DNA from: an uncultured Pelagibacteraceae bacterium
GTDB taxonomy: Bacteria > Pseudomonadota > Alphaproteobacteria > Pelagibacterales > Pelagibacteraceae
DNA length: 64,000 bases
Direction of reading: 5' to 3'
Assembly (NCBI GenBank): GCA_902515185.1
Contig: CABXTN010000004.1
Location: 614 to 64,613, forward strand
Shown here in pieces: positions 1-64,000 of the stretch (position 1 is the stretch's first letter; each line of letters starts with the position of its first letter). Position numbers and translations under genes: made by a program. The notes under the pieces are model-generated. The model was not told the origin of the DNA. It ran no database searches and saw only the letters and a program-made list of their open reading frames with translations.

Positions 1-2
1 AT

Positions 3-1013
3 GACTATGTTCCAGATATAGATAAAAATTATATCTTTGATAGAGATACCACTTTAGCGATACTATCTGGATTTTCTTTTAACAAACGAGTACTTGTTCA
101 AGGTTATCATGGCACAGGAAAATCTACGCACATTGAGCAAATTGCTGCAAGATTGAATTGGCCATGTATAAGAATTAATCTAGATAGCCATGTAAGCAGA
201 ATAGATCTGATTGGAAAAGATGCAATAACAATTCAAGATGGTAAACAAATTACTGAATTTAAAGAAGGAATTCTACCATGGTCTATTCAAAACCCTGTGG
301 CTTTAGTTTTTGATGAATATGATGCTGGTCGACCAGATGTTATGTTTGTTATTCAAAGAGTTTTAGAAGCGGTCATTCAAAAAATAAATTCTGATTTAAG
401 TGATAAAGATTATAGAATATTTACAAAAGAATTTGATGAAATAGCAAAAGCAGAAAACCTCGAAAATATAGAGGAAATAACAAAATTAAGAAAAAATCTT
501 GATCATCAATTAGTCACATTCCAAGATTTAATAACGAAATTAGCTAATAAACTTCAAAGGCAATTATTGGCTAGTCAAAAAAGAGCATGGGAGTTTGATT
601 TAGAAGAAGGTTTATTAGATACTTCAAAATTAACTCGTATAATAATGGACCCATATAGCTCTTTATCATTCAAGAAAGAAAAAGATTTTAAATTTAAAGA
701 TACTGTAGTGACACTGCTAATTGATAATAGTGGTAGTATGCGTGGAAGACCTATAACCATTGCTGCGATATGTGCTGATATTTTATCTAGGACTTTAGAA
801 AGATGTGCTGTTAAAGTTGAAATTTTAGGTTTCACAACAAAAAACTGGAAAGGCGGCCAGTCTAGAGAATATTGGAATAAAAAAAGTAAACCAAAAAATC
901 CTGGAAGACTTAATGATTTAAGACATATAATTTATAAAAGTGCCGACTCTCAATGGAGAATTTCAAAGAATAATCTGGGTTTAATGCTTAAAGAAGGATT
1001 GTTGAAAGAGTAA
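3..1013 (+). pseudogene. Chimeric cobS::cobT reading frame: 5'-truncated CobS AAA+ ATPase (to ~368) fused in frame to an internal CobT VWA fragment that stops early
   Basis: Frame is open from nt 3: ...[15 protein letters not shown] (Walker A)...[21 protein letters not shown] (Walker B, CobS). It then switches to CobT-like [10 protein letters not shown]...[11 protein letters not shown]...[13 protein letters not shown] and ends at LKEGLLKE*, where CobT normally continues with NIDGE. Confidence 0.8.
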
Positions 1014-1020
1014 AACAAGT

Positions 1021-1233
1021 ATGAGTACATTAAACGGGAAGGTCAAGTGGTTCAACGGTAAGAAGGGCTACGGATTTATAGAAAGAGAAGACAAAGAGAA
1101 GGACGTGTTCGTTCATGCGAGCGCAGTTAGAGATGCAGGACTTCGTTTTTTAAATGAAGGTGATGAACTGCAATTTGAAATAGAAGATGGCCCAAAAGGA
1201 CCTTCAGCTGTTAAGCTTCAAAAAAAATCTTAA
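1021..1233 (+). CDS. Cold-shock (CspA family) RNA chaperone
   Basis: GKVKWFN..KGYGFI (RNP1) and DVFVH (RNP2), 70 aa. Confidence 0.97.
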
Positions 1234-1253
1234 TTTTTCAATAAATATATAAT

Positions 1254-1295
1254 TTGTATAGGTGTAACTAGCCATTTGGCTAGTACCCTATACAA
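1254..1295 (+). terminator. Long imperfect hairpin downstream of csp; probable terminator or 3' stabiliser
   Basis: TTGTATAGG..ACTAGCCA-TT-TGGCTAGT..CCTATACAA inverted repeat, followed by only a weak U-rich tail. Confidence 0.6.
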
Positions 1296-1302
1296 TTAAT
1301 TC

Positions 1303-1330
1303 TTGCATTAAATTCTTTTAATGTTAAATA
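1303..1330 (+). promoter_or_regulatory. Putative sigma70 promoter for the his leader / tRNA-His / hisSZG transcript
   Basis: TTGCAT(1303-1308)-N16-TAAATA(1325-1330) places a start site near ATG 1339. The same TTG-N16-TAAA geometry occurs before sbcB and trxA. Confidence 0.4.
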
Positions 1331-1338
1331 ACCTACCA

Positions 1339-1398
1339 ATGATTAAAAAAGTAAACATCTTAAAAGACACTCACAGACATCACTCGCATGGCTGCTAA
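1339..1398 (+). CDS. Putative histidine leader peptide MIKKVNILKDTHRHHSHGC (19 aa; alternative in-frame ATG at 1321)
   Basis: Four His codons in six positions (CAC AGA CAT CAC TCG CAT, 1372-1389), directly upstream of tRNA-His and hisS-hisZ-hisG. Confidence 0.7.
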   Translation: MIKKVNILKDTHRHHSHGC

Positions 1399-1458
1399 GC
1401 CAGCTATTAATCATTTTAAAATTTAAATTTAATAACAATTAGTATAAAATATAGAAAG

Positions 1459-1533
1459 GCCCTGGTGGTGAAATGGTTATCACGAAAGTTTGTGGAACTT
1501 TAGTTTTTGGTTCGATCCCAAGCCAGGGTACCA
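1459..1533 (+). tRNA. hisR: tRNA-His(GUG), alphaproteobacterial type with G1:U72 and A73, CCA encoded
   Basis: Acceptor GCCCTGG/CCAGGGT-A-CCA; anticodon arm AAAGT-TTGTGGA-ACTTT; T loop TTCGATC. Confidence 0.95.
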
Positions 1534-1537
1534 AAAA

Positions 1538-2935
1538 ATGGAAAAAAATAAAAAACTTATACCTGGATTACCTACAGGTTTTGAAGATAGATGGGGTAAA
1601 AAATTATACCTTAAGAAGGAACTTATTAAGTTAATTGAGGAAAATTTTATAAAATATGGTTTTGAACCATTAGAAACGCCATCATTTGAAATTAGTTCAA
1701 ATATAGGATCATTCCTTGCAGATGATGACAGTAATCCTATGTCTGATGTTTTTACTTTTAATGATGGAGAAAAAAATATTACACTTAGATATGATTTATC
1801 CAGTCCTTTAGCTAGGTTTGTTGCACAGAATAACCAAGAACTTCCACTTCCTTATAAACGTTATGCTATACAAAACGTTTTTAGAAATGAAAAAGCTGGT
1901 AATGCTCGTTACAGAGAATTTACTCAAGCGGACTGTGATATAGTTGGAAATGTAAATCCATCTCAATCAAATGCAGAATTATGTAATTTAATTGCAAGCA
2001 CATTAATTAATTGTGGTCTTAAAAAAGATCAATTTATTATTAATGTAAGCAATCGAAAAATAATTCAAGGTTTATTGGAGGATTTAAAAATTCCAGAAGT
2101 AAAACAGTTAAAAGTAATGAGAGCAATCGATAAGCTTGATAAACCAGGTTTTGGATTAAAAGGTGTTGAAGATTTATTGAAAAAGGAAAGAAAAGACAAA
2201 AGTGGTGCAGTCACAAAAGGTGCAGATTTAAATAATGATCAAGTATTACAAATTATTAATTTTTTGAAAATTACAGAACTTAAAGAATTAAAGGAAAATT
2301 TTAAAAATCCTTTAACTCAACAGGGTATTAATGAGATTGAGGCATTATATGATGTTTTAGCCTATGGTGATTTTATCGATCAGGTTAAAACAAATTTTAC
2401 AATTGTTAGAGGCCTTGCGTATTATGATGGGTTTTGTGTTGAAACTAATCTTAAATTTAAAGTGTCAAACAGCAAAGGTAAAGAAGTTGATATTGGAAGC
2501 ATATGTTCAGGTGGACAATATAATAAGTTAATTTCGAGATTTAAAGGAGTAGATATTCCAGGTACAGGATTTAGCATTGGAGTAGATAGATTATTGTTTG
2601 CTATTTTGCAGTTAGATCAAATAAAAATTAACGATCAAAAACCAGCAATTGTTTGTGTAATGGATAAAAAATATATCAAAAATTACTATGGAATTTTAAA
2701 AATTTTAAGAGATAACGGTATTAATTCAGAAATTTTTTTAAATAGTGACAAAAATCTTGGAAAACAATTGACCTATGCCAATAAAAAAGGATGTCCCGTT
2801 GCGGTTATTTGTGGAGAAAATGAATTTAAAAATAACTCTATTACAATAAAGAATTTATTAGGACCAAAAGAAGAAAATAATCAAATTACAATTCCAAAAG
2901 AAAACTTAATTAATGAAATTAAAAAATTTATCTGA
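1538..2935 (+). CDS. hisS: Histidine--tRNA ligase
   Basis: LRYDLS, FRNE..RYREFTQADCD, IVRGLAYYDG, GGQY motifs. Start moved to ATG 1538 because the ORF-track start (1490) lies inside the tRNA. Confidence 0.96.
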   Translation: MEKNKKLIPGLPTGFEDRWGKKLYLKKELIKLIEENFIKYGFEPLETPSFEISSNIGSFLADDDSNPMSDVFTFNDGEKNITLRYDLSSPLARFVAQNNQELPLPYKRYAIQNVFRNEKAGNARYREFTQADCDIVGNVNPSQSNAELCNLIASTLINCGLKKDQFIINVSNRKIIQGLLEDLKIPEVKQLKVMRAIDKLDKPGFGLKGVEDLLKKERKDKSGAVTKGADLNNDQVLQIINFLKITELKELKENFKNPLTQQGINEIEALYDVLAYGDFIDQVKTNFTIVRGLAYYDGFCVETNLKFKVSNSKGKEVDIGSICSGGQYNKLISRFKGVDIPGTGFSIGVDRLLFAILQLDQIKINDQKPAIVCVMDKKYIKNYYGILKILRDNGINSEIFLNSDKNLGKQLTYANKKGCPVAVICGENEFKNNSITIKNLLGPKEENNQITIPKENLINEIKKFI

Positions 2936-3965
2936 AAAAATCCTAAAGTCAGTAAAGACAATGGGGTTTAAGTATATAGAATTACCCTCAGTAATTGAAG
3001 CAAATCATATTGTTAAAAGATCTGGGGAAAATTTTAGAAAGTTTATATTTTCATTTTCCGATCAAAATGGAAATGAATTATGTTTAAGACCTGATTTAAC
3101 GATTGTTTCGTGTTTGAGATATTTGGAAAATAAATTTAAGGGAAAAGAAAAAATATTTTATAGTGGACAGGCATATAGAAAATCTCAAAATAAAAAAGAT
3201 TCAATTATAAGAAATCAAATTGGATTTGAGATAATCGGCTCACAAAATGAAAAAAATGATGATAAAGAGATAATAAATACTTCTTTGAAATCATTAAAAA
3301 ATTTAAAATATTCTACAGGAACTTTAACACTTGGTAACGTTGAGATATTTAATACTCTAATATCTAAATTAGATATTCCAAAAAGATGGAAGTTAAGACT
3401 TTCTAGACATTTTTGGAGAGAAGAATATTTCAATGACTTATTGAAAAGATTAGAAACAAATTCAGATGTGGACCCAACGATTGTTGAAATTGATAAAAAA
3501 CGTTATTTTAAAATGTTGAAAGAAAATAAATTATCAATTATTGCCGGTAGATCTATAGAAGAAATTTTGAGTAGATTTGACAAAAAAATTAAAGACCCAA
3601 GACGGCCAAGTAAAGGAAAAAATGTATCAAAAATTATTAAAGAATTTTTAAAAATCAAATGTCCAATCAATAAAGCTGCAGGAGAGTTAAATAAATTTTT
3701 TAAAAAATATAAAATTAGTCTAGTTGTAGACCAAAAATATTTTCCTATATCAAATAATAAAGTTTCAAAACTTAATGTGGTTTTTTCCACATCCTTTGGA
3801 AGACAACTTGAATATTATACAGGAATGGTTTTTAAAATTGATATTAAATTAAAAAACAAAGTGACGAATATTTATAATGGTGGAAGATATGATCATTTAA
3901 TTTCTGATCTAGGATCAACAAAAGAAATACCTGCTGTTGGAGCTGCAATAAATTTAAATAATTAA
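2913..3965 (+). CDS. hisZ: ATP phosphoribosyltransferase regulatory subunit
   Basis: LCLRPDLT, LEYYTGMVF, GGRYD, PAVG; lies between hisS and short hisG. Confidence 0.93.
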   Translation: MKLKNLSEKILKSVKTMGFKYIELPSVIEANHIVKRSGENFRKFIFSFSDQNGNELCLRPDLTIVSCLRYLENKFKGKEKIFYSGQAYRKSQNKKDSIIRNQIGFEIIGSQNEKNDDKEIINTSLKSLKNLKYSTGTLTLGNVEIFNTLISKLDIPKRWKLRLSRHFWREEYFNDLLKRLETNSDVDPTIVEIDKKRYFKMLKENKLSIIAGRSIEEILSRFDKKIKDPRRPSKGKNVSKIIKEFLKIKCPINKAAGELNKFFKKYKISLVVDQKYFPISNNKVSKLNVVFSTSFGRQLEYYTGMVFKIDIKLKNKVTNIYNGGRYDHLISDLGSTKEIPAVGAAINLNN

Positions 3966-3968
3966 CTT

Positions 3969-4655
3969 ATGAAAAATATAATCAATATAGGAATTCCAAG
4001 TAAGGGTAGGTTAAGAAAAGATGTTTTAAATATTTTTAAAAATAAAAGATTAAATCTTATTTCAGAAAGAGGAAAGAGGGATTTAATTGGTTCAATTAAA
4101 AATATAAAAAATGTAAAAATACTTTATTTACATGCACGAGAAATAGTTGAAAGATTGGGTGATGGCACCTTAGACATTGGTTTTTCAGGGTATGATTTAC
4201 TTAGAGAAAGTGAAGTCAATACGCAGAAAAAAATTAATGTTATAAAAAAATATGAATTTGGAAAAGCAAATTTGGTTGTTGCTATCCCAGATCCATGGAT
4301 TGATGTTCAAACAGTAGCTGATCTTGAGGAAATTGCGTTTGAATTTAGAGATAGAAAGAAAAAAAGATTAAGAGTTGCAACAAAGTACCCAAATTTAACT
4401 CGAGAATTTTTGTTTTCAAAAGGCGTTACACAATTCCAAACTGTTGAAAGCTTAGGTGCTACCGAAGCATATCCTTTTACAGGTTCTGCTAATTTAATAA
4501 CAGATATTAGTTCTACAGGAGAAACAATTAAAAGTAATAATTTACGTATTTTAAAGGATGGTCAAATTTTAAAATCCCAAGCATGTATTTTTGTATCAAA
4601 AAAAAATTTAAAAAAAAACGGAATAAAAAAATTGGTTAAATTACTTTCTAAGTAA
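3969..4655 (+). CDS. hisG: ATP phosphoribosyltransferase (short form)
   Basis: IPSKGRL, RVATKYP, SLGATEAYP, DISSTGET. Confidence 0.96.
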   Translation: MKNIINIGIPSKGRLRKDVLNIFKNKRLNLISERGKRDLIGSIKNIKNVKILYLHAREIVERLGDGTLDIGFSGYDLLRESEVNTQKKINVIKKYEFGKANLVVAIPDPWIDVQTVADLEEIAFEFRDRKKKRLRVATKYPNLTREFLFSKGVTQFQTVESLGATEAYPFTGSANLITDISSTGETIKSNNLRILKDGQILKSQACIFVSKKNLKKNGIKKLVKLLSK

Positions 4656-4802
4656 TTTATCCTTCAAATAAATCAGAATTATTTTAATAACATCTAAATT
4701 TCTTATAACTGCATAAAGGGTCATAATACATCCTATTATAAATATAATTTTTAAAATTAGATATAATTCCATAAAAAACCTTTATAATATAAGTTACGAA
4801 TC

Positions 4803-5894
4803 ATGGATATAATTTTATTAATTACTTTATTTTTATTGCTTGTAGCGACTTTAGCTATTTTATACCTTAGCCTAAAATCTAAAACATCAGGTGATAACAA
4901 GGAAAGAGAAGAAATTTCCAATCTAAATGCGGAAATAGTAAGACTAAAAGATACTTTAAATACTACTATTAATAATTCTCTGGGTTCAATGTCGACTTCA
5001 TTTAATGCTTTATCCAGTGGAGTTACAAAAGATATGACTGAAGCTTTAACAAAAGTGGATGAAAAAGTTGGAAATTTTAACCAGCAAGTTCAGTTATTAA
5101 ATCAAAGCCAAGAGGGGATTACAAAAATTTTGGCAGGTGTCAAAAAATATGGGGTTTTAGCAGAATACAGTCTTGATGCTTTAATTAAGGATCTATTGCC
5201 TGCATCTCAGTTCATGAAAAATGTTAAGATGAAAGAGGACACAAATGAAAATGTCGAATTTGCGATTAAACTTCAAGGAGATGTTTTGGTTCCAGTAGAT
5301 TCTCACTTTCCTATAGAAAAATTAAAAGCAATCACCGATTCTTATGAAGCCGATGATAAAAAAGCAGCAGCTGATGCAAGAACAAAGTTAGCAGGTGCTT
5401 TTAAGGTTAAAGCAAAAAGTATTAATGAGAAGTATATTGTTCCTCCAAAGACGACTGATTTTGCCATAGTATACGCACCAACAGAAAGTCTTTATAAAGA
5501 ATTAACAGAATATCAGGACCCAAACACTAAAGAATTATTAACCCAAGAATTAATGAAAAAATATAAAATAGTAATTTGTGGGCCCAATACTCTTTCAGCT
5601 TATTTACAATCTCTGCATATGGGCTTTCAGTCTTTGAAAGTTCAAAAAGGAGCTACAGAAATATATAATCATCTTAAAAATATTACGACAAGATTTGGTA
5701 AACATTTTGATAATATTATTAATCTAAGAAAAAAATTAGAGGAAGCAATGACTGTAGTAGATAAATTTGGAACTGATGCAAGATCAATTACTAGAACTCT
5801 AGAAAATATTAAAGATCCCGAGCAAGTTGAAATAGCAGTAAAAAATGAGAATGTAGAAAAGTTTGTTGATCGTTCAAAACAAGCAAAAAACTAA
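4803..5894 (+). CDS. rmuC: DNA recombination protein RmuC (N-terminal TM helix, coiled coil, nuclease-like domain)
   Basis: G..AEYSL, VEFAIKL, PVDSHFP, KYIVPPKTTDFAI, ICGPNTL..YLQSLHMGF. Confidence 0.88.
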   Translation: MDIILLITLFLLLVATLAILYLSLKSKTSGDNKEREEISNLNAEIVRLKDTLNTTINNSLGSMSTSFNALSSGVTKDMTEALTKVDEKVGNFNQQVQLLNQSQEGITKILAGVKKYGVLAEYSLDALIKDLLPASQFMKNVKMKEDTNENVEFAIKLQGDVLVPVDSHFPIEKLKAITDSYEADDKKAAADARTKLAGAFKVKAKSINEKYIVPPKTTDFAIVYAPTESLYKELTEYQDPNTKELLTQELMKKYKIVICGPNTLSAYLQSLHMGFQSLKVQKGATEIYNHLKNITTRFGKHFDNIINLRKKLEEAMTVVDKFGTDARSITRTLENIKDPEQVEIAVKNENVEKFVDRSKQAKN

Positions 5895-5930
5895 TTTCAT
5901 TTTTTTTTAATTACTCATATAAACAATAAA

Positions 5931-6617
5931 ATGAAATGGAATAACAAGTTTAATTATCTAAAATATTCTAGATCAAATGAGGGTGGGCTAAGAAAATATT
6001 TATTTGGAGACCATAAACTTCCAAGTGTTACGTCTATTTTAAGTGCTACTAAATCTGAAGAAGATAAAGCATCACTCGAATTATGGAGGAAAAGAGTAGG
6101 TTATAAAGAAGCAAATAGAATAAAAACTGAAGCTAGTAATAGAGGCTCCTCTATGCATACATATATTGAAGACTATTTACGAGGAAGAGTTAATGAAAGT
6201 TTTTTTGAGAGCAATGAACAATATAAAAATATGGCCAGAGAAATTATTGAAAAAGGAATTAAGGGAAAAATAGAAGAAATTTATGGAATAGAGGAAACAT
6301 TATATTATCCTGAAAAGTATGCTGGTACTGCAGATTTAATTTGCAAGTATCAAGGCCAAGATGTTTTAGTAGATTTTAAACAGTCAAATCGACCAAAGAA
6401 ATCAGATTATATTCAGGATTATTTTTTACAACTTGGGGCATATACTTTAGCTCATGATGTAGTGCATGGAACAAAAATGAAAGCTGGAATAATTCTTTTA
6501 TGTACTGTGGATAACTTATTTCAAGAATTTAAAATAGAAGGCGCTGAATTAGAAATGTATCAAAATTTATTCTTAGGAAGAGTCAAAAAATTTTATGAAA
6601 TAAACAATATTACTTGA
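5931..6617 (+). CDS. PD-(D/E)XK exonuclease of phage type (MGME1/Cas4-like fold)
   Basis: LPSVTSIL, WRKRVG..EA, RGSSMH, YAGTADL, VDFKQS, YFLQLGAY. Confidence 0.85.
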   Translation: MKWNNKFNYLKYSRSNEGGLRKYLFGDHKLPSVTSILSATKSEEDKASLELWRKRVGYKEANRIKTEASNRGSSMHTYIEDYLRGRVNESFFESNEQYKNMAREIIEKGIKGKIEEIYGIEETLYYPEKYAGTADLICKYQGQDVLVDFKQSNRPKKSDYIQDYFLQLGAYTLAHDVVHGTKMKAGIILLCTVDNLFQEFKIEGAELEMYQNLFLGRVKKFYEINNIT

Positions 6618-6656
6618 CTTTGATCATTCAATTATTAAAAGCAATATTGTTAACTA

Positions 6657-6717
6657 ATAGCTACTTGTTTAGATGCAGATGGTTAATATCAAATAATTTC
6701 AATCTAAACATTGCTAT
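6657..6717 (+). promoter_or_regulatory. Stem-loop in the 5' leader of sbcB
   Basis: ATAGC..TGTTTAGAT(6666-6674) pairs with ATCTAAACA(6702-6710)..GCTAT; TTGACT at 6614 upstream, AAGGA RBS downstream. Confidence 0.5.
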
Positions 6718-6732
6718 AAAAACAAAGGAAAT

Positions 6733-8163
6733 ATGAACTTAGTTATTTGGGATATTGAATCATCAAGTGCCAATACTGATTTTGGAAGTATTATTGAAAT
6801 TGGCGGTATACTGGTTGATGAAAATTTTAAGGAAAAAGATCGATTTAATTTAAGATGTCGCTTACCAGAAGGAGAAATTCCTCAAGCAATGGCCTTAATA
6901 GTTAATAAAACAAGTATTGATCAGTTAACAAAGGTAAATTTAAGCCATTACCAAATGTTAGGGGAGGTAGAGAAAATATTCAAAAAATGGAGTCCGGCAA
7001 TTTTTCTTGGATGGTCTAATATAGGTTTTGATGATGAGATGATAAGAAAAGAATTTTTTAAAAGTATAAGATATCCATATATTACTAATGCAACACCTAA
7101 TAAACGGCATGATGGACTCAATATAGCAAGAGGAGCTTATGCTATAGATCCATCGGTTCTTGAAACAGAAATAAATGAAAAAAATAATCCAGTTTTTAAG
7201 CTTGAGTCTTTAAGCCGAATGAACGGTTTTGATTCAAGCGATGCTCATTCAGCACTTGTAGACTCTCAGCTGACTTGTAAGGTATTAAATTTAATCAAAA
7301 CAAGGCAACCAAACACTTGGAACAACTTTCTTAGGACTGCAAATAAATCAGATACTGAAACAATATTTAAAAAAGAAAAAATCATTACTTTAAATGAATA
7401 TTTTTATGGAAAATCTAGATTATATCTTTGTGCACCACTTCATCCAAATCATTGCATTCACCCTGTTTATCAATGGGGACAGGCTATAGATTTGCGTGTT
7501 GATGTAGAGCCTTTAATAGACATGTCCATAAATGAACTTAAAGCTGAGATGAAAAAGACACCTAAATTTTTAAGAACAATTAGATCGAATAAAGCCCCAA
7601 TTATGATTGATGGAGAGTATGGAATGAAAGTAGAACCATATAATGCGATGGACCCAAGTTTAATTAAAAAAAGAGCAAGCTTAGTAAAAGAAAACGAAGA
7701 ATTTTCTAAAAAAATTTTGAATGCATTAAGAGAAATTGCAGAAGAAAAAGAACAATTAAAATCCCAAGAAGATATTTACGCAGAAGAAAGTATATATAAA
7801 AAATTTACATCAAATAAAGATACAGCATTATTTCCCGCATGGCATGCAGCACCATGGAAAGAAAAATTAAAATTATTGGATAAATTTGATGATGATAGAC
7901 TTGTTGGTTTTGGAAAAAAAATAATTTATCAAGAGGCTCCAGAAGTTTTACCAGATGAGATGTATCGTAAAATTAAAAGTGAAATTGCAAGACGGATATT
8001 AAGTGAAAAAAAAGAAAAATTTTGGACGGTAAAGGAATGTTATTTTGAAATTGATAATTTAAGAAATAAGTATTCAGAAGAAAATGATGAAGAAAAATTA
8101 AAATTTTTAGATCAACTTAACGATTTTGTTATGTTAATACAAAAAAAATACGAAAATTCATAG
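6733..8163 (+). CDS. sbcB: Exodeoxyribonuclease I
   Basis: DEDDh motifs WDIES, NIGFDDE, AHSALVD; FKLESL; 476 aa. Confidence 0.9.
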   Translation: MNLVIWDIESSSANTDFGSIIEIGGILVDENFKEKDRFNLRCRLPEGEIPQAMALIVNKTSIDQLTKVNLSHYQMLGEVEKIFKKWSPAIFLGWSNIGFDDEMIRKEFFKSIRYPYITNATPNKRHDGLNIARGAYAIDPSVLETEINEKNNPVFKLESLSRMNGFDSSDAHSALVDSQLTCKVLNLIKTRQPNTWNNFLRTANKSDTETIFKKEKIITLNEYFYGKSRLYLCAPLHPNHCIHPVYQWGQAIDLRVDVEPLIDMSINELKAEMKKTPKFLRTIRSNKAPIMIDGEYGMKVEPYNAMDPSLIKKRASLVKENEEFSKKILNALREIAEEKEQLKSQEDIYAEESIYKKFTSNKDTALFPAWHAAPWKEKLKLLDKFDDDRLVGFGKKIIYQEAPEVLPDEMYRKIKSEIARRILSEKKEKFWTVKECYFEIDNLRNKYSEENDEEKLKFLDQLNDFVMLIQKKYENS

Positions 8164-8197
8164 TTGACTTTATGATTAATATAATTAAATAAACATT

Positions 8198-8515
8198 ATG
8201 CTTATAGATTTTACAGACTCTGACTTTGAATCAAAAGTAAAAAACGAAGAAGTATCTATACTACAATTTTCAGCCGCTTGGTGTGGACCTTGTAAAGTTT
8301 TAAAACCAATTATGGAAAAGTTATCCGACGAGTTTAAAGATAAAGCTAATTTTTATTACGCAGATATAGACGAGAAAGCAATAAACTCAGCTAGTGCAGC
8401 AGCGGTAAGAGGAGTTCCAACTGTCGTTGTTTACAAAAAAGGTGTAGAAGTTGCACGTAAAGTCGGTGGTCTTCCTGAGCAGCAAATGAGAGACTTCTTA
8501 AAAGAGAATCTTTAA
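8198..8515 (+). CDS. trxA: Thioredoxin
   Basis: WCGPC, RGVPT. Confidence 0.96.
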   Translation: MLIDFTDSDFESKVKNEEVSILQFSAAWCGPCKVLKPIMEKLSDEFKDKANFYYADIDEKAINSASAAAVRGVPTVVVYKKGVEVARKVGGLPEQQMRDFLKENL

Positions 8516-9777
8516 TTTAGGTTTAATACTTCACCCATTAAATAGAGTGAACCTGTAATAAGACAAATTGAGTTTTGTGTATTTGACAACTTTTTTAAAA
8601 TACTTTCAACGTTGTCTGATAACATCACTTCATTACCCATATCCTCTAATTTTTTTTTAAATTTTTCTTTTGAAATTGACCCTGTGTGATTTGGTATATC
8701 TATTAAGGTAATGGATTTTGCCACATTTTTTAAATTATATATAAACTCATTATGTGATTTATCTTCCATCATACCAACAACTACATGTACGTTTTCATTT
8801 TGTTGTTTAATCCATAATGCAAGTGATTTACTTGCACCAATATTATGCCCACCATCACAAAATATTTTATTATCTCCAATAATATTCTTTAATTTACCAG
8901 TTTTCAGTTCTTGTAGGCGACCTTTAAGTTCAATTTTTTTTATACCTAATTTAACATCTTCATCTTTAATTTTGAAAATTTTTCTTGATGCAGCTATAGC
9001 GGTACTAATATTTCCTAATTGATGATCGCCTAAAATATTTGGCTCAGGTAGCAAAATTTCTCCCAAATCGTCTTGAAAATATATAAAATTATTCTCTTTT
9101 CTTGAAATACTGAAATTCTCATTAAAATAATATTTTTTTGAGTTATTTTTACCTAAAGATTTTTTAATTTTTTTTGTAATTTCATCTGTATCTTGTTTAT
9201 TTACAAAAATACTTGAGTTAAGTAATTTTATTGTTTTTTCATGTATTATTCCATCAATTGTTTTATTTTTTATCCAATGAGTATGATCAAGGCCAATATA
9301 ACCTATCATAGTAAATAGATTTTCTTTAAATACATTTGTGCTATCAAATTGATGGAATAGACCTGCCTCAATTATATTCACATTATCTTTAAAGTTTTCT
9401 GCATATTTCAAAAATCCGCATGTTAATATTTCAAATAAGCTTGCATTTTGATCACCAAGAATTTTTTCGACATCAATTAACAAATTTATTAAATCTTCAT
9501 CAAGAATCTCTTTATCATTAAATATAAATCTTTCAGAAAGGGATTGTAAATGTGGAGAAGTATACAAATTACACTTATATCCACCCTGATTTAAAATTGA
9601 TTTTAAGCTACAGCACATACTTGCTTTAGCATTAGTACCAACAACTGTAATAACATTTCTAAGTTTGTCTTGTGGATTACCTAGTTTTTTTAGTAAGTTA
9701 AAAGTACGATCTAAAGAAAGATCGATTTTTTTATTATGATGCTTCTCTAATTTCTTTAATAGTTGTTGAAGTTTCAT
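8512..9777 (-). CDS. folC: Folylpolyglutamate/dihydrofolate synthase
   Basis: GTNAKAS (variant P-loop), YTSPHL, DGGHN, GSLYL; downstream of accD. Confidence 0.92.
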   Translation of the reverse strand: MKLQQLLKKLEKHHNKKIDLSLDRTFNLLKKLGNPQDKLRNVITVVGTNAKASMCCSLKSILNQGGYKCNLYTSPHLQSLSERFIFNDKEILDEDLINLLIDVEKILGDQNASLFEILTCGFLKYAENFKDNVNIIEAGLFHQFDSTNVFKENLFTMIGYIGLDHTHWIKNKTIDGIIHEKTIKLLNSSIFVNKQDTDEITKKIKKSLGKNNSKKYYFNENFSISRKENNFIYFQDDLGEILLPEPNILGDHQLGNISTAIAASRKIFKIKDEDVKLGIKKIELKGRLQELKTGKLKNIIGDNKIFCDGGHNIGASKSLALWIKQQNENVHVVVGMMEDKSHNEFIYNLKNVAKSITLIDIPNHTGSISKEKFKKKLEDMGNEVMLSDNVESILKKLSNTQNSICLITGSLYLMGEVLNLN

Positions 9778-10660
9778 CTGAAGTTAGGCTTATATCAGAT
9801 TTTTGTTTTAATAATATTGATAAAAGAAGTCCTATTTTTTGACTTAAATCCTTTCTTTCAACTATCAAATCTACAAAGCCACACTTAAGCAAATATTCAC
9901 TTGTTTGAAAATTTTCTGGTAAATCTTCTTTGACAGTAGCTTGAATTACTCTTTTCCCCGCAAATGCTATTAGTGCCCCAGGTTCTGATAAAGATATATC
10001 GCCAAGCATAGCAAATGATGCAGTTATTCCTCCAGCTGTTGGATCTGTAAAACATATAATATATGGAAGATTATTTTTTTTTAATTCATTTATAGCTAAA
10101 GTTGTTCTTGTCATTTGAGATAGTGCTATAGGCGACTCAAACATTCTTTGACCTCCACCACATGGGAAAAAAATAAAAGGGGTTTTATTATCTATAGCAT
10201 GTTGAATACCATAAATTATTGCTTCCCCCTCTGCAGCACCAACAGAACCACCAATAAAATCGAAATTAATTGCCCCAACAGTAACTTCTATATTATTTAA
10301 TCTCCCTTTTGCAATTTGTACTGCTGTTTCCTGGTTAGTTTTTTTTCTAGCATTCTTTAATCTTTCTTTATAAGGCTTTGAATCATTCCATTCTAATGGA
10401 TCGTCCATTGGTATTGGAGTGTTTAAAATTTTATAATTATTTTTACCAAAAAATATATCAAATCTTTGTTTGCAATTAATTCTATGATGCTTTCCACATA
10501 GTTGACATGTCCATAAATTATCTTCTAAATCTTTTTTTAAAACTGGACCTTTACAACAAGATGTCCAGTCACTATTCTCCATATCCTTTTTAGTGGGTCT
10601 TGTTTTTAATAACTTTTTGATCTTTTCACCAATTTTAATAGTTTTTTTTATCCAATTCAT
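9734..10660 (-). CDS. accD: Acetyl-CoA carboxylase carboxyltransferase beta subunit
   Basis: FDFIGGSVG, GGQRMFE, DPTAGGITASFAMLGD, FQTSEYL. Confidence 0.96.
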   Translation of the reverse strand: MNWIKKTIKIGEKIKKLLKTRPTKKDMENSDWTSCCKGPVLKKDLEDNLWTCQLCGKHHRINCKQRFDIFFGKNNYKILNTPIPMDDPLEWNDSKPYKERLKNARKKTNQETAVQIAKGRLNNIEVTVGAINFDFIGGSVGAAEGEAIIYGIQHAIDNKTPFIFFPCGGGQRMFESPIALSQMTRTTLAINELKKNNLPYIICFTDPTAGGITASFAMLGDISLSEPGALIAFAGKRVIQATVKEDLPENFQTSEYLLKCGFVDLIVERKDLSQKIGLLLSILLKQKSDISLTSDETSTTIKEIREAS

Positions 10661-11454
10661 ATAATTTTAGATTTTAACTTTTTTACCATATTACCTAGAT
10701 TTGTGACAGGATTTTGTCTTTTCTGAATACTATTAGTAATTTCTTTGCATAAAGCACTGCCTACAACCAGTCCGTCTGCTTTTTTTAGTTTTGAAATAGT
10801 TTTTTCTGTTATTCCAAACCCAATAACGCAATTTTTATTCTTACTTATTTTTTTTATTTTATTATAATTCTTAAAAATTTCACTCGGTTTTACTTTTAGT
10901 TTTCCTCCTGTAGTTGATAACATACTTATATAATAAATCATATCATGAGAGTCTTTAATTATATTTCTCATTCTACTCGCTGAGGTGGTGGGAGATATTA
11001 ACTGGACAAAGCATATTGAATTATTGAAACATTTTTTTGCAAATTGCTTATTTTCAGGGTAGGGCAAATCAACAATAATTATTCCATCAACTTTAGCTTT
11101 TTTGCAATTTTTTAAAAATTTATTTTCACCTAGCTGGAATATCATATTGTAATAACCCATAAGTATAATTGGTTTACTTTTATTTTTTACTTTGAATTTT
11201 TTTACTATATTAAATACATCTTTTATTTTAATTCCGTTTTTTAATGCTCTATTAGAACTTGTTTGAATTTGTCCTCCATCAGCTATTGGAGTATTATGAG
11301 GGAAACCAAGCTCACAAATATCTGCATATTTAGAAATTTTATTTAATATATCTAAGGATTTTTTTTTAGAATTATCTCCAGCAACAGTATAAGTTAAAAG
11401 AGCTGGTCTAAGTTCATTTTTACATTTTTGAAAAGATTTTCTAATTAATGACAT
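10657..11454 (-). CDS. trpA: Tryptophan synthase alpha chain
   Basis: ELGFP..PIADG.QIQ, LMGYYN, GFGI, DGLVVGSA. Confidence 0.95.
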   Translation of the reverse strand: MSLIRKSFQKCKNELRPALLTYTVAGDNSKKKSLDILNKISKYADICELGFPHNTPIADGGQIQTSSNRALKNGIKIKDVFNIVKKFKVKNKSKPIILMGYYNMIFQLGENKFLKNCKKAKVDGIIIVDLPYPENKQFAKKCFNNSICFVQLISPTTSASRMRNIIKDSHDMIYYISMLSTTGGKLKVKPSEIFKNYNKIKKISKNKNCVIGFGITEKTISKLKKADGLVVGSALCKEITNSIQKRQNPVTNLGNMVKKLKSKII

Positions 11455-12682
11455 TATTTCCTAATCTTTTTTTTAAAATATCACGATCCTTTTTGGCATC
11501 TCCACAGCTATTAATAATACAGATTGTATCTCTGCTAAGTTTTGGCGCTATTTTTATTACTTCTGCAAATGCATGGCTGGGCTCTAGACTTGGGTTAAGT
11601 TTTTCAAGTTTAGTAACTAATTTATATGCATCTAATGCATCCTCATCTGTTGCATATGTATATCTTGCTCTTTTCGTATCTTTTAAAAAACAATGAATTG
11701 GACTCACACCAGGATAATCTAAACCTGCACTAATTGATTGAGTATCTTTAATTTGACCCTCTTTATCTTGACATACATAAGAAGCTGCACCGTGTAAAAT
11801 ACCTAACTTTGCACCCCTACTTAAGGGAGCTGCATGTAACTTCGATTTTTTTGGTCCCCCTGCCTCTACACCTATAAGTTCAACTTGGTTTTTGCTAAAA
11901 TCTATAAATTCACTCCAAAAACCATATGCTGAGCTACCTCCACCAACGCAATTTATTAATTTTATTTTTTTTGGTATTTTGCCAAAATTTTTTTTAAGTT
12001 GATCTTTAAGTTCTCGAGAGATTTGTGTTGTACTCCATCCACAAATCTTCACAAATATATTTGGACCAACAGTAGATCCAACACACATATGCGTTGAATC
12101 ACAATTTGAAACCCAGTATCTCATACATTCTGATACAGCATCAACTAAAGTTTGACTTCCAGTATAAACTGGAACAATTTCAGCACCATTTTTCCTTATT
12201 GCATCACAATTAGGTTTTTGTCTTTGAATATCTTTTGCCCCCATAAATATTTTACACTTTAAACCAAATTTCTTTGCTGCCATACTTAACATTTTACCAG
12301 CATAACCAGCGCCTGTATCACCCACTATAAATTTTTTACCAGCTTTTTTTGCAATTAAACAATGTACAGTAGCGTTATATATTTTATGTGCCCCACCATT
12401 TGCATCCGAAACAACTTTGGCCCATATTTGAGCACCATTTAACTCATCAGTTAAATTTTGTAATTTAATAAATCTAGTTGGAGATCCTACCCAATTTTTA
12501 AAGTGTTTATCTCTTTCTTTAATAAAAGAGTTGTTATTTCTGAGTTTAAAAAATAGATTTTCTAAATCAGAAACAGGTTTTTTTAAAGTTTCTGGAATAA
12601 AATTACCACCAAATTTTCCACCCCAAAAACCACCTTTATCGTGTTGATCTATTAGGGGTATTTTTTTTTTAATCTTTAGCAT
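11441..12682 (-). CDS. trpB: Tryptophan synthase beta chain (divergent active site)
   Basis: GAHK PLP lysine, TGAG, CVGGGS, SISAGLDYPGV; between trpF and trpA. Confidence 0.92.
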   Translation of the reverse strand: MLKIKKKIPLIDQHDKGGFWGGKFGGNFIPETLKKPVSDLENLFFKLRNNNSFIKERDKHFKNWVGSPTRFIKLQNLTDELNGAQIWAKVVSDANGGAHKIYNATVHCLIAKKAGKKFIVGDTGAGYAGKMLSMAAKKFGLKCKIFMGAKDIQRQKPNCDAIRKNGAEIVPVYTGSQTLVDAVSECMRYWVSNCDSTHMCVGSTVGPNIFVKICGWSTTQISRELKDQLKKNFGKIPKKIKLINCVGGGSSAYGFWSEFIDFSKNQVELIGVEAGGPKKSKLHAAPLSRGAKLGILHGAASYVCQDKEGQIKDTQSISAGLDYPGVSPIHCFLKDTKRARYTYATDEDALDAYKLVTKLEKLNPSLEPSHAFAEVIKIAPKLSRDTICIINSCGDAKKDRDILKKRLGNNVIN

Positions 12683-13292
12683 TCAGCTCTCTCAAATTTT
12701 TTAAAAAAATATCTATTTTCTTTAAATCTTTTATATTTTCTGTTTCAAGACTTCCTGATAAATCTATTATATTTGTAATTTTTTGGAAATTATCAAGATT
12801 GTCATTGTATTTTATATCTCCAGCTATCATTTTTTCAATATTATTTGGCAAGTCTTTTATTAAAGAATGCTCAAAACCTATTGATTTTTCATAACCTTTT
12901 CCATCAAATAAAAAAATGTCTGAAATATTTAAGTAATCTTTATATTTACCCACGTCATTTTTGTTTTTAATTGTCAAAGCAGTTATAATTTTTTTTTTAT
13001 AATTACTAATAATCATTTTAGTTTTTTGAGGACTAGTGTCATACAGCTGGTATAAGTCAAAATTAAAATTTTTTATTTTCTCAAGAATTTCGTTTGATGG
13101 ATTAACTAAAACAGCAACAAACTGAACGTTCTTTTTATCTATGCTTGTTAAGTATTTAAGTTTTTCGATTTCAACAAATCTTTTTGACTTTGGATAATTG
13201 CATATAAACCCTATATAGTCAGGTGGATAGCTATGCTCTAAAATATACTTTAATGTTTTATCATCTTTGATACCGCAAATTTTTGCTTTCAT
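12669..13292 (-). CDS. trpF: Phosphoribosylanthranilate isomerase
   Basis: KICGI, YIGF..SKRFV, IDLSGSLE..KD. Confidence 0.92.
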   Translation of the reverse strand: MKAKICGIKDDKTLKYILEHSYPPDYIGFICNYPKSKRFVEIEKLKYLTSIDKKNVQFVAVLVNPSNEILEKIKNFNFDLYQLYDTSPQKTKMIISNYKKKIITALTIKNKNDVGKYKDYLNISDIFLFDGKGYEKSIGFEHSLIKDLPNNIEKMIAGDIKYNDNLDNFQKITNIIDLSGSLETENIKDLKKIDIFLKNLRELNAKD

Positions 13293-13293
13293 T

Positions 13294-14184
13294 CTAATCT
13301 AGCCATTTATTAAAAATATTAGAATTACTTTTTATATAATCTGGTAGCTCATTTGAACTAATTTTTAATAGAAGAGGCCCTTTCCCAAATTTGTTTTGTC
13401 TTTGATCAACTCCAAGATTGTAAATTGCTCTTTTATTTTTAATTATATTTTCTATTTGTTCTAAATTTAGTGGATTTTCATCGAATTCTTGATGATGCAA
13501 ATATGATTTAAGTTTATATTCAATTTCTTCGGGTGTTTTTATATTTGTGTAATGCCAACCACCCTCTTCAATAATATTCAAATTTCTATATTTAGTCTCT
13601 GAAAATAAAATATCCAATCTATAAAATGCAAATTTTTTATCTTTAATATTTCTTAACCATTGAGGATTTTTAAATATTTTCATTTTACATGCTTTGGAGC
13701 CAGTCCATTTAAAACCAGGAAGTTTAAGATTGAATTTATAATAAAACATATCTTGTTTAAAAATTATGATTTCATTATTTATCTTATTTAAGTCTAATTT
13801 AGATAGATCAGGTATTTCATCTAAATCAGAAATTATTATAATATCATCTGAAGATGCATTTTTTAAACCATTTGATATAAAATTTCTCTGTCCATTTTCT
13901 CTCTTACCAGCGTTGAATATATATTTACTTGATATATCTGGTTTAGTATCTTGTTTTTCAAATTTATAAAGATCAGGTGGTTCTTGATCATAAACTAAAT
14001 AAATTATTTTTTTTTCAAATTTTTTGAAGTTCTTTATGTTAAATTTAAGTTTTTTATATTCACCTTTATGATTATACTTGCTTTCAACTATAACAAAATA
14101 ATCTATGTATTTATCGAGTAAATTTAGCCTAAGATCTAAAACTAAATCTTCATCAAAATACATGAAACAATCAAATACTTTCAT
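13294..14184 (-). CDS. Glycosyltransferase family 17-like protein
   Basis: FDCFMYFDE..L, YFVIVES, E..QRN, ISDLDEIP (DxD), GGWHY. Confidence 0.75.
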   Translation of the reverse strand: MKVFDCFMYFDEDLVLDLRLNLLDKYIDYFVIVESKYNHKGEYKKLKFNIKNFKKFEKKIIYLVYDQEPPDLYKFEKQDTKPDISSKYIFNAGKRENGQRNFISNGLKNASSDDIIIISDLDEIPDLSKLDLNKINNEIIIFKQDMFYYKFNLKLPGFKWTGSKACKMKIFKNPQWLRNIKDKKFAFYRLDILFSETKYRNLNIIEEGGWHYTNIKTPEEIEYKLKSYLHHQEFDENPLNLEQIENIIKNKRAIYNLGVDQRQNKFGKGPLLLKISSNELPDYIKSNSNIFNKWLD

Positions 14185-14226
14185 AAATTTATTTAATTCA
14201 ACTTAATACTATATTAAAAGAGTATT

Positions 14227-14751
14227 GTGGAAAAAAAATTAATAGTAAGCTTTGATGAATATATTAATACAGTTGAAAAACTTGCTGTAGATATAAACAA
14301 AGATTTTAATCCAACAGTTTTAGTAGGTATAATGAGAGGGGGGGCCCCTATAATTGATATATTATCAAGAATATTCAAATTACCTACAGCTTATATAGTT
14401 ATACAAAGCTATAGCGGATTAGGAATGGAGGATAAACAGAGTGAATTAATTTTTGCTAGAGAGATTAGTTCGATTGCTAGTGAAAAAGATTTTGAAAAAG
14501 TTTTATTAGTTGATGATTTATCAGATACTGGGCTTACTCTTAATAAAAGTATTGAGTGGCTTAAAAAGTATGATCCTATTAAAAATTATATTAAAGAAAT
14601 CAAAACTGCATGTTTATGGAAAAAAAAATCATCAAAATTTAGCCCAGATTATTGTCCAGTTAAACTCGAGAGTGATCCATGGATTGTTCAACCAACTGAA
14701 CATTATGAAGAACTTTCAATAGATAAGATAGTTTTAAAACAAAAAAAATAG
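14227..14751 (+). CDS. Purine (xanthine/guanine-type) phosphoribosyltransferase
   Basis: GIMRGG, PRPP loop VLLVDDLSDTGLT, WIVQP. Confidence 0.85.
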   Translation: MEKKLIVSFDEYINTVEKLAVDINKDFNPTVLVGIMRGGAPIIDILSRIFKLPTAYIVIQSYSGLGMEDKQSELIFAREISSIASEKDFEKVLLVDDLSDTGLTLNKSIEWLKKYDPIKNYIKEIKTACLWKKKSSKFSPDYCPVKLESDPWIVQPTEHYEELSIDKIVLKQKK

Positions 14752-14772
14752 GGCTAGAAAATCTAGCCCTAT
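14748..14772. terminator. Bidirectional intrinsic terminator between the PRTase and the permease
   Basis: ATAGGGCTAGA-AAA-TCTAGCCCTAT with an A-run on the left and a T-rich run on the right; convergent genes. Confidence 0.85.
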
Positions 14773-14781
14773 AATTATTTT

Positions 14782-16092
14782 TTATGCTACTGTAAAACTT
14801 ATTATACTTAAAACTGCTATCACCCATATAGCTGGTGATGTAGTACTAAATTTACCAGTAAAAATTTTAATAAGTGCGTACGACACGAAAGCCAAAGCAA
14901 TTCCATTACTTATACTATATGTCAATGGCATTGTGATCATAGCGATTATTGCTGGCGCTGATTCCGAGATGTCATCCCACTCAATATCAGTGATGTTTCT
15001 TACGAACAGTATTGCTACATAAAGTAATGCCGCTCCATCTATTTCTTTTGGAAGACTAGTCGCAAGGGGCGCAAAAAATAAACACATTAAGAAAAGAATT
15101 CCAATCACTAAAGAAGTCATTCCCGTTCTACCACCAGCTTTTACACCAGCTCCTGATTCTACGTAGCTAGTAACTGTTGTTGTTCCCATCAAAGCTCCAG
15201 CAACCGTTCCAACACTATCTGACAACATAGCTTTATTTATATCTTGTACTCGTCCTTTGCTATCAACTTTACCCGCAACATTGGCGACAGATGTTAATGT
15301 TCCGGCCGTATCAAAAAAATCAATAAACAATAAAGTAAATACAACAGTTGACATACTAGCTGTGAGCGCTGCTTTAAGATCAAAATCAAACAAGTAAGTC
15401 ATTGGAGGAATCTCTCCAACCACACCATTGAATTTAGCAAGACCCGTTACCCATGCAATTATACTAAATACAAGTATTCCTATAATTATATTACCTTTTA
15501 TTTTAAGTTTCTCTAGCACAACCATTACTACAAAAGCTAAACAACCTAAAAGTACCAAAGGGTTTTTAATATCTCCAAGTGTAACTAATGTTACAGGATG
15601 ATCTCCTACTACACCCATAATCTCAAGACCAATAATTGCTAAGAACAATCCTATACCAGCTCCAATTCCAAGTTTTAAACTTCTTGGTATTGAATTTATC
15701 AACCAAGCCCTGATAGGTGTTAATGAAATTATTAAAAATAATACGCCTGCAACTAACACAGCACCTAGTGCTGCTTGAGGTGTATATCCCATTCCTGCCA
15801 CAACACCAAAAGCTACAAATGCATTAATACCCATTCCTGGAGCCAAACCAATTGGCCAAGTTTTTCCATAGAACGCCATTATAAAGCAAGCTATAGCTGT
15901 TGCTAAAATTGTTGCCGTAAACACTGCGCCAAAATCAAAAAATCCAGCATCAGGCCCTGCAAACTCACCACTTAAAATAAATGGATTTAAAAACATTATG
16001 TATGCCATAGTTAAAAATGTAGTAATTCCGGCAATTACTTCTGTTTTAAAATCAGTTTTATGTTTTTTATAATCAAAATATTTATCTAACAT
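14782..16092 (-). CDS. NCS2/AzgA-family purine permease
   Basis: TEVIAGITTFLTMAYI, APGMG.NAF, FFDTAGT, YVESGAG, GGRTG; strong GGAGG RBS. Confidence 0.93.
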   Translation of the reverse strand: MLDKYFDYKKHKTDFKTEVIAGITTFLTMAYIMFLNPFILSGEFAGPDAGFFDFGAVFTATILATAIACFIMAFYGKTWPIGLAPGMGINAFVAFGVVAGMGYTPQAALGAVLVAGVLFLIISLTPIRAWLINSIPRSLKLGIGAGIGLFLAIIGLEIMGVVGDHPVTLVTLGDIKNPLVLLGCLAFVVMVVLEKLKIKGNIIIGILVFSIIAWVTGLAKFNGVVGEIPPMTYLFDFDLKAALTASMSTVVFTLLFIDFFDTAGTLTSVANVAGKVDSKGRVQDINKAMLSDSVGTVAGALMGTTTVTSYVESGAGVKAGGRTGMTSLVIGILFLMCLFFAPLATSLPKEIDGAALLYVAILFVRNITDIEWDDISESAPAIIAMITMPLTYSISNGIALAFVSYALIKIFTGKFSTTSPAIWVIAVLSIISFTVA

Positions 16093-16216
16093 TTTTCCTC
16101 CTAGATAAGATAATTATTCGATTCTTTAAAAAAATTCTCTTTAAATCTTTGTTTGTTAACAAATTTCAACTTATAAGTTAGTTTTTTGAAAAAATAATAG
16201 ATGATATATTTATTAT

Positions 16217-16519
16217 ATGAATAAAATTATAAAAATTTTAATAATTTTTTTATTTTTCTTAAATACCGGCTGTAACACAATAAAAAGTAAAACAGATGAA
16301 ATTGTAAAAAAAGAAAATGAGAGATTAAGTGAATTTATAGGTCAGCCATTATCAGAATTGAAAATACAGATGGGCAAACCTGATAAAGAGGAGCGTAGTA
16401 ATAAAGATTTAAGAGTTCTTATATATAAAACAAAAAAATATGGAATTCCTTGTGAAAGAAAATTTGAACTAGACAACAAGGAAATAGTAATAGGTTTTGT
16501 TTCAAAAGGGTGTTTTTAA
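16217..16519 (+). CDS. Hypothetical lipoprotein
   Basis: Signal peptide with lipobox-like NTGC, MGKPD motif, two further Cys. Confidence 0.75.
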   Translation: MNKIIKILIIFLFFLNTGCNTIKSKTDEIVKKENERLSEFIGQPLSELKIQMGKPDKEERSNKDLRVLIYKTKKYGIPCERKFELDNKEIVIGFVSKGCF

Positions 16520-16521
16520 AA

Positions 16522-16544
16522 CTTGTGGGGTGTGACCCCACAAG
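16522..16544. terminator. Intrinsic terminator (ibpA, probably bidirectional)
   Basis: CTTGTGGGGT-GTG-ACCCCACAAG between convergent genes. Confidence 0.85.
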
Positions 16545-16554
16545 CAAGGTTTAC

Positions 16555-17001
16555 TTATTTAATTTCAATAAGTTTTTTTTTTTTATATTCTGGTACTATT
16601 CTTTCACACTCAATTGTTAAAAGACCATCTTTTAACTCAGCACCATCTACCTTTACATCATCAGCAATTGTAAACGATCTCACAAATTGTCTTTGAGATA
16701 TACCTTTGTGTAGAATTTCACCATCTTCATTTTTATCTTCAGATTTATTAACTTGCTTAGTTTTTACGGTCAATAAATTATCTTCAAATTCAACCTCTAC
16801 ATCTTTTTTAGAAAAGCCAGCTAAAGCAACTTCAATTGAGTATTTATCTTTTCCTGTTTTTCTAATATTGTAAGGTGGGTAATTTGACTGCATTGTCAAA
16901 TTTCCACTTCCTAACATATTCTCAAATTGATCGAACATATCATCAAAACCAATTGAAAATGGTCTTAGAGAGTTAAATATAGATAGATCCTTACTTGTCA
17001 T
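16555..17001 (-). CDS. ibpA: Small heat-shock protein (Hsp20)
   Basis: IGFD, NYPPYNI, ALAGF, HKGISQRQF.RSF, A.LKDGLL; start moved to ATG 17001, which has an AAGGAGG RBS. Confidence 0.95.
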   Translation of the reverse strand: MTSKDLSIFNSLRPFSIGFDDMFDQFENMLGSGNLTMQSNYPPYNIRKTGKDKYSIEVALAGFSKKDVEVEFEDNLLTVKTKQVNKSEDKNEDGEILHKGISQRQFVRSFTIADDVKVDGAELKDGLLTIECERIVPEYKKKKLIEIK

Positions 17002-17053
17002 TTTTCCTCCTTTGTTAGCAAGGTTATTGTAAGTCCCATTAGGCAACTTACAG
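17002..17053 (-). promoter_or_regulatory. ROSE-like RNA thermometer in the ibpA 5' UTR
   Basis: Minus strand: hairpin TGTAAGT..ACTTACA, then CCTTGCT-AACAA-AGGAGG, i.e. the U(U/C)GCU motif opposite the SD. Confidence 0.75.
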
Positions 17054-17059
17054 ATAATA

Positions 17060-17086
17060 ATTGGGTATTAATCTTATAAATTCAAG
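17060..17086 (-). promoter_or_regulatory. RpoH (sigma32) promoter of ibpA
   Basis: CTTGAA-N15-CCCAAT on the minus strand. Confidence 0.8.
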
Positions 17087-17093
17087 ATACAAA

Positions 17094-19169
17094 TTATATT
17101 TTTTTTGAAATTTTTAGTATGAAACTGTAGTCGAAAGCTATCTCTTCAATTGCACCGTCTCTTCCAGACTTTCCACCATGGCCCGCATTCATTTCTGTTT
17201 TTAATAATAATAAATTGTTATCTGTTTTATAATCTCTTAATTTGGCTGTAAATTTTGCAGGCTCATCAAACAAAACTCTGTTATCACTTAAACTAGTTGT
17301 AATTAAAATATTAGGGTAATCCATTTTTTTAATATTATTGTAAGGTGCATAAGAATAAATGTAATCAAAATGTTCTTTATTATCCTTAGCATTACCAAAT
17401 TCATCAAACTCTCCAACAGTAAGTGGTAGCGAATGATCTAAATTAGTTGTTAAGCTATCTACAAATGGTACAGCCATGACTATTCCACAAAATATTTCAG
17501 GAGACTCATTTACAACAGCACCCATCAATAAGCCACCAGCAGATCCACCCATTCCAATAATTTTTCCTTTAGATGTATATTTATTTTCAATTAAAAATTT
17601 TGCTACTGCTAAGTAATCTTTGAAAGTATTTTTTTTATTTAAAAGCTTTCCCTCTTTCCACCATTTCATACCCCTCTCTAAACCACCTCTAATATGGGCT
17701 GTGACCCAAATAATATCTCGATTAATTAAACTAAGTCTTGTTGACGAAAAGTTGGGTGACATTGAATTACCATAAGATCCATATCCATAGAGTAATAAAT
17801 TTGCATTACCATCAATTTTAGTTTTTTTGTGTCTTGTGATCGTCAGTGGTACTTTTCTTCCATCATGTGATTGGCATTCTAGTCTTTCAACAATATAATC
17901 CTCAGAATTATGACCTGAGGGAATAATTTGTTCTTTTACTAATTTTTTTTCTTTTGTTTTTAAATTGTACAAGTAAACACGAGATTGAGTTTTAGGTGTA
18001 GAATAGGATATATGAATTAAATCTGTATCTTTATCTTTTTGAATTAAAGAAATTCCACCATCATAAACTTCTTCATCTGAAAAAATTAATTCTTCCTCAG
18101 AATCATCTTTTAGATTTCTTACAAATATTTTTCCTAATGCATTTGATACTTCAGATCTGATTATCCAATTTTTTAAAAAGGTTAATCCACCTATTAAAGT
18201 TTCATTTTTTGCTGGTATGTATTTTTCCCATTTTTTAAAATTTATGTCGTTTGTTTTTTCAATTTTAAAATCTTCTGCATTTTTATTTGTATGCATATAA
18301 AAGTTATTATTCCATGAATTAACACTATAAATAATACCCTTTTCTCTTTTTAAGATTAGTTTTGGACTAGGCTCATCCTCTTCAGTCGAAAAATAATATT
18401 GTTCTGAAGTATTATGATCTGAACTTACAATAAAATAATATTTTTCATCTGAGCTTAAACCTATACTTACTGTGAACGCCTCAGTTTTTTCTTCAAAAAT
18501 TAAAATATCTTCATTTATAGATGTACCTAATTTATGTCTAAAAATTTTTCTTGGTCGATGATTATCATCTAATTTTGAGTAAAAAATATATTTATCATCT
18601 AAGCTAAACAAAATAGAACCAGATGTATCTTTTATTTTTTCTGTAACTAGTTTATCGTTTTTTATATTTCTAATAAATATCGTATAATATTCCGATCCTT
18701 TGAGGTCTAAAGAATAACCTAAAAACTCATCATTCCAACTAACCTCAAGATCACCAACTCCAAAATATTCTGTTTTTAATTTTGCTTTTTCTTTATCTCC
18801 GTTCCAGATCTCTTCTTCTTGATTTGTCCCAATTTTTTTTCTTAGTTTAATGGAGTAATTTCCTTTTTCAGTTGTTTTAGTCCAATAAATATATTTTTTA
18901 TCTTTAAAAGGTAATGACTCGTCATCTAACTTAATTCTACCTTTTATTTCATCAAAAAGTTTTCTTTGAATATCCTTTGTATCTTTTAGATGAAATTCAG
19001 TATATGAATTTTCGCTTTCTAAATACTCTCTAACTTCAGGCATTAACTTTGATCCATCTTTTAAAACTTCAAGAATATTTTTTTGATGTATCCAGCTATA
19101 ATTGTCCTCCCAATCAGTATTGTGACAAGATTTTTTTTCTGGTTTTTTTGTTAATTGTGGTAATTTCAT
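17094..19169 (-). CDS. ptrB: Oligopeptidase B (S9A)
   Basis: YGYGSYG, HIRGG, GGSAGG nucleophile, D.RV...EPAK, AGHGG. Confidence 0.94.
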   Translation of the reverse strand: MKLPQLTKKPEKKSCHNTDWEDNYSWIHQKNILEVLKDGSKLMPEVREYLESENSYTEFHLKDTKDIQRKLFDEIKGRIKLDDESLPFKDKKYIYWTKTTEKGNYSIKLRKKIGTNQEEEIWNGDKEKAKLKTEYFGVGDLEVSWNDEFLGYSLDLKGSEYYTIFIRNIKNDKLVTEKIKDTSGSILFSLDDKYIFYSKLDDNHRPRKIFRHKLGTSINEDILIFEEKTEAFTVSIGLSSDEKYYFIVSSDHNTSEQYYFSTEEDEPSPKLILKREKGIIYSVNSWNNNFYMHTNKNAEDFKIEKTNDINFKKWEKYIPAKNETLIGGLTFLKNWIIRSEVSNALGKIFVRNLKDDSEEELIFSDEEVYDGGISLIQKDKDTDLIHISYSTPKTQSRVYLYNLKTKEKKLVKEQIIPSGHNSEDYIVERLECQSHDGRKVPLTITRHKKTKIDGNANLLLYGYGSYGNSMSPNFSSTRLSLINRDIIWVTAHIRGGLERGMKWWKEGKLLNKKNTFKDYLAVAKFLIENKYTSKGKIIGMGGSAGGLLMGAVVNESPEIFCGIVMAVPFVDSLTTNLDHSLPLTVGEFDEFGNAKDNKEHFDYIYSYAPYNNIKKMDYPNILITTSLSDNRVLFDEPAKFTAKLRDYKTDNNLLLLKTEMNAGHGGKSGRDGAIEEIAFDYSFILKISKKI

Positions 19170-19182
19170 GGTTGTTTATTAT

Positions 19183-19692
19183 ATGAATATTTTTTTTTTA
19201 ACACTATTTATTTTTGTCCTACTTTATTTAGCACTTAATTGGTTTATAAAAACCTCAAGTGCAAAAATATCTAGAAGTATTAGAACATTTGTTATCATTT
19301 CATCTGTAATTTTAGCAATAATAATGGCTTATGCTGGGAGGTTTATTTTTTCATTACCTTTTTTAATGATGATCTTACCATTGATTAAAACAAAGGCTGG
19401 TTTTACATTGCTCCAAGTTCTAAGATTTTGGAGTTTATTAAAAATATTAAAAAATTCAGGAAGATTTAATTTTAATCAAAATGGATCAAATTTTAATACA
19501 CAAAATATTTCAAGGGAAGAGGCTTATAAGATTCTAAATTTAGACCCTAGTAAGAAATATACAAAAGAACAAGTACTAAACTCATACAAAAAAATTATGA
19601 AAAAAATTCATCCTGATGTCAGTCCAGAATTAACAAGATTAGCCTCTATAGTTAATGGTGCCAAAGAAATTATTATAAAAGATATAACTTAA
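19183..19692 (+). CDS. Membrane protein with C-terminal J-domain
   Basis: N-terminal TM helices; EAYKILNL..YKKIMKKIHPD; ATG 19183 preferred because 19168 overlaps the ptrB start. Confidence 0.85.
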   Translation: MNIFFLTLFIFVLLYLALNWFIKTSSAKISRSIRTFVIISSVILAIIMAYAGRFIFSLPFLMMILPLIKTKAGFTLLQVLRFWSLLKILKNSGRFNFNQNGSNFNTQNISREEAYKILNLDPSKKYTKEQVLNSYKKIMKKIHPDVSPELTRLASIVNGAKEIIIKDIT

Positions 19693-20654
19693 TTTAATAA
19701 GGATTTAAATTTCTCGAAAATAGTTAGAGGACTTATTTTGTCTTTACCATGGGTATTATGCTTTACTACCTTTACACCTTCGGGAAGTATTGGATACATT
19801 TTTGGACTGTAACTTCCATATATGATTGGAGTATCTGCCAAAAGAACTATCGTTGGTAATCCAAGAGCAGCTGATAAATGACTGAAACTAGAGTCATTGC
19901 ATACTGAAATATCACAATTTTTTATAAAAGGTAATGTTTCCCGTAAACTCATATTATCAAGCCGGAGACATTTTGATTTAAATTTTGAATTAAGTATTTC
20001 ATTTAATATAAGTTGTTCATCATTATTTTTTCCTGTTGCTAAAAAAAAACGGCATTTATATTTTTGGTTGCAAAAATCCATAAATTTTAAAAAAATATTT
20101 GCTGGAATTCTTTTTGTTATACCTGACCCGCCAATACCTAAAAGAATATTTTTTTCTTCGTTTAAAATATTATGATTTATTTTTACTTTTTCAATTTCAT
20201 CTTTATCTAAAAAGATTTGTGGATTACTTTCAACGGTAATATCTAGTTTAAGTTTAAGAAATTTTTGAGCTGTTTTTGTTATATTTTGATTTTTTTTAAA
20301 ATAAAGTGGATATTGGTAAATTTCTTTAATAGATGAAAACTTCGCTATCAAATTAAATCTCAAAGATGAATTAAATATAAATGTTTTATCAAATTTATAT
20401 TTTTTAAGCTTTTTTATCAACGAAAGTGTCCCTCTTAATCCATCATGAATTCCATTATTATTTTTATTATCTCTATCAAGAATTAAAATTTCTTTAATAT
20501 TTTTATTCTCTTTCAATAATTCAATTGCTTTTGAGTTGTCTTTTACTAGAAGATAAATTTTGGTTGAAAATTTTTTTGCAATAGCTTCAATGAAAGGTAA
20601 GAAAATTACTAAATCACCTATTCCTTTTCTATTTTGTATAATTAAAATTTTCAT
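19689..20654 (-). CDS. GT9 LPS heptosyltransferase-like glycosyltransferase
   Basis: GIGDLV, CNDSSFSHLSAALGLPT. Confidence 0.88.
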   Translation of the reverse strand: MKILIIQNRKGIGDLVIFLPFIEAIAKKFSTKIYLLVKDNSKAIELLKENKNIKEILILDRDNKNNNGIHDGLRGTLSLIKKLKKYKFDKTFIFNSSLRFNLIAKFSSIKEIYQYPLYFKKNQNITKTAQKFLKLKLDITVESNPQIFLDKDEIEKVKINHNILNEEKNILLGIGGSGITKRIPANIFLKFMDFCNQKYKCRFFLATGKNNDEQLILNEILNSKFKSKCLRLDNMSLRETLPFIKNCDISVCNDSSFSHLSAALGLPTIVLLADTPIIYGSYSPKMYPILPEGVKVVKHNTHGKDKISPLTIFEKFKSLLN

Positions 20655-20704
20655 TTATTTTCTTATATGTTTACTAAATTTTTTTTTTTATATAAGCTCA
20701 ATTT

Positions 20705-21589
20705 ATGAGTAAAATTAATGGCATTTATGCGGCTAGTATCTCAATTTTAGATCAAAATCTAAAATTGGATATTAAAAAAACTATCCGACATTCAGAAAAT
20801 TTGATTAAAAACGGATGTCATGGAGTTGTTTTATTTGGTAGCACTGGACAGTCTCAGTTAATCTCGTTAGATGAAAAGTTTCAACTGGTTGAACAAATTT
20901 CAAAAAGTGAGTTTAAAGATAAATTTATAATTGGAACTGGTCTTAACTCTCTTATAGACACAGTGTCGTTTCTGAAATTAAGTAATTTATTTAAATTTAA
21001 TAAATTTTTAATAATGCCACCAGCTTACTATATGTATGAAGATAAGGACGTTATAAGATTTTATAAAAAATTAATAGAAAGCGTTAGCGATTGTGAAATT
21101 ATTTTATATAATTTTGAAAAGTTATCAGGTTATAAATTCAGTGCTCACTGTGTAAAAAAATTGGTAAATCTTTTTCCTGCGCAAATTATTGGTGTAAAAG
21201 ATAGTTCTTACAACTTATTTGAAAGTTTAAAAATTAATAACTTTTCTATTTTACCAGGCTCAGAGACAAAACTACTTAAAGGATTACAAATTGGTTGCTC
21301 TGGAATTATTACGGCTACGTGTAATGTTACAGCGAATTTATCGAGAAAAGTATATGATGATTTTTTAAATCAAAAGAATCAAATTTATAATGATAAGCTT
21401 TGTAACATAAGGTTGGTATTTGATAAGTTTAATTTAATTTCTGGTTTACATACGTATTTGTCAGAAAAAGATGAATCTTTTAAAAATATATTACCACCCC
21501 TTAATTTACTTAATGATATTAATAAAAAAAAACTACTTGATGATTTAAAAAAATTAGATTTTAATTATGAGTTTTTAAAAGTAGCTTAA
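20705..21589 (+). CDS. DapA/NAL-family class I aldolase
   Basis: GSTGQ, MPPAYY, ILYNF, GVKDSS Schiff-base Lys. Confidence 0.88.
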   Translation: MSKINGIYAASISILDQNLKLDIKKTIRHSENLIKNGCHGVVLFGSTGQSQLISLDEKFQLVEQISKSEFKDKFIIGTGLNSLIDTVSFLKLSNLFKFNKFLIMPPAYYMYEDKDVIRFYKKLIESVSDCEIILYNFEKLSGYKFSAHCVKKLVNLFPAQIIGVKDSSYNLFESLKINNFSILPGSETKLLKGLQIGCSGIITATCNVTANLSRKVYDDFLNQKNQIYNDKLCNIRLVFDKFNLISGLHTYLSEKDESFKNILPPLNLLNDINKKKLLDDLKKLDFNYEFLKVA

Positions 21590-21592
21590 ATT

Positions 21593-22783
21593 ATGAAACT
21601 TGTTAATTTTTTAAATAAGCTGATAAAGAAAAATGGATTTATTCTTATAGATGCAAATCAAAAAGAATATAAAATTGGAAAAGCAAACAAAGAAAATCCT
21701 ATTAAGCTTAAATTATTGGATCCAAAACTACATCATAAACTACTTCTGCATCCCGATTTATATTTTGGTGAAGCATATACTAATGGATCAATAGTAATTG
21801 AAAATGGAAATTTAACAGAATTTCTGGAAATTGCTTTAGAGAATATAGGTAGAGGTGAAATAAATTATTATAGTAGTTTTTTAAATCAAATTAAAGGATT
21901 TTATAGAACTCTTACAAACTTTAATTTAATAAAAAAATCTAAGAAAAACGTTGAGCATCATTATGATATATCTGAAAAGTTATATGATCTTTTTTTAGAT
22001 AAAAATAGACAATACTCATGTGCGTATTTTAAAAATGAAAATGATACTTTAGAGCAAGCACAGGAAAATAAAATGAATCATATAATCAAAAAACTTAATC
22101 TAAAACCTAACCAGAGAGTTTTGGATATAGGTAGTGGTTGGGGAACACTTGCAATAGAAATTGCAAAAAAAACTAAATGTGAAGTGGTAGGGATAACACT
22201 GTCTGAAAATCAACTTAAATATAGTAAAGAAAAAGCAAAAGAATTAAATTTAGAAAATCAGGTTGATTTTCGTTTAATTGATTATAGACAACTTAATGAA
22301 AAGTTTGATCGAATTGTAAGCGTTGGAATGTTTGAGCATGTCGGAAGAAAATTTTATCAAACTTATTTTAATTCTGTTTCGAAATTACTTTCCGAGGATG
22401 GCGTAGCGTTAATTCATACAATTGGATCTACTATGCCACCTAGAAACCCACATCCATGGATTACTAAGTATATTTTTCCTGGAGGATATACTCCAAGTTT
22501 AAGTGAGGTTTCACTCCCAATAGAAAAGTCAGGTTTAATGATATCTGATTTAGAAGTTTTACGAACACACTATGCTCATACATTAAGAAACTGGAAAAAA
22601 AGATTTTTGAGTAAAAAAAGTGAAGTTTTAGAGATGTTTGATGAACGTTTTTTTAGAATGTGGGAATTTTATCTAGTAGGTTGCGAAATGGCATTTAAAT
22701 GGGGTGATCAGGTTGTATATCAATTTCAGTTAATAAAAAAAAATAATACGACACCAACTACAAGGGACTATATTTATCATTAA
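21593..22783 (+). CDS. cfa: Cyclopropane-fatty-acyl-phospholipid synthase family methyltransferase
   Basis: HHYD, QYSCAYF, LDIGSGWG, SVGMFEHVG, KYIFPGG, RMWEFYL. Confidence 0.92.
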   Translation: MKLVNFLNKLIKKNGFILIDANQKEYKIGKANKENPIKLKLLDPKLHHKLLLHPDLYFGEAYTNGSIVIENGNLTEFLEIALENIGRGEINYYSSFLNQIKGFYRTLTNFNLIKKSKKNVEHHYDISEKLYDLFLDKNRQYSCAYFKNENDTLEQAQENKMNHIIKKLNLKPNQRVLDIGSGWGTLAIEIAKKTKCEVVGITLSENQLKYSKEKAKELNLENQVDFRLIDYRQLNEKFDRIVSVGMFEHVGRKFYQTYFNSVSKLLSEDGVALIHTIGSTMPPRNPHPWITKYIFPGGYTPSLSEVSLPIEKSGLMISDLEVLRTHYAHTLRNWKKRFLSKKSEVLEMFDERFFRMWEFYLVGCEMAFKWGDQVVYQFQLIKKNNTTPTTRDYIYH

Positions 22784-22810
22784 TAAATTGGTAAATCTTT
22801 AGCTCTAAGT

Positions 22811-23986
22811 ATGAAAAAAAAGCCTAAAAAATCTAAAAAAAAATTTTATAAAAAAAAAACTATAAAAAAAAAAGTTATTAAATCTAAAAAGAAAATTAAA
22901 CGATATATAAAAAAGAAAAATAAAAGAAATATCAAAATCAAAAATAAAACTGTTTTTCGTTTAACTTCAAAAAAAAATAACCAAATTCTTTTAAAAATTA
23001 TAAGTTTGCAAGAAAAATTAAAACCAAATTTTAAAATTCAATTTAATCCTTTTATATCAATAGATAAATTTCTACAGAAATTTTTTCAAAATATATCTGA
23101 AACAATAATTGAATATAAATCTTTAAAAAAAGAGCAGAGAAGAATTACAAAAATTAAAGAATTAGAAAAAATAGAAAATGAAAAAATAGAGAAACAGAAG
23201 GCAATTAAGGCAGAGAAAGATCTTCAGGGCAAATTAAAAGAGCAAATTTTAAAAGACGAAATTAAACTAGAAAAAGAAAGAACAAAAGATATCAAGCTTT
23301 TTTTAAGAAAAGAACAAGCTATAATTCGTCAAGAACAAGCTGAAAAACAAAGAAAATTTTTAGAACAATTAAAAATAGAAAAACAAATTGAAAAATTTAG
23401 AATTAGAGAAATTAAAGAATTAGAGCAATTAGAAAAAATTTCCCTAAAAGAACAAAGAGAAGACTATTCAAGCTTACAGGAAAGAATAGATAAGCTTAAA
23501 CAAAAATATCAAATAATAAGAGACCAAAAAATTAGAGAGAGAGTAGAAGCTCTTGGAATTAAAACTCTAGGTGATGAAGATAGAGAAACTCTTTTACAAA
23601 AAGAAAGAGATTATAATTTAGCAAGACAAAAAATTGAATTTTCTTTAGAAAGTTTTTACAGAAGTTCAAGTAGTCTTGTATTTCAACTTAATAAAAAACA
23701 TATTACTCGTCATATGTCAATTTTGAGATGTATAGATAGAAGGTTTGAGACAGGAGAAATTTTTATTAAGTGGGACGAAAGTGATGATGATAAATGGTTG
23801 TTGTTAATTTATATTAAAAATAACTCACCCGATGAAGGAATAATAATTGAGGATAAAACAAATCCTGAAAAAAATTTATCTTATGAGTTTAAATCTAGTG
23901 AGATTTTTAAAGCCTCAGATTTAATGGTAGATTCTTTAACGCAATTAGTTGCAAAAGTTAGAAAAAAGAAGCAAAATCAAAATTAA
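22811..23986 (+). CDS. Hypothetical protein: Lys-rich N-terminus, long coiled coil, globular C-terminal domain
   Basis: 391-aa ORF filling the gap; E/K/Q/R-rich heptad-like central region. Confidence 0.75.
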   Translation: MKKKPKKSKKKFYKKKTIKKKVIKSKKKIKRYIKKKNKRNIKIKNKTVFRLTSKKNNQILLKIISLQEKLKPNFKIQFNPFISIDKFLQKFFQNISETIIEYKSLKKEQRRITKIKELEKIENEKIEKQKAIKAEKDLQGKLKEQILKDEIKLEKERTKDIKLFLRKEQAIIRQEQAEKQRKFLEQLKIEKQIEKFRIREIKELEQLEKISLKEQREDYSSLQERIDKLKQKYQIIRDQKIRERVEALGIKTLGDEDRETLLQKERDYNLARQKIEFSLESFYRSSSSLVFQLNKKHITRHMSILRCIDRRFETGEIFIKWDESDDDKWLLLIYIKNNSPDEGIIIEDKTNPEKNLSYEFKSSEIFKASDLMVDSLTQLVAKVRKKKQNQN

Positions 23987-24670
23987 TTTTTTATTATATT
24001 TTTTAGAATATACTCCCATTTACCCAAACGTTCATAACTTACTTTTAAAATCAAATTTTTTTTGGGCTCTAACCAAATATCAAAATCTAACTTCTTATCT
24101 TTTTCAATATTCGGATTTTGGGATTTTAATTTAAATTTATGAGCAAAATATTGCTTACCATAAATGATAATTTTTTCTTTTTTTATAAAAGTTACATCTT
24201 GTTTTTTTATACTTCCTGATAATGGACTAATTTGTTTTTTTACTTTGCAAAATTCTATGGTTCCACCAATTTCCAATTATACACTCCTGATTTGCTTCAC
24301 CTGTGTACGAAGAGCCTTTAATATTATATTTTTTTTTTTCTTCATCATATATTAAATTTACATACTTTTTTTTATCATTTTGAAGAGTCTCTGATTTAAA
24401 TGAAATTAGTTTATCATCTTTATATATTTCAATGCCATTGCTTTTAATAACAAAAATTTTTACACCAAAAACTTTTAACTCAAAATTTGTCATATTATGC
24501 ACTTCAATGAGGTTATTTCGTTTAATAAACTTATATTTACTATAGCCAATACTTTTTCCATCTTTAAAAACTTCCATTTCGATTTCCTTAATATTTTTAT
24601 AGTGAGATACGTGCCCAAAAGAATTTAAAGGGATTATTAAAAAAATAATTAAAATTACAAACTTATACAT
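23983..24670 (-). pseudogene. Exported DUF6134-like protein split by one extra A in an A7 run (about 228 aa if repaired)
   Basis: ORF 24227-24670 (..GNWWNHRILQSKK) continues in the +1 frame as QISPLSGS.. (ORF 23983-24276); T7 run at 24235-24241 on the plus strand. Confidence 0.7.
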
Positions 24671-24719
24671 ATAAATTGTTGGTATTTAATACTAACAAAT
24701 AGTAAATACCATCTAAAAT

Positions 24720-25367
24720 ATGTTTTTAACTATAAAAAAAATACCTAAAGTTTTTTGGAGCTCTAAAACACCATTCAATTTAAAACCTAAAATTTCATCA
24801 TTATTTTTTTTGTGCCTCGGCTTATCTATCTTTGGGTTGGGTGAAGGGTTATTAATAGTTTCATATTCTGGCGCTTCTCCCTGGAGTGTTTTGGCCCAAG
24901 GTATTTCCTTAAAAGTTAATTTATCAATCGGACTAATAACTTTTATAATCAGTTGCCTGGTCTTAATTTTATGGATTCCTCTTAAACAAAAGCTTGGAAT
25001 AGGAACTATTCTTAACGCTTTAATTATAGCTTTCATGATTGATATATGTATAAATTTTGTACCAACTCCAGAAAGTTATCAATCAAAGTTATTTCTTGGT
25101 GTGTTTGCAGTTTTAACAGTTGGAATAGGTGGTGGTATTTATTTAATAGCAAATTTAGGTGCAGGCCCAAGAGACGGTTTAATGGTAGGTTTACAAAAAA
25201 AAACTAATCTTCCAATCGCTGTTGTTAGAGCTTTTCTTGAAATTTCAGTCGTAACTATAGGATGGTACTTAGGAGGGACTGTTGGACCAGGAACATTAAT
25301 ATTTGCATTTGGTATAGGTCCCGCGATTGCTTTAAGTTTATTTTTAGTAAAGAAAATTTTCTCTTAA
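24720..25367 (+). CDS. YczE/YitT-like membrane protein
   Basis: GASPWSVL.QG, GIGTILN, LGAGPRDGLM, GGTVG.GT. Confidence 0.85.
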   Translation: MFLTIKKIPKVFWSSKTPFNLKPKISSLFFLCLGLSIFGLGEGLLIVSYSGASPWSVLAQGISLKVNLSIGLITFIISCLVLILWIPLKQKLGIGTILNALIIAFMIDICINFVPTPESYQSKLFLGVFAVLTVGIGGGIYLIANLGAGPRDGLMVGLQKKTNLPIAVVRAFLEISVVTIGWYLGGTVGPGTLIFAFGIGPAIALSLFLVKKIFS

Positions 25368-25487
25368 AAAGTGATAACTACAACCGGTTGTTTCTAATAA
25401 TATTAAATAATGTGGTTTATTAAAGTAAGGCTACATAAATTTATTAAATTAACTTTTCGACCACCATGAAAAGGGTAGAGTAAAAAA

Positions 25488-26249
25488 TCAATTTTTAATA
25501 TATAATCTACTTGCATAATCAATTCTATGTAAAAACTTAAAATCTAGGTCATTTTTAAAATAATCATCTACTGCTTTTTTTGAACCCTTCCAATGCCCAT
25601 AATCATCAATAATTAAAATTCCTTTTTTCTGTAGTCTTGGATATAAAACTTCCAGCTCCTTTTTCGTTGAGTCATAAAAATCAGTATCCAGTCTCAATAA
25701 AGAAATTTTATCTGGAATATTTTTTTTTTCATTAAGTGTATCCTCCACTTTTCCCTTTACAAATATGAAATTTTTTTCATAATTTGTGTCGAATTTTTCT
25801 AAATTCATTTTTACTTCATCAAGTGAGGCTAAGCACCAATCATTATTTTTGTATTCTTTTCGAGACTCATGTGCTGATTTATTTTTTAAATCAAAATCAT
25901 AATCTTTATTTTCATCGGGCATGCCTTCAAAAGTATCATAAGCATATATTTTTTTTGACATATTTAGTTTTTTATTAAAATAATTAAGTAGCATTAAATT
26001 TCCACCCTTAAAAACTCCAGCCTCGACTAAGTCCCCCTCAACTTTGTTAGAAGAAATATATTTCATTGATTGTAAAATTGCCCAGTGATTTGAAATCGAA
26101 CACATAGAAAATTTCTGAATTTTTTTTAGTATTTCTAATTCCTCTTTATCAATTTCTGCAATATAGTTTTCTTGTTTTTTATACCATGAATTTTTACTTA
26201 TAATTTCATAGTTAAAATACTTTAAAAAATTTTTTAAAAATTTTTTCAT
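25488..26249 (-). CDS. TylF/MycF/NovP-family O-methyltransferase
   Basis: GDLVEAGVFKG, YDTFEGMP, LLRLDTDFYDST, IIDDYGHWKG; start probably ATG 26249. Confidence 0.9.
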   Translation of the reverse strand: MKKFLKNFLKYFNYEIISKNSWYKKQENYIAEIDKEELEILKKIQKFSMCSISNHWAILQSMKYISSNKVEGDLVEAGVFKGGNLMLLNYFNKKLNMSKKIYAYDTFEGMPDENKDYDFDLKNKSAHESRKEYKNNDWCLASLDEVKMNLEKFDTNYEKNFIFVKGKVEDTLNEKKNIPDKISLLRLDTDFYDSTKKELEVLYPRLQKKGILIIDDYGHWKGSKKAVDDYFKNDLDFKFLHRIDYASRLYIKN

Positions 26250-26289
26250 TATCAAACCAGAATTTATATTATTTATTATTGAAAGTACC

Positions 26290-26323
26290 AAAAAAAACCC
26301 CCAGAAATCACTTTCTGAGGGTT
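26290..26323 (-). terminator. Intrinsic terminator of groES-groEL
   Basis: Minus strand AACCC.CAGAAA/TTTCTG.GGGTT stem followed by a T run. Confidence 0.8.
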
Positions 26324-26375
26324 CTAATTTTCTTTAATTAATATTAACTGAGAGTTTTATAAACAGAAAGGAAAA

Positions 26376-28043
<1,668 letters not shown>

Positions 28044-28046
28044 TTA

Positions 28047-28340
28047 TTATTTTGATTTTGAAATACCCATAATGTCTGACTCTTTCATTATGCTATATTC
28101 TTTTCCGTCTATTTTAACTTCTGTACCTGACCACTTTCCAAACAAAACATTATCTCCAACTTTAACATCCATAGGGATAAGTTTTCCATCCTCAGTCTTT
28201 GCTCCACTACCGACTGCAACAACTTTCCCCTCTTGAGGTTTCTCTTGGGCAGTATCCGGTATTATTATTCCACCCGCAGTCTTTTCACTGCCGTCTAAAA
28301 CTTCTATAAGCACTCTATCGTGCAATGGTTTAAATTTCAT
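28047..28340 (-). CDS. groS: Co-chaperonin GroES
   Basis: [22 protein letters not shown]. Confidence 0.99.
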
Positions 28341-28366
28341 ATATAACTCCTTTAAATATGCAGGTC

Positions 28367-28395
28367 ATATAAAGATAAGAGGGTAATTTTTCAAG
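28367..28395 (-). promoter_or_regulatory. RpoH-type promoter of groES-groEL
   Basis: CTTGAA-N15-CTTTATAT on the minus strand; no CIRCE seen. Confidence 0.65.
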
Positions 28396-28463
28396 ATATT
28401 CCAAAAAATATATAATTAAAAAAAACCAAAGAAATATAGCTATTTTTAAGCTATATCTGATAA

Positions 28464-29273
28464 ATGGCAAAAAATTTAGATAAAAAAGGTCTAAAATCTA
28501 TAATTGGAGAATTCGATCTTTTGTTTATCGATATTTGGGGAGTGCTCCATAATGGTATTAATTTATATGACCAATCTGTTGAAGTTTTGAATGAATTGGA
28601 AAAGAAAAATATAGAGTATATTCTTTTGACAAACGCACCAAGACCTAATGATACTGTTATAAATTTTCTAAACAAGATGGGTCTAGATAATAAAAAATGT
28701 AAAAAAGTTTTTACCTCTGGTGAGGCGGCTTTAAAATATTTAAAATCAGAATTACAAAATTTAAAATTTTATCATATAGGTCCACCCAGAGATTTTGACT
28801 TATTTAAACTACTTGAAAAAAATAAAGTTAAGAATATTAATGAAAGTGATTTTCTTTTATGCACAGGGCTATTTGATAATTTTGAAGATGATCTAAATTT
28901 TTATAAAAAAATTTTTAAAAATTGCACAGAAAAAAAGATGATATGTACAAATCCAGATTTAATTGTTGATAGGGGAGATCAAACAGAATTTTGCGCTGGT
29001 TCAGTTGCAAAAGTATTTGAAGATATGGGAGGAAAAGTTGAATATTTTGGAAAACCTTACCCATTAGTTTACAATCAGTCAGCTGACATTAAAAATAAAA
29101 GAATTCTATGTATTGGAGATAATTTGAATACAGATATCAAGGGAGCAAATTTACAAAATTTTAGTTCCCTTTTTATATTAAGTGGTATTCATAAAAACTC
29201 AAAAGATTTAAATAAACTATTATCAAATCACAAAGTTAGAGTAGACTACACACAATCAAAACTATTATGGTAA
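28464..29273 (+). CDS. HAD-IIA hydrolase (TIGR01459-like)
   Basis: DIWGVLHNG, TNAPRP, CTNPD, GKPY, IGDNLNTDI. Confidence 0.9.
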   Translation: MAKNLDKKGLKSIIGEFDLLFIDIWGVLHNGINLYDQSVEVLNELEKKNIEYILLTNAPRPNDTVINFLNKMGLDNKKCKKVFTSGEAALKYLKSELQNLKFYHIGPPRDFDLFKLLEKNKVKNINESDFLLCTGLFDNFEDDLNFYKKIFKNCTEKKMICTNPDLIVDRGDQTEFCAGSVAKVFEDMGGKVEYFGKPYPLVYNQSADIKNKRILCIGDNLNTDIKGANLQNFSSLFILSGIHKNSKDLNKLLSNHKVRVDYTQSKLLW

Positions 29274-30196
29274 ATAATATTACTAATTATAAAAACTTTA
29301 ACATAAAAAAAAAACACAAAGGTTCAATTATTTTAATTGGAAATTTTGATGGTCTTCATCTTGGCCATCAAAAATTATTTCATAGGGCAAGTATTCTTAA
29401 AAAGAAAACAAAACTTAACGTAGGGGTTTATACATTTGACCCAATACCAAAAATGTTTTTTTTTAAAGAACTTAAAAATTATAGAATTTCAAATTTTAGT
29501 CAAAAATTAAACCTTTTTAAAAAATTTAAAGTTGATTTTGTTATAAACCAGAAATTTAACAAAAAATTTTCAAAAATAAATTGTAAAAAATTTATAGAAA
29601 ATATTTTATATAAAAAATTAAAAGCTAATTATATTTTTGTAAGTAGTAATTTTAGATTTGGAAATAATAGAGAAGGAGATGTTAAATTATTAAAGTCTCT
29701 AGAAAAAAAATATAATTACAAAATTTTTGAACCATCTGCTTTAAAAACTAAAAATAAAATAATATCTTCTACTCTGATTAGAAGTTTATTGCAAAAAGGA
29801 AGACTACATTTAGCAAATAAGTATTTAGGTAGAAAATGGTCTGTTGAAGGAAATGTCATCAAAGGTAGACAGATGGGAAAAAAAATTGGATTTCCAACAT
29901 GTAATATTGATATACAGAATTATGTGATAGCTAAGCTAGGTGTATATGCTGTAAAAATTTTTATTGAAAAAAACAACAAATCTTTTAAAGGCATAGCTAA
30001 TCTAGGATATAGACCAACTTTTAATCAAAAAAAAATTCTTTTAGAAGTAAATATATTTAATTTTAATAAAAATATTTATAATAAAAAGCTGACTGTACAA
30101 TTTTTAAAGTTTATAAGAGGAGAAAAAAAATTTAGCGGTATAAATCAATTAAAAAAACAAATTTTGTTAGACTTAAAAATTGCGAAAAAATATTAA
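29267..30196 (+). CDS. ribF: Riboflavin kinase / FAD synthetase
   Basis: GNFDGLHLGH, ISSTLIR, IGFPTCN, RPTF. Confidence 0.96.
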   Translation: MVNNITNYKNFNIKKKHKGSIILIGNFDGLHLGHQKLFHRASILKKKTKLNVGVYTFDPIPKMFFFKELKNYRISNFSQKLNLFKKFKVDFVINQKFNKKFSKINCKKFIENILYKKLKANYIFVSSNFRFGNNREGDVKLLKSLEKKYNYKIFEPSALKTKNKIISSTLIRSLLQKGRLHLANKYLGRKWSVEGNVIKGRQMGKKIGFPTCNIDIQNYVIAKLGVYAVKIFIEKNNKSFKGIANLGYRPTFNQKKILLEVNIFNFNKNIYNKKLTVQFLKFIRGEKKFSGINQLKKQILLDLKIAKKY

Positions 30197-30199
30197 ATT

Positions 30200-32932
30200 A
30201 TGACCAAGGAAAATATCAATCTTCCAAAAACAGCCTTTTCCATGAAGGCAAATCTTCCAAACAAAGAACCAGGATTTATTGAATATTGGAATAAAATTAA
30301 TCTTTATGAAAAATTGAGAAAAAATAGCAACGGTAAAGAAAAATTTGTTCTGCATGATGGCCCACCATATGCAAACGGAAACATACATATGGGTACAGCT
30401 TTAAATAAAATCCTTAAAGATATAATAATAAAATTTCATCAAATGAGTGGAAAAGACTCTGTTTATGTACCAGGTTGGGATTGTCATGGTTTACCAATCG
30501 AGTGGAAAATTGAGGAACAATATAAAAAAAATAAAAAAAATAAAAATGATGTCCCAATTGTTGAGTTTAGAAAAGAGTGCAGAGACTTTGCAAATAAATG
30601 GATAAAAATTCATAAAGATCAATTTAAAAGACTTGGTGTTATTGGTGATTGGGAAAATTATTACTCAACAATGAGTTTTGATGCAGAAGCACAAATTGTA
30701 AGAGAACTTGGTAAATTTTTAAAAGAAGGTAGTTTATACAGAGGATATAAACCTGTTCTATGGTCCACTGTTGAAAAGACAGCATTAGCTGATGCAGAAG
30801 TTGAATATATGGATCATATTTCGGATACAATATACGCATCATTTCCAGTTAAAAAAACAAATCATGATCATTTAAAAGACTGTGAAATTATTATATGGAC
30901 AACAACTCCTTGGACTATACCTGCAAATAAAGCTTTGGCTTTTAATCAGTCTTTAAATTATATAATCATAAAAATTGAGGATCCTGGTGTATTTGAAGGT
31001 AGAAAAATTGTTCTAGCTGAAGATTTGTTAGAGAGTTTAATTAAAGATTGTGAAATTAAAAAGTATAAAAAAATTAAAAAATTTTCTGGAGAAAATTTTA
31101 AAGGAACAATTTGTTCTCATCCTTTTTTAAAAATTGGTTATGATTATGATATACCAATGTTAGAAGCACGTTTTGTTACAATCGAGCAAGGATCAGGAAT
31201 TGTCCATTGCGCGCCAAGCCATGGACCTGACGATTTTAATTTATGTATAAATAATGGAATCAAAGCATTAGAAACAGTTGATGGTGATGGAAAATATACT
31301 AGCAATATTTCTCTATTTGAGGGAACCCATATTTTTAAAGCTAATCAAATAATTATAGAAAAATTAAAAGAACAAAAAAATTTATTAGCCTCAGGAAAAC
31401 TCAAGCATTCTTATCCTCATTCATGGAGATCTAAAGCACCTTTAGTGCATAGAGCAACTCCACAGTGGTTTATATCTATGGAAAGTCACGGTTTAAGAAA
31501 TAAAGCATTAAAAGCAATTGATGAGACATCATTTTATCCTAGCAAAGGTAAGGAAAGACTAAGATCAATGATAGAAACAAGACCTGACTGGTGTGTTTCT
31601 AGACAAAGGGTTTGGGGTGTTCCACTTCCAATTTTTGTATCAAAAAAAAATGGAGAAATTTTAATTGATCAAAAGGTTTTTGATAACATTGCTAAAATTT
31701 TTGAAAAAGAGGGTTCAGACTGTTGGTTCTCAGATGATCCACAAAAATTTTTAGGCTCAAAGTATAAATCATCAGAGTATGAAAAATTGAGCGACATTGT
31801 TGAAGTTTGGTTTGATAGTGGCTCTACGCACTCTTTTGTTTTAGAAACAAGAAAAGATTTAAAGTGGCCTGCTTCTATGTATTTAGAAGGATCAGATCAG
31901 CATAGAGGTTGGTTTCATTCTTCACTTCTACAATCATGCGGCACTAGAGGAAAAGCACCTTTTGAAAGTATTTTATCCCATGGTTTTGTAGTCGATGGAA
32001 AAGGACTGAAGATGTCTAAGTCTACTGGAAATGTAATTTCGCCAGACGATATATTAAAAAAATATGGTGCAGATATTCTAAGAATTTGGGTAGCTTCATC
32101 AAACTATGCAGAAGATTTAAGAATAGATTATACAATTCTCGAACAGCATGCTGAAGCTTATAGAAAAATAAGAAATACTTTTAGATATTTAATGGGTAAT
32201 TTAAATGATAATTTTCAAGAGATAGATTTTGAAAAAGTAGATACTAAAAAATTACCATATTTAGAGCAATATATGCTTCATAAAGTTTTTACTTTAAATT
32301 ACAATTTTCTTAATAATTTTAATTCTTATAATTTTCATGTTTTGTATAAAGAATTATTAAATTTTTGTACAGTAGATCTATCTTCATTTTATTTTGATAT
32401 AAGAAAAGATACACTTTATTGTGATCCTAAAGAATCTCAAAAAAGAAGAGATTGTATCCTTGTATTAAATATAATTTTAGATTGTTTGTTAAAATGGTTC
32501 GCACCAATTTTGTCGTTTACAACAGAAGAAATATTTAAATTACTGAATAAAGAAAATGATAATAGTATTCATTTAAAGCAATTCCCTAAAATAAACGAAA
32601 ATTGGGGAAGCAATAAAATCCAACAGGATTGGTCAAATTTAATTGAAATTAGGAATGTAGTAAATTCAAGCATAGAAAAGAAAAGAGAGGATAAAACAAT
32701 AGGATCAAGCCTTGAAGCAAAAGTTAAAATCGAATTAGGTAAAAAGCTTTTTGATCTTGCTAAATCTTATGATTTTTCAGAAATTTGTATTACATCAGAT
32801 GCAGATATAGTTTTAAATGAAAATATTAGCGATGAAATCAAAGTAGAAACAATTAAAGCTGAAGGTGAAAAATGTCCTATTTGTTGGAAGATTTCAAAAA
32901 ATAAATGTGTCAGACATGGTCATATCAAATAG
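30200..32932 (+). CDS. ileS: Isoleucine--tRNA ligase (type 1)
   Basis: HDGPPYANG.HMGT, WTTTPWT, EGSDQHRGWF, KMSKS. Confidence 0.98.
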   Translation: MTKENINLPKTAFSMKANLPNKEPGFIEYWNKINLYEKLRKNSNGKEKFVLHDGPPYANGNIHMGTALNKILKDIIIKFHQMSGKDSVYVPGWDCHGLPIEWKIEEQYKKNKKNKNDVPIVEFRKECRDFANKWIKIHKDQFKRLGVIGDWENYYSTMSFDAEAQIVRELGKFLKEGSLYRGYKPVLWSTVEKTALADAEVEYMDHISDTIYASFPVKKTNHDHLKDCEIIIWTTTPWTIPANKALAFNQSLNYIIIKIEDPGVFEGRKIVLAEDLLESLIKDCEIKKYKKIKKFSGENFKGTICSHPFLKIGYDYDIPMLEARFVTIEQGSGIVHCAPSHGPDDFNLCINNGIKALETVDGDGKYTSNISLFEGTHIFKANQIIIEKLKEQKNLLASGKLKHSYPHSWRSKAPLVHRATPQWFISMESHGLRNKALKAIDETSFYPSKGKERLRSMIETRPDWCVSRQRVWGVPLPIFVSKKNGEILIDQKVFDNIAKIFEKEGSDCWFSDDPQKFLGSKYKSSEYEKLSDIVEVWFDSGSTHSFVLETRKDLKWPASMYLEGSDQHRGWFHSSLLQSCGTRGKAPFESILSHGFVVDGKGLKMSKSTGNVISPDDILKKYGADILRIWVASSNYAEDLRIDYTILEQHAEAYRKIRNTFRYLMGNLNDNFQEIDFEKVDTKKLPYLEQYMLHKVFTLNYNFLNNFNSYNFHVLYKELLNFCTVDLSSFYFDIRKDTLYCDPKESQKRRDCILVLNIILDCLLKWFAPILSFTTEEIFKLLNKENDNSIHLKQFPKINENWGSNKIQQDWSNLIEIRNVVNSSIEKKREDKTIGSSLEAKVKIELGKKLFDLAKSYDFSEICITSDADIVLNENISDEIKVETIKAEGEKCPICWKISKNKCVRHGHIK

Positions 32933-32935
32933 TAT

Positions 32936-33409
32936 ATGAAAAAAAAATATTTAAATCATATTTTAATAATTTCTATAATATTTTTAGTAGATAGATTATC
33001 AAAAATTTACGTAATTAATTTAGCAGACGATTTATCCAACTTTAACATTACTATAACAACTTTTTTAAATATAATTTTAGTTTGGAATTCTGGAATAGGA
33101 TTTGGGCTATTTCAGTTAGAAGGAAACTTAACATATAATTTAATTACTATACTAATAATTATAATTAATTTTGTAATAATTTATTTATTGGTTAATTCTG
33201 ATAATACTCAAAAATTTTTTTTTTCAATGATTCTAGGAGGTTCATTTGGAAATTTGTTTGATAGACTCTATTATTCAGCAGTTCCTGATTTTATAGATTT
33301 AAATTATAATAATTTTCATTGGTTTGTTTTTAATGTTGCTGATATATTTATAACGTTAGGTATTTTGTGCCTTATTTTTGTTGAATTATTTTCAGATAAA
33401 AAGGTTTAA
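32936..33409 (+). CDS. lspA: Lipoprotein signal peptidase
   Basis: N.GIGFG, GNLFDR, V.DFID, FNVAD. Confidence 0.95.
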   Translation: MKKKYLNHILIISIIFLVDRLSKIYVINLADDLSNFNITITTFLNIILVWNSGIGFGLFQLEGNLTYNLITILIIIINFVIIYLLVNSDNTQKFFFSMILGGSFGNLFDRLYYSAVPDFIDLNYNNFHWFVFNVADIFITLGILCLIFVELFSDKKV

Positions 33410-33412
33410 ACA

Positions 33413-33724
33413 ATGAAAAATAATATTATTTTTGTAATCTGCTTTTTGTTTTTTTTAAATTCCTGCCAGTCTGTAAAGGATGGTCTTTCAGGAAGAAAAA
33501 ATGAAAACAGTGATGAATTCTTAGTTGAAAAAAAAAATCCACTAGAAATACCTCCTGACTTTAAAGAACTACCAGTTCCAAAAGTGGACGAAAATAAGAA
33601 TAGATCACAGGAGATAGATGAAGAAATTGAAGAGCTTGTAAAATCTATTACTAAATCAGAAAAAATAAACTCAAAAAATAAATCTGCCGAAGAATTTGTT
33701 ATTAAAGAAATTAATAAAAATTAA
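33413..33724 (+). CDS. DUF3035-like lipoprotein
   Basis: Lipobox LNSC; DEFLV..K.PL.IPPDF..LP.P; follows lspA. Confidence 0.8.
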   Translation: MKNNIIFVICFLFFLNSCQSVKDGLSGRKNENSDEFLVEKKNPLEIPPDFKELPVPKVDENKNRSQEIDEEIEELVKSITKSEKINSKNKSAEEFVIKEINKN

Positions 33725-34827
33725 TGTTCACTAAAAATATAATTTTTAAAAATTTTAAGGAAATAAAATTTAATAATAAATTAAAAAAAATATTAGTAGA
33801 TTATTCAAAAACAGAATTAATAAAGAGTTTTTCTAAGAATTATCAGTACAGTTTTGATAAAATAAAAATAAAAAAATATATGAAATTTCAAAATTTTAAT
33901 CTAATCGGTATGGGAGGTTCATCATTAGGAACAAAAGCTATCTATAGTTTTCTGAACAATAAAATTAAAAAAAAATTTAATTTTATCGATAATATAAATC
34001 TAAATCAAAAAATTAACTCAAAAAAGAGAACTTTAAATATAATAGTTTCAAAGTCAGGAAATACTCTAGAAACAATATCAAATTTTGAAAATATAAAAAA
34101 TAAAAATAAAAATTTATTTATCTGCGAAAATTCAAATAATTACTTAAGAAAAATTGCAAATCAATTAACTGATGAGATTATTGATCACAACAATTTTATT
34201 GGAGGTAGATACTCAGTTCTATCTGAAGTCGGTATGCTACCTGCAATATTAATGGGTTTAGATGATAAAAAATTTAAGAGATTTGATAATTTAATTAAAA
34301 ATAAAAAATTTGTTAATGAATTAATTAAAAATGTTTCATCAATAATAAAGTTAATAAAAAATAAAAAATTAAATTCTATAATTTTAAATTTTGATGAGGA
34401 GTCAGAGGATCTCTTTAAATGGTATCAGCAGTTATTAGCTGAGAGTTTGGGCAAAAAATCTAAAGGTCTTCTGCCCTTGATATCAAATCTTCCTAAAGAC
34501 AATCATAGTATGATGCAATTATACTTAGATGGACCAAAAAATAGTTTTTATACGTTCTTTGATGTGCTTGAAAATTCAAAATATGGAATGTTAAAAAAAA
34601 TTAAATTATCTCAAAAACAGGCTACAAAAAATATTTTTAATAAAAAGAAAATTCCTTATCGTAGCTTTGATTTAAGAAATAGATCTGAGTCATCTTTGGG
34701 GGAAATGTTTATTTTTTTTATGTTAGAAACAATTTTACTTGGTCATATGTTGAAAGTGAATCCTTTCGACCAGCCATCTGTAGAATTAATTAAAATAGAA
34801 ACAAATAAAATTTTAAAAAAATTATAA
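33724..34827 (+). CDS. pgi: Glucose-6-phosphate isomerase (compact)
   Basis: GMGGSSLG, SKSGNTLET, GGRYS, QLLAESLGK, D.HS, NPFDQP.VE..K. Confidence 0.9.
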   Translation: MFTKNIIFKNFKEIKFNNKLKKILVDYSKTELIKSFSKNYQYSFDKIKIKKYMKFQNFNLIGMGGSSLGTKAIYSFLNNKIKKKFNFIDNINLNQKINSKKRTLNIIVSKSGNTLETISNFENIKNKNKNLFICENSNNYLRKIANQLTDEIIDHNNFIGGRYSVLSEVGMLPAILMGLDDKKFKRFDNLIKNKKFVNELIKNVSSIIKLIKNKKLNSIILNFDEESEDLFKWYQQLLAESLGKKSKGLLPLISNLPKDNHSMMQLYLDGPKNSFYTFFDVLENSKYGMLKKIKLSQKQATKNIFNKKKIPYRSFDLRNRSESSLGEMFIFFMLETILLGHMLKVNPFDQPSVELIKIETNKILKKL

Positions 34828-35385
34828 TTTAATAAAAAAAATTTTTGATATACCGTAAGTTTTTTCCAGAACTACATTAAAGTCATTTTCAATAGAATCT
34901 TTGTATTTTTTACTTCTGTGCAAAATAATTATTCCACTTTTATCAAGTAATTTTAGATTTTTTATGTCCAATATTAGTTTTCTTATTCTTTCCTCTTTAA
35001 ATGGAGGATCAAGAAAAATTAAATCAAATTTACTTTTAAAGAAATCTTTATCTTTTATTAACTTAAAAATATCAATTTTTATTAATTCAATACTATTTTT
35101 ACATTTAAAATGATTAATATTTTTTTCTAATATTTTTATAGCTGGAGCATAGTTTTCACAAAAAGTTATATTTGATGCTCCTCTAGACAAACATTCCAAA
35201 CCAAAAGAACCTGAACCAGAAAAAAGATCAAGTACATTTGAATTTACAATTTCAACTTCAACATGTTTAGAGTGTTTTATCAGATTAAATATCGATTCTT
35301 TTGTTAAATCTTTAAGTGGTCTGGTAAATTTATCCAGAGGTTGGATTATTTTTTTTCCTTTGTACTTACCAGAAATTATCCTCAT
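34822..35385 (-). CDS. rsmD: 16S rRNA m2G966 methyltransferase
   Basis: MRIISG, TRP, LDLFSGSG, FLDPPF. Confidence 0.93.
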   Translation of the reverse strand: MRIISGKYKGKKIIQPLDKFTRPLKDLTKESIFNLIKHSKHVEVEIVNSNVLDLFSGSGSFGLECLSRGASNITFCENYAPAIKILEKNINHFKCKNSIELIKIDIFKLIKDKDFFKSKFDLIFLDPPFKEERIRKLILDIKNLKLLDKSGIIILHRSKKYKDSIENDFNVVLEKTYGISKIFFIKL

Positions 35386-36650
35386 AAATTTGTGACTTTA
35401 TATCCAATATCTTTTCTATAAAAACCATCCATCCAATTTATTTTTTTCAGTACTTCTAGAGCTTTGTTTTTGCAATCTGTAAAGGTATCTGATGTTATAA
35501 CAACGTTTAAGACTCTACCACCATCTGAGTAAATATCTTTATCTATAGATTTTGTACCTGCATGAAAAATAAAATGTCCTTTTTCTTTAATCTCTAAATT
35601 TTTAATATTATCAATCTTTATATTTTTTTTATAATTTCCAGGATATCCATTTGAGCATAGAACAAAACAAATACTTTTTTCATTAAGCCATTCAATTTTT
35701 TCTGATTTTAAATCATTATTACAACAAGATAAAATTATCTTTCCCAAGTCTGACTTCAGTAAAGGTAATATTGTTTGACATTCTGGGTCTCCCATTCTTA
35801 CATTATATTCTATTAAGTACGGTTCATTATCTACAATCATAAGCCCAACATAAAGAAAGCCAACATACTGAGTATTTAAATCTTCTAATCCTTTTAATGT
35901 AGGTTCTATAATTTTTTTATTTATCTTATTTTGTAATTCAAGATTATTTAATCTTGATGGGGAATACGCACCCATTCCACCAGTATTAGATCCGGTATCC
36001 CCTTCACCAACTCTTTTGTGGTCCTGCGCAGTCTGAAAAAAACTATAATTTTTTCCATCACAAATAACAAAATAACTCATCTCCTCACCTTTTAAAAATT
36101 CTTCGATTAAAACAAGTTCTGCATTTCCAAATTTACCATCAAATATTTCATGAACTGCAGATATTGATTCTTCTTTGGAACCGCAAATATAAACACCTTT
36201 TCCAGCTGCCAAACCATCAGCTTTTATTACTATAGGAAAATTAGAATTATTGAGAAATCTAATAGCGTCTTCCCTATTTTTAAAAATTTCAAAATTAGAG
36301 GTAGGTATATTAAATTTTTTACAAAGCATTTTTGTAAACGTTTTTGATCCTTCTAACTGAGATGAAATTTTATTAGGTCCAAAAATTTTTATTTTTGTAT
36401 TTTTAAAAAAATCTACAATACCATTTACAAGAGGTTTTTCTGGGCCAACTATTAATAATTCGATATTCTTTTTTTCAGATATTTTTTTTATTTCACTAAA
36501 ATTATCAATATTTATATCATAGTTTTCAGCTATTTTGCTTGTACCCGCATTACCAGGAAAACAATAAATTTTTTCAATAATTTTTGATTCATTAAGTTTT
36601 AAACATAAAGCATGTTCACGCCCACCACTTCCAATAATTCCAATATTCAT
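35382..36650 (-). CDS. purD: Phosphoribosylamine--glycine ligase
   Basis: GSGGREHAL, KADGLAAGKGV, QDHKR, NTGGMGAYSP, RMGDPE. Confidence 0.98.
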   Translation of the reverse strand: MNIGIIGSGGREHALCLKLNESKIIEKIYCFPGNAGTSKIAENYDINIDNFSEIKKISEKKNIELLIVGPEKPLVNGIVDFFKNTKIKIFGPNKISSQLEGSKTFTKMLCKKFNIPTSNFEIFKNREDAIRFLNNSNFPIVIKADGLAAGKGVYICGSKEESISAVHEIFDGKFGNAELVLIEEFLKGEEMSYFVICDGKNYSFFQTAQDHKRVGEGDTGSNTGGMGAYSPSRLNNLELQNKINKKIIEPTLKGLEDLNTQYVGFLYVGLMIVDNEPYLIEYNVRMGDPECQTILPLLKSDLGKIILSCCNNDLKSEKIEWLNEKSICFVLCSNGYPGNYKKNIKIDNIKNLEIKEKGHFIFHAGTKSIDKDIYSDGGRVLNVVITSDTFTDCKNKALEVLKKINWMDGFYRKDIGYKVTNL

Positions 36651-36674
36651 ATATATATTTTATATATCTTAATT

Positions 36675-36866
36675 ATGAAAAATAAATTAGCTAAATTAAA
36701 ATATTTGCCAAACAATTTTGAAATTCTAGTTCCAGGTGATCATGTAGTATGCGCCATATCCAATAAAAAAATACCCTTAGATCAATTAACTTACTGGAAT
36801 GTAGAATTGCAAGAACCTTACTTCTCTTATATTGAGGCTGCTAAAAAAAAAGATATAAGTTTATAA
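36675..36866 (+). CDS. DUF2093-like small protein
   Basis: PGDHVVCAIS..IPL..L.YWNV..QEPY; ATG 36675 avoids overlap with purD. Confidence 0.82.
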   Translation: MKNKLAKLKYLPNNFEILVPGDHVVCAISNKKIPLDQLTYWNVELQEPYFSYIEAAKKKDISL

Positions 36867-36869
36867 AAC

Positions 36870-37733
36870 CTATAATTTCCATCTATTATGAGTAAGTATC
36901 CATTGCTCAGGATTTTTTAATATCATTTTTTCAATCCATTTATTAAGGTTTTTTGTAATGTCATTTGAACTTTGGTTTTTATCAAAATAAATTGGTTTAT
37001 TTATAATTATCTTAAAATTTACTTCATTTACCCTTTCAATATACAAAGTTAGGATTGGGCAATTAAATTTTTTAACTAATTGTGCTGGTATAGAAGTTGT
37101 AAAAGCTGGTTTATTAAATAAATTCACTTTAACACCTTCAGTTACTCTTTGATCAATCATTAAAGCAATAGAAATATTTTTTTTGAATAAGTTCAAAATT
37201 TCACGTAAACCAGAAAGTCCTTTTTTTATTTGTATCTTACAAATATAATTTTTACGTATTTTTTCCATTGTTTTATTTAAAAAAAAATTGTTTAAGGGTC
37301 TGTAAATAGCTCCTAGCTTTACACCTGTTTTTTCAATCTCCATTGCCATTAATTCAAAGTTATTAAAGTGACCTGAAACAAAAACAACTGGCTGATTCTT
37401 TTTCTTTATATCGTACAAATATTCTAAGCCAACTATTTCTATATGCTTTTTTAATTTGTCGTTCCTAAAATCTTTTATAAACATATATTCAGCTAAAATT
37501 TTTCCGTAATTACCCCACATTTCTTCGATAATTTTACTTTCGTCTTCTGGTTTTAAATCTGGAATTATATAACTTAAGTTTTTTTTTATTGTTTTTTTTG
37601 ATTTAAAAATTGGGCCTAGTTTTTTTCCGATAACATTACCTAGTCTAGATGCTTTTTTATATCTTAAAATTTTAAATATAATAAATAAAATTTTTATAAT
37701 GCAAAACTGAAAAAAGTAACTAATTGATTTCAT
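36870..37733 (-). CDS. lpxL: Lipid A late acyltransferase (LpxL/HtrB family)
   Basis: GHFNNFEL, YRPLNN, MIDQ, PEQW..H.RWK. Confidence 0.88.
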   Translation of the reverse strand: MKSISYFFQFCIIKILFIIFKILRYKKASRLGNVIGKKLGPIFKSKKTIKKNLSYIIPDLKPEDESKIIEEMWGNYGKILAEYMFIKDFRNDKLKKHIEIVGLEYLYDIKKKNQPVVFVSGHFNNFELMAMEIEKTGVKLGAIYRPLNNFFLNKTMEKIRKNYICKIQIKKGLSGLREILNLFKKNISIALMIDQRVTEGVKVNLFNKPAFTTSIPAQLVKKFNCPILTLYIERVNEVNFKIIINKPIYFDKNQSSNDITKNLNKWIEKMILKNPEQWILTHNRWKL

Positions 37734-38667
37734 GCTTCGATTTTAAAAAATTTACAAATTCTTTTTTTTTACTAATTGTTAGTTCTATTTTTGCCACCAT
37801 AATTTTATCTAAATATTTTTTTTCTAATTTTATGAAATCTTTTTCAGTAGTAATAATTTTAGTATTATTAACTTTTGCAAAATGAATAATTTTCTGTAAA
37901 TCATCATCTTTATAATTATGATGATCAGGGAACTTGAATTCTTTAATAATTTTTAATTCATTTTTATTTAGTAATTCAAAAAAATTTTTAGAATTACCAA
38001 TACCTGAAAAAATTGTATAATTTATATCTTTATTAAATTTACTTAAATTTTTAAGTTCATAATTAGATTCAAAAATTTCAATTTTAGGATTTATTTCTTT
38101 TATTTGATTTATGATTTTTTCATTTAATAATTTATTTCCATTTAACACCACAGCATCATATTTTTTTAAAGCTTCAATTTTCTCTCTTAGTGGACCAGCT
38201 GGTATTAGAAAACCATTTCCTATCCACAGTAAATTACTAAAACAAACTATACTTAAATCATAATTAATGGATCTATCTTGTAGTCCATCATCGAATACAG
38301 CATATTTATAACCATGATTTTCAGCTTCTTTTAATGCATTTAATCTATTTTTCTTACAAATTAAATTTGAATATTTTTTGATCAGCTTTTGCTCATCAAG
38401 TTGATTTTTGTAAAACTTTTTTATTACTATACTTTTAATATTTTCTTGATTGAGTAAATCATAGATTTTAATTGAAAGCGGCGTCTTTCCCGTTCCACCA
38501 ATATATATATTACCAACACAAACTTTAATTATTCTATCTTTCTTCCAATTTTTCTTTTTTTTTAAAAAGAAATTATTTAGTGAAATAGGTAATGTTAAAG
38601 GAAGCAAAAAGTAAGATAAAAAATTAGGTTTTTTTAAATCCCAAAACTCAGGCTTACTAAATTTCAT
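37720..38667 (-). CDS. lpxK: Tetraacyldisaccharide 4'-kinase
   Basis: VGNIYIGGTGKTP, DDGLQD, PAGPLRE, FPDHH, TTEKD. Confidence 0.96.
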   Translation of the reverse strand: MKFSKPEFWDLKKPNFLSYFLLPLTLPISLNNFFLKKKKNWKKDRIIKVCVGNIYIGGTGKTPLSIKIYDLLNQENIKSIVIKKFYKNQLDEQKLIKKYSNLICKKNRLNALKEAENHGYKYAVFDDGLQDRSINYDLSIVCFSNLLWIGNGFLIPAGPLREKIEALKKYDAVVLNGNKLLNEKIINQIKEINPKIEIFESNYELKNLSKFNKDINYTIFSGIGNSKNFFELLNKNELKIIKEFKFPDHHNYKDDDLQKIIHFAKVNNTKIITTEKDFIKLEKKYLDKIMVAKIELTISKKKEFVNFLKSKHEIN

Positions 38668-39912
38668 TTAGATCACTTTATTTAATTCTTTTGTAACTTT
38701 ATCTAATACTTTTATACCCATCATTTCAATTTTTCTAATAATTAAAGAAGATCCTTTTTTACCCTTTATAGAAGCTTGAATATTAACAATCGCAGTTGCT
38801 GGAGAATGAATTTTTTCAGATATATTCAAATTGTCTAAAAGTTTATAAATATCTTTGAAATTATTAATATATGGACCGTGAATAATTTTACATCCATTTC
38901 TTGCAGCTTCCAGTGGATTTTGACCACCATGTTTTATGAGTGACCCGCCCATGAAAACAATTTCACTTAAATTATAAAAAATTTCAGTCTCACCATAAGT
39001 GTCAACTAAATATATATCAATATTGTGTGATATTTTTTTTTTCCAACTATGGCAATGAAACTTTAAATTAAAATTTTTCATTAACTTAATTATATTCTCT
39101 TTTCGATTTATATGTCTTGGTATTAAAATAGTTACTAAATCTTTTTGTTTTTCTTTAATATTTTTATGAATATTTAAACAAAATTCTTCTTCACCATGAT
39201 GAGTACTTGCTGCGCACCAAAATTTTTTCTTAGAAAAAAATTTTTTTAATATTATCGGAATTATATTTTTTTTACTTTTTTTTTGTGAAAATTTGAGATT
39301 ATCAATAGGTTTAATAGATTTTACTTCGAAAAGTTTTAAATATTTTTCTGTTTCTTTATTACATGGAAAAGTATCTGAAAAACAATTAAAAATTTTTTTT
39401 GAGAAGCTATTAAAAATTTTCCATCTATTAAATGATTTTTTTGTAATTCTACCATTGATAAGAATAGTATATATTTTATTTTTTTTTAGAGCTAAAAGTG
39501 TATTAGGCCAAATTTCAGAATCTACAAAAAGTGCCAAAGATGGACTCCAATAGTTGATAAATTTTTTTGAAATACTTTTTGTATCAATATAAAAAAATTG
39601 ATGAATAGTTTTCTTAAATTTAAAATTATTAAAAACTTTTGCTGAACTTAACGTAGAGGTAGTTACAAGTATCTGATCAACTTTGTTGTTTCTTTCTAAT
39701 TTTTCGATTAAAGGAATAATACTTAATAATTCACCAACACTAGCTCCGTGGAACCAAACTAAATTATTCTTAATTTTTTTTTTAGAAAAAAAACCAAGTT
39801 TTTCCTTAAATCTTTTTAAATCCTCTTTTTTTTTTATTAATCTAAATAAAATGATTAGCGGTGATATAAACAAAACTAAGTTTATTAAAAATCTATAAAC
39901 CAATAATATCAT
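38668..39912 (-). CDS. waaA: Kdo transferase
   Basis: WFHGASVGE, SEIWP, ASTH.GEE, PRH, GGQNPLE. Confidence 0.95.
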   Translation of the reverse strand: MILLVYRFLINLVLFISPLIILFRLIKKKEDLKRFKEKLGFFSKKKIKNNLVWFHGASVGELLSIIPLIEKLERNNKVDQILVTTSTLSSAKVFNNFKFKKTIHQFFYIDTKSISKKFINYWSPSLALFVDSEIWPNTLLALKKNKIYTILINGRITKKSFNRWKIFNSFSKKIFNCFSDTFPCNKETEKYLKLFEVKSIKPIDNLKFSQKKSKKNIIPIILKKFFSKKKFWCAASTHHGEEEFCLNIHKNIKEKQKDLVTILIPRHINRKENIIKLMKNFNLKFHCHSWKKKISHNIDIYLVDTYGETEIFYNLSEIVFMGGSLIKHGGQNPLEAARNGCKIIHGPYINNFKDIYKLLDNLNISEKIHSPATAIVNIQASIKGKKGSSLIIRKIEMMGIKVLDKVTKELNKVI

Positions 39913-41654
39913 TAGTCTTTTCTAATTTGCTTCTCATAAAAGCTTTTGTAGGTAAGTGATTTTTTTAATAATTCTTCATGAGAACCTTCAGCAGAAACTT
40001 TTCCACTCTCTATTACGAAAATTTTATTTGAATTTAAAATAGTTGATAATCTATGAGCAATTACAATAGTAGTTCTTCCTTTGGTGAGTAAGTTCATTGC
40101 TTCTTGAATTTTACTCTCAGTTTCAGCATCCAATGATGAGGTTGCTTCATCTAGAAGTATAACTGGTGCTTTTTTTAACATCGCTCTTGCAATTGATATT
40201 CTTTGTTTTTCACCACCCGAAAGTCTAAGACCATTTTCACCAATTATAGTTTCATATTTTTTTGGAAGATCTTTTATAAAATTATGAGCAAAAGATTTTT
40301 TAGCTACATCTAAAATATCATTCTCTGTTGCATTTGGATTTGCATAAAGAATATTGTTTTTTATTGTGTCATCAAACAAAGTTGTATCTTGAGTTACTAT
40401 CGAAATATTTTTTCTCAATTCATTTAGTTTGACATCATAAATTGATTGACCATCCATATATATATTACCGGAAGAGCAATCATAAAATCTTGGTATTAGA
40501 TTTAAGATAGATGATTTACCAGCTCCACTATGACCTACTAAAGCTGTCATTTTGCCTCCAGCAAATTTTAAGCTTACATCTTTAAGAACTAAACTTTGAT
40601 CATCAAAGTACTTAAAATCACAATTTTTAAATTCAATATCACAATTAGAAATTTTCAAATTTTTGCTATCTTTTTTATCTTTGATTTTATTTTTTATATC
40701 AATAATGGGTAAAATCCTCTTTGCAGCAGATAAGCCTTGATTGATACCAACATTTAAAGTAGCCAAAGATCTTACTGGCTGATAAGCTAGCATCATAGCT
40801 GCTAGAAATGAGAAAAAATTATTTATATCAATTTCTCCACTAATTATTAATTTACCCGTTACAAATATTAATATCGCTATCATTATTCCTGTTAGTGGCT
40901 CCATGACGACCGAGGCTCTGGTAAAAACAATTGCTATTTTTTTTGCTTTTTCTTTCACATCTCCTAAAAAACTACTTGATCTTTCAGTTTCATACTCTTC
41001 TCTTTGGAATATTTTTATGAGTTTATGATTTTTAAATAATTCCATAAGATATTTTGAAGCTTCTCCAGTTTTTTCTTGAGCCTCAGTAGTTACTTTACCA
41101 ATTCTTTTACCAAGACTTTTTGCTGCAAGGGTCGCAATTGGAATCATTAAAATTGCTATTAAAGAAAGCTTCCAGTTTTGGTAAAACATAACAACTAAAA
41201 GGCCAAACAATGTTAAACTATCCTTGAAGGCATTTAAAATTGTTGTACTTACTAAATTCACAATATGAGCAGTATCACCCAAAACATGATTCAGATATTT
41301 TCCACTATGCTTGCCATGAATTAAATTAGTGTCTGCTTTAATTAATGATTTAAGCATATCATCCTGCATATCTTTTTTTATATCATTTCCAACACCTATC
41401 ATTAAAACTCTGGCAGCATATAAAGATATACCTTTTGCAAAAAAAGCGAGGATTATTAATGCAGGTATAATTAAAATTAAAGACTGGTCTTTATCAACAA
41501 AAATTTTTTTTATTGCTGGGTCAAGTAGGTATGCTATTGCTGAAGTTGATCCAGCAACAATTAGTGAAAATAATCCAGATAACATTATTTTCCATATATA
41601 ATTTTTAGAGTAATCTGAATATAATCTTTTTAAAATTTGAAAATTACTAATCAT
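39912..41654 (-). CDS. msbA: Lipid A flippase-type ABC transporter
   Basis: TMD+NBD; GHSGAGKS, LSGGEKQR, LLDEAT; upstream of waaA-lpxK. Confidence 0.9.
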   Translation of the reverse strand: MISNFQILKRLYSDYSKNYIWKIMLSGLFSLIVAGSTSAIAYLLDPAIKKIFVDKDQSLILIIPALIILAFFAKGISLYAARVLMIGVGNDIKKDMQDDMLKSLIKADTNLIHGKHSGKYLNHVLGDTAHIVNLVSTTILNAFKDSLTLFGLLVVMFYQNWKLSLIAILMIPIATLAAKSLGKRIGKVTTEAQEKTGEASKYLMELFKNHKLIKIFQREEYETERSSSFLGDVKEKAKKIAIVFTRASVVMEPLTGIMIAILIFVTGKLIISGEIDINNFFSFLAAMMLAYQPVRSLATLNVGINQGLSAAKRILPIIDIKNKIKDKKDSKNLKISNCDIEFKNCDFKYFDDQSLVLKDVSLKFAGGKMTALVGHSGAGKSSILNLIPRFYDCSSGNIYMDGQSIYDVKLNELRKNISIVTQDTTLFDDTIKNNILYANPNATENDILDVAKKSFAHNFIKDLPKKYETIIGENGLRLSGGEKQRISIARAMLKKAPVILLDEATSSLDAETESKIQEAMNLLTKGRTTIVIAHRLSTILNSNKIFVIESGKVSAEGSHEELLKKSLTYKSFYEKQIRKD

Positions 41655-42520
41655 AAAAAAATTTTTCCAATAAGTAGGTTAATAAAAATCAATAAACCTA
41701 AAAAGTTATTTGATTTGAATTTATTCAAACAATTTTCAGCCAATCTAATATTTAAAAAAAAAATCTGATAAGTAAATAAATGCATTACTATTATAATATT
41801 CATAAAGAAATAAACTGTACTAAATTCCATGCTGTATCCTAAAAAAAGTAAACTTATAGCGAATATTAAATAACATAATGAAATAAATATTTTTGGATTT
41901 TGTTTAAATTTAATTGATGTTGATTTGACTCCTATGATTTCATCATCTTTAATATCTTGATATCCATATATCGTGTCGTAACCCAATGTCCAAAATATGG
42001 CACCAATATAAAAAATAATAGGAATAAATGATATTTCACTATTTGTAACTGTCCATCCAAGAATTAAACCATAATTAAATGTAATACCAAGAAATAACTG
42101 TGGCCAATATGTAAATCTTTTCATGAATGGATAAGTAAATGCAAGCGGCATAGATACTAAGGCTAAAATTATAGTAAAAGAATTAAATTGCATTAATATG
42201 ATAAATGCCAAAAGACACAAAGTTAGAGAGTAGATCACTCCTAAATTAATTGAAATTTTCTTTGATGCTATAGGACGATTTTTTGTTCTTTCAACTTTGG
42301 CATCAAAATCCTTATCAGCTATATCGTTGATGATACATCCTGCTGATCTCATTAGTACTGCTCCCAAGAAAAATAGCACCGCATATTTACAAAATATTTT
42401 TATATCGTTAGAAAAATCATAACCAACTGTTAAGCCCCAAAGACAAGGCCAAAACAACAACATAAAACCTACTGGTTTTTTTAAGCGTGTTAATTCAATA
42501 AAATTATATATGTGATTCAT
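41651..42520 (-). CDS. ubiA: 4-hydroxybenzoate polyprenyltransferase
   Basis: MRSAGCIIND..D..FD..V.RT..RP, YPFMKR, YDTIYG.QD..DD. Confidence 0.95.
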   Translation of the reverse strand: MNHIYNFIELTRLKKPVGFMLLFWPCLWGLTVGYDFSNDIKIFCKYAVLFFLGAVLMRSAGCIINDIADKDFDAKVERTKNRPIASKKISINLGVIYSLTLCLLAFIILMQFNSFTIILALVSMPLAFTYPFMKRFTYWPQLFLGITFNYGLILGWTVTNSEISFIPIIFYIGAIFWTLGYDTIYGYQDIKDDEIIGVKSTSIKFKQNPKIFISLCYLIFAISLLFLGYSMEFSTVYFFMNIIIVMHLFTYQIFFLNIRLAENCLNKFKSNNFLGLLIFINLLIGKIFL

Positions 42521-42572
42521 CAGAATTTACTTGTAAATAGCAAAGCCTAGTTTCATAATCAAACTGATTCGT

Positions 42573-42977
42573 ATGAATATAGATTATACAGTTACTGCAT
42601 TGATGTTTCCCGCTATACCATTGTTAATGAGTGTTTATAGCAACAGGTTTCATACTTTAAGCAAGTTAATAAGAGAACTTCATGACGAGCATGTCTATGA
42701 AAAGCATATTCCCCCAGAGTGGAAAAAACAATTTATGAATCTTAGTAATCGTATATCTATATTAAGGTGGACGATAATGTTTGCAGCATTTGGGTTTTTA
42801 TTTAACATGCTGACAGTTTTTGCGTTATATTTAGATACAGTATTTATAGCTAGGGTTATTTTTGGATCTTGTTGTTTGTCTATGATTATTTCAATAATTT
42901 TTTTTATAAGAGAAATTCAAATTTCTACTAGTGCATTAAATTTACATATGTCCGATATGGATGTACATATAAATTAG
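42573..42977 (+). CDS. DUF2721-like membrane protein
   Basis: FPAIPLLM..Y.NRF, REIQIS..AL. Confidence 0.78.
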   Translation: MNIDYTVTALMFPAIPLLMSVYSNRFHTLSKLIRELHDEHVYEKHIPPEWKKQFMNLSNRISILRWTIMFAAFGFLFNMLTVFALYLDTVFIARVIFGSCCLSMIISIIFFIREIQISTSALNLHMSDMDVHIN

Positions 42978-43948
42978 CTTGGTATAATTACAGCGGGCCC
43001 AATTAATTTTCTAGCTTCTAAGTCCTCATGTGCATTCTTAGCTTGTTCGAGTGAATATTTTTTAGAAATTTCAATTTTGATTTTTTTTGATATTACTGCA
43101 TCAAATACTTTTTTTGCAGACTCTACTAATTCTTCACGGGTAACAGTGTAATGAGCTATAGAGGGTCTTGTAAAAAAAAGTCCTTTGGTGTTTATATGTT
43201 TTTTAATATCCAGTGTATGAACATAACCAGATGCATTCCCAAAAGCGACCATCATTCCTCTGATTTTTAAACATTCAATTGAACCTTCAAAAGTTTTAGC
43301 ACCAACACCATCATAGACAACATCAATTCCATTTTTTCCTACGATTTTTTCTACTTCTTTAACAAAATTATTATCAGTGTAATTAATTACATGGTGGCAA
43401 CCATTATTTTTAGCAATAGCTTCTTTTTCTTTTGAGCCTACAGTTCCAATTACAGTACAACCAATTGCATTAGCCCATTGACATAATATTTGTCCAACAC
43501 CACCTGCGGCAGCATGAAATAATACTTTGTCTCCTTTTTTTGCCACATAACTTCTATGGAGTAAATATTCAGCGGTCATTCCTTTTAATACAATGCAAGA
43601 GGCAATTTCATCAGACACTCCGTCTGGAACATTTACTAATTTTTCTTGAGGCATTATTTGTTTTTCAGAGTAGCCCCCAATTGGCATTGATGCATGGCTA
43701 ACTCTATCCCCAACTTTAAATAAATTAACTTTTGATCCAATTTCTTCAATTATCCCACAAGCTTCTAAACCAATCCCGCTTGGCAGTGGAATAGGGTACA
43801 AACCTGTTCTGTGATAAACATCAATATAATTAAGACCAATAGATAAGTTTTTTATTAAAACTTCTGTGGGACCTGGTTTTCCAATTTCTATATCTTTTAA
43901 CTCTAAAACTTCAGGACCTCCAAATTTTTCTATTTTAATTGCTTTCAT
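42974..43948 (-). CDS. qor: NADPH:quinone oxidoreductase (zeta-crystallin family)
   Basis: GGPEVL, GLNYIDVY.RTGLY, HAAAGGVG, FGNASG. Confidence 0.93.
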   Translation of the reverse strand: MKAIKIEKFGGPEVLELKDIEIGKPGPTEVLIKNLSIGLNYIDVYHRTGLYPIPLPSGIGLEACGIIEEIGSKVNLFKVGDRVSHASMPIGGYSEKQIMPQEKLVNVPDGVSDEIASCIVLKGMTAEYLLHRSYVAKKGDKVLFHAAAGGVGQILCQWANAIGCTVIGTVGSKEKEAIAKNNGCHHVINYTDNNFVKEVEKIVGKNGIDVVYDGVGAKTFEGSIECLKIRGMMVAFGNASGYVHTLDIKKHINTKGLFFTRPSIAHYTVTREELVESAKKVFDAVISKKIKIEISKKYSLEQAKNAHEDLEARKLIGPAVIIPS

Positions 43949-44784
43949 TATTTAACAAATGTATCATTATGATAATCTTGAACTGCTTGCAAGATTTCAG
44001 CTTTAGTATTCATTACAAAAGGTCCACCTCTAGCAATTTCTTCATTAATAGGTTTTCCTGAAATCACTAAAAACTTTGTGTTAGATTTGGCTTTAACAGA
44101 TAAATCTTCACCTTTTGATAATAATATTAATGTACTGTCTTTAACATTATCGTGTTTTTTTTTACCAATTTCAATTTCCCCATTTATTAGATAAATAAAA
44201 GTATTATGAGTAGATGGTAATTTAAAATTAAATTCTTTATCTTTATTTAATTCAACATCTAAATAGACGGGTTCAACGTTATGACCTTTAACAGGACCTT
44301 CAGCATTTTCAAATTTACCAGCGATTACTTTGATAGTTTTATCTTCATCTTTATGAACACTCATTTTATCTGCATCAATATAAATATATTCTGGCTTACT
44401 CATTTTTAATTTAGCAGGCATGTTAATCCATAATTGAAAACCATGAAGTTTACCTTCTTTCATCGCAGGCATTTCAGAATGGATTATTCCACTTCCTGTT
44501 CTCATCCATTGGACATCTCCTGCCGTCATTCTACCTTCGCCACCTGTACTATCTTTATGCTCAAAATCTCCAGCAAGCATATAAGTAACTGTTTCAATTC
44601 CTCTGTGGGGGTGGGATGGAAAACCACCAATATAATCATCTTTATTTTCTGACCCAAACTCATCTAACATAAGAAACGGATCTAGGTAATCTGGATCAAC
44701 TCCTATACTTCTTTTTAACTTAACGCCAGCACCATCAGAAGCAAGAATTGGATCAACTATTCTTTCAACTTCAATTTTTTTCAC
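43948..44784 (-). CDS. Pirin family protein
   Basis: DPFLMLDE, HPHRGIETVT, GIIHSE, QLWINMP, GPFVMN. Confidence 0.95.
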   Translation of the reverse strand: MKKIEVERIVDPILASDGAGVKLKRSIGVDPDYLDPFLMLDEFGSENKDDYIGGFPSHPHRGIETVTYMLAGDFEHKDSTGGEGRMTAGDVQWMRTGSGIIHSEMPAMKEGKLHGFQLWINMPAKLKMSKPEYIYIDADKMSVHKDEDKTIKVIAGKFENAEGPVKGHNVEPVYLDVELNKDKEFNFKLPSTHNTFIYLINGEIEIGKKKHDNVKDSTLILLSKGEDLSVKAKSNTKFLVISGKPINEEIARGGPFVMNTKAEILQAVQDYHNDTFVK

Positions 44785-44785
44785 T

Positions 44786-45196
44786 TTAAGATCTATTTCC
44801 TTTAATTAAAAAATATAATCCACCAATAAAAAGAAATATTTGTTCACTTGTAAAAAGCTTTGTATTAATAAACCAATCAGAATGAGCTATAGCAAATATA
44901 TTTACCATTATTATAAAAATAATAAAGCCCGCTGATCTAGTAATAAAATTTCCATATGGATTTTTAATAAAACCACCAACTATTAATAGAACTCCAGCTG
45001 AAACTTCAGAAATTGCAACAAATGACGCCAAAGTAGGAGATAAATCAAAATATTCAATTAACCCTTGAGGTGGTAAGGGAAATTTATTTAAACCGTGAAT
45101 TAAAAAAGCTATTGCTATTCCAAATCTAAAAAATAAAGAAGCCAAAGCTTCAAAATTTAAAAAAAAGTCGTTTATTTTATTTATAAAATTTTTCAT
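44786..45196 (-). CDS. DoxX family membrane protein
   Basis: R..IA..F..HG..K, E..AG.LL..G; start probably ATG 45196. Confidence 0.82.
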   Translation of the reverse strand: MKNFINKINDFFLNFEALASLFFRFGIAIAFLIHGLNKFPLPPQGLIEYFDLSPTLASFVAISEVSAGVLLIVGGFIKNPYGNFITRSAGFIIFIIMVNIFAIAHSDWFINTKLFTSEQIFLFIGGLYFLIKGNRS

Positions 45197-45197
45197 A

Positions 45198-45434
45198 TTA
45201 TTTATTATGCGAACCATCACAAAATGGCTGATTGTTAGTTTGTTTGCAAGCACAAAAGAACATTTTTTTTGTCACATTTGGTTTATATATGATTGGTTTA
45301 AAATCAGTACCTTTATGTGATCCATCACAAAAAGGTTGTTTTGAACTTTTTCCACAACTACACCAATAATAAGATTTTCCTTCTACAACATATACCGCTA
45401 ACGCACTATCTCCTGCTCTTTGCCCTTTATACAT
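45198..45434 (-). CDS. Two-domain CDGSH iron-sulfur protein (MiNT/CISD3-like)
   Basis: WCSCGKS..QPFCDGSH and FCACKQT..QPFCDGSH. Confidence 0.93.
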   Translation of the reverse strand: MYKGQRAGDSALAVYVVEGKSYYWCSCGKSSKQPFCDGSHKGTDFKPIIYKPNVTKKMFFCACKQTNNQPFCDGSHNK

Positions 45435-45450
45435 GCTCCCCGCTTTCTAA

Positions 45451-46113
45451 TTAAATTAACTTTATAAGTTCACTCAAATCTTTAATTTCATTATTAGGTT
45501 TGAAATCTAAATTATCAAAAATATTTTTATTTCTATTCACCCAAATTGAAGTGTATCCATAATTTCCACCACCAGATACATCCCAAGTATTAGCACTTAA
45601 AAATACCACTTCTTTTTTTTCTATTTTATATTTTTTAATTGGCATATCATAAACTTTTGAGTCTGGTTTATAAATTCCAACTTCCTCAATTGAAAAAATA
45701 TCATCAAACAAATTATCTAAATTATTACTTTTAACTAATTCATTAAGGAGCATAGGGGTTCCATTTGAAAGAATAGCCAATTTTAATTTTTTTTCTTTTA
45801 AAATTTTTAAAACATCAGGAACTTCTTTGAATGGAGATAGTATTTTATATAGATCTAGCAACTCATTTCTCATTGATGGATCTATTGAATATACTTTCAT
45901 TGATTTATCTAGGCTATCCCCAGTAACTTGCCAGAAGTCTTTATGTCTTTTCATTAAACTTCTCAGCCAAGTATACTCTAATTGAGTTGTTCTCCAGTGA
46001 TTAGCAAAACCTTCCCACTTGTTTCCAATCTTATCTTTACATTTTTCTGCAGCAGAATTTACATCAAATAATGTGCCATATGCATCGAAAATAATAGCTT
46101 TAATATTTTTCAT
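45451..46113 (-). CDS. Haloacid dehalogenase type II
   Basis: FDAYGTLFDV, WR..QLEYTW, LSNG, YKPD, SAN.WD. Confidence 0.92.
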   Translation of the reverse strand: MKNIKAIIFDAYGTLFDVNSAAEKCKDKIGNKWEGFANHWRTTQLEYTWLRSLMKRHKDFWQVTGDSLDKSMKVYSIDPSMRNELLDLYKILSPFKEVPDVLKILKEKKLKLAILSNGTPMLLNELVKSNNLDNLFDDIFSIEEVGIYKPDSKVYDMPIKKYKIEKKEVVFLSANTWDVSGGGNYGYTSIWVNRNKNIFDNLDFKPNNEIKDLSELIKLI

Positions 46114-46136
46114 AAATCAGATTAATATAATTATTA

Positions 46137-46844
46137 ATGAATAATTTAAGACTATTCTATCAAAAAAAATTATTAGAGGATCTTACTGGTAATCTAGATA
46201 AAAAACAATCTCACTACGTAAGTAAAGTAATGCGATTAAAAAAAAATGATAAATTTAACGTTTTTAATGAATCTGGAGAATGGATTGCTGAGGTGAAACA
46301 AATTTCAAAAGGGTTAGTAGAATTTAAAATTATAAAACAGTTAAGGTCTAAAGATAATAAAAAAGATATATGGTTAGCTTTTTCTCCCATTAAATCTAAT
46401 TATTTTAATTTTATGATTCAGAAAGCAACTGAACTCGGTGTTACAAAATTTATACCAATTATTTTTGAAAGAAGTGTAGTACGAAAAATTAATAGCGATA
46501 GATTAAATAAAATTATTATTGAAGCGACAGAACAGTCAAATAGAATTAGACTACCAGAATTAGAAAATACCCTAAATTTAAAAAGTTTTTTAAAAAATTT
46601 TGAAAACAAAATTAATTTAGTTTTTACTGATCTAAATTCAGAACAAAAAAATATAAATTTCAATAGAAATGATAAAAAACCAATTTGTATAATAATTGGA
46701 CCAGAGGGGGACTTTTCAGAATCGGAGAGATTAGAAATATTAAAATTTAAAGATATCAGATCACTTAAATTAAGTGACAACATCTTACGTTCAGAAACAG
46801 CTGCAATTTCGGCATTATCTATTATTAATTTTATTATAAATTGA
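46137..46844 (+). CDS. rsmE: 16S rRNA m3U1498 methyltransferase
   Basis: H...VMR, QKATELGV, EATEQS.R, IGPEGDF, ILRSETA. Confidence 0.95.
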   Translation: MNNLRLFYQKKLLEDLTGNLDKKQSHYVSKVMRLKKNDKFNVFNESGEWIAEVKQISKGLVEFKIIKQLRSKDNKKDIWLAFSPIKSNYFNFMIQKATELGVTKFIPIIFERSVVRKINSDRLNKIIIEATEQSNRIRLPELENTLNLKSFLKNFENKINLVFTDLNSEQKNINFNRNDKKPICIIIGPEGDFSESERLEILKFKDIRSLKLSDNILRSETAAISALSIINFIIN

Positions 46845-46904
46845 TAAATTGTCGCGAAAACATTGGTGTAATTTTATCTAATTGTCTTTATATAGATCTC
46901 AATA

Positions 46905-49351
<2,447 letters not shown>

Positions 49352-49378
49352 ATTTTTTATAGAATAGATAATATAAAA

Positions 49379-50290
49379 ATGTCGAGCACAAATATCAGAA
49401 TTAAAAAAAATCAATCTTTTGATATAAAATTAGTTTCTGAGCTTTTAAAATTAATGAAACCTAGAGTGATGTCACTTGTTATATTCACATGTGCAGTAGG
49501 TTTATTAACATCACCAGTTAATGTTTCACTAAAAGAAGCGATGTTAGGTATTTTATTTGTTGCCATGGGTGCAGGAGCGGCCGGAACATTAAATATGTGG
49601 TACGAAGCTGATCTAGATAAGCTTATGACAAGAACTTGCTTAAGACCTATACCAAGAGGAAAAATAAATAGAAATCAAGCTTTAGTTTTTGGTATTTTAT
49701 TGTCAATTATATCTGTGGTAAGTCTTTATTTATTTACAAATTTTTTATCTGCTTTTTTATTATTTTTTACTATTTTCTTTTATGTATTTGTTTACACAAT
49801 TTGGTTAAAAAGGAAAACATCTCAAAATATTGTTATTGGTGGAGCCTCAGGAGCTTTGCCTCCAGTTATAGGTTGGACTATAGCTACAAATTCTTTATCA
49901 TTAGAACCGTTGATACTTTTTTTAATAATTTTTATTTGGACTCCATCACATTTTTGGGCATTAAGTCTTTATAAAGCAAATGATTATAAAAAAGCAAAAA
50001 TACCAATGCTTCCAATAACAGATGGTATAGAAAATACTAAAAAAAATATTTTAATATATTCTCTTTTTATGCTCCCTATTATTATTATGCCTTATTTTAT
50101 TGGATTTGCAGGATTAACTTATTTACTTCCCGCTTTAGGCCTAACACTTTATTATAATTATATTTGCTTTTCTCTTTATAAATTTAAAAAAGATAAATTT
50201 GATATTAAAATTGCAATGCAAGTATTTAGTTACTCTATTTTGTATTTATTTTTAATTTTTGTATTATTTTTATTTGACAAGGTTATTTAA
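49379..50290 (+). CDS. ctaB: Protoheme IX farnesyltransferase
   Basis: KPRVMSL, D..M.RT..RP, QNIVIGG, WTP.HFWAL. Confidence 0.96.
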   Translation: MSSTNIRIKKNQSFDIKLVSELLKLMKPRVMSLVIFTCAVGLLTSPVNVSLKEAMLGILFVAMGAGAAGTLNMWYEADLDKLMTRTCLRPIPRGKINRNQALVFGILLSIISVVSLYLFTNFLSAFLLFFTIFFYVFVYTIWLKRKTSQNIVIGGASGALPPVIGWTIATNSLSLEPLILFLIIFIWTPSHFWALSLYKANDYKKAKIPMLPITDGIENTKKNILIYSLFMLPIIIMPYFIGFAGLTYLLPALGLTLYYNYICFSLYKFKKDKFDIKIAMQVFSYSILYLFLIFVLFLFDKVI

Positions 50291-50412
50291 TGATACCTGA
50301 TAAAAAATTAAAAAGAAAAAATGTTTGGACCGCAATTGGTTTAATTATTTTTATTATTTTCCTTTTTATTTTTAGCCTTTATAATATAGGGGTTTTTGAT
50401 AGACCCATTTAG
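50290..50412 (+). CDS. Small single-TM protein (CoxF-like) MIPDKKLKRKNVWTAIGLIIFIIFLFIFSLYNIGVFDRPI
   Basis: 40-aa ORF coupled to ctaB (TAATG overlap) and ending 3 nt before ctaG; basic patch followed by a TM helix. Confidence 0.8.
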   Translation: MIPDKKLKRKNVWTAIGLIIFIIFLFIFSLYNIGVFDRPI

Positions 50413-50415
50413 ATA

Positions 50416-50961
50416 ATGAAAAAAAATACACTAACACCTTTAATACTTTCTGGAATTTTTGTACTGATGTTGGGATTATCTTTTGCAGCAGTACCTTTAT
50501 ATGACTTATTTTGTAGAGTTACAGGGTTTGGAGGTACAACTCAAGTTGCAAAAGAAGCGCCTAAAATTGTTTTAGATGAAGTTATAAGTGTTAGACTTGA
50601 TACAAATGTAAATGGTAATTTAGCCTGGAATTTTAAGGCTGAAAAAAAATTATTAGATGTAAAACCTGGTAAAGTTTATAATATAGACTTTGAAGTTGAG
50701 AATATTGGAAATGAACCTTCTGCTGCAGTAGCAAGTTATAATGTTTCACCATCCTCTTTTGGACAATATTTTAATAAGTTAGGTTGTTTTTGTTTTGAAA
50801 AACAGGTACTAAATCCAGGAGAAAAGGCAGTTTACAAACTAGTTTTTTATTTAGATCCAGAGCTTGTAAACGACCCAAAAACTGCAAATGTAGAGGATGT
50901 TACTATGTCATATACTTTTTTTTCATCTGACTATTATGAACAATCAAAGGTTTTAAATTAA
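50416..50961 (+). CDS. ctaG: Cytochrome c oxidase copper assembly protein (Cox11)
   Basis: AAVPLY..FC..TG.GG, YFNKL.CFCF. Confidence 0.97.
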   Translation: MKKNTLTPLILSGIFVLMLGLSFAAVPLYDLFCRVTGFGGTTQVAKEAPKIVLDEVISVRLDTNVNGNLAWNFKAEKKLLDVKPGKVYNIDFEVENIGNEPSAAVASYNVSPSSFGQYFNKLGCFCFEKQVLNPGEKAVYKLVFYLDPELVNDPKTANVEDVTMSYTFFSSDYYEQSKVLN

Positions 50962-50962
50962 A

Positions 50963-51754
50963 ATGTCTGCTGGAGAACAAAAACACGATTATCATTTAGT
51001 AGACCCTAGTCCTTGGCCAATTTATACTTCTTTTGCGACCTTGATTACTGCTATAGGAACCGTCTACTACTTTCATAGTAAAGTAATGTGGTTAATGATA
51101 CTCGGTTTCGTTTTACTTATTTACGGTGCCTTTATGTGGTTTAGGGATGTGGTGATTGAAGCAGAACACCAAGGACACCATACCCCGGTAGTTCAGATCC
51201 ATCATAGGTACGGTATGACTTTATTCATAGCATCTGAAGTAATGTTTTTTGTTGCGTGGTTTTGGGCATATTTTGATGCGAGTTTATTTCCTTCAGAATT
51301 TGTCGGAAATGTGTGGCCGCCAAAAGACATAGAAACTTTTGACCCTTGGGACATACCTTTAATCAACACTTTAGTTTTACTTCTATCAGGAACAACAGTT
51401 ACTTGGGCCCATCATGCATTACTTGAGGATGACAGAAAAAGCTTTATTCAAGGTCTAAGTTTGACGGTATTTTTAGGAGCTTGCTTCACAGCGTTACAAA
51501 TTTATGAATATCATCATGCAACATTTAGTTTTTCAGGGCATATTTACGGAGCTACTTTTTATATGGCTACAGGGTTTCATGGATTTCATGTTCTTATAGG
51601 TACTATTTTTTTAGCAGTTTGTTTGTGGAGAGGAAAATTAGGTCACTTTAATAAAGATCATCATTTTGGTTTTGAAGCAGCAGCATGGTACTGGCATTTT
51701 GTTGATGTAGTTTGGTTATTTTTGTTTGCTGCTATTTATATTTGGGGTAGTTAA
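50963..51754 (+). CDS. ctaE: Cytochrome c oxidase subunit III
   Basis: HLVDPSPWP, SEVMFF, TGFHG.HV, WYWHFVDVVW. Confidence 0.98.
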   Translation: MSAGEQKHDYHLVDPSPWPIYTSFATLITAIGTVYYFHSKVMWLMILGFVLLIYGAFMWFRDVVIEAEHQGHHTPVVQIHHRYGMTLFIASEVMFFVAWFWAYFDASLFPSEFVGNVWPPKDIETFDPWDIPLINTLVLLLSGTTVTWAHHALLEDDRKSFIQGLSLTVFLGACFTALQIYEYHHATFSFSGHIYGATFYMATGFHGFHVLIGTIFLAVCLWRGKLGHFNKDHHFGFEAAAWYWHFVDVVWLFLFAAIYIWGS

Positions 51755-51762
51755 TAAATTCC

Positions 51763-52413
51763 TTGAGATACAAATTTTTTTTTTCTGTATTCGTTTACTT
51801 TTTTATACTCATATTTATTTTATTAGGTAGTTGGCAATTAATAAGACTTAATTGGAAATTAAAACTAATATCAGAAATTGAAAATAGTATAAATTTAGAA
51901 CCTGTAAATTTTTTAGGAAAAAGTACAAAAAACTTTAAAAAAATTAATTTCAAAGTAAATTTGGAAAATTCTAAATTGATATATTTATATAGTTTAAATG
52001 AGAATGGAAAGCCAGGCTTTGATATAATCAACACAATAGTTATAGGAAATAGTAATTTTCTTTTAAATAGGGGATGGATACCTAAAAATTTCAAAAATAA
52101 AAATTTTGAGATTTTAAACTCTAATTTAACAGGAATTTTAAGAAAAAAATCAAATAAAAATTATTTTAAACCTGAAAATGATATTTCCAATAATTATTGG
52201 TTTACTTTAAAAGATGAAGATCTGTTAAAATATACTGGAAAAAAATTTTCAAATTATATTATCTACGAAACCCACGATAGGTCCTCGTTTCCAAAAGCAA
52301 AAAAAATCGGTGCAAATATTTCAAATAATCATTTAAAATACTCGCTTACATGGTTTTCATTAGCGATTTCAATTTTTTTAATATATTTATATTTTAGAAG
52401 AAAAAATTATTAA
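51763..52413 (+). CDS. surf1: SURF1 family protein
   Basis: LG.WQ..RL.WK, NRGWIP, NNHL.Y..TWF. Confidence 0.92.
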   Translation: MRYKFFFSVFVYFFILIFILLGSWQLIRLNWKLKLISEIENSINLEPVNFLGKSTKNFKKINFKVNLENSKLIYLYSLNENGKPGFDIINTIVIGNSNFLLNRGWIPKNFKNKNFEILNSNLTGILRKKSNKNYFKPENDISNNYWFTLKDEDLLKYTGKKFSNYIIYETHDRSSFPKAKKIGANISNNHLKYSLTWFSLAISIFLIYLYFRRKNY

Positions 52414-53786
52414 TGATTTATGTAAGTACAAGAAATAACTCCAAGGAATACAGCTTTGAAGAGGTCTTTATAAAAGGTTTAGCTGACGATGGGGGGCTTT
52501 ACGTTCCAAAATCCTTTAAAAGCTATACTCATAATGAATTACTGGAACTTAAATATTTAAATTATAATGAATTATCATCAGAAATAGTTCACCAATTTTC
52601 GTCAGATTTTATCTCAAAGGATGAACTTTCGAAATTAATTAATAAATCATATTCAACATTTAGAGAAAAAGAAGTTGTAAAAATTTCTAAACTTGGTGAA
52701 GTAAATTTGTTAGAGTTGTTTCACGGCCCAACTCTAGCTTTTAAGGATGTGGCAATGCAATTTATTGGTAATTTGTACCAATATTATTTAAGCAAAAATG
52801 ATAAGAAAATTAATATAGTCGTTGCAACATCGGGCGATACAGGCGCCGCAGCCATAGATGCAATAAAGGGAAAGACTAATTTAAATATTTTTGTTTTACA
52901 TCCAAATAATAAAATTTCCTCAGTACAGAGAAAAATAATGACAACAGTTGAAGAGAATAATGTTTTTAATATTGCGATAGAAGGTAACTTTGATGATTGC
53001 CAGAATATAGTAAAGGCCATGTTCTCTGATTTAAAATTTTCTAAATCTATAAATATGTCAGGAGTAAACTCAATTAATTGGGCAAGAATTATTGCACAAA
53101 CAGTATATTATTTTTACTCATATTTTAAGTTAAACAAAAAAACTATTTCATTTTCAGTACCAACTGGAAATTTTGGTGATGTATTCGCAGGGTATCTTGC
53201 TAAGAAAATGGGTTTGCCAATCAATAAACTAATTGTTGCTACAAACGAAAACGATATCTTGCATAGAGCTATTTCAAGAGGAGATTATGTATCAAAAGAA
53301 GTAAAAGAAACATCCTCACCTAGCATGGATATCCAATTAGCAAGCAACTTTGAAAGATTAATCTATTATATAAATAAATCTGATTCTAAAATAACAAAAG
53401 ATATAATGAAAAAAGTTAAACAAAATTCATATCAAATTGAAAAGAATAAATTAGAAATAATTCAAAAAGACTTTATATCTGAAAGCTGCAGTGAAAAAGA
53501 AACTTTAGATATTATTAAAAATATATATGAGAAAAACAATGTAATATTAGATCCTCATACAGCAATTGGCGTTGGAGCTGCTCATAAACTATCTTTTAAT
53601 GACTGTGTTGTTCTTTCAACAGCTCATCCGTGTAAATTCCCGGATGCAACAATCAATTCGATTAACAAATATGAAACTTTACCTGAGGAACTTAGTCATG
53701 TTTTAAATAAACAGGAAAACTTTCAAGTGCTTGAGAATGATGTTGAGGAAGTAAAAAATTTTGTTAAAAAAAATATCAAATTTTAG
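52413..53786 (+). CDS. thrC: Threonine synthase
   Basis: GLA.DGGLYVP, HGPTLAFKD, ATSGDTG, NSINW.R, TAHP.KF. Confidence 0.97.
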   Translation: MIYVSTRNNSKEYSFEEVFIKGLADDGGLYVPKSFKSYTHNELLELKYLNYNELSSEIVHQFSSDFISKDELSKLINKSYSTFREKEVVKISKLGEVNLLELFHGPTLAFKDVAMQFIGNLYQYYLSKNDKKINIVVATSGDTGAAAIDAIKGKTNLNIFVLHPNNKISSVQRKIMTTVEENNVFNIAIEGNFDDCQNIVKAMFSDLKFSKSINMSGVNSINWARIIAQTVYYFYSYFKLNKKTISFSVPTGNFGDVFAGYLAKKMGLPINKLIVATNENDILHRAISRGDYVSKEVKETSSPSMDIQLASNFERLIYYINKSDSKITKDIMKKVKQNSYQIEKNKLEIIQKDFISESCSEKETLDIIKNIYEKNNVILDPHTAIGVGAAHKLSFNDCVVLSTAHPCKFPDATINSINKYETLPEELSHVLNKQENFQVLENDVEEVKNFVKKNIKF

Positions 53787-53794
53787 TATCGAAG

Positions 53795-54217
53795 TTAAAG
53801 GTTTGCGGCTCCTCTAGCAATTTCATCGACTTCATTATTTAGTTTATCAATAGAATGGGCTTTTACCCATTTCCACTCAATATTAAAGTTATTAGAAAGC
53901 GAGTCTAGTTCTATCCATAGTTCTTTATTTTTAACATTTTGTTTACCTGTAGTTTTCCATCCATTTTTTTTCCAATTATGTATCCACTCAGTGATACCTG
54001 ATTTTACATATTTAGAGTCCGTAAAAATCTGAATCTTGCTATCTTTAGGAATTTTTTTTAAAGCATTTATAGGAGCAAGTAATTCCATTTGATTATTTGT
54101 TGTGTTTTTTTTACTTCCCTTAATGTAAGTTTTTTTTTCATCAATGATAATTATTGCAGCCCACCCACCATTACCTGGGTTACCTAAGCATGAACCATCA
54201 GTATATATTTTAATCAT
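53795..54217 (-). CDS. rnhA: Ribonuclease HI
   Basis: YTDGSC.GNPG, TTNN.MEL, TDSKYV, WVKAH. Confidence 0.97.
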   Translation of the reverse strand: MIKIYTDGSCLGNPGNGGWAAIIIIDEKKTYIKGSKKNTTNNQMELLAPINALKKIPKDSKIQIFTDSKYVKSGITEWIHNWKKNGWKTTGKQNVKNKELWIELDSLSNNFNIEWKWVKAHSIDKLNNEVDEIARGAANL

Positions 54218-55185
54218 TATTTTATATAATTTTTATAAGAATTTATATTTCGATGAAAATTTAATTTTTGAATATATTCTTTTGGATCTTTAATTTTAAT
54301 AATAGCACTTTCTGGTGTATTTAAAAAATCGTATGATCTAGTTAAAAGATATCTAAGTGCTGAACCTCTACACATTATATTAAAATACTCTTTTTCAGAA
54401 TTTTTTAACCTTCTGATACTTTCGTAACCTTTAAGTAAATTTGATGATTTTGCTTTGTTTAAAATATATTTATTATTTTTTTTCTCAAAACATAGTGCAT
54501 TTATACATGTAGCAAGCTCGTATGATAAATAATCGTTACACGAAAAATAAAAATCTATAAAACCATGAAATTTTTTTTTGTAGAATATAATATTATCTAC
54601 AAATAAATCAGAGTGAATTATTCCTTTTGGAAGATTTTTGGGCCATACTTTTTTAATTTGGATTAATTCATTCTTCATAAGGCTTTTAAGATTTTTTGAT
54701 ATTTTATCTATTTTAATATTTATTTTTGATAGTAAATTAGGCCACGACTTCACCGATAAAGAATTTTTTCTATATAGTTTTATTTTTTTTGATGCCATAT
54801 GTAATTTTGCAATATTTTTACCAACCATATAACAATCATTAAAATTTAATTCCTTCTTATCACTCCCTATAAGAAATGAAACCATACATGCATTTTTATT
54901 TTTTATTTTAAATATAAATTTACCATTCTTACTTTTTACCGGGTTTGGACACTTTACTTTTAACTTCGAAAGACCAGACATTAAATTCATAAAAAAAGGA
55001 AGATCACGCGAATTCACCCTTTTTTCAAAAATGGTTAGGATATATTTTTTATTTTTTATATTTAAAAGATAATTAGTATTTTCAATACCCTTTTTAATAC
55101 CCTTAAACTTTTTTATTTTTCCTAAATTAAATTGATTTTCAATATAAAATATATCTTTATTATTAATTTTCGTAAAAACTGCCAT
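54217..55185 (-). CDS. thrB: Homoserine kinase type II
   Basis: MAVFT, GIENTNY, IHSDLF.DN, IDFYF, LR..LTR. Confidence 0.93.
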   Translation of the reverse strand: MAVFTKINNKDIFYIENQFNLGKIKKFKGIKKGIENTNYLLNIKNKKYILTIFEKRVNSRDLPFFMNLMSGLSKLKVKCPNPVKSKNGKFIFKIKNKNACMVSFLIGSDKKELNFNDCYMVGKNIAKLHMASKKIKLYRKNSLSVKSWPNLLSKINIKIDKISKNLKSLMKNELIQIKKVWPKNLPKGIIHSDLFVDNIIFYKKKFHGFIDFYFSCNDYLSYELATCINALCFEKKNNKYILNKAKSSNLLKGYESIRRLKNSEKEYFNIMCRGSALRYLLTRSYDFLNTPESAIIKIKDPKEYIQKLNFHRNINSYKNYIK

Positions 55186-56129
55186 TAATTTAATCTTCCA
55201 GGAATTTTAAAAGTAATATCTTCCTTTATAATTTCTACTTCTTCAATATTGACTTTAAATTCTTGCCTTAATTTATTAATAAAATTTTCTACTAAAATCT
55301 CTGGTGCAGATGCACCTGAGGATATTCCTATAGTTTTACATTTGGTGATTTTCTCTAAAGGTATATTGCTTTCAGAGTGAATTAAAACTGCCTCACTACA
55401 TCCAGAATTATTAGCAACTTCAACTAATCTTACTGAATTAGATGAGTTTCTGCTACCTATAACAAAAAACATATCACAAAGCTTTGCAATTTTTTTAACT
55501 GCTGCTTGTCTATTAGTTGTTGCGTAACAAATATCTTCTTTCTTTGGTTCTTTTATTTGTGAAAATTTCTCTTTAAGGGCATTTATTATATCTTTTGTAT
55601 CATCTACAGACAAAGTTGTTTGAGTGACAAATGCCAACTGTTTATTCTTTTTATTTTTAAATTTTTTAACATCATCGATGTTTTCAATTAAATCTATTGT
55701 ACCATTTGGAATTTGACCCATGGTTCCAATAACTTCTGGGTGATTTTTATGACCAATTAATAAAACATGGTATCCATTTTTATTTAAATTTTCTGCTTCC
55801 CTATGAACTTTTGAAACTAATGGACAAGTTGCATCAATATAGTCCATTTTTAAATTTTTAGCTTCAGCTGGAACAACCTTTGGAACTCCATGTGCTGAAA
55901 ATATAACTGGTCTTGTTCTGTCCTCAATTTCGTTTAACTCTTCAACAAAAATCGCACCAATTTTTTTTAAATTTTCAACAACATGTTTGTTATGCACAAT
56001 TTCATGTCTGACATAAACTGGCGCACCATATTTCTCAATACTTTTTTTCACTATTTCAATGGCTCGGTCAACACCAGCGCAAAAACCTCGAGGAGAAGCC
56101 AATAATATTTTAATTTCTTTATTTTTCAT
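55185..56129 (-). CDS. ispH: 4-hydroxy-3-methylbut-2-enyl diphosphate reductase
   Basis: PRGFCAGV, SAHGV, DATCPLV, DICYAT.NRQ, SSNS. Confidence 0.98.
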   Translation of the reverse strand: MKNKEIKILLASPRGFCAGVDRAIEIVKKSIEKYGAPVYVRHEIVHNKHVVENLKKIGAIFVEELNEIEDRTRPVIFSAHGVPKVVPAEAKNLKMDYIDATCPLVSKVHREAENLNKNGYHVLLIGHKNHPEVIGTMGQIPNGTIDLIENIDDVKKFKNKKNKQLAFVTQTTLSVDDTKDIINALKEKFSQIKEPKKEDICYATTNRQAAVKKIAKLCDMFFVIGSRNSSNSVRLVEVANNSGCSEAVLIHSESNIPLEKITKCKTIGISSGASAPEILVENFINKLRQEFKVNIEEVEIIKEDITFKIPGRLN

Positions 56130-56292
56130 CTTTTTCTTTTCTAAAGAATGGGATTAAAAATATAAGACAAGCAACAAAAAAAAACAAACTACCAAACATT
56201 GCCCAAAAGTTTCCAACACTTGAGATAGTAAAGCCAATAGCTGAAACTATAAATAAAATCCAGCCTAATAAATTTATATTTTTATTTTTCAT
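56119..56292 (-). CDS. Small two-TM membrane protein MKNKNINLLGWILFIVSAIGFTISSVGNFWAMFGSLFFFVACLIFLIPFFRKEKDEK
   Basis: 57-aa ORF overlapping the blh stop and the ispH start by 11 nt each; missed by the ORF track. Confidence 0.8.
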   Translation of the reverse strand: MKNKNINLLGWILFIVSAIGFTISSVGNFWAMFGSLFFFVACLIFLIPFFRKEKDEK

Positions 56293-57247
56293 TTTTTTCG
56301 ATTAAATATTCGAGCAATATATGCGGAAAGGTTAAGGACGCCAAACCAATAAATATCACTTTTAAAATGGCGTCATTTAAAGAATAATAATTATATAAGA
56401 TAAATAAGCTAAATATAAAAGTAATAGCTGTTATTATAGTTAAGGGTAGAGCTTTATGGAGAAAACTTCTATAGCCAGCTTTGAAGTCTTTTTTATTTAA
56501 TTCGTTTGCTAAACTAATTGAGTGTCTTATAGAATGTAAAAAACAAAAATAAATTGTAAAAGCTACTAATGGGGAAGTGCTAGAAAAAAGAAAAAATAAA
56601 ATTAAAGACTCAGCAAATAAAGTTATTTTATTATCTTTAGAAATAAAAAAGTTATTTAATAAACTTAAAATTATTAGATATAAAAAAATATTACTTTTAT
56701 TAAATAATATTAATGTATTAATAAAAATATCATTTTCAATATAAAGAGATTGGAAAATTTGCAATGTTTCCTCAAATTTAAAAAATAATGGAAGACTAAC
56801 TATTAATGATCCTTTTAAAAAGAATTTAATTGAATTTATTCTAGAAGATTTCACATTTAAAAAAGTACAATCTTCTTTTCCAAAATGATGTACTGCAAAA
56901 ATTAAAAAAATAGTAAGGACAAATGATGGGAGAAAAAACCAAACGCATGCAATTAACAATGCGATAAAACTATATATAAAATAAAATAAAATTTTGTTAT
57001 TGATTTTATAAAATTTTAAAAGCTTGTATCCCTTTAAATAATCTAATGCTCCATGTGAAATTCCAATACTTAAAATAAGAAGTAAGCAGGTAGCAGATAA
57101 AAAATTATTTGGATTATTGAAAAAATCTACTGACGTTGTTCCATTAAAAAAAAATTCACTTAAATATGAGGTAAAAAAAATTAAAAAAATAATAGTTGAC
57201 CAACAAAACCAGTAATGATGTCTTTCGTAAATATAGTTTACATTCAT
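56282..57247 (-). CDS. blh: Beta-carotene 15,15'-dioxygenase (Brp/Blh)
   Basis: GISHGALD, HFG.ED, YFCFLHS.RH, LTFPH. Confidence 0.94.
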   Translation of the reverse strand: MNVNYIYERHHYWFCWSTIIFLIFFTSYLSEFFFNGTTSVDFFNNPNNFLSATCLLLILSIGISHGALDYLKGYKLLKFYKINNKILFYFIYSFIALLIACVWFFLPSFVLTIFLIFAVHHFGKEDCTFLNVKSSRINSIKFFLKGSLIVSLPLFFKFEETLQIFQSLYIENDIFINTLILFNKSNIFLYLIILSLLNNFFISKDNKITLFAESLILFFLFSSTSPLVAFTIYFCFLHSIRHSISLANELNKKDFKAGYRSFLHKALPLTIITAITFIFSLFILYNYYSLNDAILKVIFIGLASLTFPHILLEYLIEKNEK

Positions 57248-57248
57248 G

Positions 57249-58316
57249 TTATTTAAATAAAGCTTTAATAAATGTTGATTTTGGCATTTTAAAAATTATG
57301 GATAAATCCTCAAAAAAATTACTTTTATTTGATAAAAATTTTATAACGGTTTTAGCTGGGACTTTAAACATATCACAAAATATTTTCGGCATTTTTTCTG
57401 GATTATTTTTTAAAACTTTTAAAAAAATTTCGTCTAAAAATCTATATTTATTTTGAATTTTGAACTTATTTAGATCTCTAATATTATCAAAATTTTTCCT
57501 TATATACTTACTATGTTCCTGGATATTAAGAAATGTATAGCCAGTACTTAATCGAGTCATACCACCAGCAGTACCTATATTTATTTTATTTTTTTCATCT
57601 TTATTCAATGGATAAAACAATGGAATTGCACCTTGTTCTTTAAAAATGATTTTATAATTTTTAATTTTTAAATTTTGTTCTATATAATTCTTAATTTGAT
57701 TGTCATAGTCCATAATTGAGCTATCTTTCATTGGCGATAACCATGTAGTCTCTATAAGTGCCTTATTTTTTTCAAATGGTAGTGTATAAAAGAAATGAAC
57801 GCTACTTTTTTGATCACAATTAAAATCCATTAAATTAATAATTGTATCATCAAAAATATTATTCTTTGTTTGAATTTCAACTCCACAAAAATGTTGCCAA
57901 AGATTATTGTCATTACTATTTGCTGATGGAATACTATTAAAAATAAATGAATTTTTGGTATTAATATCCTTTATATCTTTAAAAAAATAAATATTTTTAT
58001 TTTTTTTTAATTCTTTATTTATTTTGTCATAAAATAAACCACTATCTATACTTTGATAAGGAAAATCATCACATTTTAAATGAGTTATTTCTGAAGGGGA
58101 ATTTATAGTAAAATTTTTCCAGTTTTTTTTTACACAATCATCAAAATTGTGATGTATAACTTTCCAAAAAGACCAAGTCTTATCTCTTTTATATTCGTCT
58201 CTAGGTTCAATAATTGCCAAAGTTTTGTTATCTAATTTTTTATGTAAATTAAGCTCATAAGCCAAAGATAGGCCCGCACATCCTCCACCAATAATGGTAT
58301 AATTAAATTCTTTCAT
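57249..58316 (-). CDS. crtY: Lycopene beta-cyclase
   Basis: GGGCAGLSLA, DKTWSFW, LMDF, E.GAIP, TGY. Confidence 0.92.
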   Translation of the reverse strand: MKEFNYTIIGGGCAGLSLAYELNLHKKLDNKTLAIIEPRDEYKRDKTWSFWKVIHHNFDDCVKKNWKNFTINSPSEITHLKCDDFPYQSIDSGLFYDKINKELKKNKNIYFFKDIKDINTKNSFIFNSIPSANSNDNNLWQHFCGVEIQTKNNIFDDTIINLMDFNCDQKSSVHFFYTLPFEKNKALIETTWLSPMKDSSIMDYDNQIKNYIEQNLKIKNYKIIFKEQGAIPLFYPLNKDEKNKINIGTAGGMTRLSTGYTFLNIQEHSKYIRKNFDNIRDLNKFKIQNKYRFLDEIFLKVLKNNPEKMPKIFCDMFKVPAKTVIKFLSNKSNFFEDLSIIFKMPKSTFIKALFK

Positions 58317-59151
58317 CTAAATTTATTTTTTCGTTAATGATATTATGCTCATTTTTCCTTAAATGCTCATTAGATTTTACAAATATTAACTTAATTAGAT
58401 CAAAAAAACTCAATAAGGTTTGATTTACTTTTCCGAAATTAGATACAAAAATTTTTCCTGAATTTTTGTAATTTTCTATATTTTTTTTTTTGAGAATTTC
58501 ATTTCCTATTTGCCTGTATACTCTTCTTGCAACTAAAATTGCAAATCTACAATTTAGTGGAATTTCATTTATTGATTTAAATGAACTATTATAAAATATG
58601 TCTGCTAATTTTAAAGTTTCTTTAATCTTATTAAAATCTAAGCTTATATAATTTCTGTTTCTATCACCATCTTCAACAACATCTCTTGCAATATTGGTTA
58701 GTTGCATTGCAATACCAAGATCTATTGCGGATCTAAGCGAATTTTTAGATTTAACATTAAGTATTTTTGCCATCATCAGCCCTACAGTGCCAGCGACACG
58801 GTAAGAATAAACAATTAAATCTTTATTAGTCTCTAATTTTACTTTTGCTTTTAAATCTGACTCAACACCATCAAATAAGTCTAATATTATTTGAGGTGAG
58901 ATTTTAAAGCATATTATCAATTCATAAATTTTCTTAATTATTTCATTATTTAAATTTTTATTTTGAAAGTCTTTTTTAAAACTCTGAAATATTTTTTTTT
59001 TAATTTCTAAATCTAAATCTTGATCAGCAATATCATCCAATGTTCTGCAAAAGTCATATAAATCAGAACATTGCTTATAAGTTTTTTTTGGTAAAAAAAA
59101 ACCAGCCCAATTAAATGACTTTGCGTAAATTGATAAAAAATTTTGAGTCAT
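58303..59151 (-). CDS. crtB: Phytoene synthase
   Basis: KSF, FCR.LDDIAD, Y.VAGTVG, LG.AMQLTNIARDV.ED. Confidence 0.95.
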   Translation of the reverse strand: MTQNFLSIYAKSFNWAGFFLPKKTYKQCSDLYDFCRTLDDIADQDLDLEIKKKIFQSFKKDFQNKNLNNEIIKKIYELIICFKISPQIILDLFDGVESDLKAKVKLETNKDLIVYSYRVAGTVGLMMAKILNVKSKNSLRSAIDLGIAMQLTNIARDVVEDGDRNRNYISLDFNKIKETLKLADIFYNSSFKSINEIPLNCRFAILVARRVYRQIGNEILKKKNIENYKNSGKIFVSNFGKVNQTLLSFFDLIKLIFVKSNEHLRKNEHNIINEKINLDERI

Positions 59152-60611
59152 TAGAGAATTTTATCTAAAACTTTAGCTGAAGAAAGTACTCCTGGAACAC
59201 CAGCTCCAGGATGCGTACCTGCTCCAACAAAATAAAGTCCATCATAAATTTCCGATTTGTTATGAAATCTAAAATAAGCAGATTGTGAGAATTTTGGTTG
59301 AATCGAAAAACCTGAGCCATATTTAGTATTTAGATCTTTCTCAAAGTAGTCTGGAGTTAAATAAAAATCATCAACTATATTTTCTCTCAATTTTGGCATT
59401 AAATCTTTTTCCATTTTATCAATTACTAAATTTTTCATTTTTTCTCCTTCTATAGTCCAATTAATTTTTGATTGATTATTTGGAACAGGAACTAAAACAT
59501 AAAAACAATCTTTTCCATCAGGAGCCATAGACTTGTCAGTAGCAGAAGGTCTGTGTAAATAGTAGCTGATATCATTATTCAACTTTTTATTATCAAATAT
59601 ATCATCAAGATGCTCTTTGTATCTATTGCCGAATTTAATTGTATGATGCTCTACATTATCATAAGTTTTTTTGGTTCCAAAATAATAAACAAATAATCCC
59701 ATGGAATATTCCATTCGATTCTTTTTCCATTTAAAAAGAAATGAATTAGTTGAGTCTCCATTTAACATTTTTTCGTAAACAGCCGGTGGATCCGCATTAC
59801 ATATTACATTATTTGTTTCAATATTGATTTGGTTATCTAATTGTACCCCAGTTATTTTTTTTTTATTAGAAATAATTTTTTTTACTTCGCGACCTTTAAT
59901 TATTTCTATACCAACTTCATTCATTAATTGTTCAAGACCCTTTATTATATTACCTGTGCCACCCATAGAATAATGTATTCCCCATTTTTTTTCTAAATAT
60001 AAAATTAGTCCATAAATAGAAGTTGTTGTAAATGGATTACCACCAACTAAAAGAGGATGCATACTTAGCATTCTTCTTAATTTTTCATTTTTTATAAAAG
60101 ATGAAACTAAAGAGTAAACCGACTTATAACTTTTAAGTTTTATTAGCGCTGGTAATTGTTGCATCATAACAGATGGTTTATCAAAAGGCACATCAGCAAG
60201 TTCTGTAAACCCTTTGTCAAAAATCTTTTTTGTAAAAGTGACCAATTTTTCATATCCATTGACATCTTCTTTACTAATTTTCTCTATTTGTTTTTTCATT
60301 TTAACTTCGTCGCCTGAATAATTAAATTTTGAATTATCTTCAAAAACAAATTGATACCAAATATCAAGAGGAGATAATTCAATATAATCTTTCGGATTTT
60401 TTTTAAATAATTCAAATAACTCATTAATTAAATAAGGTGCAGTAATAACAGTTGGGCCACCATCATAAGTAAATCCATTTCTTCTAAATACCCTAGCCCT
60501 ACCTCCAAGATCTGGATGTTTTTCTATTAAAGTTACTTTATGACCTTTGGCTTTTAGACGAAGAGCGGCCGCTATACCTCCAAAACCAGAGCCAATAACA
60601 ATTGAATTCAT
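59151..60611 (-). CDS. crtI: Phytoene desaturase
   Basis: IGSGFGG, GGRA, DGGPT, VGAGTHPGAGVPGV. Confidence 0.96.
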   Translation of the reverse strand: MNSIVIGSGFGGIAAALRLKAKGHKVTLIEKHPDLGGRARVFRRNGFTYDGGPTVITAPYLINELFELFKKNPKDYIELSPLDIWYQFVFEDNSKFNYSGDEVKMKKQIEKISKEDVNGYEKLVTFTKKIFDKGFTELADVPFDKPSVMMQQLPALIKLKSYKSVYSLVSSFIKNEKLRRMLSMHPLLVGGNPFTTTSIYGLILYLEKKWGIHYSMGGTGNIIKGLEQLMNEVGIEIIKGREVKKIISNKKKITGVQLDNQINIETNNVICNADPPAVYEKMLNGDSTNSFLFKWKKNRMEYSMGLFVYYFGTKKTYDNVEHHTIKFGNRYKEHLDDIFDNKKLNNDISYYLHRPSATDKSMAPDGKDCFYVLVPVPNNQSKINWTIEGEKMKNLVIDKMEKDLMPKLRENIVDDFYLTPDYFEKDLNTKYGSGFSIQPKFSQSAYFRFHNKSEIYDGLYFVGAGTHPGAGVPGVLSSAKVLDKIL

Positions 60612-60654
60612 TATTGTAATTTATCTTATTTTTTAAAAAAGTAACGAAATTATC

Positions 60655-61155
60655 TTAAGAATTTATTTTTTTAAGAAGTCCTTTGCTTTCTTCTAAATTT
60701 TTATCAAATAAATTATCTAACTTTGACTGGTCAACTGAGGTCGAGAGAATTTTCTTTACAGAATCTATGGCTATTTTCACTGATGTATTTTTTATATCTT
60801 TTATAGCTTGATTTTTCATTTGCAAAATTTTTGTCTGCGCAAGGTTTTTTTTGATTTCCATAGACTTATGAAACTTCTCATTCATTTCTAGGATTAGGTT
60901 TTCACTATCCTTCTTAGCTTGATCTTGAAATTTTTTTGTTTCAACTTTTGCATGGTCAAGCTTAGTTTGAGCGTTATCTAGTAAAATTTTTGACTCGCTT
61001 CTCAACTTTTCACTCTCATTTATTTCATTCTTGATGTCGAAAATCATATTATTTAAAGTTGTATTTATTTTTTTTGGAATTTTTAAATAAATTAGTCCCA
61101 ATATAAAAATTATAAATGATACCGCGACCCAAAATGTTGCATCAATTACCATAAT
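60655..61155 (-). CDS. atpF: F0 ATP synthase subunit b
   Basis: DATFWVAVSF followed by coiled coil; start probably ATG 61155. Confidence 0.92.
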   Translation of the reverse strand: MMVIDATFWVAVSFIIFILGLIYLKIPKKINTTLNNMIFDIKNEINESEKLRSESKILLDNAQTKLDHAKVETKKFQDQAKKDSENLILEMNEKFHKSMEIKKNLAQTKILQMKNQAIKDIKNTSVKIAIDSVKKILSTSVDQSKLDNLFDKNLEESKGLLKKINS

Positions 61156-61732
61156 ATTTAAACCTATTCTTTTTTGATAAATCATCAACTATTGCAGATA
61201 TGCTGCTATTGTTGACTTCCTCCCCAATTAATTGTTTCACAATATTTGAAGATATTTCAATGGCTATTTTATTTATTTTTTCAGGCGATTTATTTATTAA
61301 CTCAGAAACTTCATTTTCTGTTTTTTTAATTTCTTCACCCAGCTCCTTATCTAACACTAATGATTTTGCATCGAGGTCCTCAATTATTTTTTTTCTTGCT
61401 TCGTTAAAATAGTTTTTAGCTTCACTTTTACTTTTTAAAATAAGCTCCTCATATTCTTTTAATTTTTTATCGCTTTCTGTTTTTTGTTTTTCGGCAGTCT
61501 CAACATTATCAAGTATTTGAGATTTTCTTAGTTCAATATTATTTCTAATTTTTGGAAGAATAAATTTAGATAGAATTACGTACAAAATTCCAAAAGAAAT
61601 AGTCAACCAAAAAATTTGGGAAATCCAAAATTCAGGGTTTAATTGAGGCATACCTCCACTCTCAGCGCTATTAACACTAAAAAAGATTAGGGTATTAAAT
61701 AAGACAATAAATAAAATAATTTTTTTAAGCAT
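61142..61732 (-). CDS. F0 ATP synthase subunit b'
   Basis: GGMPQL...SQIFWL..LP.I; between atpE and atpF. Confidence 0.92.
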   Translation of the reverse strand: MLKKIILFIVLFNTLIFFSVNSAESGGMPQLNPEFWISQIFWLTISFGILYVILSKFILPKIRNNIELRKSQILDNVETAEKQKTESDKKLKEYEELILKSKSEAKNYFNEARKKIIEDLDAKSLVLDKELGEEIKKTENEVSELINKSPEKINKIAIEISSNIVKQLIGEEVNNSSISAIVDDLSKKNRFKYYGN

Positions 61733-61735
61733 TAA

Positions 61736-61963
61736 CTAGAATGCGAATAAAATTATCAATGCAACTACTAGTCCAAATAATCCTGTAGCCTCAGCTAAAG
61801 CAAATCCTAAAAGTAAATTAGGAAATTGTTTTTGAGCTGCGGATGGGTTTCTCATTGCGCCCGATAGGTAATTACCAAATATAATTCCTATTCCAACACC
61901 TGCACCTGCTAGAGCTATTGCCGCTAAACCTGCTCCGATCATTTTTGCTGCTTCTAATTCCAT
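61736..61963 (-). CDS. atpE: F0 ATP synthase subunit c
   Basis: GAGVGIG, RNP, GFALAE. Confidence 0.98.
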   Translation of the reverse strand: MELEAAKMIGAGLAAIALAGAGVGIGIIFGNYLSGAMRNPSAAQKQFPNLLLGFALAEATGLFGLVVALIILFAF

Positions 61964-61978
61964 TATTCCTCCTTTTGT

Positions 61979-62713
61979 TTAATGGTGTAAATTTAATGCA
62001 TCATTTAAATAAATGCATGTTAAAATTGCAAAAACATAAGCTTGAAGAAAAGCAACTAATATCTCCAAACCTGTTAAGGCAACTGAAAAACTCAGTGGAA
62101 GCCATCCACCAACTATTCCGAGGCTTATAACAAAACCCCCGAAAACTTTCATCATAGTGTGACCAGCCATCATATTAGCAAATAAACGTACTGATAAACT
62201 TATAGGTCTACTTAAATACGATATTACCTCTATAATTACAATAAGAGGCAAAAGAATTAACGGAACTCCACTTGGCACAAAAAGTTTTAAATAACCTAAG
62301 CCATGTTTTACAAAACCAAGTATAGTTACCCCAATAAAAATAAAAGCTGCAAGAACAAAGGTAACAATTATATGACTTGTAACTGTAAATGCATATGGAA
62401 GCATTCCAAACATATTACAAAAAAGTACAAACATAAATAATGAAAATATCAAATTAAAATAAGGTTTACCTTTAATTCCAGCTGTATCACTGATCATTTT
62501 TGATATAAATGAGTAGCTTAGCTCAGCAAGTAATTGAATTTTGTTTGGTATAATATTTTTTTTTGATGATCCAAGGTTAAAGACTAAAAGTATACTTATA
62601 CAACTTATGATCATAAATAAGCTTGCATTTGTGAAAGATATATCAATTTGATTTATTTTTATTTCTGGGCCAATTCGATATACTTCGAATTGATGCATCG
62701 GATTTGTAGCCAT
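61979..62713 (-). CDS. atpB: F0 ATP synthase subunit a
   Basis: RPISLSVRLFANM.AGH, LQAYVF. Confidence 0.98.
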   Translation of the reverse strand: MATNPMHQFEVYRIGPEIKINQIDISFTNASLFMIISCISILLVFNLGSSKKNIIPNKIQLLAELSYSFISKMISDTAGIKGKPYFNLIFSLFMFVLFCNMFGMLPYAFTVTSHIIVTFVLAAFIFIGVTILGFVKHGLGYLKLFVPSGVPLILLPLIVIIEVISYLSRPISLSVRLFANMMAGHTMMKVFGGFVISLGIVGGWLPLSFSVALTGLEILVAFLQAYVFAILTCIYLNDALNLHH

Positions 62714-62717
62714 AAAT

Positions 62718-62996
62718 TTACTTTACTTGCATATTTTTAGCAGTCCTAATTACGTTCAAAATTCCAGCAACAACACCTACTAAAAAAAATATTAAAATTA
62801 ACCAAGGTTTAGTACCAAACCAATTGTCAAAAATAAACCCAATAATCGTCCCAACTGCAACCGCAGCTACAAATTCTGTGCTCATTTTAAAAGCCATGCC
62901 TAAAACTGAGGATTTATTACCTGAGTTTTCATAATTTTTATCAGCTATCTTATTTTTTGCAATTTCTAGGCGAGTTTTAAATTTTTTATCTGGCAT
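62718..62996 (-). CDS. atpI: ATP synthase protein I (AtpI/AtpZ)
   Basis: EFVAAV.VG..IG...D.WFGT.PW. Confidence 0.9.
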   Translation of the reverse strand: MPDKKFKTRLEIAKNKIADKNYENSGNKSSVLGMAFKMSTEFVAAVAVGTIIGFIFDNWFGTKPWLILIFFLVGVVAGILNVIRTAKNMQVK

Positions 62997-63003
62997 TTTT
63001 TAC

Positions 63004-64000
63004 TTACGCAACCATACTTTCTGCTTTTTGTAAGTCTACTGCTACTAACTGGCTTATTCCTTTTTCAGGCATTGTAACGCCATATAATTTGTTCATTTTT
63101 GACATTGTTAATGCATGGTGAGTTACAATTATAAATCTAGTTTGAGTTATCTTTGTCAATTCTTCTAATAAGCTACAAAATCTCGTAACATTTGCATCGT
63201 CTAATGGTGCATCTACTTCATCTAATACACAAATTGGAGATGGATTAGATAAAAAAACTGCAAAGATTAAGGATAAAGCTGTTAAAGCTTGCTCACCTCC
63301 GGACAATAGAGTAATTGACTGAAGTCTTTTTCCAGGAGGACTAACAAGCATCTCAAGACCAGCTTCTAAAGGGTCGTCAGAATCTACAAGCTCAAGCTTA
63401 GCATTTCCCCCATTAAAAAGTTTAGTATAAACTTCATTGAATTTTCTATTCACTTTTTCAAAAGCCTGAAGAAGTCTTTCTCTGCCTTTTTGATTTAATT
63501 CATTAATACTTTCTTTTAGCTTAATAATTGCATGAACAAGATCTTGCCTATCGGTTTCCATTTTTTTAATTTCCACTTCATACTTTGTAGTTTCCTCGTC
63601 CGCTCTTAAATTTACAGATCCAAGCTTCTCTCTTTCTCTTTTTTTTGCATCCAAAATTTCTTCCTGTGAAACAGCGTCTGGAAATTCATCTTTTTTTTCT
63701 AGATTTGAATATTCAAGAATATTATTTTCATTAAGATTTAATTCAGTATCAATTCTCTCTAACAAATCATTTCTTCTTTTATTCAATCCCTCAATTGTTG
63801 CGCTTGAACTAGCCTTTCTTTCTCTGATCTCAATTGAGCTCTCTTTGGTACTGTCGAGTTCCTCCCTAAGGTTTATAATTTTTGTGTCAACTTCTTCAAT
63901 TAAAGTTTCATTTTCATTTTTTTCTTTTTCAGATAATCTTAAATTTTCAGAAATTTGACCTTTCTTTTCTGCCTGGGACTGTGGTTGTTTATCAAAATTG
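63004..64000 (-). CDS. smc: Chromosome segregation protein SMC (C-terminal part; runs off the window)
   Basis: LG.VNL.A, PPGK, LSGGE, LDEVDAPLD, VTH. Confidence 0.96.
   Translation of the reverse strand, partial: NFDKQPQSQAEKKGQISENLRLSEKEKNENETLIEEVDTKIINLREELDSTKESSIEIRERKASSSATIEGLNKRRNDLLERIDTELNLNENNILEYSNLEKKDEFPDAVSQEEILDAKKREREKLGSVNLRADEETTKYEVEIKKMETDRQDLVHAIIKLKESINELNQKGRERLLQAFEKVNRKFNEVYTKLFNGGNAKLELVDSDDPLEAGLEMLVSPPGKRLQSITLLSGGEQALTALSLIFAVFLSNPSPICVLDEVDAPLDDANVTRFCSLLEELTKITQTRFIIVTHHALTMSKMNKLYGVTMPEKGISQLVAVDLQKAESMVA

Follow-up and report, generated by a model that had tools for sequence, protein, structure and literature searches.

A conserved His-codon leader and hairpin before the tRNA-His-hisS-hisZ-hisG operon of Pelagibacteraceae, very probably part of a ribosome-based histidine sensor

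Background

In enterobacteria, the short hisL ORF carries clustered His codons 5' of histidine genes and senses charged tRNA-His via the translating ribosome. In pheM-pheST of E. coli, a leader peptide with cognate codons controls the synthetase that charges the sensed tRNA. The pyrBI, tnaC and speFL leaders each rely on a single structure, and whether termination takes place is set by where the leader ribosome sits instead of by an antiterminator; pyrBI senses UTP via polymerase pausing, and tnaC and speFL sense small molecules via arrest peptides. A functional analogue is the T-box of Firmicutes hisS, a cis-acting RNA that raises hisS expression when uncharged tRNA-His builds up. In SAR11 bacteria, the dominant group of the surface ocean, transcription factors are very scarce, so that riboswitches account for most of the known regulation. 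In the Bacillus cereus group and in Clostridioides, His leader peptides are found before hisZ and a hisS paralogue (PMC2965389, PMC9413887).

The SAR11 leader characterized here resembles hisL in being a short ORF with clustered His codons 5' of histidine genes (in this case with hisG in the operon), and the same sensing of charged tRNA-His via the translating ribosome is proposed for it. Like the leaders of the Bacillus cereus group and Clostridioides, it is a His-codon leader before a hisS-family/hisZ-led operon and is predicted by comparative genomics. We conclude that this feature is real and very probably serves as a ribosome-based histidine sensor, with a construction unlike the textbook one.

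Organization of the locus

The window analyzed is a stretch of 64,000 nucleotides from an uncultured Pelagibacteraceae bacterium (GenBank assembly GCA_902515185.1, contig CABXTN010000004.1, positions 614 to 64,613). Upstream of the leader unit lies csp (bp 1021-1233, identified using Pfam), followed on the + strand by the csp terminator stem-loop (TTGTATAGG...CCTATACAA, bp 1254-1295, based on the sequence and an MFE fold). This stem-loop is the boundary between csp and the leader unit, and relatives have an equivalent hairpin 3' of csp. The unit itself opens with a promoter on the + strand (P1: TTGCAT, bp 1303-1308; N16; TAAATA, bp 1325-1330). The leader ORF on the same strand consists of 19 codons plus stop (MIKKVNILKDTHRHHSHGC, bp 1339-1398, with the ATG at bp 1339 and the TAA at bp 1396-1398). 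Its His-codon cluster, CAC AGA CAT CAC TCG CAT (bp 1372-1389 of the + strand, identified from the sequence and by comparison with relatives), includes CAC at bp 1372-1374, CAT at bp 1378-1380, CAC at bp 1381-1383 and CAT at bp 1387-1389.

A spacer of 60 nt (bp 1399-1458) separates the leader stop from a tRNA-His (GTG) gene (bp 1459-1533, + strand), which was identified with ARAGORN and matches the Rfam tRNA family with 58.6 bits. This tRNA has G1-U72 and A73, lacks G-1 and has an encoded CCA; an alpha-type tRNA-His identity set has been described for SAR11 (PMC3937112). The histidyl-tRNA synthetase gene hisS (bp 1538-2935, + strand, Pfam) has its ATG at bp 1538, 4 nt 3' of the tRNA CCA, and the two genes are 4-6 nt apart in 65 of the roughly 77 distinct loci. 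Overlapping the end of hisS by 23 nt is hisZ (bp 2913-3965, + strand), which encodes the regulatory subunit of ATP phosphoribosyltransferase; its product matches only Pfam tRNA-synt_His and has no anticodon-binding domain. In 30/30 relatives checked, hisZ is directly 3' of hisS. It is followed by hisG (bp 3969-4655, + strand; Pfam HisG, 1.5e-36), encoding the ATP phosphoribosyltransferase that carries out the first step of histidine synthesis. The genes 3' of the leader all belong to the cognate histidine system: tRNA-His, hisS, hisZ and hisG. A first-pass annotation of this DNA had described both the 19-codon ORF with clustered His codons and the 60-nt spacer followed by tRNA-His and hisS/hisZ/hisG; the coordinates and codons of the ORF were re-read in the sequence, and the sequence, ARAGORN, Rfam and Pfam all agree with the gene order.

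Conservation and codon usage of the leader ORF

Nine of the 9,649 small ORFs of the source genome have at least 4 His in 6 codons, so the leader ORF is not significant on its own. Its significance comes from its position and conservation, not from the clustering of His codons. In the family, 89/89 hisS loci examined (6 genera, 81 distinct ORFs) have an ORF that starts with ATG and includes a His cluster in the same frame. The His frame is open in 81/81 of these distinct ORFs, while the other two frames are open in 1/81 and 2/81. The ORFs fall into four peptide types (A-D) with lengths of 18-38 codons. At the His positions the amino acid is constant while CAT and CAC are exchanged: in type C, for example, the CAT/CAC split is 7:8 at codon 27, 12:3 at codon 29 and 11:4 at codon 31. 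The non-His codons vary, with neither codon periodicity nor third-position bias, which is the pattern expected of a leader peptide. Based on this comparison, selection acts on the His codons as codons and not on the peptide. The number of His codons is 4 in the last 8 codons in the window and, among the 81 distinct ORFs, 1-5 within 7 codons before the hairpin described below. One large clade retains just two and one genome just one, which counts against an attenuator model. The leader is present in a single copy in the source genome based on BLAST, the remaining matches being AT-rich noise.

Outside of the family, the sister family has no tRNA before hisS, and at 30/30 loci it has an 11-codon leader (MxxxxHHHYHI) with a covarying hairpin. 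This leader looks independent of the family leader. A conserved ACCCC patch is found 3' of the sister-family hairpin. The comparison among relatives suggested by the first-pass annotation thus finds the ORF and its His codons, with CAC/CAT exchange, kept across the family, and finds the sister family with a leader in another form. Upstream of the alpha-type hisS of 20 other alphaproteobacterial families, no comparable leader was found; two upstream matches with 3 His in these families are the tails of longer frames. The 90-nt region upstream of the hisBHAF operon (contig C3, bp 47233-49928) has no His-codon ORF, indicating that the leader is not a general element of the his regulon. In the source genome, hisD is located at a contig end.

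The ORF could instead encode a functional His/Cys-rich micro-peptide, such as a metal binder, with its adjacency to hisS being coincidental or historical. Such a function would fit the C-terminal conservation of T-H-R-H-H-F-H-A-G-C, in which two of the four types have Cys, but we consider it very improbable for several reasons. First, there is no codon periodicity outside of the His positions, and both length (18-38 codons) and sequence vary freely. Second, part of the C-terminal "motif" results from the hairpin being translated, and it varies in step with compensatory changes in the stem (HAG, HSL, HAE, HAK). Third, the 11-residue peptide of the sister family is unrelated and has only the His run in common with the family peptides. 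Fourth, five leader peptides compared to Pfam and NCBIfam using hmmscan (E-values up to 10) showed no family match.

A covarying hairpin at the last His codon

A stem-loop with a TGGCT/AGCCA core, or alternatively ATGGCTG/CAGCTAT, overlaps the leader stop codon (bp 1386/1388-1404/1407, + strand); it was flagged by a terminator scan and is also found by MFE folding and covariation. In the window its folding energy is -7 to -10 kcal/mol and its tail, TAATCATTTT, is a poor U-tract. Across the family the hairpin has a 6-7 bp stem with energies of -6.2 to -11.1 kcal/mol. The last His codon lies 0-2 nt from the hairpin in every relative, and the leader stop codon is always within the loop or 3' arm of the hairpin or follows it by no more than 9 nt. 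Because MAFFT alignments of the hairpin were out of structural register, pairs were counted by script: there are 20 distinct arm pairs, and 99.2% of the cells at the inner 6 pairs show complementarity, compared to 60.4 +/- 5.3% in shuffles. Fifteen G.U cells, which pair on the sense strand only, assign the hairpin to the + strand RNA. The U content of the 8 nt following the hairpin is 6/8 in type B and approximately 2/8 in types C and D, such that there is no consistent U-tract. The first-pass annotation had stated that no GC-rich terminator with a U-run is present, and had overlooked the conserved covarying hairpin at the last His codon.

In the MFE fold, TTAATCATT (bp 1409-1417, + strand), the putative 3' strand of a closing helix, pairs with AATGATTAA (bp 1338-1346) at the 5' end of the ORF, with a duplex energy of -6.5 kcal/mol. 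The partner segments form type-specific complementary pairs in relatives, with duplex energies of -5.5 to -7.0 kcal/mol for real pairs versus -4.05 kcal/mol for cross-type pairs. In type B, the closing helix has 10 bp and one UA-to-AU compensatory change based on RNAalifold. It is absent in type C, and in type D there is essentially no U after the putative closing helix. We therefore treat this helix as a possible extra element of the leader that has moderate support only.

RNAalifold analysis of four lineage alignments showed the hairpin and the nested type B closing helix only, with no alternative pairing that could act as an antiterminator, in keeping with the earlier statement that a classical terminator/antiterminator pair is missing. 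As there is neither a conserved antiterminator nor a consistent U-tract, the read-out is predicted to be non-classical. Two other interactions were considered and dropped: pairing of the hairpin 3' arm with the 5' part of the tRNA (TAGCT), which is present for one tRNA type only, and a spacer CCACA of relatives as a His-codon mimic for the tRNA anticodon, which is absent in the window.

The first-pass annotation had suggested Rho access, RNase cleavage in the AT-rich spacer or tRNA maturation as candidate routes. A Rho-dependent read-out would work as in tnaC or speFL, with the sensor itself being the same. Following normal translation, Rho would load onto the naked leader RNA and stop the polymerase in the spacer, tRNA or early hisS, while a ribosome held at the His codons, where the leader is richest in C, would block Rho loading. 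The hairpin would have a pausing or spacing function. The genome has a rho gene, a consistent intrinsic terminator is missing, and the base composition is partly suitable: in the ORF part C is relatively frequent and G scarce (15.6% C, 12.3% G), and G is depleted in the spacer (4.9%, compared to 12.6% in ordinary upstream regions). However, with only 8.3% C and a length of approximately 54 nt, the spacer would make a poor rut site. The ACCCC patch that is conserved after the hairpin in the sister family could be taken as support for Rho, but it would be exposed in both states. As this explanation also gives no role to the covarying hairpin and its fixed contact with the last His codon, we regard it as unlikely.

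Promoters and transcription of the operon

The leader ATG is located 8 nt 3' of the P1 -10 element. In relatives, P1 takes the form TTGAAT/TTGCAT/TTGAAA-N16-TAAAAG, and in most distinct upstream regions the ATG is 6-7 nt past the -10. With only 6-8 nt between these elements, P1 is predicted to yield a leaderless or almost leaderless mRNA, the transcription start site being inferred from the promoter. This spacing and the promoter itself are conserved, as would be expected from the leaderless start at TTGCAT-N16-TAAATA that was initially annotated.

A second possible promoter, P2, is found in an AT-rich block at bp 1420-1450 of the + strand, based on a promoter-like match and on conservation. 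It includes a TAGTAT/TATAAA box (bp 1440-1448) 10 nt 5' of the tRNA, and the scan match is TTTAAA-17-TAAAAT. The sequence TTAGTATAAAA is invariant among type A relatives, and a TAnnAT pattern is present in all four peptide types 10-14 nt before the tRNA (in type C, 17 nt from the hexamer). The distance from the P2 box to the tRNA is the same as that of the clear promoters of other tRNA genes in the source genome. A conserved -10-like box at this distance suggests that tRNA-His and hisS may have a promoter of their own. Such a box would allow transcription that bypasses the leader, which counts against the attenuator model.

Metatranscriptome contigs from 4 runs (three studies) span the leader, spacer, tRNA and start of hisS, and the same contigs also span the csp terminator. 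As these contigs are possibly derived from DNA carry-over and carry no start, end, strand, level or condition, they are a weak hint at co-transcription of the leader and tRNA. A contig joint in one run that skips bp 1450-1527 most likely comes from a relative with a different tRNA-His sequence.

If P2 is active, the locus could consist of two separate units, with the P1-ORF-hairpin transcript always being terminated and the operon being driven by P2 only. The leader would then have either no influence on the operon or an indirect one, for example through polymerases that pause at the hairpin and occlude P2. The position of the TAnnAT box in all four types at a real tRNA-promoter distance is in agreement with this arrangement, conservation is higher in the P2 block than over the N-terminal ORF codons, and the hairpin with its A/U-rich tract could terminate P1 transcripts. 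Three points make it quite unlikely, however. First, P2 lacks the TTG in the -35 that is found in P1 and in other tRNA promoters. Second, the selection on codons for His alone, beside genes for His tRNA, synthetase and biosynthesis and in two families of different architecture, is left unexplained. Third, the RNA-library contigs join the hairpin, spacer and tRNA, although this evidence is weak.

A model for leader function

On balance, we lean towards the leader being a His-specific leader-peptide attenuator that governs transcription from P1 into the tRNA-His-hisS-hisZ-hisG operon, a reading to which we give slightly better than even chances. P1 would produce a leaderless or nearly leaderless RNA opening with the 19-codon leader ORF. 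The His codons are positioned directly 5' of the hairpin. In most lineages, they would fall in the 5' bulge of a longer, interrupted stem, in which the start of the ORF is paired with the segment just 3' of the hairpin. When charged tRNA-His is scarce, a ribosome would stall on the His codons, and at the last of these its front would cover the hairpin's 5' arm. The leader would thus be kept unfolded, allowing the polymerase to read through into the tRNA gene and on to those for the synthetase and the first enzyme of the pathway. With ample His-tRNA, the ribosome would get as far as the stop codon, which lies in the hairpin or just past it, and depart, such that the leader folds; it would likewise fold if no ribosome is loaded. 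A fraction of polymerases would then halt in the A/U-rich tract 3' of the folded leader. The weak promoter-like element before the tRNA might provide basal expression.

Besides the points noted above, the lack of a consistent U-tract, the missing antiterminator pairing and the absence of the closing helix in type C count against this model, as do two considerations on the ribosome. Stalling at the first His codon, which is 15-18 nt upstream, would leave the ribosome short of the hairpin, and an unstalled ribosome would also melt the hairpin before it arrives at the stop codon. The sign of the response would therefore depend on timing.

More tentatively, the Pelagibacterales may have a new read-out, a proposal that we consider possible but rather doubtful. 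It would consist of a leaderless mini-ORF with its His codons in the bulge of one long interrupted stem, without a terminator/antiterminator switch, in which folding acts by means other than classical intrinsic termination and gates an operon that starts with the sensed tRNA, with the synthetase 4 nt later. Candidate mechanisms include Rho, processing, or a pausing polymerase that occludes the adjacent tRNA promoter. If correct, tRNA-His, HisRS and histidine synthesis would all be held in balance by a protein-free homeostat in the most abundant marine bacteria.

An order-wide ribosome-based histidine sensor, if true, would represent a second class of RNA-level control in SAR11 genomes and would join tRNA supply, its synthetase and the first pathway enzyme in one loop. 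Because it lacks the textbook terminator/antiterminator pair, the leader offers a compact natural case for the minimal RNA structure of leader-peptide attenuators, and its natural variants (four peptide types, 20 stem variants and a tRNA-free version) would provide a ready mutational series.

Comparison with known systems

The first-pass annotation knew of no description of this arrangement, and likewise no description of a SAR11 His leader was found in the literature searched, nor was there a match to an Rfam, Pfam or NCBIfam family. An Rfam cmscan of bp 900-1900 (E-values up to 10) identified the tRNA only, with no His_leader (RF00514) and no T-box. Other cmscan matches were far under their gathering scores and are attributed to chance (for example, CC0196 with 20.2 bits versus a threshold of 35). 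Five leader peptides searched by hmmscan (E-values up to 10) had no match to Pfam His_leader (PF08047).

The SAR11 leader differs from hisL in several respects. While hisL has 7 His codons in a row, the SAR11 leader has 1-5 non-contiguous His codons. In place of a terminator/antiterminator pair, it has a single hairpin that is in contact with the last His codon and encloses the stop. Its start is predicted to be leaderless, its operon opens with tRNA-His and hisS, and it has no sequence or covariance-model match to hisL. The leaders of the Bacillus cereus group and Clostridioides, from a different phylum, are unrelated in sequence, have classical terminator and antiterminator hairpins and include no tRNA gene. 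Similarly, pheM-pheST has a classical terminator-based attenuator, and its tRNA gene is outside of the controlled transcript. The T-box binds tRNA directly, without translation, and the SAR11 leader has no T-box match. As in pyrBI, the leader ORF of SAR11 runs into a hairpin; unlike what is proposed for SAR11, however, none of pyrBI, tnaC and speFL senses tRNA charging or gates a tRNA gene. Based on these comparisons, we are inclined, if only mildly, to view the SAR11 leader as a novel form of leader-peptide attenuation.

Organization of the tRNA-His-hisS locus

Downstream of the end of a cobT-like gene, the forward strand of the window carries a cold-shock gene (csp, 1021-1233), its terminator hairpin (1254-1295) and a sigma-70-like promoter, P1 (TTGCAT, 1303-1308; 16 nt; TAAATA, 1325-1330). 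Starting 8 nt after TAAATA is a 19-codon leader ORF (1339-1398, MIKKVNILKDTHRHHSHGC) with His codons starting at 1372, 1378, 1381 and 1387. A very AT-rich spacer of 60 nt leads from this ORF to tRNA-His(GTG) (1459-1533), followed 4 nt later by hisS (1538-2935) and then by hisZ (2913-3965) and hisG (3969-4655), all on the same strand. Each element listed in the first-pass annotation of this DNA was located where that annotation had placed it, but its list omitted a stem-loop (1386/1388-1404/1407) that both a terminator scan and folding identify, beginning at the last His codon and containing the stop codon.

The start of hisZ overlaps the end of hisS by 23 nt (2913-2935) and hisZ and hisG are 3 nt apart, a tight packing consistent with one translationally coupled operon. 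The encoded CCA of the tRNA is 4 nt from the hisS ATG (1531-1540). Of approximately 77 distinct loci of the family, 40 have a gap of 4 nt, 15 one of 5 nt and 10 one of 6 nt; the gap is always A-rich and devoid of a Shine-Dalgarno sequence. Translation of hisS would thus start either on the precursor or, once tRNA 3' processing has occurred, on a nearly leaderless mRNA.

SAR11 tRNA-His has an alpha-type identity set with A73 and no G-1 (PMC3937112). At least four tRNA-His sequence types occur at the hisS locus within the genus. Many genomes of the genus carry in the same place a variant with a non-canonical elbow (L055:1423-1495, equal to G064:C1:205065-205135; also just upstream of hisS at loci L020, L038, L052, L063, L065, L067 and L069), having a D loop AATAGTA without GG and a T loop AGCGTAA instead of TTCGAAT. 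It is missed by ARAGORN and scores 50.6 bits with the Rfam tRNA model, versus 59.5 bits. In three of four complete genomes with the variant, a pattern of canonical His anticodon arm plus T loop matches nothing else, so the variant seems to be the sole tRNA-His there; in one complete variant-bearing genome, the pattern also matched a second TTGTGGA...GTTCGAATC stretch elsewhere (G065:C1:390373-390405), a candidate tRNA-His-like gene.

Conservation of the leader ORF

In the genome of origin (29% G+C), nine small ORFs (ATG start, 10-45 codons) have four or more His codons within six. Taken alone, the His-codon ORF is not beyond chance; its weight comes from position and comparison. Regions upstream of hisS were compared at 89 loci from six genera of the same family (hisS identity to the window down to about 46%). 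Relatives are non-independent samples; the effective replicates are four peptide types, approximately 20 stem variants and a sister-family version. The first-pass annotation had proposed looking in relatives for a short His-codon ORF with CAC/CAT exchange, and such an ORF is kept at 89/89 loci: each has an ATG-initiated ORF of 18-38 codons, in frame with the His cluster, that ends in or just after the hairpin. Over that span, the two alternative frames are open in just 1 and 2 of 81 distinct ORF sequences.

These 81 ORFs encode four peptide types: ..THRHHFHAGC(KLAI), MIINITYRETSRSTHRLCFHSL, ..STLRxxLRGTNRGVHxHFHAG and, in other genera, MIKKYISTHRHHPHAEHALS or MKNIVLKHSHHHFHAKHGLGN. At His positions the amino acid is constant within each type while CAT and CAC alternate (in type C, 7:8 at codon 27, 12:3 at codon 29 and 11:4 at codon 31). 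At non-His codons the amino acid changes as often as not, and third-position changes show no excess. This codon pattern reads as a leader-peptide signature, in which only the regulatory codons would matter. That the open frame instead encodes a functional micro-peptide is much less likely, as constraint on the His codons alone, with the rest drifting, argues against it. A genome-wide search found the leader in single copy in its own genome, with no His leader upstream of the hisBHAF operon. The longer type C leaders (L038:2974-3146; e.g. L018, L040, L084) have a second hairpin inside the ORF, CTTTAAGA-N5-TCTTAAAG, at codons T-L-R-x-x-L-K-G about 30 nt upstream of the His codons; its arms match perfectly in some genomes and with one mismatch in others, and it is absent from the RNAalifold result.

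In a sister family, which belongs to the same order, no tRNA precedes hisS. An 11-codon ORF is present before hisS in 30/30 loci (21 distinct upstream regions), encoding MFKFKHHHYHI, MINKLIHHYHI, MIKLLHHHYHI or MFNFKHHTSHI. A covarying 9-11 bp hairpin lies directly 3' of its stop codon, followed by a conserved ACCCC patch, the whole element being about 90 nt upstream of hisS. The patch, in full ACCCC(C)T (L097:1270-1500; L095, L096, L098, L120-L144), is followed in one genus by TTTTTATATT. There, pairing of CCC with the GGG in the 3' arm of the hairpin could form a very short alternative stem ahead of a T-run, a possible minimal terminator that is not conserved in the other genera of that family. 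No such His ORF was found upstream of hisS in 20 further alphaproteobacterial families that share this HisRS type. Two unrelated families among these 20 have tRNA-His approximately 90 nt upstream of hisS without a His leader (L101:333-409; L109:335-411, the latter with a clear intrinsic terminator after the tRNA), so the tRNA-His/hisS neighbourhood is wider than the leader. The leader is a real feature conserved across the order.

The leader hairpin and a putative closing helix

The stem-loop flagged by the terminator scan has a poor tail (TAATCATTTT). The minimum-energy structure of the surrounding region includes it, and this region folds more stably than shuffled versions (z = -3.35). Each of the 77 distinct sequences has a 6-7 bp stem (-6.2 to -11.1 kcal/mol) whose base is 0-2 nt away from the last His codon; the stop codon is found in the loop or the 3' arm, or it follows the stem by no more than 9 nt. 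The relatives have 19-20 distinct stems (e.g. GCTGGC/GCTAGC, GCTAGC/GCTAGC, GCAAGC/GCTTGC, ATAGCC/GGCTAT, GCTGAGC/GCTTAGC and GCTAAGC/GCTTGGC). At the six inner pairs, 99.2% of cells are complementary, compared with 60.4 +/- 5.3% (maximum 79%) when 3' arms were exchanged among sequences. Fifteen G.U cells would be A-C mismatches on the opposite strand, which assigns the structure to the sense RNA. RNAalifold recovers the hairpin in alignments of four lineages, and in these alignments it found no alternative pairing or antiterminator.

In type B, RNAalifold also gives a 10-bp helix between ORF codons 2-5 and the segment directly after the hairpin; in three sequences, one UA pair of this helix is replaced by AU as a compensatory change. 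Types A and D have type-specific complementary pairs at matching places; in type C this closing helix was not found. The pair in the window is AAUGAUUAA (1338-1346) with UUAAUCAUU (1409-1417), and those in relatives are AAUGAC with GUCAUU, UAGUUA with UAACUA and AUAUAUCUAC with AUAGAAUUAUAUAU. Real pairs have duplex energies of -5.5, -6.3 and -7.0 kcal/mol, versus -4.05 for cross-type pairs and -3.4 for shuffles. The putative closing helix is probably real and, if so, the His codons would be located in the 5' bulge of one long interrupted stem. The 8-nt tract after the hairpin contains 6 U in type B, about 5 in type A and about 2 in types C and D, and in type D there is essentially no U after the putative closing helix.

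Promoters and transcripts

In relatives, P1 has the form TTGAAT/TTGCAT/TTGAAA-N16-TAAAAG, and its -10 element is 6-7 nt from the leader ATG in most distinct upstream regions (8 nt in the window). From this short distance we infer a transcription start at or next to the ATG, and the conserved spacing fits the leaderless leader mRNA suggested in the first-pass annotation.

The spacer between hairpin and tRNA is 87% A+T (G 4.9%, C 8.3%) and holds the best-conserved block of the whole intergenic region, of which TTAGTATAAAA is invariant in type A; across types it reads TA-N-N-AT, then AAAAC. The TAnnAT box is 10-14 nt from the tRNA 5' end, the same distance as in the clear promoters (TTGAnn-N16-17-TAnnAT) that other tRNA genes of the genome have; at the -35 position the spacer has TTTAAA or TTTTAA, without G. 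It is therefore possible that a second, weaker promoter (P2) drives the tRNA and hisS. In a rival reading there are two units, the spacer promoter driving the operon and the leader transcript always ending at the hairpin. Contigs from three metatranscriptome studies cover the hairpin, spacer, tRNA and first bases of hisS, one of them extending across the csp terminator too; as assembled marine contigs without ends or strand, for which DNA carry-over is conceivable, they are a weak hint that leader, tRNA and hisS are co-transcribed. One contig from metatranscriptome run X3 joins 1449 to 1528, omitting almost exactly the tRNA. This joint likely stems from a relative whose different tRNA-His type is left unaligned; an excised tRNA form is the alternative, and the contigs give the same picture for both.

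Proposed mechanism

We consider it likely that the leader senses charged tRNA-His by means of the ribosome and acts in cis on tRNA-His-hisS-hisZ-hisG, based on codon-level His selection, the contact between His codons and structure, the cognate downstream genes and the independent sister-family version. The read-out would be non-classical, because there is no antiterminator and the U-rich tract is present in some lineages only. The first-pass observation is confirmed, and its interpretation is supported in part: the conserved leader, the leaderless spacing and the lack of a terminator/antiterminator pair fit it, and the hairpin it overlooked has to be added.

For the mechanism as a whole, we lean towards one in which a stalled ribosome blocks leader folding and so permits read-through. 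The ribosome would stall at the His codons, chiefly at the last, which is kept in every sequence; with this codon in the A site, the 5' arm of the hairpin would be within the ribosome, the leader would stay unfolded and the polymerase would continue. If translation terminates normally or does not take place, the leader would fold and part of the polymerases would stop in the A/U-rich tract. Three points count against this. First, a ribosome stalled at the first His codon, 15-18 nt upstream, would not cover the hairpin. Second, the hairpin is transiently melted by a non-stalled ribosome as well, which would make the outcome dependent on polymerase pausing. Third, a weak point is the reduction to only two His codons in one large clade and to one in one genome. 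A rival is Rho-dependent read-out, for which the rho gene is present but the spacer is C-poor.

Comparison with known systems

A survey of candidate RNAs in Pelagibacter (PMC2704228) makes no mention of a His leader, and we found no description in the literature on leader peptides, hisS or tRNAHis in Pelagibacter and alphaproteobacteria, although an earlier one in subscription papers is conceivable. Family-model scans do not place the leader in Rfam or Pfam His_leader, and the Rfam scan gave no T-box match. Its working principle resembles that of the his, phe and trp leader-peptide attenuators. Closest in logic are hisL, which controls histidine genes, pheM-pheST, in which a synthetase is controlled, and predicted His leaders of the Bacillus cereus group and Clostridioides, which precede hisZ and a paralogue of hisS (PMC2965389, PMC9413887). 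In contrast to the classical attenuator class, the leader lacks the defining terminator/antiterminator feature. Its single hairpin, into whose stem the ORF extends, is reminiscent of pyrBI, and a Rho-dependent version of the read-out would resemble tnaC. The non-classical read-out and an operon that starts with the sensed tRNA make this leader worth an experiment in a cultured SAR11 strain.
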